IMG/VR virus record: IMGVR_UViG_3300034064_000176
Location: 1-58,639 of that record
Source of the DNA: a virus
Lineage: Duplodnaviria; Caudoviricetes
DNA: 58,639 bases
Direction: 5' to 3' (one strand)
Part shown: positions 1 through 58,639 of the stretch, one piece after another
How the letters are laid out: every line of letters starts with the position of its first letter
Position numbering within the stretch: position 1 is the first letter of the stretch
The notes under the pieces: model-generated
Databases searched by the model: none
Seen by the model: the letters and a program-made list of their open reading frames with translations, nothing else
What the model was told of the DNA's origin: nothing
Program-made: the position numbers and the translations under genes

Positions 1-1062
1 AAGCGGATTGAAGCCAAGCTTGCCCTGCACCAGGAGGCGCTGAAGAAGCTACCCCCGGAAGCAGCGGCAGCCTTTAGAGCCCGGATGAGTTGGCTCATGA
101 GGGCGCACAAGCACCAGATCCCGCCTAAGGGCAATTGGTGGACGACATGGCTCTTACTTGCAGGCAGGGGCGCAGGCAAGACCAGGACAGCCGCCGAGGA
201 CGTATGGCATACAGCCTGGACGACGCCCAACATCCGCATCTTGATCTCGGGCCCGACCTCGGCCGACATCCGCGACACGATGATCGAGGGCGAGTCAGGC
301 CTGCTCAACTGCATGCCCGAGGAGATCCGGGTCAAGTACACCAGGAGCCTGCACGAGATCGTCCTTACGAATGGCTCCCTGATCAAAGGCATACCGGCCT
401 CGGAGCCTGAGCGCTTCCGGGGTCCGCAGTGGCACCATGCTTGGTGCGACGAGTTGGCAGCCTGGGAATACCTGGATGCAGCCTGGGACCAGATCATGTT
501 CTCGGTCCGCCTGGGCGATAAGCCACGGATCGTCGTAACCACCACGCCCAAGCCTAAGCCGCTGATCATCGACCTGCTGAACCGAGACGGCGAGGACGTC
601 GTCGTCACGCAGGCTTCGACCTACGACAACCTTGCCAACCTTGCCGGGACGTTCAAGCAGCAGATCTTGCAGTACGAGGGCACTTCCCTGGGCCGCCAGG
701 AGATCCACGCCGAGATCATCGACCCTGAAGAGGCTGGGATCATCAAACGCGCCTGGATCAAGCTATGGCCCTCGGAGAAGCCCTTCCCGCGCTTTGAGTT
801 CGTGGTCCAGTCCTACGACGGCGCCTATACCGAAAAGACCATCAACGACCCCTCAGCCTGTAGCGTATGGGGGATCTTCAAGCCCAGCGAAGACAAAGGC
901 TTTTGCGCCATGCTGATCGATTGCTGGGAAGAGCGCTTGCAATATCCTGACCTGAAGGAGAAGGTAATTGAAGACTTCGGCACGGTTTATGGCGACCCCA
1001 ATGAATTCGGACAGGGCAAGAAGACTGACATGGTTCTGGTTGAAGACAAGTCCTCCGGCATC
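1..1062. repeat. Terminal direct repeat, left copy
   Basis: 1-1062 matches 57578-58639 with ~30 substitutions counted by eye and no indels. Confidence 0.97.
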
Positions 1063-1413
1063 TCCCTCCTCCAGGACCTGGGGCGTGCCCACATACCCTG
1101 TCGGTCATACAATCCCGGCGGCGCGGACAAGGTCCAACGGGTCAACCTGATCGCCCCACTGATCAAGGCCGGACGGGTGTATATTCCGGAGAGCACGAAG
1201 AACGAAGGCCACCCCCGATCCTGGGCTGAGCCCCTCGTCAATCAGCTTTGCGCCTTCCCTGAGGTCAGGCATGACGACCTCGTGGATACAACGTCCCAGG
1301 CCCTGCGCGTGCTGCGAGACATGGGATGGCTTGTCATTGATCCTCCGCCGCCGGATAATGACGACCAATACCCCGAGGACCGGCCTCGGCGGGTCAATCC
1401 TTACGCGGTTTAG
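1..1413 (+). CDS. terL: Terminase large subunit (5' end supplied by the copy starting at 57557)
   Basis: Walker A LAGRGAGKT, FRGPQ..AWCDE Walker B, TTTP coupling motif, C-terminal RNase H-like SYD...HDDLVD; frame open from base 1. Confidence 0.95.
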   Translation, partial: KRIEAKLALHQEALKKLPPEAAAAFRARMSWLMRAHKHQIPPKGNWWTTWLLLAGRGAGKTRTAAEDVWHTAWTTPNIRILISGPTSADIRDTMIEGESGLLNCMPEEIRVKYTRSLHEIVLTNGSLIKGIPASEPERFRGPQWHHAWCDELAAWEYLDAAWDQIMFSVRLGDKPRIVVTTTPKPKPLIIDLLNRDGEDVVVTQASTYDNLANLAGTFKQQILQYEGTSLGRQEIHAEIIDPEEAGIIKRAWIKLWPSEKPFPRFEFVVQSYDGAYTEKTINDPSACSVWGIFKPSEDKGFCAMLIDCWEERLQYPDLKEKVIEDFGTVYGDPNEFGQGKKTDMVLVEDKSSGISLLQDLGRAHIPCRSYNPGGADKVQRVNLIAPLIKAGRVYIPESTKNEGHPRSWAEPLVNQLCAFPEVRHDDLVDTTSQALRVLRDMGWLVIDPPPPDNDDQYPEDRPRRVNPYAV

Positions 1414-1421
1414 GGACCACC

Positions 1422-4400
1422 ATGCCAAACCCACGCGCCCAAAAGAATCCGACGTTCATCCCCCAGGCCCTGCAAGGCCTAGCCGACATGGGCCGCGGTG
1501 CGGTACGAGGCGCCCTGGCAGAAAGCTTGGGTACGGCAGGTGACCTTACCCAAGCGCTGAGCAACATCAAGACGGCAGGCTTCATGCCAGCCATGCTTGC
1601 AAGGGGCCTACAAGGGCCTACAAGCGAAGAAATGAGCCACGCCTTACGAGGCATGACCCCGAACCCTTTAACGCAGCCTGACCGCGCTCATACAGCCCAG
1701 ATGGGCCAGACTTTCGGGTCGATCCCTGCATCGATGGCTGGAGGGGCTGGGACCAATGCTGCACTGCAAAAGATGGCAGGCAGGCTAAACAACATGCAGA
1801 AGGTTGAGTCCATGATGCCCAAGGCGCCCAAGCCGGTAGCCGAGGTACTCAAGGGGCCCGAGCCCGACTTCATGCGCGTCTACTCTGGCCAGCGTATCCC
1901 GATCGAGGGCAAGTTCGACATCATGAGGGCAGATCCCCACGCCTCGATGGGTCGCGCCTTCTACACGGCAGAGCTTCCTCGGTACGCCAACAAGTTCACC
2001 GGCAATCAGCCTGGAGCTAACGTCACGCCCGTCGACGTTGATCGCAACCGGATGCTGATGTTCGACAAGATGTACGACACGCCTCAAGGCCAAATGGAAG
2101 GCCTTGATTACTACGACATGCTGCGCAGGCAGGCCATGGTCAAGCCTGGGATCGGCAAGGACATGATCCGCCAGGAGATCCTCGACGCTGGCTTTGCCGG
2201 TACTCAAATGCCCAACGCGACGGGAAAGGCTTATGCAATCTACGACCCGAGCGTGGCCCAGGACATGTCCGGCCGTGGTTTCGCACGCGGCGGTCTGGTA
2301 GACGGCTCGAGCAATGATGACGCAACTGGAGGTCAGGGCTGGAGAGCGGCTCCCGGCATGGCTGCTGGCGGAGTTCCTTATAAAGGCATCAACCCCATAG
2401 CGACCGGCCTGGGCCAAATGAGACAGCAGTCCGTAGCGAGGGATGCAGCTTCGAACCTGATGGCCAAAAACCGAGCCGCTCAGTTTGCCAATCAAGGCGC
2501 TGATCGTCTTGCCCGTCAGAATCAATTGGCAGCCGCCAAGACCGCACGCCTGAATGCCCTGGCACCCAAGCTGTCGACCTACGTCCCGCCTGCGGGATCT
2601 ACGACGACCAGTCCGACGGTTACCAGCCCAGCGGTTACCGACCCAGCAACTACCACGGTCGACTCAACGACGCCGATCGTACCAGCAGCCAAGCCGGACG
2701 ATCCAGGTAATTACCAGGGCGGTGCTCGAGGCGGCCTCGTAAGCATGGCAGGCGGCGGTTTGGCCAAGAAGGCCGCCGAGAAGGCTTTTAGGGCCCTTCC
2801 CGGTCAGAGTTTCCAGGGCAAGTCTGGCTTGAACATGGAAATGCCCAAGGACATCGAGAAGAGAATCCTGGAGATCACCGAGTCCGGTCTCATCCTGCCG
2901 TCCGAAGCTTTGGGTAAGCACGAAGGCAAGACGCTGATGATCACCCAGGCCGATAGGACTAAAGTCGGAGAGGGCTTTCTCGGCGGCCCGGGGTTCTCGG
3001 GTATTCAGCTTACCGAACCGCGTTATGCCGGTGCGACCTGGGGCGTTAAGACGCCTGGAGTGGGTCAGACCATCATAGGGTCCAATCGCCGCGTGCCTGA
3101 AGGCCAAGCGATCTGGACGACCATGCTTGGAACGCCGACTCAGCACAAGTCGAACCAAATGGTATTTGACCGCCTTTACAAGGAGTTTATGGGCGGCGTT
3201 AAGCAAGAAAAGCTTACGCCCGAACTCAAAGACACCCTGAACGCAAAACTTGCCTCGGTGGTCGATAAGGAGGGCAAGAACCTATTTCCGGCGGATGTCG
3301 ATATTACGAACCCCAGGAAGTTCCGCAAGCTTGTCGACACCTTCGACAAACGTGCAGCCGCTGCTGACGTCATGGGCGGTATCGGCGTTGGCGGTAAGAA
3401 GGGTCAGATCTTCGACTACGACCGGATTATTCAACGCACGACAGATCCGGCGCTCTTGGAAGTGCCGACGGGTTCGCTTGGCAACCGCCTTTTCCAACTT
3501 AGCGGCGAGATGATGGACAGGCCCGATCTTCACCCAGCTTTCCCGACCATCCTCAAAGGCGAGGACCTTGGCGTCAGCTTTATGCCTGCGCCACGAGAAC
3601 TGCTGATGGAGGACTACATCAACAAGGTCCTTACTGAGAAGGGTCGGCAGCCTGGGTACATGGACTGGACTCGAGGCTACGCGCCATCCCAGTTTCTATC
3701 CGAAGAGCTACTGACCAAGCTTCAAAAGGCTGGCTACAAGAAGGGCGGCAAGGTTAAAAAGATGCAAGCAGGCGGCATAGCCAAGGCGGTTAAGAGCGGC
3801 CTCCAGGCCCTTGATAAGCCCGCTAAGCAGACCATCACGTCGGCCATCGATCCCACTATGGACATCGCAAGCAGGCTGTCCCAGCCCGATCGCGTCAACC
3901 TCCTGCCGATGCCTAGCCGGTGGTTCCTTGATCCCAAGAACAACCCGAACGTGCAAAAGCTCGTCGAGAAGGTCCTCGAGGTCAACAACATGAAGCGCTC
4001 GGACTTTTACTCGGGCGCCTTCGTGAACCCGCGTACCGGCGAGGTCATGGACAAGAAGGTCATGCAGGACGTCGGTGTACTGATTAACCCGAATACCGGC
4101 AGGCCCATGATGAGCGCCGAGAAGGAAACGGACCTCACCATTGGCGACCGCAAGAAGGGCTCGATCACCAAGTCAAACCTCGTGCGCAAACAGCTTTACG
4201 AGACCGAAGGCGATCCAATCCTCAAGGACCTGGACTTCCTCGTGGCCATCGAGCAATCGGGCATGGGACACAAGTACGGGCTGGCCACTGAGTACGCCAC
4301 GCCTGCCGAAATGTTCAATACCATGACGGGCGACAACCCAACCCTTAGGCCGAAGAGCCAGGGCGATGTCTTCGGGATTGGCGACATCGTTGGGCGCATG

Positions 4401-4526
4401 TCCATGAAATCGAGCAAGATGCCCCACGACGTTTACGAATCCTTACTAATCGCGCCCAAAGGCTCCGACGTCCAGGGCGTCAAGCTGAGCAAGAAGAAGG
4501 GCGGCATAGTGAAAGGGCGCAAATGA
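1422..4526 (+). CDS. Large multi-module (polyvalent-like) virion-associated protein with ART-like module and 7 GG tags
   Basis: 1034 aa; ART-like segment RVYSG..AFYT..YAIYDPS; modules separated by xAxGG/xKxGG motifs. Confidence 0.7.
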   Translation: MPNPRAQKNPTFIPQALQGLADMGRGAVRGALAESLGTAGDLTQALSNIKTAGFMPAMLARGLQGPTSEEMSHALRGMTPNPLTQPDRAHTAQMGQTFGSIPASMAGGAGTNAALQKMAGRLNNMQKVESMMPKAPKPVAEVLKGPEPDFMRVYSGQRIPIEGKFDIMRADPHASMGRAFYTAELPRYANKFTGNQPGANVTPVDVDRNRMLMFDKMYDTPQGQMEGLDYYDMLRRQAMVKPGIGKDMIRQEILDAGFAGTQMPNATGKAYAIYDPSVAQDMSGRGFARGGLVDGSSNDDATGGQGWRAAPGMAAGGVPYKGINPIATGLGQMRQQSVARDAASNLMAKNRAAQFANQGADRLARQNQLAAAKTARLNALAPKLSTYVPPAGSTTTSPTVTSPAVTDPATTTVDSTTPIVPAAKPDDPGNYQGGARGGLVSMAGGGLAKKAAEKAFRALPGQSFQGKSGLNMEMPKDIEKRILEITESGLILPSEALGKHEGKTLMITQADRTKVGEGFLGGPGFSGIQLTEPRYAGATWGVKTPGVGQTIIGSNRRVPEGQAIWTTMLGTPTQHKSNQMVFDRLYKEFMGGVKQEKLTPELKDTLNAKLASVVDKEGKNLFPADVDITNPRKFRKLVDTFDKRAAAADVMGGIGVGGKKGQIFDYDRIIQRTTDPALLEVPTGSLGNRLFQLSGEMMDRPDLHPAFPTILKGEDLGVSFMPAPRELLMEDYINKVLTEKGRQPGYMDWTRGYAPSQFLSEELLTKLQKAGYKKGGKVKKMQAGGIAKAVKSGLQALDKPAKQTITSAIDPTMDIASRLSQPDRVNLLPMPSRWFLDPKNNPNVQKLVEKVLEVNNMKRSDFYSGAFVNPRTGEVMDKKVMQDVGVLINPNTGRPMMSAEKETDLTIGDRKKGSITKSNLVRKQLYETEGDPILKDLDFLVAIEQSGMGHKYGLATEYATPAEMFNTMTGDNPTLRPKSQGDVFGIGDIVGRMSMKSSKMPHDVYESLLIAPKGSDVQGVKLSKKKGGIVKGRK

Positions 4527-7500
4527 AACCGATCAACCCGTTCACTGCTAACCTGATTAAGAAGGCTGCGAAGAAGACCTTAACCAAGGCTGAGCGCGAC
4601 GAGAATCTGAAGAAGTTCCTTGAGCCAAGTGTTGTCAAGGAGCGTATGTATCACGGCTCCAAGCATGGGGACATCGTCCAGTTTAAGACGGGAGAAATGC
4701 TCGACAGGGAAAAGGGCTTGCCTAAGGACCCTGATCCCGAGGTGACGCGTAATGCGGTTTTCGTGACGCCCATACCAGAATATTCGGCACGCTTTACTGA
4801 TGGCACTCTTGCAGTCAAAAGGGGCGAGAACCCGACGACCTATCCCGTTTTTGTGCAGGCCAAGAACCCATGGGATTACGATAACCCAGAGCATTTAGTG
4901 GCGGCCAAACAACGCTATCTCGAGCTTTTCCCGTGGACCAAACCAAACGATCAGTTCAACACTTGGTTTGACTCATTGCCAAAAAAGGAAGACAACTGGG
5001 GCAATATTGAGTCGCAAAAAATGCAAGAGGTGATTAAAAGCCTTGGGCATGATGCGTTCTACATTTCAGAGCGTGGCGTTAAGAATCTTGGCGTGTATGA
5101 CCCTTCGGCCGTCAAGTCGGCGCTCGGAAATGTAGGCTCTTACGATACAAGCACCCCCGACATTACCAAGGCCGAGGGTGGCCTGATCCGCATGCAGGGC
5201 GGCGGTGACGTAACCGATAAGCCTTTGCTTGCTGACGAAGCAATTGATCAAATGGCGCGTTACAACTCAAGGGATAGCGGATCGCCTTTAAGCCAATTCA
5301 AAGAAGACTTCACGATCCTGCCGGAGGAGGATACATACGAATTGACTAGGGGTCTGGATAAATTCTACGACCCAAGGATCGGCGAATACATAACGCACGT
5401 TCAATCCCCTGCTCAGCTAGTCGATCTCATAAAATCATTGGACCCGGATTACGTCGAGGCATTGACGCGAGGGTATAACGAGATAGTCAATCAAACCCAG
5501 CCCGCTGGACCCTATAGTTTTGATTCGGTCCCGGTTTATGAAGGTTCAGATCCTGTAAGTGACCGTGAGAGAAGGGAGATTAGCGATGCGGCAGCGCAGA
5601 TTCAGTACAGTCCTGCGGTTACCGAGTCGTTCTTAAACGTAATACAAAATCCACTTGCTTACTCAATGAATGAGTCGGCCGTTGATCAGCCCAGGGATAT
5701 TGTCTCTGAAGTGTGGAACGAGCAGTTTCCAAAGTGGAAGGAGAGCGTTCTCGGCGGCCCTACTGATGTTCAACCTTTTTCGCAGCTAACAAGCAACGCG
5801 GCTGTAACAGGTGCAAACCCACTTGATTACACCCCTGGTTTAAGTGATAAAGGGCTTGGCGCAGGCTTTGCAGACCCTGGCGTCGTTGAAATGATTGACC
5901 GCTTTGATCGTAATCAAGTAGCGGCCACGCCCGAGTTAGCAGCGCTTGATCAGTCGATCGCTTCGCAGGAAAGCAACGCTCTAAACCAAGGGCTTGCTAG
6001 GCTGATGTCTGTCGATCAAATCACCGGCGACATCGATCCAGTCCAATCGCTACGCAACTTGCAGGCTTACGATCCTGCTTCTTTTGAAGCAACCCTTAGC
6101 ACGTTGCAGGATGTTCCCAGCCTTGTACCTCAATCGGGGCTCGGCTCCCTACGGCTTGGCATGGAGCAGTTACAAGGCCTGGAGGGGGTAACGCCTGCGC
6201 AAGTCGGCGAAACCGCCAATGCTTTCGCATCCATTCTGAAGCAGCCTGAGATTGGTGGCCAAGTTCAGGACATCGCCCAGAATATTCGGAACATCACCGA
6301 AAACCAGGAGCCCGTGCAGTCCGTACAGGAAGACGAAGATCTTGGTGGCGGTTATACGAGTCTCACGCCTCTTGTCCGGTCAAATTTCTTCGATAAGGGC
6401 CAGCAAGAGTATCGCAAGGGTGGATTGGTTCGTATGAGCAATGGTGGCGACCCCACCCAGATGTTCAACTTCAATCCCATGGCCGCCAAGGCTGCCAAGC
6501 AAAAGCAGATGCGCGAGTCCACGCCTGAGACTCCGCTTGGTGCGTTCGGCCGCGGCTTTGCTACGGGCTTGTTTGGTAGCACTGAAGAGCAGGTGCCTTA
6601 CACCGGCAGCATCATGGAAGGTTCGCCACAGCGCCAGCAATCGCAGGCAAACCTGCGCGAGATTGGCCGCAATGTCGGCGCACTGACAGACATCGGCGGC
6701 ATGGTTACGCCATTCGTTAAGCCTGCAACCCAAGCCATTACACGCGGTGCCACAGCACTGGGCAGGACAGGCCTCGAGCAAGTCGATCGCGCCATGTTTG
6801 GCGAAGGTCCGCTTGGCAACGCTCTGAGCATGTTAGCGCCACTGAACGTCAACGCACCTGTCAGCAAGCTTGGCTTTTACAACCCGATCGAAGAGATGGC
6901 CACCGCCTTGCAGCGCAAGCAAGGGCCAGGGCAGGCCTTCCTCAATGAGTTCACCAAGGCAGGTATCAGCAAGCAGCGCCTCGAGGATGCGGGCCTAGCT
7001 CAAAAGCTTGCTGCCGCGCCCAACGTCACGCGTGAGGAAGTTCAGGCTATGACCAAGGGCACGATGCCCGACGTCGAAGAGGTGGTCCTGAGCAGGTCTG
7101 TCATACCGCCCTACATGAAAGGGTTTGCCAACCTGCATATGCCCAACCTCGATGTCAACGATTACAGGCAGATTAATCAGTTGCGCAAGATTGCCGATGA
7201 GCGTTATAAGAAAGCTCTTGCGGAGAACGACCTCGATGCCGCCGAGTTTGCGATGAAGGCCGAAGAGGACATCAACAAGTTCAGCCGGACTCACAGCTAT
7301 GGCACCAAGCCTGGGGAGCGGCTGACCGAATTTCACGATTACCAAGAACCTGGGGGCAAGAACTACCGCGAGATCCTGCTTAAAGTACCGGTTAAAAGGG
7401 TCAGCGAGGAAGAGGCGCGGGTAATCTTAAATGCTCAACCTGAAGATAAGTTAACCGATTACGACATTGAATTTGCCTCGCGTAAGGCAAATCCTGCGTT

Positions 7501-9292
7501 TCGATCGCCGCACTGGTCAGATCCAAACGTCATTTCTCATATCAGGATGAATGACCGTGTGGACGCTGAAGGCAAGAACGTGCTTTTCATTGAGGAGCTT
7601 CAGTCTGACTGGGCGCAAAAGGGCCGGTCTGGATTTAAGGGGCCCGAAGTCGATAATCAATATGAAAAGCTGTCCGCAGAGATGAGCGACATACTTGATA
7701 AACAGATAGCAATGGAGGGGGGTAATGCTCCATGGTCTGATAGTGAATACGGCGCACTGGTTGAAAAGTTGCAAGAAATTCGTGAAAAGATGATCGCTGT
7801 TAAAGATGTGCAGCGAAATGGTCCGCCGCCAGGGCCATTCGTTAAGAACACCAACGAGTGGGTTGACCTGTCCCTGAAGAACATCATCAAGCGTGCAGTC
7901 GATGAGGGCTACGACCGCGTTGCGTTCATTGACGGCCACAAGTCTTTCTTGCGCTTTCCTCAAGGTGCCGATGGCGAGTCCACCGAGGCAGGAATGCGCA
8001 AGTTCTATGACGAGATCATCCCTGGCAGGCTCAAGGCTCTGGTTGGCAAGGACAATGTCCGGACCATCCCAGGTATTACGCAACAACGGCCGCTTGATGT
8101 TTCGCTGCAAGGCGATCGGTACTATGTGGTCGATGCTGATACCGACATTGCGATACCAGATCATCCTGGATTCCGAAGCCTTGAAAGGGCCGAGCAATAC
8201 CTTGACGAGTTGTACAGCAAGACCAAGACCATGGACCAGATCGGGTTCGACATCACCCCCGAGATCCGTGAGAAATTTAGCCAGCCCATCCCGTATAAAC
8301 ATGGAGGGGTGGTGAAAATGGCGGCAGGCGGTGCAAAGAAGCTTAAGCGTGCGTCCGAGGCTATCGCCAAGTTCCAAGACCCCCAGACCACCAAGATCCA
8401 GGAGTGGCAGTGGAGGCCCCTGGCCGAGGTTAACAAGCAGCTTAACCTTGCCGAAGTCCCGGATTACATCCAGCGTGGGTACGGAGACTTCATGATCGAG
8501 CAGGGCAAACGAGCCGCTGCCGGTAACCTTGGGGTCCGGGACCTGATCAAGGCCTACGGTATTACGCAGTCAAGCATTGGCCGCGGCGGTCTGTCCCACG
8601 ACACGGCAACCAAGGCAGGCTTAAAGGTGCCGAAGACCGAAGGGCTGGTAAGGCCGGAGGGCGCCTTCGCTGAATGGCTGGGCTCCAAGCAGGGGCAAAA
8701 ATTCCTCGACGACGCCGAGAAGGGCGTAGTCAACGAGAAGGCCCTGGACGACATTCGAGCTAAGTTCGCACCCTTCGGCAAAGCCAACCAGCTTACCGAG
8801 CAGCTTCGGTATGGCGTCAACAACGTATCGACCCTGGTCCCGCAAATGCAGCAGGCGCTTGTCGGATCGTCTGATGAGTATCGCGACTGGGCCGAAAGCA
8901 TTAAGGGCATAGCAGGCGCTAAAAGCGGCTTTATAGGCTCGATGCTGGGCCGTGGAGACTTACCTACCCTGGACGCAAGACAGCTTAACCTGCACTCCCT
9001 GGACAGCCCTGTAGCCCCCCAGACGATGATGCAAAGGGGTAAGGGGCTAGGCGCTCGTGAGGCGGTCGATCGCTTGGCGGCTAGACAGTCTGCGCTTGGC
9101 CTTGATATTGATCCATCGCTTGACCCGTATTACCAGCACTTAGCGCATCATGCGGTCTGGGACAAGGTAGCCGACGAGAAGACGACCCATGAAGACCTTA
9201 TGAGGGCGTTGCGTGGCTACAAAGAGGGCGGAGAGCCCGATACCGACGCTATGCGTCTTGAAATGATGAGGAAATCATGGCGATCGAAATGA
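4523..9292 (+). CDS. Large polyvalent protein: ART-PolyVal-like, acidic, EELQSDW-type and HhH-GPD-like modules with 7 GG tags
   Basis: 1589 aa; MYHGS..VFVTP..YPVFV..NP..VYDPSAVKS; GGKNYREILL..HIR..DR..IEELQSDW; IKGIAGAKSGF..DLPTLDAR; ATGA overlap with the upstream gene. Confidence 0.72.
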   Translation: MKPINPFTANLIKKAAKKTLTKAERDENLKKFLEPSVVKERMYHGSKHGDIVQFKTGEMLDREKGLPKDPDPEVTRNAVFVTPIPEYSARFTDGTLAVKRGENPTTYPVFVQAKNPWDYDNPEHLVAAKQRYLELFPWTKPNDQFNTWFDSLPKKEDNWGNIESQKMQEVIKSLGHDAFYISERGVKNLGVYDPSAVKSALGNVGSYDTSTPDITKAEGGLIRMQGGGDVTDKPLLADEAIDQMARYNSRDSGSPLSQFKEDFTILPEEDTYELTRGLDKFYDPRIGEYITHVQSPAQLVDLIKSLDPDYVEALTRGYNEIVNQTQPAGPYSFDSVPVYEGSDPVSDRERREISDAAAQIQYSPAVTESFLNVIQNPLAYSMNESAVDQPRDIVSEVWNEQFPKWKESVLGGPTDVQPFSQLTSNAAVTGANPLDYTPGLSDKGLGAGFADPGVVEMIDRFDRNQVAATPELAALDQSIASQESNALNQGLARLMSVDQITGDIDPVQSLRNLQAYDPASFEATLSTLQDVPSLVPQSGLGSLRLGMEQLQGLEGVTPAQVGETANAFASILKQPEIGGQVQDIAQNIRNITENQEPVQSVQEDEDLGGGYTSLTPLVRSNFFDKGQQEYRKGGLVRMSNGGDPTQMFNFNPMAAKAAKQKQMRESTPETPLGAFGRGFATGLFGSTEEQVPYTGSIMEGSPQRQQSQANLREIGRNVGALTDIGGMVTPFVKPATQAITRGATALGRTGLEQVDRAMFGEGPLGNALSMLAPLNVNAPVSKLGFYNPIEEMATALQRKQGPGQAFLNEFTKAGISKQRLEDAGLAQKLAAAPNVTREEVQAMTKGTMPDVEEVVLSRSVIPPYMKGFANLHMPNLDVNDYRQINQLRKIADERYKKALAENDLDAAEFAMKAEEDINKFSRTHSYGTKPGERLTEFHDYQEPGGKNYREILLKVPVKRVSEEEARVILNAQPEDKLTDYDIEFASRKANPAFRSPHWSDPNVISHIRMNDRVDAEGKNVLFIEELQSDWAQKGRSGFKGPEVDNQYEKLSAEMSDILDKQIAMEGGNAPWSDSEYGALVEKLQEIREKMIAVKDVQRNGPPPGPFVKNTNEWVDLSLKNIIKRAVDEGYDRVAFIDGHKSFLRFPQGADGESTEAGMRKFYDEIIPGRLKALVGKDNVRTIPGITQQRPLDVSLQGDRYYVVDADTDIAIPDHPGFRSLERAEQYLDELYSKTKTMDQIGFDITPEIREKFSQPIPYKHGGVVKMAAGGAKKLKRASEAIAKFQDPQTTKIQEWQWRPLAEVNKQLNLAEVPDYIQRGYGDFMIEQGKRAAAGNLGVRDLIKAYGITQSSIGRGGLSHDTATKAGLKVPKTEGLVRPEGAFAEWLGSKQGQKFLDDAEKGVVNEKALDDIRAKFAPFGKANQLTEQLRYGVNNVSTLVPQMQQALVGSSDEYRDWAESIKGIAGAKSGFIGSMLGRGDLPTLDARQLNLHSLDSPVAPQTMMQRGKGLGAREAVDRLAARQSALGLDIDPSLDPYYQHLAHHAVWDKVADEKTTHEDLMRALRGYKEGGEPDTDAMRLEMMRKSWRSK

Positions 9293-11757
9293 ATCTACCC
9301 CTTGAGGAAAGCCCCGAGGGCGACGAGACGATCTACAAGCTATTTGACGAGAAGCCCGACGTCGAAGAACTCGAGGACGGGTCGGCTGTTGTCCGCATGA
9401 CCGAGAACGACGGCCCCGAAGAAGATCCGCAGTTCTATGAAAACCTTGCAGCCAAGATCGATCCAAACACCTTGGACGACCTCGCGCTTAAGTACCTTCA
9501 GCTATTCGAGAAGGACATGGAGGCCCGTAAGGAACGCGATAAGCAGTACGAGGAAGGCTTAAAGCGATCCGGTCTCGGTAACGAGGCTCCAGGCGGTGCA
9601 ACCTTCCAGGGCGCATCCAAGGCTGTACACCCAGTAATTGCCGAAGCCTGCGTGGATTTTGCCAGTCGGTGCATGAAAGAGATCATGCCGCCCGACGGCC
9701 CTGTGGGTACAAAAATCCTGGGCGACGTTACCGAGCAAAAGCAGGACATCGCTGAGCGTAAGCGCGACTTCATGAATTGGCAGTGTACCGAGCAGATCGA
9801 AGAGCTTCGCGATGAACTCGAGCAGCTTGCTACTCAGCTTCCCCTTGGTGGCAGCCAGTACCTGAAGCTTTGGTATGACGAGCAAAAGAAGCGCCCCTGC
9901 GCCGAGTTTGTGCCCATCGACAAGATCCTGTTGCCCTTCTCCGCGCCAAGCTTTTACACCGCCCAGCGTTGTACCGAAATGCAGGACATATCCGAGGAGG
10001 AGTTCAACCGCCGGATCGCTGCAAACCTTTACCTGGACGTTACCTATACCCGCGCCAGTATGGAGCCCGAGCCAACGGCCGCGCAAAAGGCTAACGAGAA
10101 AATCGAGGGCAAGAAGTCGACCAGCGAGAACATCGACGGTGAGCGGCGCGTCTTCCATTCCTACGTCAACCTTACGATTGAGGACGACGATAAGGCTGGC
10201 GACCTTGCGCCTTACATCCTGATGATCGATGAGCAGTCCCGGCAGGTGGTCGGCCTTTACCGTAACTGGGAAGAGGGCGACGAGCAGATGCAAAAGCTCG
10301 ACTGGCTCATCGAGTTCAAATTTATCCCTTGGCGCGGTGCTTATGCGATCGGTTTACCCCAGTTGATTGGAGGCCTGTCTGCGGCCCTTACAGGGGCCCT
10401 GAGAGCCCTTTTGGACTCTGCCCATATCAATAACTCACCGACCATGCTCAAGCTCAAGGGAGCCCGTATAACAGGCCAGAGCGTGCAGGTTGAGCCGACC
10501 CAGGTTGCCGAGATCGAGGGAGCCCCAGGCGTTGACGATATTAAGAAGATCGCCATGCCCTTCCCCTTCAATCCGCCGTCGCCCGTGCTCTTCGAGTTGC
10601 TGGGCTGGATTACCAACGCGGCCAAGGGCGTCGTAACAACGAGCGAAGAGAAGATCGCTGACATATCCAACAACGCACCGGTCGGAACCACCCAGGCTTT
10701 GATCGAGCAGGGCGCCGCGGTTTACTCCAGCATCCACATGAGACTGCACAAGTCCATGCGCAAGATGCTGATGGTCCTTGGTAGGATCAATCGCTGGTGG
10801 CTCGAGGATATGCGCAAGGGCGATATGGTCGAGGACCTCGTCATTGGTCGCCAGGACTTTGACCGCAACACCGACATCGTCCCCGTTTCTGATCCGCATA
10901 TCTTCAGCGAGACCCAACGCTTTGCCCAAAACCAAGCCCTGGCTGCACTCGCTAAGGACAACCCCGACCTATTTGATCGCCGGGAGGTCATGAAGCGGAT
11001 CTTGAAGCAAATGAAGGTGCCCGAGATCAATCAGGTCCTGCCGGATGTCCGCGAAGTCAAGGAGATGAACCCTGCGCTCGAGAACGTGGCCATGTCCCTC
11101 GGGCAGCCGGTCGCAGCCTTCCCGAACCAGGACCATATCGCGCACTTGCAGACCCACTTGGCCTACGCCATGGACCCTGTCTACGGCATGAACCCGATCA
11201 TCGGGCAGAAGTTCGTACCGGCCATGCTCGAGCACGCCAAGCAGCACTTAACGCTCTGGTACCTCAAGCGCATGGGCGAGTACATCAACGCCACCGAGGT
11301 CAAGGACATGGATACCCTAAAGGTCACGCCGATCTTCGAGGAGGCTCAGCAACTCATGTCCGCGGTTGCAAGGCACGTTCATATCGACTCGGCCGAGACC
11401 TTTGAGCCGATGATGCCGATCCTCCAGCAGCTTATGCAGATCGCGCAGCAAATGCAGCCCAAGCCACCGGTACCGCCGGAGGTCGAGGCCCTTGTTCAGA
11501 CTTCGATGGTAGAGACCCAGCGCCGAGCCCAAAAGGATCAGGGCGAACTCATGCTGAAGAAGGAAAAGCAAGATACCGACGTGGCGCAAAACGCCCAGAA
11601 GATCCAGGCCGACATCGCAATGAACGTCGAGGATAACCTTACCCGCCAGCAGATCGAGGCGGCAAAAATTGCCGGTGAGAACGCAGCACTCACCCAAGAG
11701 CAAGAGCGCACCGCTATGGCCGCGCAAGAGGCTGCACAACGAACCTTTGGAGTTTGA
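9277..11757 (+). CDS. Portal protein
   Basis: 826 aa; HPVIAEACVDF, PVGTTQALIEQG, PVSDPHIFS motifs of this podovirus portal family; lies before scaffold and capsid. Confidence 0.88.
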   Translation: MAIEMNLPLEESPEGDETIYKLFDEKPDVEELEDGSAVVRMTENDGPEEDPQFYENLAAKIDPNTLDDLALKYLQLFEKDMEARKERDKQYEEGLKRSGLGNEAPGGATFQGASKAVHPVIAEACVDFASRCMKEIMPPDGPVGTKILGDVTEQKQDIAERKRDFMNWQCTEQIEELRDELEQLATQLPLGGSQYLKLWYDEQKKRPCAEFVPIDKILLPFSAPSFYTAQRCTEMQDISEEEFNRRIAANLYLDVTYTRASMEPEPTAAQKANEKIEGKKSTSENIDGERRVFHSYVNLTIEDDDKAGDLAPYILMIDEQSRQVVGLYRNWEEGDEQMQKLDWLIEFKFIPWRGAYAIGLPQLIGGLSAALTGALRALLDSAHINNSPTMLKLKGARITGQSVQVEPTQVAEIEGAPGVDDIKKIAMPFPFNPPSPVLFELLGWITNAAKGVVTTSEEKIADISNNAPVGTTQALIEQGAAVYSSIHMRLHKSMRKMLMVLGRINRWWLEDMRKGDMVEDLVIGRQDFDRNTDIVPVSDPHIFSETQRFAQNQALAALAKDNPDLFDRREVMKRILKQMKVPEINQVLPDVREVKEMNPALENVAMSLGQPVAAFPNQDHIAHLQTHLAYAMDPVYGMNPIIGQKFVPAMLEHAKQHLTLWYLKRMGEYINATEVKDMDTLKVTPIFEEAQQLMSAVARHVHIDSAETFEPMMPILQQLMQIAQQMQPKPPVPPEVEALVQTSMVETQRRAQKDQGELMLKKEKQDTDVAQNAQKIQADIAMNVEDNLTRQQIEAAKIAGENAALTQEQERTAMAAQEAAQRTFGV

Positions 11758-11759
11758 AA

Positions 11760-11909
11760 ATGAGCGAAGCAATCAACATGCACAAGCGTCTTGCCATGGG
11801 CGAAAAGCTGACCGGCCAAAAGCTTAAACACGGCGGCAGCCCAAGCAAGAAGAAAGACGAGTCCCCCAACCTACGCCCTGAAGAGAAGAAATCAGTCAAG
11901 CGTAAATGA
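11760..11909 (+). CDS. Small basic protein with one GG tag (MSEAINMHKRLAMG..KLKHGG), 49 aa; not in the ORF track
   Basis: Fills the gap after portal; its TGA overlaps the next ATG (ATGA). Confidence 0.75.
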   Translation: MSEAINMHKRLAMGEKLTGQKLKHGGSPSKKKDESPNLRPEEKKSVKRK

Positions 11910-12088
11910 ACGACTTTTCTCAGCTTATCGGGATCATCAAGGGGTTGCAGGCTGATATTGCAACCTCCTTGGCGAACGGTAATGCCAACAGTTACGAGGT
12001 GTATCAGCGCCTCGTAGGTGAATACCGAGGGCTTGAACAAGCTCTGAAGGCTATCGACCAACTTTTAACGGAGGATCAGTATGACTAA
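11906..12088 (+). CDS. Hypothetical small helical protein
   Basis: 60 aa, translationally coupled on both sides. Confidence 0.75.
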   Translation: MNDFSQLIGIIKGLQADIATSLANGNANSYEVYQRLVGEYRGLEQALKAIDQLLTEDQYD

Positions 12089-12497
12089 CGCTTCGAATGA
12101 AGCGGCGATTCGGGAAGCATTTCCTGAAGTTCACCCAGGTGCAGCACCCTTAGGCGCTCGATTGCTCGTTCAGATCAAGTCGCCCAAGAAGAAAACGACG
12201 TCTTCGGGCATCGTTTTGGTCGAAGAGACCAAAGAGGTTGAGAAGTGGAACAGCCAAGTGGCCAAGGTTATTGCTATCGGCCCCCTTGCTTTCCGTAAAC
12301 GCGACTCGATGGACCCATGGCCGGAAGGCTCATGGTGCGAAATCGGCGAATTCGTCCGCGTTCCCAAGTGGGGCGGGGATCGATGGGAGGTTGCGGTACC
12401 CGGAAGCGATGAAAAGGCGCTGTTTTGCATCTTCAACGACCACGAGATCATCGCCAAGGTCACGATGGACCCCTTGACGATGCACATTTACATCTAG
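12081..12497 (+). CDS. groES: Co-chaperonin GroES-like protein
   Basis: PLGARLLV..TTSSGIVL..AKVIAIGP..IFNDHEIIA; GGAGG SD. Confidence 0.88.
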   Translation: MTNASNEAAIREAFPEVHPGAAPLGARLLVQIKSPKKKTTSSGIVLVEETKEVEKWNSQVAKVIAIGPLAFRKRDSMDPWPEGSWCEIGEFVRVPKWGGDRWEVAVPGSDEKALFCIFNDHEIIAKVTMDPLTMHIYI

Positions 12498-12513
12498 GTT
12501 TTGGGAGAAAACC

Positions 12514-13497
12514 GTGAATGCAAGCGACAAGCTAGAAATGCAGCTTAACGTTCAGGAGGCAAACGATGGCTCGGCCATTGTTGAACTGCCCGATAGCGTT
12601 GAGCCCATCGATCAGACCCCTCCGGAGCCGGATATTTCGGTCCATAACGGGTTTGTTAACAACAACGAAGACGATGACATCGACCCTTCGGACCCCGATC
12701 GCGAGGCAATTCGAGCCGCAAGGCGCGAAGAGCGCAAACTTAAGCGGCAATTGGGTAAAGAAGAGAAGCGCCACAACTACCACCTGATTTCCTCGCTCAA
12801 AAAGCAGAATCAGGAGCTTGCCGAACGCCTTGCAAGCCTCGAAAAGCGTACCTCCGGGGCAGAAATGGCCCGAGTGGACAAGGCTATCGAGGACGCTGAC
12901 GTTCGATTGCGCTGGACGCAGATGAAATTGAAGGAAGCAGTCGAGTCAGGCGACGGTGACGGGGTGGTAAACGCTCAGGAAGCCATGTACGAGGCCAAGC
13001 GGCAGGTCGAAGCGCTGCAAAACCTCAAGCATCAAGCCTCCAGGCAGATCGAGACCTCGGGGATTAAGCCCCCGGACCCCGATATGCAGCGCCTAGCATC
13101 CGATTGGATGTCCAAAAACCGGTGGTACGACCCCAAGGGCCGCGATACCGATTCCAAGGTAGCACTTCAGATCGATAAAGCCATGGCCGAAGAGGGGTAC
13201 GACCCATCAACCGAAGAGTATTGGGACGAGCTTGATGAACGCTTGTCAAAGTACCTTCCTCATCGTTACAATCAAGGCAAGAGCAATAGTCGTCCGAGAC
13301 CACGCTCTGTTGTAACGGGTTCCGAGCGGTCCAGTTCGAGCACCTCAGGTAGCAGCAACGAGTTTTTACTCTCGCCCCAACGGGTAGCTGCGATCAAGGA
13401 AGCTGGAATGTGGGACAACAAGGAACAACGCATGAAGATGATCAAACGCTTCATGGATTTCGACCGTGAACAACAAAGGAGTGGAAATGGACGATAG
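12514..13497 (+). CDS. Putative capsid scaffolding protein
   Basis: Acidic N-terminus, long coiled coil, W..KN.WY motif; lies upstream of the capsid gene. Confidence 0.7.
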   Translation: MNASDKLEMQLNVQEANDGSAIVELPDSVEPIDQTPPEPDISVHNGFVNNNEDDDIDPSDPDREAIRAARREERKLKRQLGKEEKRHNYHLISSLKKQNQELAERLASLEKRTSGAEMARVDKAIEDADVRLRWTQMKLKEAVESGDGDGVVNAQEAMYEAKRQVEALQNLKHQASRQIETSGIKPPDPDMQRLASDWMSKNRWYDPKGRDTDSKVALQIDKAMAEEGYDPSTEEYWDELDERLSKYLPHRYNQGKSNSRPRPRSVVTGSERSSSSTSGSSNEFLLSPQRVAAIKEAGMWDNKEQRMKMIKRFMDFDREQQRSGNGR

Positions 13498-14023
13498 GCT
13501 TAGAAAGAATTCTGACGCTGGCCGACGCTCTCGGGCTTCCGAGGATCGACAGCGTGACGCACCTGAGGCAGGTTTTGCCTTTGCGGGGGAACGTCGCAAG
13601 ATGTTCCGGTCGGAGTGGCTACAGGAGGCTCTCCCGACACCGCCGGAGATTCCCGGCTTCCACCTTTGTTGGCTATCGACTACCAATTCGTATGATCCGA
13701 TTCACAAGCGGATGCGCCTGGGCTACGAGCCTGTTAAAGCTGATGATCTTCCCGGCTTTGAGCATCTAAAAGTGAAAGCAGGCGAGTTTGCAGGGTTTGT
13801 AGCATGTAACGAAATGATCTTGTTCAAGCTTCCAATGGACATTTATCAGGATTACATGACGCAGGCTCACTTCGATGCGCCCCTGGAAGAGCAGGAAAAG
13901 ATCCGGGTGCAAGTCGAGCAGTTGCAAGGCGCACGCGACTCAAACGGCAGACGGCTTGGGATGGTTGAGGGCGACGGGATGAATTTTGACCAACCAACTC
14001 GACCCCCGGTATTCGAGGGTTGA
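13487..14023 (+). CDS. Conserved head-region hypothetical protein
   Basis: AGGAG SD before ATG 13487; LP.PP..PG..W..GYEPV motif. Confidence 0.7.
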   Translation: MDDRLRKNSDAGRRSRASEDRQRDAPEAGFAFAGERRKMFRSEWLQEALPTPPEIPGFHLCWLSTTNSYDPIHKRMRLGYEPVKADDLPGFEHLKVKAGEFAGFVACNEMILFKLPMDIYQDYMTQAHFDAPLEEQEKIRVQVEQLQGARDSNGRRLGMVEGDGMNFDQPTRPPVFEG

Positions 14024-14042
14024 AACCTCAGGAGTCTGACAA

Positions 14043-14639
14043 ATGAGTGCTACCTCTGCTGCCTTTGGCATGCGGCCTGCGTTCCACCCGTCTGGGTTGG
14101 ACCGTGCGCAAGCAATCGCCAATGGCATTACGTCGGGTTACGCGACGAACATCCTCAAGGGTCAGCCTGTCAAGATCGACGTCAGCACCGGCGCTATCGT
14201 AGTTGCCGCTGCTGGTGACGCTTTTGTGGGCTGTTTCGCAGGCGTGGAATTCACCGACACCACGGGTCGTCGGCGCGTTTCCAACTACTGGCCTGCTTCC
14301 ACCTCGGCCACCGAGATCGTTGCGTATTTCTACAGCGATCCCGCCATCGTTTACGAGATCCAGACCAACGCCACCATCGCGCAAACCGCGATCGGCCAGG
14401 AATACGATCTTGCATCGACGACCGCCGGAAGCACGACCACAGGTCTTTCTGCTTGCATGCTGAGCACCTCGGCTGCCGCAGCTAACGCCTCCGCCCAAAT
14501 GCGCGTGATCGACATTGCGCCTTACCCCGACAATGCTTGGGGCGATACCTATGTCATCGTGCGTGCCCAGATTGCCGAGCATCAGTTCGGTGCCATCTAC
14601 ACGGGTTCGGCGAAGGCCTACCCCGTAACCATCGCTTAA
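14043..14639 (+). CDS. Putative capsid decoration/cement protein
   Basis: AFGMRP..GQPV..GCFAGVEF..DP.IVYEIQ; immediately before the MCP. Confidence 0.7.
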   Translation: MSATSAAFGMRPAFHPSGLDRAQAIANGITSGYATNILKGQPVKIDVSTGAIVVAAAGDAFVGCFAGVEFTDTTGRRRVSNYWPASTSATEIVAYFYSDPAIVYEIQTNATIAQTAIGQEYDLASTTAGSTTTGLSACMLSTSAAAANASAQMRVIDIAPYPDNAWGDTYVIVRAQIAEHQFGAIYTGSAKAYPVTIA

Positions 14640-14652
14640 GGAGGGCTAGATC

Positions 14653-15567
14653 ATGGCAGCCCCGATGCGCAGTACCGACTTTCGGTCGATTGTCGAACCG
14701 ATCCTTAACGAATCGTTCGACGGCATTTACGACCAGAGAGCCGATGAATGGTCTACCGTTTTCCGTGAGCAAAACGGTATCCCCCGTAACTACCACGAAG
14801 AGCCGGTCCTTTATGGTTTCGGCGCAGCCCCTGAAATGCCTGACGGCACTCCCGTCACATATCAGCAGGGCGGCGTGCTCTTCCTCAAGCGCTATGTGTA
14901 CAAGGTCTATGGTTTGGCCTTCGCACTGACCAAAGTGCTCGTGGAAGACGGCGACCATATCCGGATTGGTCAGGTCTATGCTAAGCACCTCGCACAGTCT
15001 CTCGTCGAGACCAAGGAGACCTTGGCAGCCAACGTGCTCAACCGTGCCTTTACCGCAGGCTATAACGGTGGCGACGGCGTTCCTTTGAACTCCGCCTCTC
15101 ACCCAATCGTCTCGGGCACCTTCAGCAACCTGCTTACGACGGCTGCGAACCTTTCGCAAACGTCCCTTGAGCAGATGCTCATCCAGATCCGTCAGGCTGT
15201 TGACAACAACGGCAAGAAGATCCGTTTGAACCCGCTGAAGTTGGTTGTTGCTCCTGGCAACACCTTCCAGGCTGAAGTTCTGCTTAAGAGCGTTCTGCGT
15301 GCTGGTACCGCGAACAACGACATCAACCCGATCAAATCGATTGGCTTGCTGTCCGAGGGCGCTTCGGTTATCAGCCGTTTGACCTCGCCTACCGCATGGT
15401 GGGTGCAGACCGACGCACCGGAAGGCATGAAGCTGATGATGCGCCGCGCCCTTGAGAAGACCATGGAAGGTGACTTCGAAACCGACTCCATGCGCTACAA
15501 GGCCACCGAGCGTTATGACATCGGCTGGACCGACCCGCGTGCCATGTACGGTACTCCTGGCGTCTAA
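14653..15567 (+). CDS. Major capsid protein
   Basis: 304 aa; GGDGVPL.SASHP, P.KLVV.P, DFETD..RYKATERY..GWTDPR; strong SD and biased codons. Confidence 0.9.
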   Translation: MAAPMRSTDFRSIVEPILNESFDGIYDQRADEWSTVFREQNGIPRNYHEEPVLYGFGAAPEMPDGTPVTYQQGGVLFLKRYVYKVYGLAFALTKVLVEDGDHIRIGQVYAKHLAQSLVETKETLAANVLNRAFTAGYNGGDGVPLNSASHPIVSGTFSNLLTTAANLSQTSLEQMLIQIRQAVDNNGKKIRLNPLKLVVAPGNTFQAEVLLKSVLRAGTANNDINPIKSIGLLSEGASVISRLTSPTAWWVQTDAPEGMKLMMRRALEKTMEGDFETDSMRYKATERYDIGWTDPRAMYGTPGV

Positions 15568-15573
15568 ACCGGC

Positions 15574-15591
15574 GAGGGGCTTCGGCCCCTC
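15574..15591 (+). terminator. cUUCGg hairpin after the MCP (processing or weak terminator)
   Basis: GAGGGGC-TTCG-GCCCCTC; no U-tract. Confidence 0.55.
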
Positions 15592-15609
15592 TCCTCATAG
15601 GAGAGAAAA

Positions 15610-16002
15610 ATGGCGTACAACAACAATGTGACTAATGCAGCAGGCGTACTGTCGGCGATCACCGCAACGATCGCTTATACGGACACCTCCGCGGTCACCA
15701 TTGGCACGCTCCCCGCAGGCGCTCAGATCGTTGATGTCAACATCGACGTGACGACTGCTTTCAATGCCGGTACGACCAACACGGTCACGGTAGGCAAGAC
15801 GGGATCGGCTGCGGCGTTTGTTGCTGCTACTTCGGTTGGCTCTGCTGGACGCGCTTCGGTCGCCACGACCGGCGTATACAGTGCCTGGGCTAACGTGGGT
15901 ACCAGCGATATTGACTATGCAACCGTGACCTTTAGCCAGACCGGCACAGCAGCAAGTGCAGGCGCTGCCCGTGTGACGATCGTCTACAAGTCGTTCGCAT
16001 AA
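15610..16002 (+). CDS. Putative minor capsid/spike protein
   Basis: Beta-rich; LPAGAQI..VTTAFNAG..VG motif; follows the MCP. Confidence 0.65.
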   Translation: MAYNNNVTNAAGVLSAITATIAYTDTSAVTIGTLPAGAQIVDVNIDVTTAFNAGTTNTVTVGKTGSAAAFVAATSVGSAGRASVATTGVYSAWANVGTSDIDYATVTFSQTGTAASAGAARVTIVYKSFA

Positions 16003-16012
16003 GGAGCGGATC

Positions 16013-16588
16013 ATGGGTCAGTTCAAGCCGATGGTGAAAATGATGACCACCGAGCCTTCAGTGGAATTGAAGCTGAAGAAGGGTGGCCATGTGCAACGTA
16101 AAGCGATGGGCGGGATGCCCGACGCTATGGGTATGCCTGCGGCTGCAAAGCCTTCAGAGCGTGGTATCCCCATGGCAGCACGTCGTGGTATCGCTCCCAA
16201 GATGACCGTGCCTAAAGGCGGTATGCGCGGTCCAATGATGCGCAAGAAGGGCGGCGAGGTTGAGTCCAAATCGATGCACAAGGCCGAAATGGCCGAGATG
16301 AAAGGCATCAAGAAGGAACTCAAGTCCCACGAGGACAAGCCTGCCTCCAAGGCGCATAAAGGCCTTAAATCGGGTGGTGTTGCAGCCTATGCAACCGGTG
16401 GCGTTATTGAGAAGTATGCGACCGGTGGCGTTATCCAAAAGTTCAAGAAGGGCGGACTTCAGGACGACGGCAAGGCAGTGAAGTACCCGAAGGTGCCTGC
16501 TACCAAACCTCCGTACATTACGAAGCTTGCCGACACCCACAAAAAGGGCGGTCGGATTGCTAAGAAGGCCTACGGCGGCGCGTGCTGA
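16013..16588 (+). CDS. Lys/Met/Gly-rich basic protein with 9 GG tags
   Basis: LKKGGHV, KAMGG, RKKGGEV, LKSGGV, YATGGVI x2, FKKGG, HKKGGRI, KAYGG. Confidence 0.8.
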   Translation: MGQFKPMVKMMTTEPSVELKLKKGGHVQRKAMGGMPDAMGMPAAAKPSERGIPMAARRGIAPKMTVPKGGMRGPMMRKKGGEVESKSMHKAEMAEMKGIKKELKSHEDKPASKAHKGLKSGGVAAYATGGVIEKYATGGVIQKFKKGGLQDDGKAVKYPKVPATKPPYITKLADTHKKGGRIAKKAYGGAC

Positions 16589-16592
16589 AACG

Positions 16593-16619
16593 GTGGGGGC
16601 TAAGGCCCCCGCTTACTTT
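16593..16619 (+). terminator. Probable intrinsic terminator
   Basis: GTGGGGGC-TAAG-GCCCCCGC followed by TTACTTT. Confidence 0.55.
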
Positions 16620-16630
16620 AAGGACTTGCA

Positions 16631-16933
16631 ATGAAAGTTCAATCCGTTTCAAAGACAGGAGTAGGCTCAAGCAGCGCTCTGGTCATGAATACCAACATCA
16701 GCCCCTTTAACGTCGGGTTTGGTGTCGTTGTAACTGGGACGGTCAACTATACCGTCCAGCACACTTTTGATGATCCGGCAATTGGCTTTACGACTTGGTT
16801 CTCGCATCCTACGGTAGCCTCGCTGGCAGCCAATGCCGATGGCAACTATGCCTTCCCGGTTACCGGCGTTAAGGTCCTGGTGAACTCGGGATCGGGTACC
16901 GCAACGCTTAATCTCATCCAAGCAGGTATCTGA
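16631..16933 (+). CDS. Small beta-rich structural protein
   Basis: 100 aa with AAGGA SD, within the structural operon. Confidence 0.65.
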   Translation: MKVQSVSKTGVGSSSALVMNTNISPFNVGFGVVVTGTVNYTVQHTFDDPAIGFTTWFSHPTVASLAANADGNYAFPVTGVKVLVNSGSGTATLNLIQAGI

Positions 16934-17172
16934 TGGGCATCGTCGGCTACACCGGCGTTGCTGATCAAGCCAATACGTCCGATGGGTTTGCTCGTGGCAT
17001 AGGGGCTCAAAACGTCATTGGCGGCACGGATTGGGGCCTGGACGTTGGCGATAACGGCGTGGTCGATATGTATGGCGCGGCACCAACAACCACCTTCTAC
17101 ATTCTTGATGAGACAGACCCAGGGTATGTCCTTCAAGAAGATAACAACAAGATCGTATTGGAGGCCTCGTAA
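16933..17172 (+). CDS. Small structural adaptor with C-terminal LQED..I.LE motif
   Basis: Coupled TGATG start; ends ILDETDPGYVLQEDNNKIVLEAS. Confidence 0.6.
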   Translation: MGIVGYTGVADQANTSDGFARGIGAQNVIGGTDWGLDVGDNGVVDMYGAAPTTTFYILDETDPGYVLQEDNNKIVLEAS

Positions 17173-17756
17173 TGGCTGATCAAAAGATTTCCGCGATGCC
17201 TACCGCCGCAACCCTGACGGGTGCGGAGCTTATCCCCATGGTCCAGAGCGGTGCGAACGTCAAGGCAACGCTATCAACCCTTCGTGCTTTTGACGCAGCT
17301 TATGGTGCCTTTAGCAGCAACGTCGACCAAACTGGAAGTATTAGCGCGGGCACGGCCATGACGTTCAATTCCGTGGATGTTGCAGACGGCGTTACAGTCG
17401 CAAGTAGCAGCAGGATTACCGTTCCCAACACCGGGATTTATAATCTGCAATTCAGTGCTCAGTTTAAGAACGTCGAAAACACGCAAGAGGATGTCACGAT
17501 CTGGTTTCGGGTTGATGGCGTTGATCTCGCCAACTCGGCAACTCAAATGACGATACCCGCACGCAAGTCTGCAAGCATATTCGGTTATGGGGTCGCGGCC
17601 TGGAATATTTTCCTGTCGCTTACCGCGGCCCAGTACGTTCAAATTGTATGGCTTCCAACCGTTGCAACCTTGACGATGGAAAACCTTCCCGCAAGCGTAT
17701 CGCCTGCTTATCCGGCGATCCCCTCCGTTATCGCTACTATGGGGCAGGTGGCCTAA
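17172..17756 (+). CDS. Short fibre/spike: KIS.LP N-module plus C1q-like beta head
   Basis: KISAMPTA..L.G.ELIP.VQ.G; ITVPNTGIYNLQFSAQF. Confidence 0.65.
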   Translation: MADQKISAMPTAATLTGAELIPMVQSGANVKATLSTLRAFDAAYGAFSSNVDQTGSISAGTAMTFNSVDVADGVTVASSSRITVPNTGIYNLQFSAQFKNVENTQEDVTIWFRVDGVDLANSATQMTIPARKSASIFGYGVAAWNIFLSLTAAQYVQIVWLPTVATLTMENLPASVSPAYPAIPSVIATMGQVA

Positions 17757-18155
17757 ATGCCAGCCAAGTCGAAAGAGCAGTTCCGCCTGATGCAGGCGGT
17801 GGCCCATAACCCCTCGTTCGCTAAGAAGGTCGGTATCAAGCCGAGCGTAGGGTCTGAGTACACCAAATCCAACGTCGGGGGAAAGTCCTATGCAAAACTT
17901 CCTGAACGCCTTAAAGAGGGTGGCCCGAGCCTTGCGGTTGGCCGTGGCGAGAAGCTTCCGGTCTCTCAAGGCGCGGGTCTTACCGCCAAGGGTAGAGCGA
18001 AATACAACCGAGAAACAGGATCAAACCTAAAGGCTCCACAGCCCGAAGGAGGCGCTAGAAAGCGTTCCTTTTGCGCGAGAATGCAAGGGGTAGTGGATAA
18101 TGCCAAGGGACCCGCTGAACGCGCCAAAGCGTCCCTACGGCGCTGGAAATGCTAA
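17757..18155 (+). CDS. Basic protein, DUF6321-like C-terminus, one GG tag (LKEGG)
   Basis: GL..KGRAKYN..GSNLKAP..RKRSFCARM..SLRRWKC. Confidence 0.65.
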   Translation: MPAKSKEQFRLMQAVAHNPSFAKKVGIKPSVGSEYTKSNVGGKSYAKLPERLKEGGPSLAVGRGEKLPVSQGAGLTAKGRAKYNRETGSNLKAPQPEGGARKRSFCARMQGVVDNAKGPAERAKASLRRWKC

Positions 18156-18164
18156 GGGGTAGCG

Positions 18165-19214
18165 ATGACAACATCGGGCACGGTAGGCCAAACAGTCATC
18201 ACGACGCAAAGCCTCATCGATCATGGGGCTCGTCGCAGCGGTAAGTTTGCCGAATCGCTGACGGTCGAGCAGGTCAACGCCTCCAGGCAAAACCTTTACT
18301 ACCTGCTATCGAACCTCGCAAACCGCGGGATTCAGTTTTGGTGCGTCGAGCAGACCATTATCGGCATGAAGGCCTTGCAGTACATCTACGACCTCCCTGT
18401 CGGGACCGTGGACGTGCGCAATGTGCTCTACCGCAAGACGATGAGGCCCTCGGGTTCTTACACGTCCTCGGCCGGTGGCACAGTCGCCAATGCCTTTGAT
18501 GAGAATACCGACACCATTTGCACACAAACCTCGGCTGGCGGCAATATCGCAATCCAGTACACCGAGGACACCTACGTCACGATGGTCGGTCTCCTTCCGG
18601 GTACTTCCTCAACGGTTAACCTCATCATCGAGTATTCCTCCGACGGATCGACCTGGAGCACACTTAAGAACCCCGGGTCGACGGTCTTGGTAGACAACGA
18701 GTGGACATGGTTCACGATCGAGCCTGGGGTATCGGTCGAGTATTACCGCGTGAGGGCCGTATCAGGCACCCTGGTTATGCGCGAGGTCTACTTTGGGACT
18801 ACGGTCACCGATATTCCGATGGCTAGGCTTAACCAAGACGACTATACGAACCTGCCGAACCGCAACTTCCCAAGCAATCAGCCCCTGCAATTCTGGTTTG
18901 ATCGCAAGCTGGACCCCCAGGTTTACTTGTGGCCGGTCCCGAATAATAGCTTTGTGCAAATGGTCTGCTGGCGGCAGCGTCAGATCGAGGATGTCGGGGC
19001 CTTAAAGGACTCCATTGAGGTCCCCCAGCGCTGGTTCCCGGCCATTCAGGCCATGCTTGCCCATGCGATGAGCCTCGAGCTTCCTGACGTGCAGGAAAAC
19101 CGCATCCTCATGCTTGAAAAGTACGCCAAGGAGGCCTTGTACGACGTTGAGCAGGAAGAGCGCGACAAGAGCCCGATCTACTTCGCCCCGAACATTTCGA
19201 TGTACACCCGATAA
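18165..19214 (+). CDS. Head-tail adaptor with inserted F5/8-like carbohydrate-binding domain
   Basis: MTTSGT start, LANRGI..W, YLWPVP; insert ANAFD..EYSSDGSTW..YYRV. Confidence 0.65.
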   Translation: MTTSGTVGQTVITTQSLIDHGARRSGKFAESLTVEQVNASRQNLYYLLSNLANRGIQFWCVEQTIIGMKALQYIYDLPVGTVDVRNVLYRKTMRPSGSYTSSAGGTVANAFDENTDTICTQTSAGGNIAIQYTEDTYVTMVGLLPGTSSTVNLIIEYSSDGSTWSTLKNPGSTVLVDNEWTWFTIEPGVSVEYYRVRAVSGTLVMREVYFGTTVTDIPMARLNQDDYTNLPNRNFPSNQPLQFWFDRKLDPQVYLWPVPNNSFVQMVCWRQRQIEDVGALKDSIEVPQRWFPAIQAMLAHAMSLELPDVQENRILMLEKYAKEALYDVEQEERDKSPIYFAPNISMYTR

Positions 19215-19543
19215 TGCCTAGATTCCTTGACACTCATGGTAATACGGTGCTGTCGATCGCAATATGCGGTCGGTGCAGCATGAAGAGGGCTTACGTCCAG
19301 CTTTCTTCGGACCCGAATTACCCTGGGCTGATGGTTTGCGATCAGGGGTGCAAGGATCAATTCGATCCCTATCGACTTCCCGCCCGACAAACTGAGAGAA
19401 TTACACTTCGGTGGCCGCGTCCTGATACGCCACTAACCGTAGTTGATGATGCGCTGATCACCAATCCGTATAACACCTCGATCATTTCGCCCGAGCAGGC
19501 GAATGTCCCGGTAAACGGTAACATCGACGGCCTGGAAGACTGA
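19214..19543 (+). CDS. Conserved Cys-containing structural-region protein
   Basis: CGRC..VCDQGCKD.FDP..RPD. Confidence 0.7.
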   Translation: MPRFLDTHGNTVLSIAICGRCSMKRAYVQLSSDPNYPGLMVCDQGCKDQFDPYRLPARQTERITLRWPRPDTPLTVVDDALITNPYNTSIISPEQANVPVNGNIDGLED

Positions 19544-19544
19544 T

Positions 19545-21584
19545 ATGCCCAATTTGCGAATCTCTGAACTGCCAACGGGTAGTGCCATAACGGGCACGGA
19601 ACTGGTTCCTGTCAGCCAAAACGGCACGACCATACAGACGACGACCGCGGCGATTGCAGGTTCTATTAGCCTTAATTACCCGTTCCTGACGGTTGGCAAC
19701 CAACCTTTGCTTACCTTAAGTCGTCAGATCGGCGTGAGTTCCGGCTTAAGCATTACTGACGGTGGTGCCCAAGGGACGTTGCAGATCAGCCCTTCGGGCG
19801 CTCTAGCCTCTTTGGTAAGTGCTAGTAATGGAGTCCTTACTAAGTCGGGCACGACGATTACAGCGAGGTCAATTGCGACCTCTGGAAGTGGTTTGAGTAT
19901 TGCCGATGGCGATGGTGTTGCGGCAAACCCAACCCTTTCATTGGCGGGTTATGTTGCTCAGGTTGCTGGGCTGTCTTCTGGGACCGGTCTTGTAAGCAGG
20001 TCTTCTGGTGGCGGCGCTACGCTGCTAACGATTACGGGAACCGCAAGCGAGATTGATGTAGCAAGCGGCGATGGAAGCTCAGGCAATCCTGTTGTCAGCA
20101 TCGCTGATAATCCAGCCCTTCCAGGTGTTGAGGGTGTCATATTGCCGTCCGGCGCAACAGGCGATCGTTCTGTCTCTCCGACCAATGGAACGATGCGCTA
20201 TAACACCACCACTCAAAACTTTGAAGGCTATGCCAATGGGGCTTGGGGCGCGATCGCTGCCGGTTCCGGCGTTACCTCAATTACTTCGGGTCTTGGCATC
20301 TCGCTATCGCCATCAACGATTACGTCAACTGGATCGGTGGGTATCGACACTTCGGTGGTCGCAACCCTAACAGACACCCAAACGCTGACCAACAAAACCA
20401 TCAGCGGTTCGAGCAATACGCTTAGCAATATCGGTAACGCTAGTCTCACCAATAGCTCGTTGACTTACAACGGCGTTACAGTTTCGCTAGGCGGCGCTGG
20501 CACTATTACCGCCGCTAATCCAAATGCGCTCACCGTAGGTACGGGTTTGCAGCTTGATTCCGGGACGACTTACGACGGCTCCTCCGCAAGAACGATCAGC
20601 ATCGATTCTACGGTCGCAACGCTCACCGGATCGCAAACGCTGACGAACAAAACGATTAGCGGATCAAGCAATACGTTGACGAATATCGGCAACGCCAGCC
20701 TGACCAATTCATCGCTCACAATTGGCACGACAACTATATCACTGGGTGCTACAAGCCTTACGCTTGCCGGTCTTACTTCAGTCGCCGTAACTGGCGACCC
20801 AACATCGGCACTTCAGCTTGCAACAAAACAATATGTTGATGCGGTTGCTGAGGGGCTCCATGTTCACGCCAGTTGCGCAGCAGCAACGACAGGAACGCTT
20901 GCGTCAATTACCGGTGGATCGGTTACTTATAACAACGGAACCTCGGGTGTCGGTGCGACGCTGACCCTTGGCGTGGCACTGACCACGCTTGATGGTTACA
21001 CCCTGCTTAATACCAATCGGATCTTGGTTAAGAACGAAACCAATCAGGCTCATAACGGTATTTATACCTGGGCAACTGGTGGCACGGTTCTAACCAGGGC
21101 GACTGATTTTGATACGCCCACTGAGATTGCGTCCGGCGATTTTACTTTTGTATCTAACGGTACCCTGTACGCCAATACGGGCTGGGTCCAAACCCAGCCT
21201 TGTGACGTTGTTGGTACTGACCCAATCATTTGGCAGCAATTTTCTGGCTCCGGCGCTTACACCGCCGGGACCGGATTGACATTGACCGGCACTCAGTTTT
21301 CTATTACAAACACGGGTGTCAGCGCTGCGACTTATGGGTCTGCTTCTCAGGTTCCAGTTTTTGCCGTTAACGCTCAGGGCCAGATTACAAGCGTCACAAA
21401 CACCGCTATCGCGATCTCTTCAAGCGCCGTTTCTGGTTTGGGTACTATGGCTACGCAAAACGCGAGTAGCGTAGCGATTACAGGCGGAACGATTAACGGC
21501 ACTACGATTGGCGGAACAACGGCCGCTGCCGGAACTTTTACAACGCTAACAGCAACAACAGGCATCTACGGAGGTGCATTCTAA
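19545..21584 (+). CDS. Tail fibre protein
   Basis: Ser/Thr/Gly-rich; TQTLTNKT repeats, ATKQYVD, RILVKN.T....NGIY..LTRATD, VNAQGQITS; ends GGAF. Confidence 0.8.
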   Translation: MPNLRISELPTGSAITGTELVPVSQNGTTIQTTTAAIAGSISLNYPFLTVGNQPLLTLSRQIGVSSGLSITDGGAQGTLQISPSGALASLVSASNGVLTKSGTTITARSIATSGSGLSIADGDGVAANPTLSLAGYVAQVAGLSSGTGLVSRSSGGGATLLTITGTASEIDVASGDGSSGNPVVSIADNPALPGVEGVILPSGATGDRSVSPTNGTMRYNTTTQNFEGYANGAWGAIAAGSGVTSITSGLGISLSPSTITSTGSVGIDTSVVATLTDTQTLTNKTISGSSNTLSNIGNASLTNSSLTYNGVTVSLGGAGTITAANPNALTVGTGLQLDSGTTYDGSSARTISIDSTVATLTGSQTLTNKTISGSSNTLTNIGNASLTNSSLTIGTTTISLGATSLTLAGLTSVAVTGDPTSALQLATKQYVDAVAEGLHVHASCAAATTGTLASITGGSVTYNNGTSGVGATLTLGVALTTLDGYTLLNTNRILVKNETNQAHNGIYTWATGGTVLTRATDFDTPTEIASGDFTFVSNGTLYANTGWVQTQPCDVVGTDPIIWQQFSGSGAYTAGTGLTLTGTQFSITNTGVSAATYGSASQVPVFAVNAQGQITSVTNTAIAISSSAVSGLGTMATQNASSVAITGGTINGTTIGGTTAAAGTFTTLTATTGIYGGAF

Positions 21585-22112
21585 ATGGCACAGACTGGCT
21601 ATACGCCCATTCTCATTTACGGAAGCAGCACCGCTTCGGCGACTCCGTCCGCTTCAAATCTAACCTCTTCCGCTAACGGTGCCGAGCTTGCGCTGAATTA
21701 CACAGACGGCAAGCTTTACTATAAAGACAATACCGGTACCGTTCAGTTGCTTGCAAGTAAGGCCGGTGCATCAGGAAGCGTTACGTCGGTTGCCCAAACC
21801 TTCACGGGCGGCATTATTTCAGTGGCTGGCTCTCCAATCACCACGAGCGGAACGCTTGCCCTGACAGTGGCGGGAACCTCGGGTGGGGTTCCTTATTTCT
21901 CGAGCGCGTCAGCCTGGGCGTCTTCGGGTGCTTTGACGCAATACGGCGTTGTCTTAGGTGGTGGCGCAGGTGCTGCACCTACATCAACCTCTGCCGGTAC
22001 TTCTGGGCAGGTTTTGACTTCAAATGGCTCAGGTTCGCCTCCTACGTTTCAAACGGCTTCAGGTATTTCCACTGGCAAAGCAATCGCTATGGCGATGATT
22101 TTCGGGTTCTAA
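21585..22112 (+). CDS. Tail fibre-associated protein
   Basis: GAELALNYTDGKLYYKD N-module; GTSGQVLTSNG; ends TGKAIAMAMIFGF. Confidence 0.7.
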   Translation: MAQTGYTPILIYGSSTASATPSASNLTSSANGAELALNYTDGKLYYKDNTGTVQLLASKAGASGSVTSVAQTFTGGIISVAGSPITTSGTLALTVAGTSGGVPYFSSASAWASSGALTQYGVVLGGGAGAAPTSTSAGTSGQVLTSNGSGSPPTFQTASGISTGKAIAMAMIFGF

Positions 22113-22122
22113 GGAATAGATC

Positions 22123-22497
22123 ATGGCAAATCCAAATATTGTAGCGGTCACAGCGATCTACGGTAATTCATCGCAGGTTTCGTTATCGACCACAAGTGCT
22201 ACCAGTCTTGTAAGCAATGCTGCGTCATCGGGCAAGGTCTTCAAGATCAATTCGATTGTGGTGGCTAACGTGGATGGCACGACGGCTGCTGACATCACGA
22301 TCAACATTTACAGCCAAGCTGCATTAGGCGGTACGGCCTACCCGATTGCTTCGACAATCTCGGTGCCTGCTGATGCGACGTTGATTGTGACTGACAAGAC
22401 CACATCGTTCTACCTGCTGGAAAATCAGTCGATTGGTGCAACCGCAGGATCGGCAAGTGATCTGGTTGTGACGACAAGCTGGGAAGAAATCAACTAA
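22123..22497 (+). CDS. Tail fibre adaptor-like protein
   Basis: MANPNIV..SIVVANVDG..ISVPADATL..SWEEI. Confidence 0.65.
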   Translation: MANPNIVAVTAIYGNSSQVSLSTTSATSLVSNAASSGKVFKINSIVVANVDGTTAADITINIYSQAALGGTAYPIASTISVPADATLIVTDKTTSFYLLENQSIGATAGSASDLVVTTSWEEIN

Positions 22498-22507
22498 GGG
22501 CTTTGCC

Positions 22508-25012
22508 ATGCCTATCCACGGTTACCCCGGTGGGGTCATTAGTGCTACGCCGCCGACTGTCGATAACACGACAGCGTCAGGCATTTGGACGACTGAGAAG
22601 CAGTTGCAGTATCAGGCCCAAGGTCTTTGGCCTCCCGCTGTCGCCCAGCCCATCTCACGCAGCTTGCGGTTTAACCGCGCTGATCAAGCTCATTTGAGTA
22701 GAACGCCGGGGTCAGCAAGCAACAGGAAGACATGGACATGGAGCGGGTGGGTTAAACGAGGGCAAATAACGGCTAATCCATCTCAAAGCATATTCACCGC
22801 TGGATCTTCATCGACGACTGGATTTCAATTTCTTCAAAGCACTGATGCAATTGAACTTTACGATTACAGCGGTGCTTACACCTTTCAGATGGTAACGACG
22901 CCCGTTTATAGGGATGTATCAGCTTGGTACCACATTGTCGTTGCGTTCGATACAACACAAGCGACACAGTCAAACCGCATAAAGTTATATGTAAATGGAG
23001 TCCAAGTTACTAGTTTTTCAACCAGTAGTTACCCGGCTCTGAACGCCGACTATCAAATCAATAACAGCGTCCCAACGTATATCGGTCGGTACGGGGGCGG
23101 CGCTGGGTATGAAATAGACGGCTACATGACCGAAATCAACTTCATCGACGGTCAGCAGCTAACGCCATCTTCCTTCGGCCAAACCAACTCAAACACTGGT
23201 GTTTGGGAGCCTAAAGCCTTTAGCGGCACTTATGGCACCAATGGCTTCTATGTGAACTTCAGCGATAACAGCGGCACGACCAGCACGACGCTGGGCAAGG
23301 ACTACTCAGGCAACAGCAACAACTGGACGCCCAACAATTTCAGCGTGACTGCTGGTGTCGGCAATGACAGCTTGGTGGATAGTCCGACAAGCTATGGCTC
23401 AGACACGGGCGCGGGTGGCACGGTGCGTGGCAACTACTGCACTTGGAATTCTTTGTTTACCGGCGGGTCTTCACCAAGCGCAAGAAATGGCAACTTAGAC
23501 TTCAAAAGCAGTTCATCTGGATGGAATGGCATAGGCCCAACGATAGGCGTGTCTTCTGGCAAGTGGTATTGGGAAGTGACGGTCGTAAGTGGCGACAATG
23601 GCTATGATGAAAAAACGCGTATTGGTATTCAAAACCTTGCAAGTACGATAAATCAGTTTGGCGAAGGGTCTGGTAATTACCAATACGAAAGTGCATCAGG
23701 ACAGTTTTGGAACGGTAGTTCCTACGGTGCTTATGGATCGACATATACAAATAACGATGTCGTAGGTATTGCACTAGATATGGACGCCGGTACGCTTGTG
23801 TTTTATAAGAACAATGTTTCCCAAGGCACGGCAAAGACAGGTATTACTGGAACATGGGGTCCGTTTGTAGCACTTTCTTCAAACCCTCTTATTGCTGCCA
23901 ACTTCGGCCAACGCGCCTTCGCCTACACCGCACCATCCGGCTTCAAAGCACTCTGCACACAAAACCTATCAACCCCAACAGTAGCGCAGGGGGATGATTA
24001 CTTCAACACGGTGCTGTGGACGGGAACAGGCGCAACTCAAAGCATTACTGGAGTTGGGTTTGAAACGGACTTTGTATGGATTAAATGCAGAAGCGTAGGA
24101 TATAGCCACAATTTGCTGGATAGGTTGCGCGGCATTACAAATGCACGTTTGTTCTCAAATCTGACTGACGCAGAAAATACAGGCACCACTTATATCAATT
24201 CAACCAACAGTGATGGATTTCAGCTTGCCGTAGGTGACAACGGCTCTAATGGTACAGGCGCTACTTACGTCGCTTGGAACTGGAAAGCCAACGGCGCAGG
24301 CTCATCCAACACCGCAGGGTCGGTTACCAGCACGGTGAGTGCGAATACAACCGCTGGATTCAGCATCGTGACGTTCACGACCCCATCTTCTAATGGCAAC
24401 TATACAACTGGGCATGGCCTTGGCGTTGCACCAAGCATGATCATTACAAAGTCTAGATCTTCAACGACTCAATGGCCCGTATGGCATATTGGATTAACTG
24501 GTGGTGCATCAAATAAAGACTACAACATTTACTTAAACCTCACGAACGCGCAGTCGTCAGCGACAGATTCATGGGGGAGCGCCGCGCCAAACTCGACAAC
24601 ATTTGGTGTGAATGTAGGTACTCAATGGCTCGGAAGCATCAACATCGTCGCCTACTGCTTCGCCGCAATCCCCGGCTTCTCAGCGTTTGGTCGCTATACC
24701 GGCAATGGTGCGGATGATGGCCCTTTTATTTACACGGGATTTAGAGCCGCATGGATTTTAGTTAAGCGTTCAAGTTCCTCTGGTGAAGGATGGTGGATTT
24801 ACGATAACAAGAGAAGTCCGTATAACATTGCAAATGTCATCTTGTCGCCCGATTCATCTGGTGCAGAAATTTCTGGTGGGACATATCCGATTGATATAAA
24901 TTCAAACGGTTTCAAAATCAGAGGAATTAACGCACTTCTAAATACTTCTGCTGCGACTTACATCTACGCAGCCTTTGCGGAAAACCCCTTCAAATACGCC
25001 CTTGCGAGGTAA
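22508..25012 (+). CDS. Receptor-binding protein with LamG/ConA and SPRY domains
   Basis: SLRFN..WTWSGWVKR..WYHIVV; SGKWYWEV..VGIALD..FYKN; DFVWIKCR. Confidence 0.82.
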   Translation: MPIHGYPGGVISATPPTVDNTTASGIWTTEKQLQYQAQGLWPPAVAQPISRSLRFNRADQAHLSRTPGSASNRKTWTWSGWVKRGQITANPSQSIFTAGSSSTTGFQFLQSTDAIELYDYSGAYTFQMVTTPVYRDVSAWYHIVVAFDTTQATQSNRIKLYVNGVQVTSFSTSSYPALNADYQINNSVPTYIGRYGGGAGYEIDGYMTEINFIDGQQLTPSSFGQTNSNTGVWEPKAFSGTYGTNGFYVNFSDNSGTTSTTLGKDYSGNSNNWTPNNFSVTAGVGNDSLVDSPTSYGSDTGAGGTVRGNYCTWNSLFTGGSSPSARNGNLDFKSSSSGWNGIGPTIGVSSGKWYWEVTVVSGDNGYDEKTRIGIQNLASTINQFGEGSGNYQYESASGQFWNGSSYGAYGSTYTNNDVVGIALDMDAGTLVFYKNNVSQGTAKTGITGTWGPFVALSSNPLIAANFGQRAFAYTAPSGFKALCTQNLSTPTVAQGDDYFNTVLWTGTGATQSITGVGFETDFVWIKCRSVGYSHNLLDRLRGITNARLFSNLTDAENTGTTYINSTNSDGFQLAVGDNGSNGTGATYVAWNWKANGAGSSNTAGSVTSTVSANTTAGFSIVTFTTPSSNGNYTTGHGLGVAPSMIITKSRSSTTQWPVWHIGLTGGASNKDYNIYLNLTNAQSSATDSWGSAAPNSTTFGVNVGTQWLGSINIVAYCFAAIPGFSAFGRYTGNGADDGPFIYTGFRAAWILVKRSSSSGEGWWIYDNKRSPYNIANVILSPDSSGAEISGGTYPIDINSNGFKIRGINALLNTSAATYIYAAFAENPFKYALAR

Positions 25013-25015
25013 GAC

Positions 25016-25627
25016 ATGTACGCCATAGTTCAAAACGGGCAGATCCTGCAAACCATTCGTCCACACACTGCTTTTACGTTTGATGGCAGGGAATATAACG
25101 AACGCTGGACAACGCGCATGTCTGAGCAAGACAAGGCCGCATTAGGCATCATGGAAGTGGCTTACGGCCCCCGGCAAGACGAGCGGTTTTACTGGGTATC
25201 GGATAATCCCCTCACCCTGATTGATGGTGTACCGACGCAGACTTTTAGCGCCATTGAAAAGCTCCTTGAGGACCGTGCTGAGGTGGATGAGCAAGGCAAC
25301 CCATTATTCGTGCAGGTATATGACCCAACGGCCAATGAGGGCCAGGGTGGGATGGTTAACTCTGCCGACCGCCTCATCACGACAGGCTTAAAGACGCAGT
25401 GGATCGCGCAAATCAAGGCCACGGCTAACAGCATGTTATCTGCAAGCGATTGGAAGGTGGTCCGTGCTGCTGAGGGTGTTAAGCCTGTTGATCAAGCCAC
25501 GCTGGATTCCCGCGCAGCCATCAGAGCCTACAGCGATACGCTGGAAGCCAATATCAAAGCAGCCGCAACAATGGAAGCATTTATTGCCGTGGTCACCAAT
25601 CAGCAGTGGCCTGCTGGGGGTCAATAA
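25016..25627 (+). CDS. Tail fibre assembly chaperone-like protein
   Basis: C-terminal L..SDW.V.R..E..R.AIR..WP. Confidence 0.65.
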   Translation: MYAIVQNGQILQTIRPHTAFTFDGREYNERWTTRMSEQDKAALGIMEVAYGPRQDERFYWVSDNPLTLIDGVPTQTFSAIEKLLEDRAEVDEQGNPLFVQVYDPTANEGQGGMVNSADRLITTGLKTQWIAQIKATANSMLSASDWKVVRAAEGVKPVDQATLDSRAAIRAYSDTLEANIKAAATMEAFIAVVTNQQWPAGGQ

Positions 25628-27753
25628 TGGATTATCCCGGTGGCTTCATTACCAAGACAGCACCCACACTGAACCCTGCGCTGGGTAACGCTGCGCCGGG
25701 AGTCTGGCGGCTTAATGACGTACTGAAAAACATCAAGGCCGGGACATGGCCTTCGTACGATCCGTACTTTGAGAACACCACGCTCTTGCTGCACGGCAAC
25801 GGCACCAACGGTGGTCAAAACAATACCTTCCTTGATTCAGGAACGGCTAACAGCGGCTCAGGCTTCACCATCACAAGGAATGGCAATACGACCCAAGGAA
25901 CCTTCAGCCCATTCAGCCAGACGGGGTGGAGTAATTATTTTGGAAGCGGTGGTGCGTCGTATTTGATTGCTAACGCCACCGATACGTCAAAGTTTGCGTT
26001 TGGTACAGGTGATTTCACCATTGAGTTTTGGGTGTATGCAGAGGCTTTAACTGCACCGGATGGACTTGTTACTTTTTATGATCAACGTGCTGCATCGACG
26101 GATGGAGTCTGTCCGACCATTTACTATTATTCAGGCCAATTGCTGGTATATGTTCAGGCGACCAATGTAATTTATGGCAGTTCACTATCCTTAAACCAAT
26201 GGACGCACATTGCACTAAGCCGTGTTTCAGGTAATTCGCGCCTGTTCGTCAACGGGGTTCAAACAGGATCAACGTATTCCGACTCAAACAATTACGTTGC
26301 TCCTTCCAGCAACATTCGAATATTTGCCAACTGCTACGGCGGTTCAAGGTCACCCACTGGATATTGCTCAAATTTTCGTGTTGTTAAAGGCACGGGGCTT
26401 TACTCTGCAAACTTCACGCCACCAACTTCGCCACTGACTGCTATAACCAACACGCAGTTGTTAACCTGTCAGTCAAACCGTTTCGTTGATAACAGCAGCA
26501 ACGCGCTGACGGTTACTCCGTATAACACTTATTCCGTCCAAGCCTTCTCACCGTTTGCACCCACGGCTGTGTACAGCGCATCAACGGTCGGTGGATCTGG
26601 GTACTTTGATGGGACAGGGGATAATTTATCAATCGCCAATAACGCTGCGTTTCAGTTTGGAAGTGGAGATTTCACTGTTGAAGCGTGGGTCTACGCACCA
26701 TCGAACCCTCCCAATATAGGGTCTATTGTTTCTCACTCGGACGGGGCAAGTGCATCCGGAACGCAGTTTTTGGTCAGAACTGAAGGAAGCAACACATCCG
26801 TAGTAGCCGCTGTGTATTCTGGCGGCACGGCTTACGTTGCAACATGGTCATCTGCGTTACCAATTGGTCAGTGGAACCACGTTGCGTTCACCAGATCAGG
26901 AACATCTACTTATCTGTGGGTCAACGGAGTGCAACGTGCCACGGCTAGTGTCGGCAGCGTATCCCTGAATACAACATCAACAGCCCTTACAATTGGCTCA
27001 AACGCAAGCGCGTCTGCTGATAACTGGCTTGGTTATATTTCTGGTACTCGTATAACAAAAGGTGCGGCGCTTTATACTGCTACGTTTACGCCGCCTACCG
27101 CGCCACCAACAACCACTGTATCTAGCGGAACTGTAGGCTTGCTATTGAATTACACCAACGCAGCCATCATCGACAACACCGCCAAAAACGTATTGGAAAC
27201 GGTGGGTAACGCGCAGATCAGTACCAGCGTCAGTAAGTTTGGTGGGGGGTCGATGGCGTTTGATGGGAGCGGGGATTATTTGGTGTCGGCGGCAGGGAAC
27301 ACTTATATCTCAGGAACAGAAAACTTTACTATTGAAGGATGGTTGAATTTAAACAGCATTTCATCCACTCAAACTATTGTTTCTGGTAATACGTCAAATT
27401 CATTGTTTTTGCGATATGGGCAAGGCTATACCGTTACTCAAGGGTTGAACATAGGTCGGCAATCGGTTGCGGACTGCGAGTATTGCGCCTTTACGTTTGC
27501 TACCGGAACTTGGTATCACATTGCGGTTTGCAGATCCAACGGCGTTATTTACTTTTTTGTAAACGGCACTCAGCAAACAACACAAGGTTCTGGTGCAGCT
27601 TCTTATTCGTTTCCAGTTACAACTACGTATAACGTCGGTTTTTATGGTGTTGAGCCGCTTAACGGCTACATCGACGACTTCCGCATCACTAAAGGCATTG
27701 CCCGATACACCAGCAACTTCACGCCACAAACATCTCAATGGCAGGATCAATGA
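25627..27753 (+). CDS. Receptor-binding protein with three LamG/ConA-like domains
   Basis: LLLHGNG; three repeats of FT.E.W..W.H.A..R..NG; GYIDDFRITKG; start at coupled TAATG. Confidence 0.82.
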   Translation: MDYPGGFITKTAPTLNPALGNAAPGVWRLNDVLKNIKAGTWPSYDPYFENTTLLLHGNGTNGGQNNTFLDSGTANSGSGFTITRNGNTTQGTFSPFSQTGWSNYFGSGGASYLIANATDTSKFAFGTGDFTIEFWVYAEALTAPDGLVTFYDQRAASTDGVCPTIYYYSGQLLVYVQATNVIYGSSLSLNQWTHIALSRVSGNSRLFVNGVQTGSTYSDSNNYVAPSSNIRIFANCYGGSRSPTGYCSNFRVVKGTGLYSANFTPPTSPLTAITNTQLLTCQSNRFVDNSSNALTVTPYNTYSVQAFSPFAPTAVYSASTVGGSGYFDGTGDNLSIANNAAFQFGSGDFTVEAWVYAPSNPPNIGSIVSHSDGASASGTQFLVRTEGSNTSVVAAVYSGGTAYVATWSSALPIGQWNHVAFTRSGTSTYLWVNGVQRATASVGSVSLNTTSTALTIGSNASASADNWLGYISGTRITKGAALYTATFTPPTAPPTTTVSSGTVGLLLNYTNAAIIDNTAKNVLETVGNAQISTSVSKFGGGSMAFDGSGDYLVSAAGNTYISGTENFTIEGWLNLNSISSTQTIVSGNTSNSLFLRYGQGYTVTQGLNIGRQSVADCEYCAFTFATGTWYHIAVCRSNGVIYFFVNGTQQTTQGSGAASYSFPVTTTYNVGFYGVEPLNGYIDDFRITKGIARYTSNFTPQTSQWQDQ

Positions 27754-27894
27754 TGACCGTCTTTCCGATCTGTCAGCGGGGCAAGATGTGTGCTGGACCT
27801 GATCCGTTGCACACCCACGGCCTAAAAACCCTCAACGAGAAGGTGCTTAGGCTGGATCAGGCAGGCTTCCAGTTATTCCCCCGCACGGGAAACT

Positions 27895-27940
27895 CCACGG
27901 GACGCAAAAGCGTTTCGTCACAATGACTCATCAGCCGTGG
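27895..27940 (-). ncRNA. Hammerhead ribozyme (type I, stem I open)
   Basis: Minus strand reads CCACGG CUGAUGA GUCA-UUG-UGAC GAAA CGC-UUUU-GCG UC CCGUGG: complete core and three stems; predicted cut between 27901 and 27900. Confidence 0.9.
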
Positions 27941-27968
27941 TAGAAAAGTATAACGCAACAAGGAATCA

Positions 27969-28286
27969 ATGATGCTTTACTCCAAAAACGGATCAATACC
28001 CAAACCGCAAACGGATGGCACGGATGGTTGGATTGAAGTGCCTGAGCCACCCACGGCAGCAGACGGTCAGGAAGTTGTTTGGTGGTTTCCACCGGGATGG
28101 GTTGTCCGTCCTGTAAAGCCTGCGGATGAGGCTGGCTTTGTGTGGAACTGGTCTCAATCCAATGAGGCGTGGATCAAGTCTGAAGCGCCCGACCAAACTG
28201 TTGAACCCCTGCAAACCATTACGCTTGACGCTGCTACAGCGGGGATTGTATTAAGCAGCTTTACCGCTGGCGAAACGATTATTTAG
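27969..28286 (+). CDS. Trp/Pro-rich tail accessory protein
   Basis: AAGGA SD; W.EVP.PP..VVWW..W.W.Q..W. Confidence 0.65.
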   Translation: MMLYSKNGSIPKPQTDGTDGWIEVPEPPTAADGQEVVWWFPPGWVVRPVKPADEAGFVWNWSQSNEAWIKSEAPDQTVEPLQTITLDAATAGIVLSSFTAGETII

Positions 28287-28294
28287 GAGGCTTT

Positions 28295-28456
28295 ATGACC
28301 CTTAACCTACCCATTGACCTTGCCAATCAGATCATTGGCTACCTGGGCACCCGTCCGTACCAAGAAGTGTATCAACTGATTGACGGTATGAAAGAAGCCG
28401 CAAAGCCGCCGGTTACGGGTTTGCATGAGGTTCCACGGGAGCAAGAGGCTGCGTGA
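28295..28456 (+). CDS. Small hypothetical protein (MTLNLPIDLANQIIGYLGTRPYQEV..), 53 aa; not in the ORF track
   Basis: AGGAGG SD; stop overlaps the next start. Confidence 0.8.
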   Translation: MTLNLPIDLANQIIGYLGTRPYQEVYQLIDGMKEAAKPPVTGLHEVPREQEAA

Positions 28457-28653
28457 TGAGTGATGACCTGGACAAGCGCTTATCGGTACATGAAGCGGTT
28501 TGCGCCCAACGCTACGAGAACATCGAGAAACGCCTCGGTGATGGAAGCAAGCGCATGCGTCACATTGAGTGGCTGCTTTACATCACGATTGCGGCGGTCC
28601 TGCTTGGTCCAGGTGTCGCGGCCATGTTCGTTAAAAAGCTCCTGGGCATATGA
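28456..28653 (+). CDS. Single-TM lysis-region protein (holin/XhlA-like)
   Basis: RLSVHEAVCAQRY coiled coil plus C-terminal TM. Confidence 0.6.
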   Translation: MSDDLDKRLSVHEAVCAQRYENIEKRLGDGSKRMRHIEWLLYITIAAVLLGPGVAAMFVKKLLGI

Positions 28654-29078
28654 TGGACGATAAAACCCACGAGTTGGCGGTTCTTAAGGCGCAAGCCAAG
28701 ATCCGGCTTGAAGAACTTAAAGCGCAAGACTCGGCCAAAGAAGTAGCAGGAAAAGCCATTGGCGAAGATGGGCTGCTTTATATCTTCCTGATCGTGCTCG
28801 TGGGTGTCGGTGCATCGTTATTCCTTGAGGGCGAGAAGATCGCCGCTGTAATGGGCCTGCTAGGCGCTTCGTTGACAGCCTTGATCCAAATGCTTAATGG
28901 CATTGCTGGAACCGCGCCAAAGCAGGAAAAACCCGAGTTCGAGGTCATCAAGGACCTTATCACCCGTCTGGACAAGTTGGACCGTGCCGAGCCGCCTATG
29001 CAGGTTGATGTTGAAGGCAGCAAGGTAACAGTCAAGAAGGGTGCCGACATCGTAACTGCTAAGGGTAACCATGTTTGA
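28650..29078 (+). CDS. Two-TM membrane protein
   Basis: Two hydrophobic helices, in the lysis cluster. Confidence 0.65.
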   Translation: MMDDKTHELAVLKAQAKIRLEELKAQDSAKEVAGKAIGEDGLLYIFLIVLVGVGASLFLEGEKIAAVMGLLGASLTALIQMLNGIAGTAPKQEKPEFEVIKDLITRLDKLDRAEPPMQVDVEGSKVTVKKGADIVTAKGNHV

Positions 29079-29559
29079 ACTACTTGGCGGCGGTCTCCTG
29101 GGCTCCATCTTCGGTGGCTTGTTTAGGCTTGCGCCGGAGGTATTGAAGTTCCTGGACAAGAAGAACGAGCGCCAGCACGAGTTATCCATGTTCCAACTCC
29201 AAACCGACCTCGAAAAAATGAGGGGCGAGTTCAAGATGGAGGAAAAGTATGTTGACTACAGCATTCAACAAATGGACACGATCAAGGAGGCATTTAAGGA
29301 GCAGGCTCAGACTGCAAAGGAGGCAGGTTGGCTGGCTTCTTTTGTCACTGCTATCACCCGTCCTGGCCTCACTTGGATTGCTTTTGGGGTTTATGTTGCT
29401 GTTAAAGCTGCTGGCTTAACGATTGCCTTTCAGACCAACGCGAACTGGGCAGAGGTCTTAACCAAGTCCTATGACGAGGATGACTTCGCCATGCTGAACA
29501 TGATGCTTACGTTCTGGTTTGTAGGACGATCGATTGAGAAGTACAACAAAGGTGGATAG
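29071..29559 (+). CDS. Putative holin (3TM-like)
   Basis: N-terminal hydrophobic helix, RP.LT, FWFVGRS C-terminus; near the endolysin. Confidence 0.65.
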   Translation: MFELLGGGLLGSIFGGLFRLAPEVLKFLDKKNERQHELSMFQLQTDLEKMRGEFKMEEKYVDYSIQQMDTIKEAFKEQAQTAKEAGWLASFVTAITRPGLTWIAFGVYVAVKAAGLTIAFQTNANWAEVLTKSYDEDDFAMLNMMLTFWFVGRSIEKYNKGG

Positions 29560-29561
29560 TC

Positions 29562-29744
29562 GTGGAAGCCTTGATCGATTCCCTCGCAAGGGTTTGGTTC
29601 TTGGGGGTTGCGCTTGTTGGCGTGGCCGTTTATGCCGTGACCATTAAGACTCGGCTTGATTACCTTGAGAAGGACCACGACAGGCAAATCCACGCGCTTT
29701 GGGAACATGTCAACCGATTGATCAAAGAGAAGTCCAGTGAATGA
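29562..29744 (+). CDS. Small single-TM protein
   Basis: TM followed by coiled coil; GTG start. Confidence 0.55.
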   Translation: MEALIDSLARVWFLGVALVGVAVYAVTIKTRLDYLEKDHDRQIHALWEHVNRLIKEKSSE

Positions 29745-30204
29745 GGCTAAGAAGCTTTGCAAGGATGTACTGATCAAGCCCTTTGAAGGGCTGGCAAAGC
29801 GTTTGCCTGATGGCCGTGTAACAGCCTATCCCGACCCTGGGACTCGTGGCCATCCTTGGACCATAGGATGGGGTGCTACGGGCCCAGAAATCAATCCTGG
29901 GACCATCTGGACGATCGAGCAGTGCGAGGACGCCCTAGACCACCACGTCGAATATTTCGTGCGGGGTTTGCTCAAGATGTCGCCCAGCCTGTCAAAAGCG
30001 ATCCCAAGGCGCATGGCAGCGGTTACAAGCTGGGCCTATAACTGCGGCCTTGGTAACTACAGGGTGAGCACCTTCAAAAAGCGCATCGACGCCGATAACT
30101 GGGATGGTGCCGCGGATGAGTGCCTGAAATGGAATAAAGCCGCTGGCAGGGTTTTGCCAGGACTAACCCGTAGGAGGGCGGCCGAGGCCGCGTTAATGCG
30201 ATGA
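29737..30204 (+). CDS. Endolysin, GH24 phage lysozyme
   Basis: FEG..AYPDP..WTIGWG..YN.G..W.KA.G.VLPGL.RRR.AE. Confidence 0.93.
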   Translation: MNEAKKLCKDVLIKPFEGLAKRLPDGRVTAYPDPGTRGHPWTIGWGATGPEINPGTIWTIEQCEDALDHHVEYFVRGLLKMSPSLSKAIPRRMAAVTSWAYNCGLGNYRVSTFKKRIDADNWDGAADECLKWNKAAGRVLPGLTRRRAAEAALMR

Positions 30205-30602
30205 GTTCAGCGATCAAGTCAGATCCGGCCAAGTGGAAGCGCATTGTGGCGTCCGTAAAAGCCTCCGATAAAGGCGGCGATCCAGGCCAATGGAGCGCCC
30301 GCAAGGCTCAGTTAGCGACCCAGAAGTACAAAGCTTCGGGTGGGGGTTACAAAGGTCCCAAAAAGGCGGATAATTCGCTCTCAAAGTGGACGAGCGAGGA
30401 TTGGGGTACAAAATCCGGTAAGCCTTCCACGCAAGGGCCTAAGGCCACCGGTGAACGGTACCTGCCCCGGAGAGCGCGAGAGGCGCTTTCGCCTGCTGAG
30501 TATGCAGCCACCACACGCGCTAAGCGTGAGGGTACCAAGTCCGGTAAGCAATTTGTCGCTCAACCCTCGAAGATCCGCGAGAAAACTGCAAGGTACCGAT
30601 AA
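30201..30602 (+). CDS. Basic protein, DUF5872-like
   Basis: WSARKAQ..YK..GGGY..W..EDW.T..ERYLP. Confidence 0.65.
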   Translation: MSSAIKSDPAKWKRIVASVKASDKGGDPGQWSARKAQLATQKYKASGGGYKGPKKADNSLSKWTSEDWGTKSGKPSTQGPKATGERYLPRRAREALSPAEYAATTRAKREGTKSGKQFVAQPSKIREKTARYR

Positions 30603-31231
30603 TGGCTGTCACCATGACCTACACGTCCCTGGTAGCGGATGTCACGCTCTACCTGGAACGCTCGGACGCGCAGACGATCAATCAGATCCCGTCTTTTATC
30701 AACCTCGCCGAGTCGATTATCTCCGACGAGCTAAAGATCCTTGGTCAGCAGCAAACTGTTTCCACGACCTTGGTGCAGGGTGACCCAACGCTTCAAAAGC
30801 CAACCCGCTGGAGGAAAACGACCTCCATGAATGTAACGGTGGCCGGGGAGCGTTTCCCATTATTGCTTCGTAAGTATGAATACATGCGCAATTACTGGCC
30901 CGATCCAACGCAAGAGGACGTGCCAAAATACTATGGCGACTACGACTTCGATCATTGGCTTATTGCGCCAACGCCAAGCGATGATTATGCGATTGAGATC
31001 CTTTACTACGAGAAGATCCAGCCGCTAGACGCAACCAATCAAACGAACTGGTTCACGATCAACGCGCCTCAGGCAATGTTGTACGGCACGCTCCTGCAAG
31101 CGATGCCCTTCTTGAAGAACGATTCTCGAGTTCAGCTTTGGCAAGCCCTGTACGACCGTGCGGTACAGACGCTCAAGCTTGAGAACGATACTCGCACGAT
31201 CGATCGATCTGCTACGGTGCAAGAAGTATGA
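30602..31231 (+). CDS. Head-tail adaptor/tail tubular protein
   Basis: TY.SL..V..YL..IP.FI.LAE; APTP..Y..EI.YY; TNW..AP..LYG.L. Confidence 0.75.
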   Translation: MAVTMTYTSLVADVTLYLERSDAQTINQIPSFINLAESIISDELKILGQQQTVSTTLVQGDPTLQKPTRWRKTTSMNVTVAGERFPLLLRKYEYMRNYWPDPTQEDVPKYYGDYDFDHWLIAPTPSDDYAIEILYYEKIQPLDATNQTNWFTINAPQAMLYGTLLQAMPFLKNDSRVQLWQALYDRAVQTLKLENDTRTIDRSATVQEV

Positions 31232-32436
31232 CCTCATACGTTAGTGTTTTCACGGGCGACGTCATCCAACCGACAGACGTCAGTTATAAATCGTTTTCCA
31301 TATCGGCAAACCTTGTCCTGTTTTGGCCGCAAGATGGTGATGCTGCTGGCGATTACGCTGCCAGGGTCATGCAGATCTCGGCATCAACGACAAGCCTGTC
31401 GGTATATATGCCGCCTGCCAATCAAACTTCGGTTGGCACGGACTCGCTTATTAGAAACACCGGCTCAAATACTTTCACGGTCCGCGACTACGCTGGTAAC
31501 ACCATCGTAGCCGTTGCCGCCGGTGAGGCTAAATACATTTATGTAACGGATAATTCCACAGCCGCTGGAACCTGGGGCGTTATTGCTTTTGGCGTGGGAT
31601 CAAGCTCAGCCGATGCCGCATCGCTTGCTGGATATGGCCTTAAAGCCATAACAACAACGCTTAACCAGTCTCATCCTGTTGCAACGGTTACCAGCACTTT
31701 TACTGCCGACGCAACCTATCGGGCCAAGGCAATAGTTTGGACTGGCGGCGTTGGCACGCTTAACCTTACCGCGGCCGCAACACTCGGTGACGATTGGTTC
31801 ATGATGATCCGCAACGGCGGAACCGGGTTGCTGACCATTGACCCTAATAGCTCTGAACTCATCAATGGTTCGGCAAGCCTTGCCTTGCAGATTGGAGACT
31901 CGGCTTTTATCTGCTGCTCGGGTACCGCGTTTTATACCGTTGGGCTTGGCCAGGAAACGACATTTGCGTACTCTCAATTAACCCTTCCGGTTACTTCGGG
32001 ATCAACCTACACGCTTACACCGGCCCAGGCCCAAAACACGATCATCAAGGTCACAGGGACCTCGATTAACAGTAACGTGACGGTCGTCCTTCCTGCTGCG
32101 GTTCAGGTTTACTTTGCCTTAAATCAAACATCTGGAACGGCAAACGTCATTTTCACGACTAACGTCGGAGGCGGTACTAATTCCTCGTTGGCGGCTTCTC
32201 AACAAGCCACGTTGGTTTGCGACTCCGTTAATGTCTTGAACGCAACCACGGTTATTACCGGTGGATCTGCGATCTCAATCATTGATGGGTCTGCTGCGTC
32301 TCCGGCCTTGAACTTTACCAATGAGACCAATACTGGTATGTACCGGCCAACCGGCGGATCGGCTATTGGTATGTCTATTGGCGGCACAGCCAAGATGCTA
32401 CTAACAACCGATGGATTGGCTGGAGGTGCGTTTTAA
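31228..32436 (+). CDS. Tail structural protein
   Basis: Beta-rich repeats; DGS.ASP.L.F..E.NTG.Y; ends GGAF. Confidence 0.65.
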   Translation: MTSYVSVFTGDVIQPTDVSYKSFSISANLVLFWPQDGDAAGDYAARVMQISASTTSLSVYMPPANQTSVGTDSLIRNTGSNTFTVRDYAGNTIVAVAAGEAKYIYVTDNSTAAGTWGVIAFGVGSSSADAASLAGYGLKAITTTLNQSHPVATVTSTFTADATYRAKAIVWTGGVGTLNLTAAATLGDDWFMMIRNGGTGLLTIDPNSSELINGSASLALQIGDSAFICCSGTAFYTVGLGQETTFAYSQLTLPVTSGSTYTLTPAQAQNTIIKVTGTSINSNVTVVLPAAVQVYFALNQTSGTANVIFTTNVGGGTNSSLAASQQATLVCDSVNVLNATTVITGGSAISIIDGSAASPALNFTNETNTGMYRPTGGSAIGMSIGGTAKMLLTTDGLAGGAF

Positions 32437-34523
32437 TGACTGAAAAAGTCATTACGATCAATACCCAGCCTGGGATACGCCGGGACGGTACCGTTTTGGA
32501 CGGGGATCAATACTCTGATGGCTTATGGGTACGCTTTCAGCGCGGACGGCCTAGAAAAGTCCTTGGCGTTAAGCGGATCTCCAATCAGATCTATGGCCCG
32601 ACTCGAGGGATGTTCGTTGATTCCAGCAACGGCATTAACAACATCTTTACGTCCTACGCTTCAGGCATTCAGGTTATTGGCGTCGATAACAACGGCGTCG
32701 GTGCTGGCGTCTCTAATTTCACCTTTACGGGACCGGCAGCAACGCTTGGAACGCTTGTAGGCGGTACGGGTTATACCAACGGCACCTATAACGGCGTGGC
32801 CATGACCGGAGGTACCGGAACCGGCCTTTATTGCAACATCACGATCGCTGGCGGGTCCGTAACGTCAGTCGTTATTACAACAACCGGCCCGATTTTGACG
32901 CTCGGAACCATTACGGGCGGATCTGCATACACAAACGGCACTTATACCGACGTTCCTCTTACTGGAGGCCTCGGTTCAGGAGCCATTGCGACGGTCACAA
33001 TCTCCGCCGGGGCGGTCACAGCGGTCGCTTTAACCGATTTAGGCGCCGGATACACCCCTGGTGACGTGCTTTCAGCTACCACGGCCAATCTTGGCGGCAC
33101 TGGCTCAGGCTTTTCAGTGCCAGTTTCGACCATTACGGTCGCTTATACGCAATCAGGCGTCGGTTATACGGTCGGAAATTCGCTTTCGGCGAGTGCCACG
33201 AACCTTGGCGGGACTGTAACAACGCCATTTAGCATCCAAGTTGCGACTATTAGTTCGGTTTTCACTGCAAGCGCCAATAATGTTTATCAATTCGACTCTT
33301 CTTACGATTCGCAGGGTGGTGTAAATCAGCTTTTGGTCCACCCAGGGCAGAATCTGGCGCAGGTCGACTCGACAACCAACACGCCAGTGCTTTATGGCGC
33401 GATTACAGGGACGACATTGACCGAGCTTCGTGACGTCAGCGGTCCTGATCCGACGGGTGACATCGTCTCAGTCTCTGGTGGCGTTGTCGCCCTTCATCCG
33501 TACATCTTCGTTTACGGCAACTCGGGCTTGATCAAGAACAATTCCAAGGGTAACCCCCTGGACTGGAACTCAGCCGATGCCAACGAGGTCAACGTCGCTA
33601 CAGGCAAGATCGTCAAAGGCCTTCCGGTGCGAGGCGGCACGAACGCGCCCTCCGGTTTATTCTGGTCGCTTGATTCCCTGATTCGCGTCTCTTATATCGG
33701 CGCCCCGGATTACTGGCGCTACGACATTATTACCTCGCAGTCTTCGATTCTCTCGTCTTCGGGCGTTATCGAGTACGACGGGATCTATTACTGGTGCGGC
33801 GTTGATCGTTTCTTGATGTACAACGGCGTGGTTCAAGAGATCCCGAACCCGATGAACCAAAACTGGTTCTTCGACAATCTGAACTATACCCAGCGGCAGA
33901 AGGTCTGGGTTACCAAAGTACCAAGGTACGGTGAGATCTGGTGGTTCTACCCTCGAGGGTCGGCCACCGAATGTACCGATGCGATTATTTACAACGTCCG
34001 CGAAAAGACGTGGTACGACGCAGGCCAAAGCATTCACGCTCAACGCTCCTCGGGTTATTTCTCCCAGGTTTTCAAGTATCCGGTCGCCGGAGGCACTGAA
34101 GACATTGGCGGCGGATATACCAAGCTTTGGCAGCATGAGGTCGGCGTGGATGTTGTGGACGGCCCTTCGGTATCTGCCATCGACTCATATTTCACGACGC
34201 ACGACCTGTCCTGGGTGACTGGTAACCCTGCGCAGGAGGTCCCGATCGGGGACAATTTCTGGTCTCGCTTAGAGCGCGTGGAGCCTGATTTTCTGCAAGA
34301 CCAAGAGATGACCATGTACATCATTGGGCGTCCTTACGCGCAGGCAGCCGACGTTACAAGCGGACCTTATACGTTTGATGCAAGCACGACCAAGATCGAC
34401 TTAAAAGAACAGCGCCGGGAACTGAGGCTCAAGTTCGAGTCCAACATCATCGGCGGGGACTATCAAATGGGTCGCATTCTCTTGTCGCTCGATATGGGCG
34501 ATGTCAGGGGTTACACGCCATGA
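32436..34523 (+). CDS. Tail nozzle/stabilisation protein with Gly/Thr-rich insertion
   Basis: PGI.RD.T..VRF..G.P.K N-terminus; YWCG.DRF.MYNG; EIWWFYP..YN..E.TW. Confidence 0.72.
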   Translation: MTEKVITINTQPGIRRDGTVLDGDQYSDGLWVRFQRGRPRKVLGVKRISNQIYGPTRGMFVDSSNGINNIFTSYASGIQVIGVDNNGVGAGVSNFTFTGPAATLGTLVGGTGYTNGTYNGVAMTGGTGTGLYCNITIAGGSVTSVVITTTGPILTLGTITGGSAYTNGTYTDVPLTGGLGSGAIATVTISAGAVTAVALTDLGAGYTPGDVLSATTANLGGTGSGFSVPVSTITVAYTQSGVGYTVGNSLSASATNLGGTVTTPFSIQVATISSVFTASANNVYQFDSSYDSQGGVNQLLVHPGQNLAQVDSTTNTPVLYGAITGTTLTELRDVSGPDPTGDIVSVSGGVVALHPYIFVYGNSGLIKNNSKGNPLDWNSADANEVNVATGKIVKGLPVRGGTNAPSGLFWSLDSLIRVSYIGAPDYWRYDIITSQSSILSSSGVIEYDGIYYWCGVDRFLMYNGVVQEIPNPMNQNWFFDNLNYTQRQKVWVTKVPRYGEIWWFYPRGSATECTDAIIYNVREKTWYDAGQSIHAQRSSGYFSQVFKYPVAGGTEDIGGGYTKLWQHEVGVDVVDGPSVSAIDSYFTTHDLSWVTGNPAQEVPIGDNFWSRLERVEPDFLQDQEMTMYIIGRPYAQAADVTSGPYTFDASTTKIDLKEQRRELRLKFESNIIGGDYQMGRILLSLDMGDVRGYTP

Positions 34524-34750
34524 CGCAGATCTACGACCCCCGGAACATGGAATGGTCCTACTGGAACGCGCTCATCGCGGAAAAGTACGAGGCCCAGCAG
34601 CTTATGTGGCCGGTACCCGAAGAGAACTGGAAGGACTTCGCGCTTTCGATCTGCTCGATCGCTTTGTTCTCAAACTATGGCGTACCGACCCCGCACGGGT
34701 TCGACCGATGGCAAGATTGGGCCTTCGCTTTCAATAACGCGGTGAACTAA
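34520..34750 (+). CDS. Small Trp-rich hypothetical protein
   Basis: Coupled to its neighbours; DPR.M.W..W..P.P..F..WQDWA. Confidence 0.7.
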   Translation: MTQIYDPRNMEWSYWNALIAEKYEAQQLMWPVPEENWKDFALSICSIALFSNYGVPTPHGFDRWQDWAFAFNNAVN

Positions 34751-38359
<3,609 letters not shown>

Positions 38360-38361
38360 TC

Positions 38362-39336
38362 ATGCCATTCGATTGGACCCAAGGCGCAGCGCCACCGCCG
38401 GTTAATATCAAGCAAGCCCAGTCGACTACGGCGCCTGGGTTTTATACCGACTACCTCAAGAAGCTTGGCAGTGCTGGCGAGGGCTTCCTTGGCACTGAGG
38501 CCCCTCAATACGCTGGGCAACAAGAACTGCAAACCACGGCCTTTGACGAGGCCAAGAATCGCATGTTTGGTGGCCAGGGATACCTGGACGCCGCCTCGAG
38601 GTTTGGTCAGGCCGGTGGTGCTACAACCGCTCAGCAATTGCAGGGCTATGACTACACCGACCCCGTAACTGGCGAGACGACCACGATGGGCGGGGGTTAT
38701 ATGAACCCCTACATCAAGGACGTTGTCTCGGAGATCAACCGACTAGGTCAGCGTCAAATGAAAGAGGCTCTGCCCGGAATGGGTGGCCTTGGCGTTGGGA
38801 CCGGTGGATTTGGTGGCAAGCGCGGTCTTCAGCAGGAAGGTATTGCTAAGCGTCAGGCTCTTGCGGATATTCTTGGTGCTCAGTCCGGTGCCTTATCCCA
38901 GGGTTATGACATGGCCTCCAAGCTTGCGGCGGGTGATCTTGGTCGTTACTTGCAAGGTGCTCAGACCATGGGTGCGCTTGGTCAGATTGCATCAGGTACC
39001 AATATTGCAGAATTGCAGAATCTGGCCTCATTAGGGGCCCAGCAGCAAGCGATCGCCCAAGGCGAAGAGAACTTCCCCTTGCAGACTGCGCAGGCCGTCT
39101 CAGGCCTTATGAGGGGCTATACGATGCCCACTGACACCTCGTCGACCTATGAAGGTCCGCTTGCCGGTCTTCAGTACAGCCCGTCGGGATTGCAGCAGGT
39201 CAGTACGCTTGCCGGTTTGTTTGCACCAACAGGCACTGGCGGCACGGGCGCATCGGCGATCGAAGGAATTATAAAGGCTGGGACTAGCGCAGTAGACGCT
39301 ATTGGTAGATTGTTTGGTGACAAACCCGGTGGCTGA
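38362..39336 (+). CDS. Putative DNA ejection/pilot protein
   Basis: Gln/Gly/Ala-rich; YMNPY...V and G.FGG.R motifs. Confidence 0.62.
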   Translation: MPFDWTQGAAPPPVNIKQAQSTTAPGFYTDYLKKLGSAGEGFLGTEAPQYAGQQELQTTAFDEAKNRMFGGQGYLDAASRFGQAGGATTAQQLQGYDYTDPVTGETTTMGGGYMNPYIKDVVSEINRLGQRQMKEALPGMGGLGVGTGGFGGKRGLQQEGIAKRQALADILGAQSGALSQGYDMASKLAAGDLGRYLQGAQTMGALGQIASGTNIAELQNLASLGAQQQAIAQGEENFPLQTAQAVSGLMRGYTMPTDTSSTYEGPLAGLQYSPSGLQQVSTLAGLFAPTGTGGTGASAIEGIIKAGTSAVDAIGRLFGDKPGG

Positions 39337-39354
39337 TCTTAATCGGAGATAACG

Positions 39355-41118
39355 ATGGCTCTCGAAATGTTTCAGGGCGAGGATGCTGAAGAAACCGGCA
39401 TGCTTGGCGGTGGCATTGACCCCAAGAATTTTCAGCTTCCGGTTAATCGGCAACCCGCTCCAGGCGGTTTGACGCAGGCCGCTCCTGGCGGTCTTGGTGC
39501 TGCGAAGCAGGACTACCTAAAAGCCACGCAAGACATGATTACCGCGCTTGAGCGCCGGATCAGTGGCGAGGGTTACGATATATCCCGCCTGCTCTTCGCC
39601 TTTGGCCAGCCTACCGGCACTGGATCAATCGGTAGTGCTCTTGCAAACTTGGGCGCGGAGGCCTCGAGGCAGCGTGGTGAGCAAGAGAAGAACCTCCCGA
39701 GCATGATGAAGATGCGGACCGAACTGGCCGCTAATCGTCTTGCCATGGCCCAACAAGAAGAGGCTGAACGAATTGCAACCATGCTCGGCATCGGGGCGCC
39801 CGGGGCCAACGTGCAGGCCGCACCTGGATCGGGAGCCTCTGCCGAAGCCGCGGTTGGTAACCCGCAGGCTCGTCGTTTGATGGCCATGGACCCCGAGCAG
39901 CTTTTAGCGATTACAAGACCCCTCGGCTCTGCTGGCGAAAAGCTTTATAACCAAGTTATGCAGGCCAGGGAAGACTATCGCAAGAACTTCTTGCCTGGAG
40001 GCGACGGATCTTTCTATGTACCGGGAACCGGTGAGCGAATTTATAACCCCGCGGAACTTGCCAAGCCAATTGAGCGCCAATTAAACCTTGGTAACTTTAG
40101 CGGCGACATCAAGATGCCCCTTGGCGACTGGATGAAGTACGACGAGATCATGAACAAGGGCGGTCAGGCAGAGGCCGCTAAGTTCATCGTCGGCAAGATC
40201 CCGGGCCTTGGCGAGAGGATAGGGGCTATTGCGCCACCAAGACCGCTCGATTCGACAACTGTAGCGCCTGCTCAGCAGCCTGCTATCCAACCAGCTTCAG
40301 AGGCACCTGCGCAAGCCGCTGCTGGACCAAAATTTGAGACTGCTGGCGAAAGAGAACAGCGCTTAAAAGCAGAGTCCAAGCAGACCGAAGAGAATATCTC
40401 GATGCTGACCGGCGAGGTTAAGGAGGCCCGTGCGCCGATTCTTACTCGTTACGACAAGGCCGACTCCCTCCAGCAAGAAGCCAAGCAAATGATGCAATTG
40501 GCCTCGGCATACCCCTATGCGGTTGGGATCTTCAACAAGCCTGGGGGTCAGTACGCCCTTGCGCAATTCATTAAGGAGGGCATCCGTGTTGGTGGCACGA
40601 ACGTCACTATCGGAGGCTTTGAGGACGGCATGAGGCGGTTGGTACGGGCTAATCCTGAAATGGTCGCCAGGGTCGCGAAAGAGCGCGGGATTTCAAACGA
40701 TGAAGCTCAAAAATACTTGCAGCAGCAAGGCTTGGATGCAGCGTCATTGCTCTTGCAGTCTGAGCGTAGGCTAGATTCTCTGTTGAATAAGGCAGAGCGT
40801 AAGGGCGAGGGTCAAGTGTCGAACTACGAGCGTGTCTTGTTTGGCCAGCTTTTACCAAGCCTTTCGAATGATCCGATCAAGGCCTACCTTGTGAAGACCC
40901 TGGCTCTTCAAGAAATGGCCAAGTTCGACAAGCAGGTTGGGGACCTTTTGAGAAGGCGCTCTGAGGCCAAGCAGTACGACCCAAGGCAAATGTACGACTC
41001 GGATGAGTACAAGCGCATTCGTGCAAATTACGTCAATGCACTCGATGGCTCGATGCGCGAGTTCTTCCCGGAAATGAGGGGTAAGCTTGCTGAGGCTAGA
41101 AAAGTGGCGGGGGTCTAA
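39355..41118 (+). CDS. Putative internal virion/ejection protein
   Basis: 587 aa, helical; GQVSNYER motif; in the ejection cluster. Confidence 0.55.
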   Translation: MALEMFQGEDAEETGMLGGGIDPKNFQLPVNRQPAPGGLTQAAPGGLGAAKQDYLKATQDMITALERRISGEGYDISRLLFAFGQPTGTGSIGSALANLGAEASRQRGEQEKNLPSMMKMRTELAANRLAMAQQEEAERIATMLGIGAPGANVQAAPGSGASAEAAVGNPQARRLMAMDPEQLLAITRPLGSAGEKLYNQVMQAREDYRKNFLPGGDGSFYVPGTGERIYNPAELAKPIERQLNLGNFSGDIKMPLGDWMKYDEIMNKGGQAEAAKFIVGKIPGLGERIGAIAPPRPLDSTTVAPAQQPAIQPASEAPAQAAAGPKFETAGEREQRLKAESKQTEENISMLTGEVKEARAPILTRYDKADSLQQEAKQMMQLASAYPYAVGIFNKPGGQYALAQFIKEGIRVGGTNVTIGGFEDGMRRLVRANPEMVARVAKERGISNDEAQKYLQQQGLDAASLLLQSERRLDSLLNKAERKGEGQVSNYERVLFGQLLPSLSNDPIKAYLVKTLALQEMAKFDKQVGDLLRRRSEAKQYDPRQMYDSDEYKRIRANYVNALDGSMREFFPEMRGKLAEARKVAGV

Positions 41119-42372
41119 ATGGTCGATCTTGAAAAGCTTAACGAGTCCCAGCGTCGCATAGCCGATAAAGTCATCAAGGCCGCTGAGCAGGAGGGCGTTG
41201 ACCCTCAACTGGCTCTTGCAGTTGCTCAAGTTGAGTCTGGGTTCTCCCAGGCTCAGAAAAGTAATAAGGGTGCTATTGGCGTCATGCAGCTTATGCCTGC
41301 CACCGCTAAGGGTCTAGGCGTGAACCCAAAGAAAATGGACGACAACATCCGTGGCGGGGTCATGTACCTCAAGGAAATGCTCGACCTTACTGGCGGCGAC
41401 GTCCGAAAAGCTTTGGTCGGTTATAACGGCGGACCAAGGTTTGCCAAGATGGACAACCCGCCCAACATGGACTATGCCGACCAAGTCAATGCGATTTATC
41501 CGTTCGACGCTGTTGGCCAAGCACGAAGGCTTAAGATGCAGCTTGAAGGCGGTGTCATACCGGCCGCGCAGCCAAGCCAAGAAGGCGAACCTGCCGAAAG
41601 CGAAGCGGCTCTTGAAGCAAGAAGGCTGGCCCAGCAGATCGATCAAATGCAGATCAATCAACCCGACGATCCTGCCATTGGTCGTGTCACGTCTGCCGCG
41701 GTAGGAGCGCCTGCTGGAGCCCTTTTAAGCGGCGCTGGAGCGGATCTTAAGCGTGGCTTGCAGCAAAGGCGCTTTGATGTCTTCCAAGAGGCTCAGAGGG
41801 CCGCTAGGGACCAGAATCTCGCAAAGCTAACCCAGGGCATGACTCCCGGTGAGAAGTGGGCCAGCAAGGTTACGGGCTATGTAAAGCCCGGAGTCGGAAC
41901 CGTTTCTGAGGCAGCTACCGATTATCGAAGGGCTATGCCTCAAGGCAAGATCTCAGGAAGGATGGCCAAGCTTTACGGGATTGCGGGTCCTGACGAGTCC
42001 CCTCAGCTTTCCCAGCGCCTTATTGATCGCGCTAAGAATGCTCCCGTCGTGGGAGAGGTTCGCCAAGGTTTGCCCGTTCAGCGTGTAGAGCGCCCTGGTG
42101 GCAGGATGACAGGGTTATTCAAAGGCTCGGCATTAGGAACTCTAGGCGGCGCAGGGGCAGGCTATTCGGCCTATGACGCCTATGACCGGTACATGCAAGG
42201 CGATATGCCCGGTGCAGCTTTAAGTGCGATCGGCGCCCTTGGTGGCGTTGCAGGCTTGGTGCCCCATCCCTTAACGCGAGGGGTTGGGCTTGCAACGACC
42301 GCGGCGGTTCCGTTTCTGACTGACCTTTACGATCGCTACAAGCCCCAGCGGACGATTACGCTTCCCGAATAA
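41119..42372 (+). CDS. Virion lytic transglycosylase (SLT) protein
   Basis: A.AQVESG..GAIGVMQLMPATA..NI.GG..YL..YNGG; C-terminal Gly-rich hydrophobic helices. Confidence 0.9.
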   Translation: MVDLEKLNESQRRIADKVIKAAEQEGVDPQLALAVAQVESGFSQAQKSNKGAIGVMQLMPATAKGLGVNPKKMDDNIRGGVMYLKEMLDLTGGDVRKALVGYNGGPRFAKMDNPPNMDYADQVNAIYPFDAVGQARRLKMQLEGGVIPAAQPSQEGEPAESEAALEARRLAQQIDQMQINQPDDPAIGRVTSAAVGAPAGALLSGAGADLKRGLQQRRFDVFQEAQRAARDQNLAKLTQGMTPGEKWASKVTGYVKPGVGTVSEAATDYRRAMPQGKISGRMAKLYGIAGPDESPQLSQRLIDRAKNAPVVGEVRQGLPVQRVERPGGRMTGLFKGSALGTLGGAGAGYSAYDAYDRYMQGDMPGAALSAIGALGGVAGLVPHPLTRGVGLATTAAVPFLTDLYDRYKPQRTITLPE

Positions 42373-43150
42373 GGTATTGGACCTTCTTGGTCTTTTCCTC
42401 GGGCGGTGACGTAAGCATAAGCTCCGGGGTTCCAAGGCTCCTTGCCATCTTGAAAAACAGGCTCTCCGGGTTGTTTGTGTAGGCCTTATCAGCCAAGGCG
42501 ATCAACATAAAATCGATCACGGCTCGAGCATTGCGGTTAAATGCGTTGCTTTCAGGCGTTTTATGGACGGGATAGTGCCCTTCTACGCCTGCGCACGAGA
42601 TTATCGATCCTGGGCTGATCTCGGCCCATTGCTGGGCAAGCCTTGCATCATCGGTTACGACGTAAGCGTCGCCTGATTGTTTATAAATTGCTTTTAAGTC
42701 GGAGCCCTGAGCATAACGGTCGGTTCCACGAAGATGCACCACGGTGCTTTCTTTGACAATGCAATTAAGACCTGAAGCTAATCGTAAGTGCCTGGAGAGC
42801 AGGGGCATGTTCCAGATACGAAACCCAATACCAGGGTGAACAATCACGTCGTGGGTGCTCGGCTCGAGCCTTTCCTCTTTGATGTCATAGGCCCAATCCT
42901 CTGAGCATCGGTCACCCAAAGCCTTCCAGATCGGTGGCCATACCGATTTGCCTTCAAAGTCAATCTTGTCAACCGTATAAGGGACGTTAACAAGGCGAAA
43001 GTATTGGTGAAAATCACCATTCCATTCCCTATTTCCCCAATTGACTTTTAGTATTCGATTGTGCTTGAGCGCGAAATCCAAGCAGTAAGACAGGCATTGC
43101 AGGCGGTCGCCTAGCCCCTCATACCCGTTGCTGATAACGTACTTTTCCAT
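42356..43150 (-). CDS. Fucosyltransferase-like glycosyltransferase (GT11/NodZ-type fold)
   Basis: GLGDRL, VHLRGTD, VVTDD, D..L..AD motifs. Confidence 0.72.
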   Translation of the reverse strand: MEKYVISNGYEGLGDRLQCLSYCLDFALKHNRILKVNWGNREWNGDFHQYFRLVNVPYTVDKIDFEGKSVWPPIWKALGDRCSEDWAYDIKEERLEPSTHDVIVHPGIGFRIWNMPLLSRHLRLASGLNCIVKESTVVHLRGTDRYAQGSDLKAIYKQSGDAYVVTDDARLAQQWAEISPGSIISCAGVEGHYPVHKTPESNAFNRNARAVIDFMLIALADKAYTNNPESLFFKMARSLGTPELMLTSPPEEKTKKVQYLIREA

Positions 43151-43403
43151 AATGCTTTCTGCACTCCTTACAGTGTGCTAAATGGCCTGGGCGGCCGGAT
43201 CGCTTGTAGAACGCCTTAATGGGTTTGACGGCATGGCACTTTGTGCAGCGCTTATTGCCTTCAAGTACCCAGTCCTTGCGAACGAAGAGTCGATCGGGCT
43301 CCCAGCCTGCATTGACCCTGTATTCAATCGTTGTCCTGGGGACGCCGGTCAGTAGCGACCACTCCCTCGAGGATCGGGTGAACATCCCGACGGTAATCAT
43401 CAT
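43119..43403 (-). CDS. HNH-endonuclease-associated DNA-binding/Zn-ribbon protein
   Basis: EWS..TG....I..R...GW; KRCTKC..KP..F..CKEC. Confidence 0.6.
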   Translation of the reverse strand: MMITVGMFTRSSREWSLLTGVPRTTIEYRVNAGWEPDRLFVRKDWVLEGNKRCTKCHAVKPIKAFYKRSGRPGHLAHCKECRKHYGKVRYQQRV

Positions 43404-43555
43404 TTGGTTTTCTCTTTCTGTTTTTGCAGTCGAAGTTCGAGCACGACTAGGGCAAGCTTGCGCAGTGCATAGTCCACGTCGGTGTTCTTTTGCACGGCAA
43501 GCTTGGCTTCCTGGTACGCCTTCGTAATCTCGGGAAAGGGGTCGTAATCCTTCAA
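43400..43555 (-). CDS. Small hypothetical protein (TTG start, KDYDPFPEITKAY..), 51 aa
   Basis: TTGA and ATGA overlaps with both neighbours. Confidence 0.6.
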   Translation of the reverse strand: MKDYDPFPEITKAYQEAKLAVQKNTDVDYALRKLALVVLELRLQKQKEKTK

Positions 43556-43815
43556 TGCGCGACCCTTGAGACCCGCTCAGTGATGTAGTCCTGAATAATG
43601 TGATCAAGCTCCATCGGATGATCGGGCTGAAGCTTTTCGATGCGGTCTTTTAGCTCGGTCTTCTCGATGATCGCCATTTGCAGGGCGAAGTACATCACCT
43701 CGATCTGCCTCAGTCTCCATAGCTCCGCTTTCGCTACGTTGTCGATCAATTCTCTGCCGCTCAAACCACGCGCCCGTCGCGTTTTCTTCGCGGAATTTTG
43801 TCCATTTGTTGACAT
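43552..43815 (-). CDS. Hypothetical protein
   Basis: Helical ORF; start uncertain; overlaps 43604-43948. Confidence 0.5.
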   Translation of the reverse strand: MSTNGQNSAKKTRRARGLSGRELIDNVAKAELWRLRQIEVMYFALQMAIIEKTELKDRIEKLQPDHPMELDHIIQDYITERVSRVAH

Positions 43816-43948
43816 AGTACGGGTCCTCCGATGGTGGGGTGAAGTTCGGTGAAACAAGTGGCTCGGTTCGCTTAGGGTCGTGGGGCTGCGGAAACTGCCT
43901 CCAGCGGTCGATCACGTTCGGCCTGGAGTCGTATATCCGCTCATCCAT
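43604..43948 (-). CDS. Hypothetical protein
   Basis: GGAG SD before MDERIY.. Confidence 0.5.
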   Translation of the reverse strand: MDERIYDSRPNVIDRWRQFPQPHDPKRTEPLVSPNFTPPSEDPYYVNKWTKFREENATGAWFERQRIDRQRSESGAMETEADRGDVLRPANGDHREDRAKRPHRKASARSSDGA

Positions 43949-44102
43949 GATTGCTCTCCCAGGGCTTGCCAAAGGTCTCCATGGCTACTTTCTGAAGGGC
44001 GTCGATGAATTCGTTGACCTCGTCCCAGTCCCCGAAGAACTGGACCGGGAAGGTCTCGGTCTCGAGGATCACCTGCTTGCTATTAGAGTTGATCTGGATC
44101 AT
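43941..44102 (-). CDS. Hypothetical protein
   Basis: MIQINSNSKQV..; tiles the operon. Confidence 0.55.
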   Translation of the reverse strand: MIQINSNSKQVILETETFPVQFFGDWDEVNEFIDALQKVAMETFGKPWESNHG

Positions 44103-44274
44103 GTTCCACCATAAATTTTGCGTAAGAGAAACAAACCTCGGCAAGGTCTGCTCGACTGGCAATCGGGGTGCCGTCTGGTTTGTTGTAGTTCGATATGCCA
44201 CCGGCAAGTAGACCCTGAAGGGCAGCGGCGGCGAACATATCGAACCGGTCAGTAGGGGGCTTCTTCGTACTCAT
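44083..44274 (-). CDS. Small protein, RD.FAA.A.Q family
   Basis: DMFAAAALQGLLA..YA..M. Confidence 0.65.
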   Translation of the reverse strand: MSTKKPPTDRFDMFAAAALQGLLAGGISNYNKPDGTPIASRADLAEVCFSYAKFMVEHDPDQL

Positions 44275-44449
44275 CTAAGTTCCTCTTTGGTTGGTAGGCT
44301 CGTTTAACCTGGGATTGGTGGACGTAAACCCACTCGGGAAACGGCCACTCGTTTTCGTTAATCAATCGGACTGCGCAGGTCCCGTCCGGGTGAAGATGTT
44401 CAAGGATGCCAAGCTTCTTGCCGACACGCACGCGCAGACCGGGGTTCAT
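44249..44449 (-). CDS. Hypothetical SH3-like small protein
   Basis: Beta-rich, 66 aa, coupled start. Confidence 0.55.
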   Translation of the reverse strand: MNPGLRVRVGKKLGILEHLHPDGTCAVRLINENEWPFPEWVYVHQSQVKRAYQPKRNLDEYEEAPY

Positions 44450-44655
44450 TCCACTCTTGCTTTCAGCATGGCATCTGCAATCATGTAAGCCTGCCTCGCG
44501 GTTGCATCAAAATAATTCCCCTGCGCCAGTGCTTGCATCGCCTTGGCCGCGAAGTAATCACGCAGGGACATGCCTGATTGCACTAGGTACGTGTGTGCAA
44601 CAGGAAACGCTGGCTCACAATCCGTTGGTGTCCTTGCTGTTTTGTTTTCGCTCAT
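44446..44655 (-). CDS. Small conserved phage protein
   Basis: PAFP..GMSLRDYFAAKAMQ..AY.IADAML.AR. Confidence 0.8.
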   Translation of the reverse strand: MSENKTARTPTDCEPAFPVAHTYLVQSGMSLRDYFAAKAMQALAQGNYFDATARQAYMIADAMLKARVE

Positions 44656-44852
44656 GCTTTGATCTCCTTAACCGACACCTTTGTGTCGGGGTCCATCTCA
44701 AGCTGGGTGAGCAGGTCCCGAATGGCCTGGAGCTTGGTCCGCCCCCAGCCGATCCGATCGCCCTGTTGATAGCCCTCCTGAACGGCACGCCAGTCATACG
44801 AGCGCGTGTCCAGGGGGGTTGGGTCATGCCGCACTTGGATTTTCATTTTCAC
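44652..44852 (-). CDS. Hypothetical protein
   Basis: P.P...YDW.A..GY..GD.IGWG.T..AI.DL; AAGGAG SD. Confidence 0.65.
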   Translation of the reverse strand: MKMKIQVRHDPTPLDTRSYDWRAVQEGYQQGDRIGWGRTKLQAIRDLLTQLEMDPDTKVSVKEIKA

Positions 44853-45105
44853 TCCTTACGACGTCGATGTTGTCGCCGAATACCACGATTCGGACCCGTT
44901 CGCCATTCTCGGCAATGAAGGTGATGTCCATCGTTTGGCAGTCTGCTTTCTCAAGTAGCTCGGGCTCTGAAATGATGACCGACACAATGTTATGCACCGA
45001 CATCGACGTGTGCATCGCCCGAAGCGGCCTTGGTTCGCTCTTTTTGCTTTGGGTGTTGCCGAAGAAGCGGGTTACGACGTTGTCCATTGCTTGAAACTCT
45101 TCCAT
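44824..45105 (-). CDS. Hypothetical protein
   Basis: AGGAG SD. Confidence 0.6.
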   Translation of the reverse strand: MEEFQAMDNVVTRFFGNTQSKKSEPRPLRAMHTSMSVHNIVSVIISEPELLEKADCQTMDITFIAENGERVRIVVFGDNIDVVRSENENPSAA

Positions 45106-45121
45106 GATGTTCTCCTAGTTA

Positions 45122-45137
45122 GGGGGCCGAAGCCCCC
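45122..45137 (-). terminator. cUUCGg hairpin between genes
   Basis: Minus strand GGGGGC-TTCG-GCCCCC. Confidence 0.5.
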
Positions 45138-45142
45138 GGTTA

Positions 45143-45409
45143 TTAAGCTGCTATTAAACGTGCTTCCATGCGGTCACGGACGGTAGCGAGACGGCCGTTG
45201 CTGTTGATGCTGTATTCGATTTGCTCAAGCTCCGGGTAAAAGCAAAGGCTTGCGTCCACTTCGTTCAGGCAAAGCCGCTTACCCTCAAACCACATAACCG
45301 TGACGGTCAGGTCTTCGATCTCGGCGATCGTGTAGACCTGCGCTTCAGTGTGCTTGTTGAGCACGATTAGTTGGCCGATGTACAAAGATTTTGGCGCGAT
45401 TTTTTTCAT
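45143..45409 (-). CDS. Hypothetical protein
   Basis: AGGA SD before MKKIAPK. Confidence 0.6.
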   Translation of the reverse strand: MKKIAPKSLYIGQLIVLNKHTEAQVYTIAEIEDLTVTVMWFEGKRLCLNEVDASLCFYPELEQIEYSINSNGRLATVRDRMEARLIAA

Positions 45410-45422
45410 GTGAATATCCTGG

Positions 45423-45716
45423 TTAGCGGCTGGTAACTTTGACAGTGAAGACCGCGGTGGTCTTTGTGAACTTTGCATAAGCCTCGGCACCAAAAGCTTT
45501 GACGAAGGCTTCTTTATCAAAGACGCAACGATCGCTCTCGCTGTAAGTTGCCTTGAAGAGCGAACCTTCGATCGACTTGGCGCCGCCTGCTGATGCGCTG
45601 TCCTTGATTGCGTCCTTTATGGCATCGGCTTGTTTTTGCAGGTCGGCGATTTGAGCCAAGAGGGCGCCGAGTTGGTCAACGCTTGCTGCTTCGATTACTG
45701 CTGCTTCTGTTTTCAT
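45423..45716 (-). CDS. Conserved early phage protein
   Basis: VDQLG.L.AQIADL..EG.LFKAT..V.VTSR; first gene after a promoter. Confidence 0.75.
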   Translation of the reverse strand: MKTEAAVIEAASVDQLGALLAQIADLQKQADAIKDAIKDSASAGGAKSIEGSLFKATYSESDRCVFDKEAFVKAFGAEAYAKFTKTTAVFTVKVTSR

Positions 45717-45785
45717 GTCGTTTCTCCGGTTTCTCACTGCACGTCGCAGTAGGTGTATTTGACTCTTTATTTATCCACCTGTCAA
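45717..45785 (-). promoter_or_regulatory. Sigma70-type promoter with conserved hairpin/AGAAA leader
   Basis: TTGACA(45785-80)-17-TCAAAT; TACTGC-GACGT-GCAGTG-AGAAACCGGAGAAA. Confidence 0.65.
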
Positions 45786-45787
45786 AT

Positions 45788-45809
45788 GAAAAAGGGGGAT
45801 AAACCCCCT
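45788..45809 (-). terminator. Intrinsic terminator
   Basis: Minus strand AGGGGG-TTTAT-CCCCC-TTTTT. Confidence 0.7.
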
Positions 45810-45842
45810 AAAACAGCTACCGTTCGTCAGACCGATGAATGG

Positions 45843-46322
45843 CTATGGCTTAAGTTCCTCCATGAACTCCTGGAACTTGGTGAGGGGCTTTTCCTCCTCG
45901 GTGATTATTGGCGCAACATAAACCTGCAATCGGCGATCGTCTGGCGAGTTGCCTACCTTGTGCGTGTTTACCGTAGGGTGAAAACGGCGCCTAAAGTGAT
46001 TGACGATACTGTTCCTGGCCTTGTCGAAATCCAAGTGCTCAGGGATTTTGACCATGATCATTTCCCCAGGCTTGATTTCGGCGAAGACGTCAATCAATTC
46101 CCTGTAAATCATGTTACGGCCAAACCGCTCTTTGTTGATGTAATGCTCTCCTTGGTACCTAATTTCAAAATCGGCTTCCATGGCCTTAAGCGCCCTTACA
46201 AGCGCCTCAATTGGAAAGTCGTTGCTGATAAGTTCACCGTGTTCGCCGCATACCAAATAGGCCATATTCATTTGATCCAGCGTCTTCGTGATGCTTCGCA
46301 CCACCTTCTCTTCCATGCTCAT
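45843..46322 (-). CDS. Hypothetical protein
   Basis: 159 aa, AGGAG SD, coupled. Confidence 0.65.
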   Translation of the reverse strand: MSMEEKVVRSITKTLDQMNMAYLVCGEHGELISNDFPIEALVRALKAMEADFEIRYQGEHYINKERFGRNMIYRELIDVFAEIKPGEMIMVKIPEHLDFDKARNSIVNHFRRRFHPTVNTHKVGNSPDDRRLQVYVAPIITEEEKPLTKFQEFMEELKP

Positions 46323-47068
46323 ACGTTGCTCCTAATTTTCCAAAAGTTAAGCAGTGCCAGGAACATTTCCCAGCCCCTCTGGATGTCCTTGGGGTCGTGC
46401 TCCAGGACAATGACTGGGTAAGGGTCGATAACCGAAACGAACACGTTTGCGCACCGGGGCGGGTGGATCTTGAGTCCCACCGCATAGGCCGCAAGTTGCA
46501 TGTAATGGTCATCAAAAAGCGCCACCTTGTCGCCCGGGGCGAATTCTTTGGTTTTGATGTCGATGACCGTGTCATGGCAGTGCAGATCGACCTTCCCGCC
46601 GTAGCCATGGGTTGCAGCGAATGACGCCTCAGAGATCCACGTCCGGTCCCCAAAATGGCTCTGTATGGCGCCAACAGCCCTGCGCACATAGGGAACGTTC
46701 ATCTTCTCGAGATCGCCCTCGTAGAAGGCCTGTATCTCAGCGTGAATGGCCGTGCCGCGGTCGGCTGCATCCCTGGTTTGCTTGCGGGAGTCCTCGAGCA
46801 CTCGCTTGGCATAGTCCTCGAGGCTCTCCTGCTCACCCTTGGGTAGGGTAAGAGACGCTAAAAGCAATTGCTGTTGCTTCCAGGCCTCCAACCCAGGCTT
46901 TGCAGCCACCGACATGACCGTCGTGACTGATGGCAAAAGCTTGAGCTTTTTGGCATCCCGGAGGGTCGTGTTGCGCACCTTGCCGTTACTCCCGACAATG
47001 GTGTAAGCAGGCTTACCCTCCTTGGTATACCAGTGGCCAGACTCGGCCGTCTTGGTATTGATGATCAT
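46319..47068 (-). CDS. PD-(D/E)XK (Cas4/RecE-like) exonuclease
   Basis: PSVTT, RGTAIH, SE..GYGG.VD..DIKT..QLAAY. Confidence 0.85.
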   Translation of the reverse strand: MIINTKTAESGHWYTKEGKPAYTIVGSNGKVRNTTLRDAKKLKLLPSVTTVMSVAAKPGLEAWKQQQLLLASLTLPKGEQESLEDYAKRVLEDSRKQTRDAADRGTAIHAEIQAFYEGDLEKMNVPYVRRAVGAIQSHFGDRTWISEASFAATHGYGGKVDLHCHDTVIDIKTKEFAPGDKVALFDDHYMQLAAYAVGLKIHPPRCANVFVSVIDPYPVIVLEHDPKDIQRGWEMFLALLNFWKIRSNV

Positions 47069-47358
47069 AGCTTTTGCGACAGACTGACGGCCCAAATCTC
47101 AAAGCCATTGTCTTTCAAGAAATTACGGAAATGTTCGCCGATCTTCGTAACCAGGAACTGATCGCCGCCTGGGGCCTTTAGCATGTAAGCCACAGGCTCC
47201 TCCTTTTTCCCCGCAGCCAAGTTTTGGGCCTGCTTGAACAATTCGTAAGGAATGGTCGTCTTAGACTCTTTCATCCTCCGGTATTCGGCCCAGCGCCTTT
47301 GGGCGCCTTCCCTGATCCTGGCCTTTGACTCTTCGCTCATGGGCTTGCGCTTTTTCAT
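47065..47358 (-). CDS. NUMOD3-like small DNA-binding protein
   Basis: RKPMSEESKARIRE..RRWA. Confidence 0.55.
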   Translation of the reverse strand: MKKRKPMSEESKARIREGAQRRWAEYRRMKESKTTIPYELFKQAQNLAAGKKEEPVAYMLKAPGGDQFLVTKIGEHFRNFLKDNGFEIWAVSLSQKL

Positions 47359-47576
47359 GACTGCACCTCAATCCAAAAGCGCGACCAAAGGGGCGTGATC
47401 TTCGGGGTAAATCCGTTGACTACAAGCTCCTCGGCACTCGTTTCAATATTGCCGGGAAGGACGTAAACGCCCTCCTTCTTCCAGCTTGGTACGGCCATCA
47501 CGTTTTCCCGGTGGTAAGTGGGCATGAGGTAGCGCTCAGCCATGCGACTGGTCGCAGGAACAATTTTGGTTTCCAT
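47355..47576 (-). CDS. Hypothetical protein
   Basis: AAGGA SD before METKIV. Confidence 0.6.
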   Translation of the reverse strand: METKIVPATSRMAERYLMPTYHRENVMAVPSWKKEGVYVLPGNIETSAEELVVNGFTPKITPLWSRFWIEVQS

Positions 47577-47595
47577 GTATCTTCCTTTATTAAAA

Positions 47596-48228
47596 TCAGA
47601 ACGGAATATCGTCGTCAGTATCAGCAAGAGACGTAGCTTGCTTGGCAGGAAGCTCGTTCAGAGCCGCCCACTCAGGCGAAGCCTTGATAACGTCCTGGAG
47701 GCCTTTGCCGAAGCTGTTGAAGAGGTCCATCATGTCGGGCTCGAACTGGTCCATCGAGAAGATCCCGAGGGCGTTATGGCCAGCAGGCAGGACCTTGCGA
47801 AGCGCTGGTGGTAGCGGCATGACGGTTGCGACGTTCGAGTAGGTCCTGCCGTCTCGAGTCTCTTGGGTGATGTTGATCATGCCCCACTGGCCAAGCAGCG
47901 ACTTGGTAGCAAAGCCCTTGAGTTCGGCGTCGCTAAAGGGCTTGCCCCTCCAGGACTCAAGGAAGGCCCGTAGGGCGGCTTTCTCGGACAGGCTGGCAGT
48001 AAACCGCTTGCTGGCCATCATAGGCCTGCCATCGTCCGTTAAAAGGGGTTTGCCAGTATCGTCCTCGCCATGGATCTCCCAGGACAGCAGGACCTTGCGC
48101 TGGTGTTTGATCTTGCCCTGCCAAGTCGTTTCTTGCGTACCGAGATCAATGACCCGGTAGCAGCGTCCCATGTAGACGCCTGGAGGGGTGGGTGTAAAAC
48201 CGGTATTAGCTTCAGCTTTGAGTAGCAT
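47596..48228 (-). CDS. Putative ssDNA-binding/replication protein
   Basis: F.P.P.G....RC..VIDLGTQ..SL.EKA.LR.FLESWRG; acidic DDDIPF tail. Confidence 0.75.
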   Translation of the reverse strand: MLLKAEANTGFTPTPPGVYMGRCYRVIDLGTQETTWQGKIKHQRKVLLSWEIHGEDDTGKPLLTDDGRPMMASKRFTASLSEKAALRAFLESWRGKPFSDAELKGFATKSLLGQWGMINITQETRDGRTYSNVATVMPLPPALRKVLPAGHNALGIFSMDQFEPDMMDLFNSFGKGLQDVIKASPEWAALNELPAKQATSLADTDDDIPF

Positions 48229-48373
48229 TTCTTTCCTTTCGTAGTCCAAGTTCGTAACGCAAAACAGCCCAGTCCTCTTCGTCTGCAAGACCTGCTCGGG
48301 CACGTTCGTAAGCGTCTTCCAATCGTTGCTCACGTTCTTCCATTTGCTGCTGGTACCAAAAATCGTCTTCCAT
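48212..48373 (-). CDS. Small acidic protein (MEDDFWYQQQMEE..), 53 aa; not in the ORF track
   Basis: AAGGAG SD; first gene of the leftward operon. Confidence 0.7.
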   Translation of the reverse strand: MEDDFWYQQQMEEREQRLEDAYERARAGLADEEDWAVLRYELGLRKERNATQS

Positions 48374-48440
48374 CGTTTCTCCTTTTCTCACGGCAAAGCG
48401 CCGTACCGAAGATGTTAGATATATCGAACACCCTTGTCAA
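48374..48440 (-). promoter_or_regulatory. Leftward sigma70 promoter with conserved leader
   Basis: TTGACA(48440-35)-17-TAACAT; TACGGC-GCTTT-GCCGTG-AGAAAAGGAGAAA. Confidence 0.8.
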
Positions 48441-48620
48441 GCGGTGTTGCAACCCTGGGTTGCGGTGAACACCAGTGGACGCCAGTGGACACTAACAAGA
48501 AAGTCCGGTCCACTAAGTCGTGAATCGTTCAGGCCGAATCCACTGCGATTATGCGCTTTTAGCCGGTCTCTCATAGGAGAAGTTATGATCGAGTTTAGAA
48601 CATTGATCTCCTAATACTCT

Positions 48621-48690
48621 CCCCCCTGTCCGCCCCCTGTCCTCCCTTATGTCCACTCCTGTGTCCGCCCCTATGTTCGCCTTTATTCGC
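48621..48690. repeat. Six imperfect 10-12 bp tandem repeats
   Basis: cccctgtccgc/cccctgtcctc/ccttatgtccac/tcctgtgtccgc/ccctatgttcgc/ctttattcgc. Confidence 0.7.
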
Positions 48691-48697
48691 AACCGTT

Positions 48698-48743
48698 GAA
48701 ACCCTGGGTTGCGTAACCATCGCTGTTCGGTTACTCTAACGCC
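48698..48743 (+). promoter_or_regulatory. Rightward promoter with two operator-like sites; probable leaderless transcript
   Basis: TTGCGT-17-TACTCT, ATG 6 nt after the -10, no SD. Confidence 0.6.
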
Positions 48744-48929
48744 ATGGATACAAGAGAGATGATTAAAACGCTAGGCGGTACCAGGGCGGTTGCTCGGTAC
48801 CTGGGGGTGGCTCCAAGCACGGTCCACCACTACATCAAAACGGGGAAGATCCCGCTGCATCGGCTCATGATGCTCATGCCGCGGTTACACGAGAAGGGGG
48901 TGGTATGGCCACTGAACATAAAGACTTGA
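48744..48929 (+). CDS. Cro-like HTH regulator
   Basis: LGG..AVA..LGV..STV......G.IP; first gene after the divergent region. Confidence 0.8.
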   Translation: MDTREMIKTLGGTRAVARYLGVAPSTVHHYIKTGKIPLHRLMMLMPRLHEKGVVWPLNIKT

Positions 48930-49165
48930 ATGCAGACTTTGATCTCACGCCGGATGAGCTTTGCGATGAAAGCGTTGTTGTCCGCGAAGTTCCTCAAATT
49001 CGCGTCTACATCAACCTATGCGAAGAAGTTGGGATCAGCATCTTAAAAATGGACATAGACCACCATATGCTCGACGAGCAAATTGTTTCAATCCCGGTCG
49101 AGTACGCAAAAACAGTGGCTGATGCGATTGTTAAAGTTGTTGAAGAATACGAAGAAAATCAGTAA
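48905..49165 (+). CDS. Acidic hypothetical protein
   Basis: 86 aa, GGGG SD. Confidence 0.6.
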   Translation: MATEHKDLNADFDLTPDELCDESVVVREVPQIRVYINLCEEVGISILKMDIDHHMLDEQIVSIPVEYAKTVADAIVKVVEEYEENQ

Positions 49166-49173
49166 AGTTCAAA

Positions 49174-49263
49174 GGGCATGGCTAGGTTAGCTACCGAAGA
49201 GGGGATTCGTCACCCCCCTGCCACGGCCCAGCTTCAGTGACGATTACAAGCCTTTGACGAGGG
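49174..49263 (+). ncRNA. Putative cis-regulatory structured RNA before the replication initiator
   Basis: Closing stem GGGC-TGGC/GCCA-GCCC, two inner hairpins, loop TCGTCAC complementary to two downstream TGACGA sites. Confidence 0.55.
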
Positions 49264-49267
49264 TTGA

Positions 49268-49960
49268 ATGCACTACTATCCATTTCATGTGGGGGATTAT
49301 CAGACCCACACTGCGCACCTCAGCGATACCGAGGACCTTGCTTACAGGCGCATGCTCGACCTGTACTACATCAACCAAAAGCCGCTGCCAAGCGATGCAG
49401 CCAAGGTGGCTCGGTTAATCCGTATGCCCGCAGCAGTCGAGGAGGTCCGCGGCCTGCTCGAGGAGTTTTTTGTTTTGCAAGACGGCAGCTACACGAACAA
49501 GCGCTGCGACAAGGAAATCGCCTCGTTCATTAAGCAAAAGCTTGGCGGTGTTAAGGGTGCAAAAGCTAGGTGGGATAAGGCCAAGCAAAAGGGTGGCAAT
49601 GGCCTACCCAATGGGGAGGGTAATGGGGTGGGCATTGGGGAGGGTAATGCTACCCCAATAGCAACCAATAACCAGAACCAGAACCAAGAACCAAATAAAA
49701 GCTCTTTCGTACAAGTCGATAAGCCGGAGGGGGTAACCGACGAGGCTTGGCAGGCTTTCATCCTGGTTCGCAGGGCCAAGAAGGCCCCCATCACCAAGCT
49801 TTCCATGGCCGGTATCGAGCGGGAGGCTTTGGCTAAAGGCAGGACCGTCCCTGATGCGATCCGTATCGTTTGTGAGCGTGGCTGGACCACCTACAAAGCC
49901 GAATGGGACAAGCAAGAGTTTGGCAGTAATCCTAACGACCAATACTTGGGTGCGCTATGA
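49268..49960 (+). CDS. YdaU/DUF1376-family replication initiator
   Basis: MHYYPFHVGDY..T.HL..E..AYRR.LD.YY..L.EFF..N.RCD.EI. Confidence 0.85.
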   Translation: MHYYPFHVGDYQTHTAHLSDTEDLAYRRMLDLYYINQKPLPSDAAKVARLIRMPAAVEEVRGLLEEFFVLQDGSYTNKRCDKEIASFIKQKLGGVKGAKARWDKAKQKGGNGLPNGEGNGVGIGEGNATPIATNNQNQNQEPNKSSFVQVDKPEGVTDEAWQAFILVRRAKKAPITKLSMAGIEREALAKGRTVPDAIRIVCERGWTTYKAEWDKQEFGSNPNDQYLGAL

Positions 49961-50253
49961 AGGGACATGAATTCGTGATTGCCTGCCAGCTAAACAAGGC
50001 CCCGCCCCGCGCCGTGTTCGTGGACTTCTCCGGCCCCGCCGATCCGACCCTGCCGATCCCGGTCGTGGTCGCCTCCCCGTCCGATCGCGACTATCGTTGG
50101 GCTCGAGGCCTAAGGGTTTACGTTCAGGGAATCGATTCTGAGGCGGTTTTTAAGGCCGTGGAGGCGCTCAAGCTTTGTGGTGCAGCCCGAATCATCGCCA
50201 CTTACGAAGAAACGTCCCCGGCCCTTATTTGGGACTCGGAGGTGGACGCATGA
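49957..50253 (+). CDS. Hypothetical protein
   Basis: D.RW..GL.V motif; coupled. Confidence 0.65.
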   Translation: MKGHEFVIACQLNKAPPRAVFVDFSGPADPTLPIPVVVASPSDRDYRWARGLRVYVQGIDSEAVFKAVEALKLCGAARIIATYEETSPALIWDSEVDA

Positions 50254-51155
50254 ACCCGATGCCCGAAGTCGATTATCTGGAGTGGTACCACCAGATGGAG
50301 GCGGCCGTTACGGTCAAGCCTGCCAAGGACGTGATCAGCGAGGCGATTCAACTGCTGAGGTCCGATCCTCCCAAGCCAGTCCTCATGCCCTGGGCCAAGC
50401 TAAAGGACCGCTTTGCCTTCCGCGATGCCGAGGTCACGGTCTACGCCGGGAACAATGGCTCAGGCAAGTCGCTGATTACCGGCATGATCGCGCTGAACTT
50501 GATTAGCCAGGGTCGCAAGGCGTTGATTGCAAGCTTCGAGATGAAGCCGGTTACGACCCTAACCCGAATGGTTCGGCAGTTCACGAACTCCAGGTCCCCC
50601 ACTGTCGAGCAGTACGAGGATTTTTCGCGCTGGGTCGGCGATAAGCTGTGGTTTTACGACAAGCAGGGCGAGGTCAACCGCAAGGCGGTCATTGGGGTTG
50701 GGCACTTTGCTGCAACGCAGTACAAGATCAAGGATTACTTCGTTGACTCGCTCATGAAGTGCGTTGCAGGCGAAGACGACTTCAATGCGCAAAAGGACTT
50801 TGTCTCGGATTGCACAAATCTTGCACGCGATACCGGCCTGCATGTCCACCTTGTCCACCATATCCGCAAGGGCCAGACCGACGAGCAGGTCCCGCAGAAG
50901 GTCGACATGAAGGGCTCAGGCTCGATTGCCGACCAAGTCGATAACGTCTGGATGGTTTGGCGCAACAAGAAAAAAGAACGCCTGCAAGAAGCTGGCCAGC
51001 CCGTCCAAATGGACGAGCCCGACGCCATGCTCTTGTGCGAGAAGCAAAGAAACGGTGAATCGGAGCCGCGGTTAAGGCTCTGGTTCCATGCTCAATCCCA
51101 ACAATTTGTGGAGGCTGCCGGTGCAAACCCCTACCGATTCAACCCCGACTTTTGA
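50250..51155 (+). CDS. DnaB-like replicative helicase (SF4 ATPase domain)
   Basis: AG.NGSGKS, SFEM, FVDSL, HLVHH.RK, KGSGSI.D..DN, KQRNG. Confidence 0.88.
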   Translation: MNPMPEVDYLEWYHQMEAAVTVKPAKDVISEAIQLLRSDPPKPVLMPWAKLKDRFAFRDAEVTVYAGNNGSGKSLITGMIALNLISQGRKALIASFEMKPVTTLTRMVRQFTNSRSPTVEQYEDFSRWVGDKLWFYDKQGEVNRKAVIGVGHFAATQYKIKDYFVDSLMKCVAGEDDFNAQKDFVSDCTNLARDTGLHVHLVHHIRKGQTDEQVPQKVDMKGSGSIADQVDNVWMVWRNKKKERLQEAGQPVQMDEPDAMLLCEKQRNGESEPRLRLWFHAQSQQFVEAAGANPYRFNPDF

Positions 51156-51495
51156 AGTCTCGCTGCCTTGGCCGCCGACGGTTAACACCTACTGGCGCCA
51201 TGCGAACAAAGGCGGTGGGACGATCATTTACGTCGCCAAGGAAGGCCAGATATACCGGACCGCGGTTCAAGGCCTCGTCGCTACCAAGCGCAAGCTGCAT
51301 ACCGGCCGCTTGAGGGTCGAGATCGAGGCTTGGCCACCCGACAAAAGAAAGCGCGACCTGGACAACATCCTCAAAAGCTTGCTCGACGCCCTGACCTATG
51401 CAGGCATATGGGAGGACGACAGCCAGATCGACGACCTAAGAATCTACCGAACAACCATAGGAGGCATGGTGAAAGTGAGAATTTATGAAAACTGA
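51121..51495 (+). CDS. rusA: RusA Holliday junction resolvase
   Basis: LPWPPTVN.YWR..PPD.RKRDLDN..K.LLDAL..DDSQID. Confidence 0.92.
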   Translation: MQTPTDSTPTFEVSLPWPPTVNTYWRHANKGGGTIIYVAKEGQIYRTAVQGLVATKRKLHTGRLRVEIEAWPPDKRKRDLDNILKSLLDALTYAGIWEDDSQIDDLRIYRTTIGGMVKVRIYEN

Positions 51496-51817
51496 CCACG
51501 ACCCGCATCAAGCGATCGACTACATCATCACGCACGGTCGACGCTTTGCTGATGCGAAGGCCCAGAGGATCTACTTGGAAGAATTTCGTAAGTCTAAGAA
51601 GGCCCTGCTCATGCAGTCTTCCTTGGAGACGACCGTTAACGCCCAGGAAAGGGACGCCTACGCGCACCCGGAATACATCGAACTTTTGCAGGGCATCCGA
51701 AACGCGGTAGAGATCGAAGAAGAACTTCGCTGGAAGCTGATCGCCGCCCAGGCCAGGGTGGACGTATGGCGCTCAGAGCAGGCGAATTTGCGCACCGAAG
51801 GGAAGGTGACGGTATGA
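51485..51817 (+). CDS. Conserved helical hypothetical protein
   Basis: LEEFRKSKKA.LM..QER.AYA...Y. Confidence 0.75.
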   Translation: MKTDHDPHQAIDYIITHGRRFADAKAQRIYLEEFRKSKKALLMQSSLETTVNAQERDAYAHPEYIELLQGIRNAVEIEEELRWKLIAAQARVDVWRSEQANLRTEGKVTV

Positions 51818-51987
51818 GTATGCAAACCGACTGGGAGGCCTTTGCAAAGCTCCAGGGGCTCAATCCCAAATCCAAGGGGCACTTTTACATGGCCTTTATC
51901 GCAGGCTGGAAGGCCGGTATGAACGACGCAAAAAAGACAGTGAAGGAGGGCGAAGAATGGAAGCTGCTGGACAACGATCAAGCATGA
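51814..51987 (+). CDS. Hypothetical protein
   Basis: AFIAGW.AG; ATGA overlaps. Confidence 0.55.
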   Translation: MSMQTDWEAFAKLQGLNPKSKGHFYMAFIAGWKAGMNDAKKTVKEGEEWKLLDNDQA

Positions 51988-52436
51988 GCAACCTACAACA
52001 AGCAGCGCATCGAGCAGTAGAGGTCATGAATGCTCACATGATGAGAGCCGACACAGATGAGTTTTACGAAGCCAAGGAAGCTTTGCGCAAAGCACTTGTC
52101 GATGCCGACGACACATCGCAAGAACGTGTCGATGAAAAGGCAAAACGTGAACAAGAGCCGGTGGCGTGGATGCACACAACTGGAACAGGCCATAGGTACT
52201 TCCGCAAAAAGCCACAGGACAAGGTTTTCAATCCACAGCCTGTGTTCACAGCGCCACAGAAGAAGCCTTGGGTTGAGCTAACTGATGAAGAAATTTATGC
52301 AACTTACGATGAGGCCGTAAGTCTTGTAAATGCTACTTGGGACAATGGCTTTGGCACGGTTGGCTTGATGTTTCCCATCGCGTTTTACGAATTGCTTGAA
52401 GCCAAGCTAAAGGAAAAGAACCATGGACAACCATGA
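51984..52436 (+). CDS. Mosaic small-module protein (QEPVAW..W..LTD.EI..EAKLKEKN)
   Basis: Shares exact DNA blocks with 55808-56206. Confidence 0.65.
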   Translation: MSNLQQAAHRAVEVMNAHMMRADTDEFYEAKEALRKALVDADDTSQERVDEKAKREQEPVAWMHTTGTGHRYFRKKPQDKVFNPQPVFTAPQKKPWVELTDEEIYATYDEAVSLVNATWDNGFGTVGLMFPIAFYELLEAKLKEKNHGQP

Positions 52437-52752
52437 GGTCCTCGCGCTTGCCAAAAAGGCTGGGGTAATGATCTCGGGTCGGCCCGAGTTCGAGGAGTCG
52501 GTCAAGCAGTTTGGCAAGCTAATCATCAAGCGTGTAGCGCCAAGGCCATTAACGCCAACGCAGCTTGCATACCTCGGGGCGCTTGAGGATTGGAAGTCGC
52601 TGCAAGACTTGGCCGACGAGTTCAATTGCACTCCGCAAAACGCCCTGAAGATGATAAGGGCGCTCGAGGGAAGGGGGCTGATCAGCAAGACCTCGCTGTT
52701 CAAGCGGCGCCTGGATCGCGGAGCCTGGGCCTACTACTACCGAAAGAATTAA
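52423..52752 (+). CDS. Winged-HTH protein
   Basis: LTPTQ..L..SL.DLA......QN....I..LE..GLI. Confidence 0.65.
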   Translation: MDNHEVLALAKKAGVMISGRPEFEESVKQFGKLIIKRVAPRPLTPTQLAYLGALEDWKSLQDLADEFNCTPQNALKMIRALEGRGLISKTSLFKRRLDRGAWAYYYRKN

Positions 52753-52989
52753 ATGGACGAGAAGAACATATGGACGCGCAGGCATGAGATCGACAAGGCG
52801 CGGCAAGAAAAGATGAAAGAGGTTATGGCCGAGTACGACCGGAAGGTCTACAACCCAGCAAGAAAGCAATTGGTCGAGGACTGCGAAAAGGAAGGCCATA
52901 CCCAAGGAAAGTTCCACGACAACGGATGGGGCTGGACATGGTGGTGGTGCGGTAAGTGCGGAACATCATTCAACAAGGAGAGATCATGA
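52753..52989 (+). CDS. Zn-ribbon hypothetical protein
   Basis: C...GH..C.KCG. Confidence 0.6.
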   Translation: MDEKNIWTRRHEIDKARQEKMKEVMAEYDRKVYNPARKQLVEDCEKEGHTQGKFHDNGWGWTWWWCGKCGTSFNKERS

Positions 52990-53069
52990 AATCAGACACG
53001 ACGACACTCGTTTTAGGCGGCGCTTTATTCGGCTTGGTGTATGCGGTGCTTGCCTGGGCGATGCTATGA
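52986..53069 (+). CDS. 27-aa single-TM peptide
   Basis: AAGGAG SD; MKSDTTTLVLGGALFGLVYAVLAWAML; ATGA overlaps at both ends. Confidence 0.55.
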   Translation: MKSDTTTLVLGGALFGLVYAVLAWAML

Positions 53070-53287
53070 AGCACATAGCAGGCATTTGCGAATGGCGAGA
53101 CCCGGAAGAGGACCCGCCTCCGCTTGGCTCGAAGATGCTGCTGCTTAACCCGGCAGGCGTTGCCTGCATCGGGACCTGGAGCCGAGTATTTATCGCTTGG
53201 GCGCCGTTGCCCAAGATCCCCCCGAACGTCAAACAAAAACTGGATGGAGCATATGAGAACTTGGGCCAATACACCCGCAATGCGTGA
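53066..53287 (+). CDS. DUF551-like small protein
   Basis: W.....PP.G...LL..G.W...AWAPLP. Confidence 0.6.
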   Translation: MKHIAGICEWRDPEEDPPPLGSKMLLLNPAGVACIGTWSRVFIAWAPLPKIPPNVKQKLDGAYENLGQYTRNA

Positions 53288-53699
53288 CGCCTACCGCGAA
53301 TGGTACGAGAGCACCGGCATCAAGGACCAGACCCTTGCGAACTGCTGGCAGGCAGCCTGGAATGCAGCACTCAAAAAGCGTGTGCCAAGCAGGCAGCGGG
53401 ACCTTTTCGGCGTATCGTCCCTAGCCTTCGCAAGATCAACTGATCCCGACACGAGCCACGACGCTGCCAAGTCCTTTGATCCGAATGCAATGGAGTCCAA
53501 GGTCCTCCAGGTTATCCAGTCCTACGGCCAGGATGGCTGCATCAAGGACCAGATCCTTCAGCACTTCCCTGCCGACGCCGCTCCGACCGTTACGCCGCGC
53601 ATAGCGCCGCTTATGCGCAAGGGTTGGATTGAAGATACCGGAGAGCGGAGAAAAGGCCATAGCGGCCGCAATCAGCGCGTACACAGGGCTATCCGATGA
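53253..53699 (+). CDS. HTH-containing protein
   Basis: AR.TDP.TSH.AA..TPR...L...G.I.DTG.RR....GR.Q.V. Confidence 0.7.
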   Translation: MRTWANTPAMRDAYREWYESTGIKDQTLANCWQAAWNAALKKRVPSRQRDLFGVSSLAFARSTDPDTSHDAAKSFDPNAMESKVLQVIQSYGQDGCIKDQILQHFPADAAPTVTPRIAPLMRKGWIEDTGERRKGHSGRNQRVHRAIR

Positions 53700-54031
53700 C
53701 CAACAATGAGAAGCAGTGGCTCAACGACCTATCGGAGATCGGCTGCATTCTCTGCGCGTACTTGGGCACACCAGGGACCCCGGCCGAGATCCATCACCCC
53801 CGGTCAGGGGTTGGCATGGGCAAGAAGGCCACGCACTACGAGGCTATCCCTTTGTGCCCGGAGCACCATAGGGGGAAGACGGGCGTTCACGGCCTGGGGA
53901 CCAAGGGATTTCCCAAGCATTACGGGATCACGGAGCAGGACTTGCAAGCCAAGGCAGCGCTTATGGTCGGCACTCTTCGGGCGCAACGTACCGTTCGTCG
54001 GCTGGATAAAGAAAGTAAGCCAGGAGGATAA
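53696..54031 (+). CDS. Ref-like (RecA-dependent HNH) nuclease
   Basis: GCI.C..PAEIHH.R.G.GMG..IPLCPEHH..GVH. Confidence 0.8.
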   Translation: MTNNEKQWLNDLSEIGCILCAYLGTPGTPAEIHHPRSGVGMGKKATHYEAIPLCPEHHRGKTGVHGLGTKGFPKHYGITEQDLQAKAALMVGTLRAQRTVRRLDKESKPGG

Positions 54032-54053
54032 AAAACTGTGCTGTAATCCTATC

Positions 54054-54088
54054 CACAGCAAGTCGCTGTGAGAAACAGGAGAAACCAA
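54054..54088 (+). promoter_or_regulatory. Conserved hairpin/AGAAA leader
   Basis: CACAGC-AAGTC-GCTGTG-AGAAACAGGAGAAA after TGTAAT. Confidence 0.65.
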
Positions 54089-54472
54089 ATGGCAACCTTC
54101 AAAGCAAACGAAATCAGTTTTCACCCAACTTCATACGTCGTGGTCATCGGTCGCGATCCAGAATTAGCGGATTACTCAAATCCCCGTGGTGAGCGTTACG
54201 GTTTTGCTTGGTATGTGCGTGCTGCTAACGAGTTCGGCGATACCCGTGAGTTGCATGTAGTTACCACCGCATACGAGAGGGAAGGCGAGGATAAGGTCGA
54301 AAAGCTTGCTGCTGCATTAACAAATCGCGCACGCGGCGGTAAATTGCCGGTTGGTTTTGATAATTGGTCAACAGGCCGTCCCGTTTATGGATCTGAAGCT
54401 TATGAGTCTTATGGACGGTCAGACGATCTGGCAATGGAGGCTCGTGAGTTGGCCGACGAGGCCTGGGCTTAA
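54089..54472 (+). CDS. Hypothetical early protein
   Basis: AGGAG SD; W...RP.YGS.AY. Confidence 0.7.
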   Translation: MATFKANEISFHPTSYVVVIGRDPELADYSNPRGERYGFAWYVRAANEFGDTRELHVVTTAYEREGEDKVEKLAAALTNRARGGKLPVGFDNWSTGRPVYGSEAYESYGRSDDLAMEARELADEAWA

Positions 54473-54479
54473 AGCTACC

Positions 54480-54493
54480 GGGGCTTCGGCCCC
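54480..54493 (+). terminator. cUUCGg hairpin/terminator
   Basis: GGGGC-TTCG-GCCCC then TTGTT. Confidence 0.6.
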
Positions 54494-54496
54494 TTG

Positions 54497-54562
54497 TTGA
54501 CAAGTGGATAAAAAGCAGTTCTAATACGCATACGGCACTTCCGCCGTGAGAAACAGGAGAAA
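54497..54562 (+). promoter_or_regulatory. Sigma70 promoter with conserved leader
   Basis: TTGACA-17-TCTAAT; TACGGC-ACTTCC-GCCGTG-AGAAACAGGAGAAA. Confidence 0.8.
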
Positions 54563-54943
54563 ATGATGCAAACAGCAAGCCTTGTAAACAGCCTCTACAG
54601 CCGCATGACAGTCGGTGAGCCAGCGCCCTACGTTGGTATGCCAGCAACCCTGCTTTCCTGGACCGACCGCAACCCATGCACGGTTGTCGAGGTCAACATG
54701 GCCAAGCGCTACATTGTCGTGCAGGACGACGATTACAAGCGCGTTGACTCCAACGGCATGAGCGAGTCGCAGCAATACGAGTACACACAAAACCCCGACA
54801 ACTGCAAGCGGATCTTCCGCAAGATGAAGAACGGCCAGTGGGCCCAGCACTTCATCAACCCCGAGACCAATCGCCTCGTCAAGTCGCAAGGTTGTGGCCT
54901 TCGCCTCGGTGAGCGTGAGAAGTACCACGACTTTTCATTCTGA
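54563..54943 (+). CDS. Conserved early phage protein
   Basis: P.VGM.AT...TDR...T..G.R..Y.D.SF. Confidence 0.75.
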   Translation: MMQTASLVNSLYSRMTVGEPAPYVGMPATLLSWTDRNPCTVVEVNMAKRYIVVQDDDYKRVDSNGMSESQQYEYTQNPDNCKRIFRKMKNGQWAQHFINPETNRLVKSQGCGLRLGEREKYHDFSF

Positions 54944-54948
54944 TTGCC

Positions 54949-55152
54949 ATGATGATCTACTGCGACTACATTGCCGCGCTTGTTCTGGAGTCCCTGGAAA
55001 GGGACCCGAACGGGCTCATGAAGGACCCTTCCGGTATCGAGTTGGACCTCACGCCGGAGGGTGCATACCTAAGTTCTAAGAAGATCGTCCGTGTCCAGGG
55101 TGAGAATGGCCGCAAGTACAAAATCACCGTGGAGATCGACGATGGACGATAA
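54949..55152 (+). CDS. Hypothetical protein
   Basis: 67 aa; NG.KY.ITVE. Confidence 0.6.
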   Translation: MMIYCDYIAALVLESLERDPNGLMKDPSGIELDLTPEGAYLSSKKIVRVQGENGRKYKITVEIDDGR

Positions 55153-55360
55153 AAGACTGCGCCTTCTAGCCTCGGAAGCAGGCCTTAAAGACACGATCGA
55201 GGACGTGGCATACATCGCCTACCTGAAGGACCTCGATCGGTTTGCAAACCTGCTGCTGAGCATGGAAAGGGACTCGGTATGCAGGATTATCGACACGGCA
55301 CAGATCCCGAAAACGGAAGCTGAGCGTATTAAAAAAATGATCAAGGAGCGCCATGTATGA
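55142..55360 (+). CDS. Hypothetical protein (A.EAG..L.RFA.L...ER family)
   Basis: GGAG SD; related to 56412-56618. Confidence 0.6.
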   Translation: MDDKRLRLLASEAGLKDTIEDVAYIAYLKDLDRFANLLLSMERDSVCRIIDTAQIPKTEAERIKKMIKERHV

Positions 55361-55605
55361 GCGGCGACCACAACATGCACCAAAAGCCAAAGTCGTACCT
55401 GGAAAGCACAGGCCTGATGGACAAGATCAAGGAGGGCGACGCTCGGACCTGGGCCTCGCTTGCAACCATTATCAACCGGCAGAAAGTGGCCCAGTGGATG
55501 ATCGATCGCGGCTATACGACCGGCCGTGGCGACACGATCGAGGACCTGTTGAGAGAGTTGGACTGGCAGATTGAAGAACGTATTAAAAACGCGAGGGGAA
55601 AATAA
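55357..55605 (+). CDS. Hypothetical protein
   Basis: WM...GY.TG.GDT.EDLL.EL. Confidence 0.65.
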   Translation: MSGDHNMHQKPKSYLESTGLMDKIKEGDARTWASLATIINRQKVAQWMIDRGYTTGRGDTIEDLLRELDWQIEERIKNARGK

Positions 55606-55773
55606 ATGGAAGGCATGCTTGGATTTGCACTTACAGCTTGGGTAATCCTGGCTTGGTTAACGCACGTCATTGTCTCGATACAGGGCGCCAAGTGGCTGCT
55701 GCTGATTGCTGGGGCGATCGTATTCCCGGTGGGCTGCGTCCACGGCACGGGCATTTGGTTCGGGGTGTTTTGA
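55606..55773 (+). CDS. Small two-TM membrane protein, 55 aa; not in the ORF track
   Basis: GAGGGG SD; MEGMLGFALTAWVILAWLTHV..GAIVFPVG.VHG.G.WFG.F. Confidence 0.7.
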   Translation: MEGMLGFALTAWVILAWLTHVIVSIQGAKWLLLIAGAIVFPVGCVHGTGIWFGVF

Positions 55774-55807
55774 TGGACCGCAAAGACGTTATCAAACTGG
55801 AGAACAC

Positions 55808-56206
55808 ATGAGCGATTCATACGATGATTACGAGGCAAAAATTCAACTTGCAGAACACGCATGGGAAAAACGTGTCGTTAAAACTGAACACAACAAACAA
55901 ATCGAGATTGCACAGGCTTATCAGCGAGGATGGAATGCAGCATTAGCGCAACAAGAGCCGGTGGCGTGGATTACCAATGGGGGCAAGGGGGAACTTTGGT
56001 GGCATCGCTCATCAAAGTTCGATGAAGAAGGCAACCTGATCGGCCCCAATCCAGATGACATACCCCTCTACACCACACCGCCAAAGCGTGAATGGGTTGG
56101 GCTGACGGATGATGAGATTGAAGAGATACAGAAAAGCCTTGGTATAGCAATCCATTGGTCAGATTTTCGTGCCATTGAAGCCAAGCTAAAGGAAAAAAAC
56201 ACATGA
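55808..56206 (+). CDS. Mosaic small-module protein (QEPVAW..WVGLTD.EI..EAKLKEKN)
   Basis: GGAG SD before MSDSY. Confidence 0.65.
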   Translation: MSDSYDDYEAKIQLAEHAWEKRVVKTEHNKQIEIAQAYQRGWNAALAQQEPVAWITNGGKGELWWHRSSKFDEEGNLIGPNPDDIPLYTTPPKREWVGLTDDEIEEIQKSLGIAIHWSDFRAIEAKLKEKNT

Positions 56207-56234
56207 ACAAACAACCCGAAGCCTTGCGACTAGC

Positions 56235-56379
56235 GGAAGGTGCTCGTCAGGTCAATCGGAGCATTGAACACTACAACCTCGACGCCATCCTGTCGAACTA
56301 TTAGGAATTGCCTAATAGTTGCCTCAGGTTGGATTTCGCCCTCGGCATATAGCCGTTTCAGGTGCTCGTTGATGGCCGA
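56235..56379. pseudogene. rhuM: Rearranged fragment of a bacterial rhuM-family gene
   Basis: Minus strand encodes AINEHLKRLYAEGEIQPEATIRQFLIVRQ, plus strand EGARQVNRSIEHYNLDAIL; as recalled these are consecutive RhuM segments. Confidence 0.75.
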
Positions 56380-56411
56380 GCTTATTGAGCAAGCCTTGAA
56401 GGAGAAGAATC

Positions 56412-56618
56412 ATGAACAGAGAAGACATCATCCGCATGGCGCGGGAGGCTGGATTGGCTTACGGGCCTGACGAAAAGCCATTAGGTTCTGTAACACGCTT
56501 CGCCGCCCTTGTCGCTGCTGCCGAGCGTGAGGCGTGTGCGAAGGTGTGTGATGGCATGGATCGCAACGGGGTGATGATTGCCGCAGACTGCGCCGCCGCC
56601 ATACGAGCAAGGGGGTAG
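56412..56618 (+). CDS. Small conserved phage protein
   Basis: MNREDIIRMAREAG..RFAALVAAAEREACAK.C..AAAIRARG. Confidence 0.8.
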   Translation: MNREDIIRMAREAGLAYGPDEKPLGSVTRFAALVAAAEREACAKVCDGMDRNGVMIAADCAAAIRARG

Positions 56619-56620
56619 GC

Positions 56621-56803
56621 ATGATCTGCCCTTACTGCCGAACTCCAAAGGGTCAGGGGTACAAGACCAAGATCCTCGAGACCCGAACATTCTGGAACCC
56701 CGAAAGGCATTATTACTTCGTAGAGCGCCGACACAAATGCAAGCACTGCGAAGAGGAATTCTGGACCGAAGAACGATCACCAAGGATAAAGGAGCAAACA
56801 TGA
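56621..56803 (+). CDS. NrdR-like Zn-ribbon protein
   Basis: CPYC..T.ILETR..RR.KC..C...F.T.E. Confidence 0.7.
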   Translation: MICPYCRTPKGQGYKTKILETRTFWNPERHYYFVERRHKCKHCEEEFWTEERSPRIKEQT

Positions 56804-57024
56804 ACCAAGACCTGAGGAACCAAATCATCGATGACCTAAAAGGCAAGGCCATCAAGGGCAAGCAGTACGCCTTCAACATCGACAAGCTAACCGCCTATGT
56901 CCAGCAACTACTCGACGAGGAGCGGGAGCTTTGCGCAACCCTGGCCGAGCCGGTGGGCATGTTCGGCGTGTCGGACCTGATCAGGATGAGGATGTACAAG
57001 CAGCCCGAAGCGGAGGTACAATAG
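56800..57024 (+). CDS. Hypothetical protein
   Basis: AAGGAG SD before MNQDLRN; ERE.CA motif. Confidence 0.6.
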   Translation: MNQDLRNQIIDDLKGKAIKGKQYAFNIDKLTAYVQQLLDEERELCATLAEPVGMFGVSDLIRMRMYKQPEAEVQ

Positions 57025-57074
57025 GGGCGTTTTCTGTGTGTCTCCTGGTTGTGGGTCCTTCCCCTCACGACGTT

Positions 57075-57099
57075 AACCCCTTCCACAGGGGTTTTTTTT
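57075..57099 (+). terminator. Intrinsic terminator before terS
   Basis: AACCCCT-TCCAC-AGGGGTT plus T6. Confidence 0.8.
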
Positions 57100-57144
57100 C
57101 GTGTATCCTATAGATAAGTGCTTGATTTTTGAAGGAAAATCAGA

Positions 57145-57588
57145 ATGCCAGCAGGAAGACCGACCGACTACGACCCCAAATATTGCGAACTGGTTATTGA
57201 GATGGGCCGCCAAGGTAAGAGCAAGGCCCAGATCGCCGCGACCATAGGGGTGACGAGGAAGACTATGTGGACTTGGTGCTCCGTCCACGAAGAATTTCTA
57301 AACGCCATAGAGTATGCAGAGGAACTGGCCCTCCAATGGTGGGAGGACATAGCCCAGGATCACTTGAAGCAGACCAAGGATGGCGTGACCCTGAACACCT
57401 CGCTCTGGTCCCGCTCGATGGCCGCAAGATTCCCCAAGGACTACACCGACCGGACTAAGCACGAGATCACCGGCAAGGATGAAGGCCCCGTACAAGTGGA
57501 CATGGTGATGGACGTCGCACAATCCCTGATCGATGAATTGACCGGCATCCGCCAGAATGCTGACAGCAAGTCAAAGCAAGCGGATTGA
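57145..57588 (+). CDS. terS: Terminase small subunit
   Basis: GRPT.Y.P.YC..G.S...IA..IGV...T...W...H.EF; HEITGKD.GP; overlaps the terL start. Confidence 0.88.
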   Translation: MPAGRPTDYDPKYCELVIEMGRQGKSKAQIAATIGVTRKTMWTWCSVHEEFLNAIEYAEELALQWWEDIAQDHLKQTKDGVTLNTSLWSRSMAARFPKDYTDRTKHEITGKDEGPVQVDMVMDVAQSLIDELTGIRQNADSKSKQAD

Positions 57589-58639
57589 AGCCAAGCTTGC
57601 CCTGCACCAGGAGGCGCTGAAGAAGCTACCCCCGGAAGCAGCGGCAGCCTTCAGGGCCCGGATGAAATGGCTCATGAGGGCACACAAGCACCAGATCCCG
57701 CCCAAGGGCAATTGGTGGACGGTATGGCTCCTACTTGCAGGTAGGGGCGCAGGCAAGACCAGGACAGCCGCCGAGGACGTATGGCATACAGCCTGGACGA
57801 CGCCCAACATCCGCATCTTGATCTCGGGCCCGACCTCGGCCGACATCCGCGACACGATGATCGAAGGCGAGTCAGGCCTGCTTAACTGCATGCCGGAGGA
57901 GATCCGGGTCAAGTACACCAGGAGCCTGCACGAGATCGTCCTTACGAACGGCTCCCTGATCAAGGGCATACCGGCCTCGGAGCCTGAGCGCTTCCGGGGT
58001 CCGCAATGGCACCATGCTTGGTGCGACGAGTTGGCAGCCTGGGAATACCTCGATGCAGCCTGGGACCAGATCATGTTCTCGGTCCGCCTGGGTGATAAGC
58101 CGCGGATCGTCGTAACCACCACGCCCAAACCCAAGCCGCTGATCATCGACCTGCTGAACCGAGACGGTGAGGACGTCGTCGTCACGCAGGCTTCGACCTA
58201 CGACAACCTTGCCAACCTTGCCGGGACGTTCAAACAGCAGATCTTGCAGTACGAGGGCACCTCCCTGGGCCGCCAAGAGATCCACGCCGAGATCATCGAC
58301 CCTGAAGAGGCTGGGATCATCAAACGCGCCTGGATCAAGCTATGGCCGTCAGATAAGCCCTTCCCGCGCTTTGAGTTCGTGGTCCAGTCCTACGACGGCG
58401 CCTACACCGAAAAGACCATCAACGACCCCTCAGCCTGTAGCGTATGGGGGATCTTCAAGCCCAGCGAAGACAAAGGCTTTTGCGCCATGCTGATCGATTG
58501 CTGGGAAGAGCACTTGCAATATCCTGACCTGAAGGAGAAGGTAATTGAAGACTTCGGCACGGTTTATGGCGACCCCAATGAATTCGGACAGGGCAAGAAG
58601 ACTGACATGGTTCTGGTTGAAGACAAGTCCTCCGGCATC
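57557..58639 (+). CDS. terL: Terminase large subunit, true 5' end, truncated by the window edge
   Basis: ATG 57557 MLTASQSKRIEAKL.. in frame with the copy at 1-1413. Confidence 0.92.
   Translation, partial: MLTASQSKRIEAKLALHQEALKKLPPEAAAAFRARMKWLMRAHKHQIPPKGNWWTVWLLLAGRGAGKTRTAAEDVWHTAWTTPNIRILISGPTSADIRDTMIEGESGLLNCMPEEIRVKYTRSLHEIVLTNGSLIKGIPASEPERFRGPQWHHAWCDELAAWEYLDAAWDQIMFSVRLGDKPRIVVTTTPKPKPLIIDLLNRDGEDVVVTQASTYDNLANLAGTFKQQILQYEGTSLGRQEIHAEIIDPEEAGIIKRAWIKLWPSDKPFPRFEFVVQSYDGAYTEKTINDPSACSVWGIFKPSEDKGFCAMLIDCWEEHLQYPDLKEKVIEDFGTVYGDPNEFGQGKKTDMVLVEDKSSGI
57578..58639. repeat. Terminal direct repeat, right copy
   Basis: Matches 1-1062. Confidence 0.97.

Follow-up and report, generated by a model that had tools for sequence, protein, structure and literature searches.

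Hammerhead ribozymes are common in phages, and their purpose has been an open question since 2011. Here the question is what such a ribozyme does between two late genes of a phage genome of 58,639 nucleotides (the whole stretch analysed, referred to below as the window). An initial annotation had described at this place a complete hammerhead with all core nucleotides and three stems, lying antisense to the late operon, and had suggested that transcription from a minus-strand TATACT box with a poor –35 element would let the ribozyme trim the 5′ end of a dedicated small RNA. We find a hammerhead that belongs to a larger structured RNA, carried by phages of very different hosts in two different gene orders, and we propose that the ribozyme serves to process that RNA.

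A complete hammerhead on the minus strand

We confirm that minus-strand positions 27940–27895 of the window are a complete hammerhead ribozyme of type I topology; its parts are listed in Table 1 together with the other features of the locus. The minimum-free-energy fold calculated with ViennaRNA is exactly the three-way hammerhead junction. The cleavage position follows from the hammerhead consensus, in which the chain is broken 3′ of C17; since C17 is position 27901, the predicted cut falls between 27901 and 27900. Self-cleavage after C27901 is what the canonical core and the strong covariation described below would lead one to expect. By eye, neither a tertiary contact between stem I and loop II nor a stem I/loop II pseudoknot was recognised in the window copy, so the ribozyme may be slow at physiological Mg2+.

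Table 1. Features of the locus, with window coordinates and the basis on which each was assigned
Feature	Position	Strand	Basis or remark
Upstream gene, tail-fibre or baseplate-like structural protein	25606–27753	+	PHROG matches
Downstream gene, 105 aa	27969–28286	+	no family match; 69 related loci
Endolysin gene	29737–30204		lies beyond the 105-aa gene
Inserted cassette, 219 bp	27746–27964		boundaries slide by up to 10 nt owing to the flanking repeat
Left direct repeat	27743–27755	+	spans the stop codon of the tail-fibre-like gene
Right direct repeat	27961–27974	+	includes the 105-aa gene's ribosome-binding site and start
TATACT, –10-like box, candidate promoter	27952–27947	–	inside the insert, 6 nt upstream of stem I
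Stem I	CCACGG 27940–27935 with CCGUGG 27900–27895	–	sequence reading
Core CUGAUGA (C3-U4-G5-A6-N7-G8-A9)	27934–27928	–	all core positions present
Stem II, GUCA/UGAC, four pairs, UUG loop	27927–27917	–	sequence reading
GAAA (G12-A13-A14 and A15.1)	27916–27913	–	sequence reading
Stem III, A-CGC/GCG-U (A15.1-U16.1 and three G-C pairs), UUUU loop	27913–27902	–	sequence reading
U16.1	27902	–	pairs with A15.1
Predicted cleavage site, 3′ of C17 (C27901)	27901/27900	–	position from hammerhead consensus
Conserved double-pseudoknot RNA, predicted released 3′ product, ~130 nt	27900–27771	–	alignments and pair counts
29-nt block of highest conservation, search pattern for the family	27868–27896	–	alignment
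Helix b	27893–27888 with 27870–27865	–	loop holds one strand of helix a
Helix a, long-range	27884–27879 with 27781–27776	–	crosses helix b, forming the first pseudoknot
Second pseudoknot	27862–27854 with 27805–27797 (in the hairpin C loop)	–	duplex energy
Hairpin E	27821–27851	–	joins the two ends that the RNA has in the permuted (class II) order
Hairpin C	27788–27814	–	pair counts
GAAAGA-loop hairpin	27755–27770	–	directly 3′ of the RNA; also in the predicted fold

The energy of the hammerhead fold is unremarkable (z = –1.26, with 26 of 200 shuffled sequences folding equally well), as is that of the RNA predicted to be released downstream of it (z = –1.37). Neither z-score is significant, so thermodynamics alone is uninformative here. 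We therefore note the frequency of the motif itself: a loose hammerhead descriptor of our own, with stems of at least 4, 3 and 3 pairs and scanned over both strands, found one site in the window, the one at 27940–27895, as against two sites in total in 300 dinucleotide shuffles.

The Rfam search that the initial annotation had named as a check did not call the motif. In E-value mode the best match in the window was Hammerhead_3 (RF00008; E = 0.054), but its 21.1 bits fall below the cut-off of 48.5. At the gathering score, which is a curated threshold and not a biochemical criterion, no Rfam model matched the window, the hammerhead models included. A hammerhead cluster that scores below all six Rfam cut-offs has also been reported in a preprint (bioRxiv 10.64898/2026.10.21.760802).

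Relatives of the locus in phages, viral contigs and MAGs

The window phage has no close relative among cultured phages, since 20 kb of the window gave no megablast match to them. A blastn search of cultured phages with positions 27600–28300 returned Enterobacter phage SDFMU_EhYP, Pectobacterium phages Pappous and Taid and Dickeya phage Setonix, all with 69–71% identity over 27776–27937 and with compensatory changes in the hammerhead. A second blastn search added six further phage records, among them Arthrobacter phages Constance and Karkharias and Mycobacterium phage Gaia. When the matches of the first search were aligned, conservation was unexpectedly found to run ~130 nt past the cleavage site and to be stronger there than in the hammerhead.

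The conserved region was used to retrieve the family at large. An exact 14-mer taken from it gave 117 viral-contig loci, 29 of them true relatives by nhmmer and the rest chance matches; a pattern of 29 positions gave 70 viral contigs and 7 contigs from metagenome-assembled genomes (MAGs), the titles of which name Lysobacter, an actinobacterium, Rhodobacteraceae, Enterenecus, Sulfitobacter, Agriterribacter and Patescibacteria. Because retrieval required an exact conserved block, the invariance of that 29-nt block among the copies is partly circular; more divergent members will have been missed in this way, and the family may be more diverse than the sample.

Conservation and covariation of the hammerhead

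Distinct sequences comprising hammerhead and conserved block numbered 54, a locus with an altered core (L031) having been removed before this count. We aligned 51 of them, omitting three with very long stem III inserts (L020, L080 and L198). In the alignment 90.0% of cells are paired in the hammerhead structure given in Table 1, compared with 27–45% when the partners are slid, and the covariation score is 0.496, compared with at most 0.092 for the slid versions. None of 500 shuffles reached the observed percentage paired, the number of cells changed on both sides or the covariation score. The other two measures were matched by shuffles, in 91 of 500 cases for pairs changed on both sides and in 452 of 500 for further pair types. 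Double changes affect two pairs of stem I, all four of stem II and three of the four of stem III.

Of 66 distinct family loci, 63 have a CUGANGA core where it is expected. The 51 aligned sequences had been picked by this motif, and constancy of those positions is by selection of the sample. At positions that were not used for picking, A13, A14 and U16.1 are present in all 51 sequences and G12 and A15.1 in 50 of the 51. H17, the nucleotide at the cut, is C in 30 relatives, A in 19, U in two and never G. At 10.1/11.1, 29 sequences have G-C, 11 have A.A and 7 have U.U, so that A.A or U.U replaces the usual G-C in 18 of the 51. Conservation and covariation in 51 relatives settle the question of whether the hammerhead is real; the annotated complete motif, with all core nucleotides and three stems, is borne out by the sequence, by the descriptor count and by this alignment.

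In one family member (L031/L128) two core positions differ jointly, position 3 (C to U) and position 8 (G to A), and a canonical 15.1–16.1 pair is lacking as well. This hammerhead either has decayed or is of an unusual kind.

Two gene orders of one RNA with two pseudoknots

Altogether we collected 67 distinct copies of the element from viral contigs, MAGs and cultured phages: 25 of class I (the window included), 40 of class II and two without a hammerhead. Three loci with no 5′ motif were dropped from this classification, two as chance matches (L029 and L092) and one that is probably a real variant (L183). The order in class I is hammerhead, conserved block, pseudoknot strand, hairpin E, CGUGGG, hairpin C and CAUCU-N-GCCC-NN. 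In class II it is CGUGGG, hairpin C, CAUCU-N-GCCC-NN, hammerhead, conserved block and pseudoknot strand; here the hammerhead sits inside a loop of the RNA and its stem I is a helix of the host RNA. As the same helices are found in both gene orders, class II is a circular permutation of class I, and the two orders are circular permutations of one RNA.

The helices of this RNA are backed by pair counts in both classes. Those for class II are based on 36 of the 40 copies, three with long inserts and L031 being excluded; over these 36 the structure is 99.5% paired, with a covariation score of 0.505 as against at most 0.081 when slid. Helix b pairs in 100% of cells of the 51 aligned sequences, with four pair types at its middle pair, and likewise in 100% on the 36 class II copies. 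For helix a, which closes the first pseudoknot, the figures are 96.7% with compensatory changes in the 25 class I copies and 99.1% in class II (n = 36). Hairpin C is paired in 100% (25 class I) and 99.5% (class II, n = 36) of cells, and hairpin E in 94.8%, with double changes at 7 of its 10 pairs (25 class I). The register of the second pseudoknot shifts between members, and it was therefore tested by duplex energy. With its own partner the strand forms a duplex of –16.6 kcal/mol in the window and of –13.9 kcal/mol on average in the family, and with foreign partners taken from other sequences of roughly –7 kcal/mol; in 38 of 56 sequences at most two of 55 foreign partners do as well.

Overall, the RNA is more conserved than the stems of the ribozyme. 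Judged by these patterns of substitution, both the hammerhead and the RNA fold are under selection. CGUGGG and CAUCU-GCCC, which lie outside the retrieval pattern, are invariant single-stranded segments. Two further pairings were considered, one between CGUGGG and the CCC-N-N-G segment and one between CAUCU-N-G and the linker that follows helix b; by eye, neither shows consistent covariation.

The hammerhead is absent from L104 and L197, where the loop is closed by 3–5 nt and the rest of the conserved RNA is kept (this is also seen in L143). Together with the altered core of L031, these copies indicate that a break in the RNA is not strictly required. Among the class II copies that have a hammerhead, eight share the loop II sequence CUGNNAUG, which may make a tertiary contact.

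A GAAAGA loop, as in the hairpin that follows the RNA in the window, is present on differing but still-pairing stems in 7 of the 67 copies, from four lineages (e.g. L163, L172 and L013), and the hairpin may be a 3′-end or processing signal. In L172 a GAAAGA-loop hairpin stands on both sides of the RNA, as a 21-nt direct repeat. Six copies (L002, which is Enterobacter phage SDFMU_EhYP, and L023, L052, L073, L113 and L187) have complementary flanks of ~18 nt, one just upstream of the hammerhead and the other just downstream of the RNA, that could form a long closing helix; in these T7-like phages this helix might be a processing site.

Searches for a known counterpart of the RNA were negative. 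Against Rfam 15 the window RNA gave chance-level matches only (E ≥ 3.2), and 20 family loci covering both gene orders gave only tRNAs, weak hammerheads and two weak sRNA matches, both in L106 and far under their cut-offs. A weak match to CRISPR-DR58, which led us to consider a CRISPR repeat mimic, was at chance level (15.7 bits against 38, E = 3.4), as was a weak snoRNA match. A local CRISPR-repeat hairpin was rejected because, by covariation, the partner of the G-run is a distant C-run rather than the neighbouring one; likenesses to a type I-E CRISPR repeat and to 5S rRNA helix IV were dropped as covariation gives another pairing scheme or helix order. The helix order does not fit HDV-like or twister folds either. 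No description of the RNA was found in the accessible parts of the literature covered (PMC3088659, PMC10085705, PMC5737381 and bioRxiv 10.64898/2026.10.21.760802); the supplements of Perreault 2011 and Weinberg 2017 could list members.

A 219-bp insert at a gene junction

The space between the two late genes had been taken for a plain gap in the operon. Comparison with related loci leads to a different picture. Relatives of the 105-aa protein are encoded at 69 loci, of which we examined 67, leaving out two that start at the locus edge. The element was detected by nhmmer in seven of the 67, and one more, truncated locus shows the hammerhead. In 17 the junction is uninterrupted, the upstream stop codon overlapping the downstream start; these include relatives that are 90–92% identical. 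The remaining loci have other junctions and no element. Thus what looks like intergenic space is a 219-bp insertion, whose presence or absence varies among 85–95% identical relatives, and on this comparison the unit is a cassette that a single sublineage acquired recently.

The empty site was also met in an RNA run (X20), in which a contig of 213 nt joins 27745 to 27965 and skips 219 nt, with an ambiguity of 10 nt. RNA splicing and template switching of reverse transcriptase at the repeat were considered as explanations of this joint; it is read as the empty site because 17 DNA contigs have the same junction.

In the window the direct repeat that flanks the insert amounts to 10 exact bases or, by eye, to 13 of 14 with one indel. 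Across the family, 13 of the 67 copies are bordered by direct repeats of at least 10 nt, compared with 4 of 600 mismatched controls. Their length ranges from 10 to 21 nt, and several of them are the carrier phage's own recurring intergenic hairpins. The variability of the repeats and the use of the phage's own hairpins speak for recombination at gene boundaries rather than for a transposase. Phage morons are independent gene cassettes inserted between late genes, and insertion at one precise junction, present or absent in close relatives, is a moron-like pattern.

At four loci (L097, L066, L161 and L170) a recurring intergenic hairpin of ~20 nt stands on both sides of the element and resembles a boundary or regulatory repeat of the phage itself. 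In the window, a plus-strand ORF of 62 aa (27738–27926) overlaps the element, starts in the left copy of the duplicated junction and has no PHROG match; it exists only because of the insertion and is probably spurious.

Orientation, neighbouring genes and expression

All genes of the window from position 85 to ~42372 are on the plus strand, the two flanking genes among them, so that the minus-strand hammerhead is antisense to the late operon, as annotated. This placement is real in the window but atypical for the family. In all five annotated cultured phages examined the element is co-oriented with its neighbours (the Setonix record carries no annotation). In EhYP it lies between a small post-capsid gene and the gene for tail tubular protein A, in Pappous directly before tRNA-Met, in Constance near the right genome end and in Gaia inside a tRNA cluster. 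Crude ORF maps of five larger contexts gave three co-oriented cases, one mixed and one apparently antisense; ORFs in flanks of 400 nt were uninformative on the orientation of neighbours and were left out of the evidence.

A tRNA gene is present within ~400 nt of the element at 14 of 72 family loci and at none of 88 control loci, the latter being the chance 14-mer matches. All 32 tRNAs found near family loci are on the strand of the element. In the window no tRNA was predicted, and neither a conserved protein neighbour nor a target was found among the family contexts examined.

The TATACT box of the proposed promoter is where the annotation had placed it, but a sigma-70 promoter scan finds no site at 27952; that its –35 would be poor agrees with our finding no good one. 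TATACT is conserved in close relatives only, and by eye many class II copies have a TATAAT-like box just before the start of the RNA. A scan for promoters and terminators gave nothing at the element, and there is no U-tract terminator, only the GAAAGA-loop hairpin. The suggested trimming of the 5′ end of a dedicated small RNA agrees in part with the sequences: in the window the ribozyme does head a conserved, covarying RNA of ~130 nt, but most family members would be nicked internally, with no end trimmed.

Contigs from RNA libraries cover the element in three runs from two studies (X16, 27704–28092; X15, 27837–28038; X17, 27781–27931). They bridge the cleavage site and, being strandless, could stem from plus-strand late mRNA or from DNA; we do not take them as a sign of minus-strand transcription. 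Uncovered parts and runs with small shares of sampled words were disregarded in this survey. An A-to-G difference at 28004 is common to the RNA-library contigs of three runs, both with and without the insert, and suggests co-existing strains that differ by the cassette.

Proposed mechanism and alternative explanations

We propose that the 219-bp insert, reversed relative to the late genes on either side, is a small-RNA gene complete in itself, whose product is cut by the hammerhead and acts in trans through its fold; we put the probability of this whole proposal at about 0.65. The minus strand would be transcribed, probably from the weak TATACT promoter of the insert itself. The first 46 nt of the transcript would fold as the hammerhead and, to judge from core and covariation, cut after C27901. 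A ribozyme leader of ~40 nt would be discarded, and an RNA of ~130–146 nt that starts at 27900 with a 5′-hydroxyl end would be released and fold into the compact double pseudoknot that covariation supports. Most relatives encode the same RNA in a circularly permuted order, with the hammerhead placed in one particular loop, and the mature molecule would be opened at the same spot in both layouts. Since both architectures would open the RNA at the same loop, the role of the hammerhead seems to be the making of the break or of the 5′-OH end, and not the punctuation of an mRNA. Most likely the RNA works in trans, by way of its fold, on a target that many bacteria share. Our guess for this target is tRNA or the translation machinery, since one copy in five lies in a phage tRNA cluster.

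A stronger version, put forward tentatively and with the odds clearly against it, is that the core of ~105 nt with its two pseudoknots represents an undescribed class of phage RNA that has a biochemical job of its own, passes between phages of Proteobacteria, Actinobacteria, Firmicutes, Bacteroidota and Patescibacteria through the exchange of gene cassettes, and must be opened at one loop, which would have been reached both by a planted hammerhead and by circular permutation. If true, it would be a natural two-piece, 5′-OH-ended RNA, and might serve as a decoy, as a sponge for a universally conserved host component or a signalling nucleotide, or as a ribozyme of a new kind.

Hammerhead and RNA could instead be a selfish mobile cassette, retrozyme- or intron-like, which serves its own spread and does nothing for the phage. 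Its presence or absence in close relatives, the flanking direct repeats and their excess over controls, the unrelated genome positions in either orientation and the near-identical core in phages of distant hosts would all be expected of such a unit. Yet no reverse transcriptase, transposase or homing endonuclease is consistently adjacent in the annotated cultured phages examined, repeats of 10–21 nt that include the phage's own hairpins fit moron-like recombination at boundaries better than transposition, and a functional RNA gene would typically share the orientation of tRNA clusters, as is seen here. We consider this explanation unlikely.

Quite unlikely, too, is a second catalytic or ligand-sensing function of the folded RNA itself, as either a new self-cleaving class or an aptamer that controls the hammerhead, the whole being a composite ribozyme or switch. 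The compact double pseudoknot with invariant single-stranded CGUGGG and CAUCU-GCCC outside the retrieval pattern would suit such an RNA, and so would the use of a host-RNA helix as stem I of the class II hammerhead. Small ribozymes tolerate circular permutation, as this RNA does. Self-cleaving ribozymes are moreover known to cluster near one another (PMC10085705). Against this stand the lack of any match to a ribozyme or riboswitch of Rfam 15 in either gene order, a helix order unlike that of the HDV-like and twister folds, and the fact that no second cleavage site can be inferred.

As an antisense regulator, the minus-strand RNA would pair with the late mRNA and change its processing or translation. 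It is perfectly complementary to the plus-strand transcript over 27755–27940, beside the ribosome-binding site and start of the 105-aa gene. We hold such a role to be very unlikely, given that the element is co-oriented with its neighbours in five of five annotated cultured phages and three of five larger contexts, that selection acts on the helices of the RNA itself, and that the complementary target exists only through insertion of the cassette.

Cutting of long transcripts into gene-length pieces has been proposed for clustered prophage hammerheads (Perreault et al. 2011, PMC3088659), and in T7-like carriers such as SDFMU_EhYP the unit does lie on the sense strand between structural genes. 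In the window, however, the ribozyme lies on the strand opposite to the late mRNA and could not cut it, and across the family it lies inside the conserved RNA in 40 of 67 copies, an RNA more conserved than the ribozyme stems, which makes mRNA punctuation highly improbable. Finally, a chance or decayed, inactive hammerhead-like motif, for which the score under the Rfam threshold and the unremarkable fold energy might speak, is strongly disfavoured by covariation in all stems, an H17 that is never G and only two descriptor sites per 300 shuffles.

Relation to known systems and significance

Processing of a small RNA by its own hammerhead, as we propose it, has partial parallels in several systems. 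The type I hammerheads of phages and prophages (Rfam clan CL00010; PMC3088659) share the core, the three-stem junction, the H17 rule and the phage setting. The present one differs from the CL00010 hammerheads in scoring 21.1 bits against 48.5 and in having no recognised stem I/loop II pseudoknot or loop–loop contact. It differs from the phage and prophage examples also in that it is embedded in, or permuted around, a larger conserved RNA instead of flanking genes.

In permuted tmRNA the mature molecule is interrupted at a constant position, and its pieces stay together through base pairing; the break is made by host RNases. With this RNA, which the introduction of PMC10085705 mentions, our family shares the use of two gene orders for one RNA fold. 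Here the break would be made by a built-in ribozyme, there is no tRNA-like T-arm, and ARAGORN found no tmRNA in the window or in the 19 family loci tested.

RAGATH motifs are reportedly conserved RNAs next to hammerhead and twister ribozymes, as set out by Weinberg et al. in 2015. One of them, RAGATH-18, was later reported to be the guide RNA of an IS607 TnpB (PMC11061315). Common to these motifs and to our RNA is an unexplained structured RNA for which association with a self-cleaving ribozyme in mobile or phage DNA is the clearest clue. Our RNA differs in having no Rfam 15 match and no TnpB-like or constant protein neighbour, and in that its ribozyme lies inside the RNA rather than nearby.

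Species 1 and 2 of phage T4 (rnaC/rnaD) are small stable non-tRNA RNAs that are co-transcribed with the phage tRNAs and whose function is unknown. They resemble the present family as non-tRNA small RNAs in phage tRNA clusters. To our knowledge they do not carry ribozymes, and blastn of phage records with our sequence gave no T4 match. Like morons, the insert is present in some close relatives and absent from others and sits precisely at a gene junction; it may also have a promoter of its own. It departs from them in its cargo, an RNA predicted to be processed by a ribozyme with no protein gene, and in the lack of a U-tract terminator.

To the long-standing question of what phage hammerheads are for, this family suggests a concrete reply for one case, namely that the ribozyme would be built into a conserved structured RNA as its processing module. 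That two independent gene architectures arrive at a break in the same place yields a testable hypothesis: what matters is the break or the 5′-OH end. Experiments are eased by the cultured carriers, SDFMU_EhYP, Pappous, Taid, Setonix, Constance, Karkharias and Gaia. The copies described here define an RNA family that is missing from Rfam 15, and they provide clean natural examples of a circularly permuted non-coding RNA and of the movement of an RNA-only cassette between phages.
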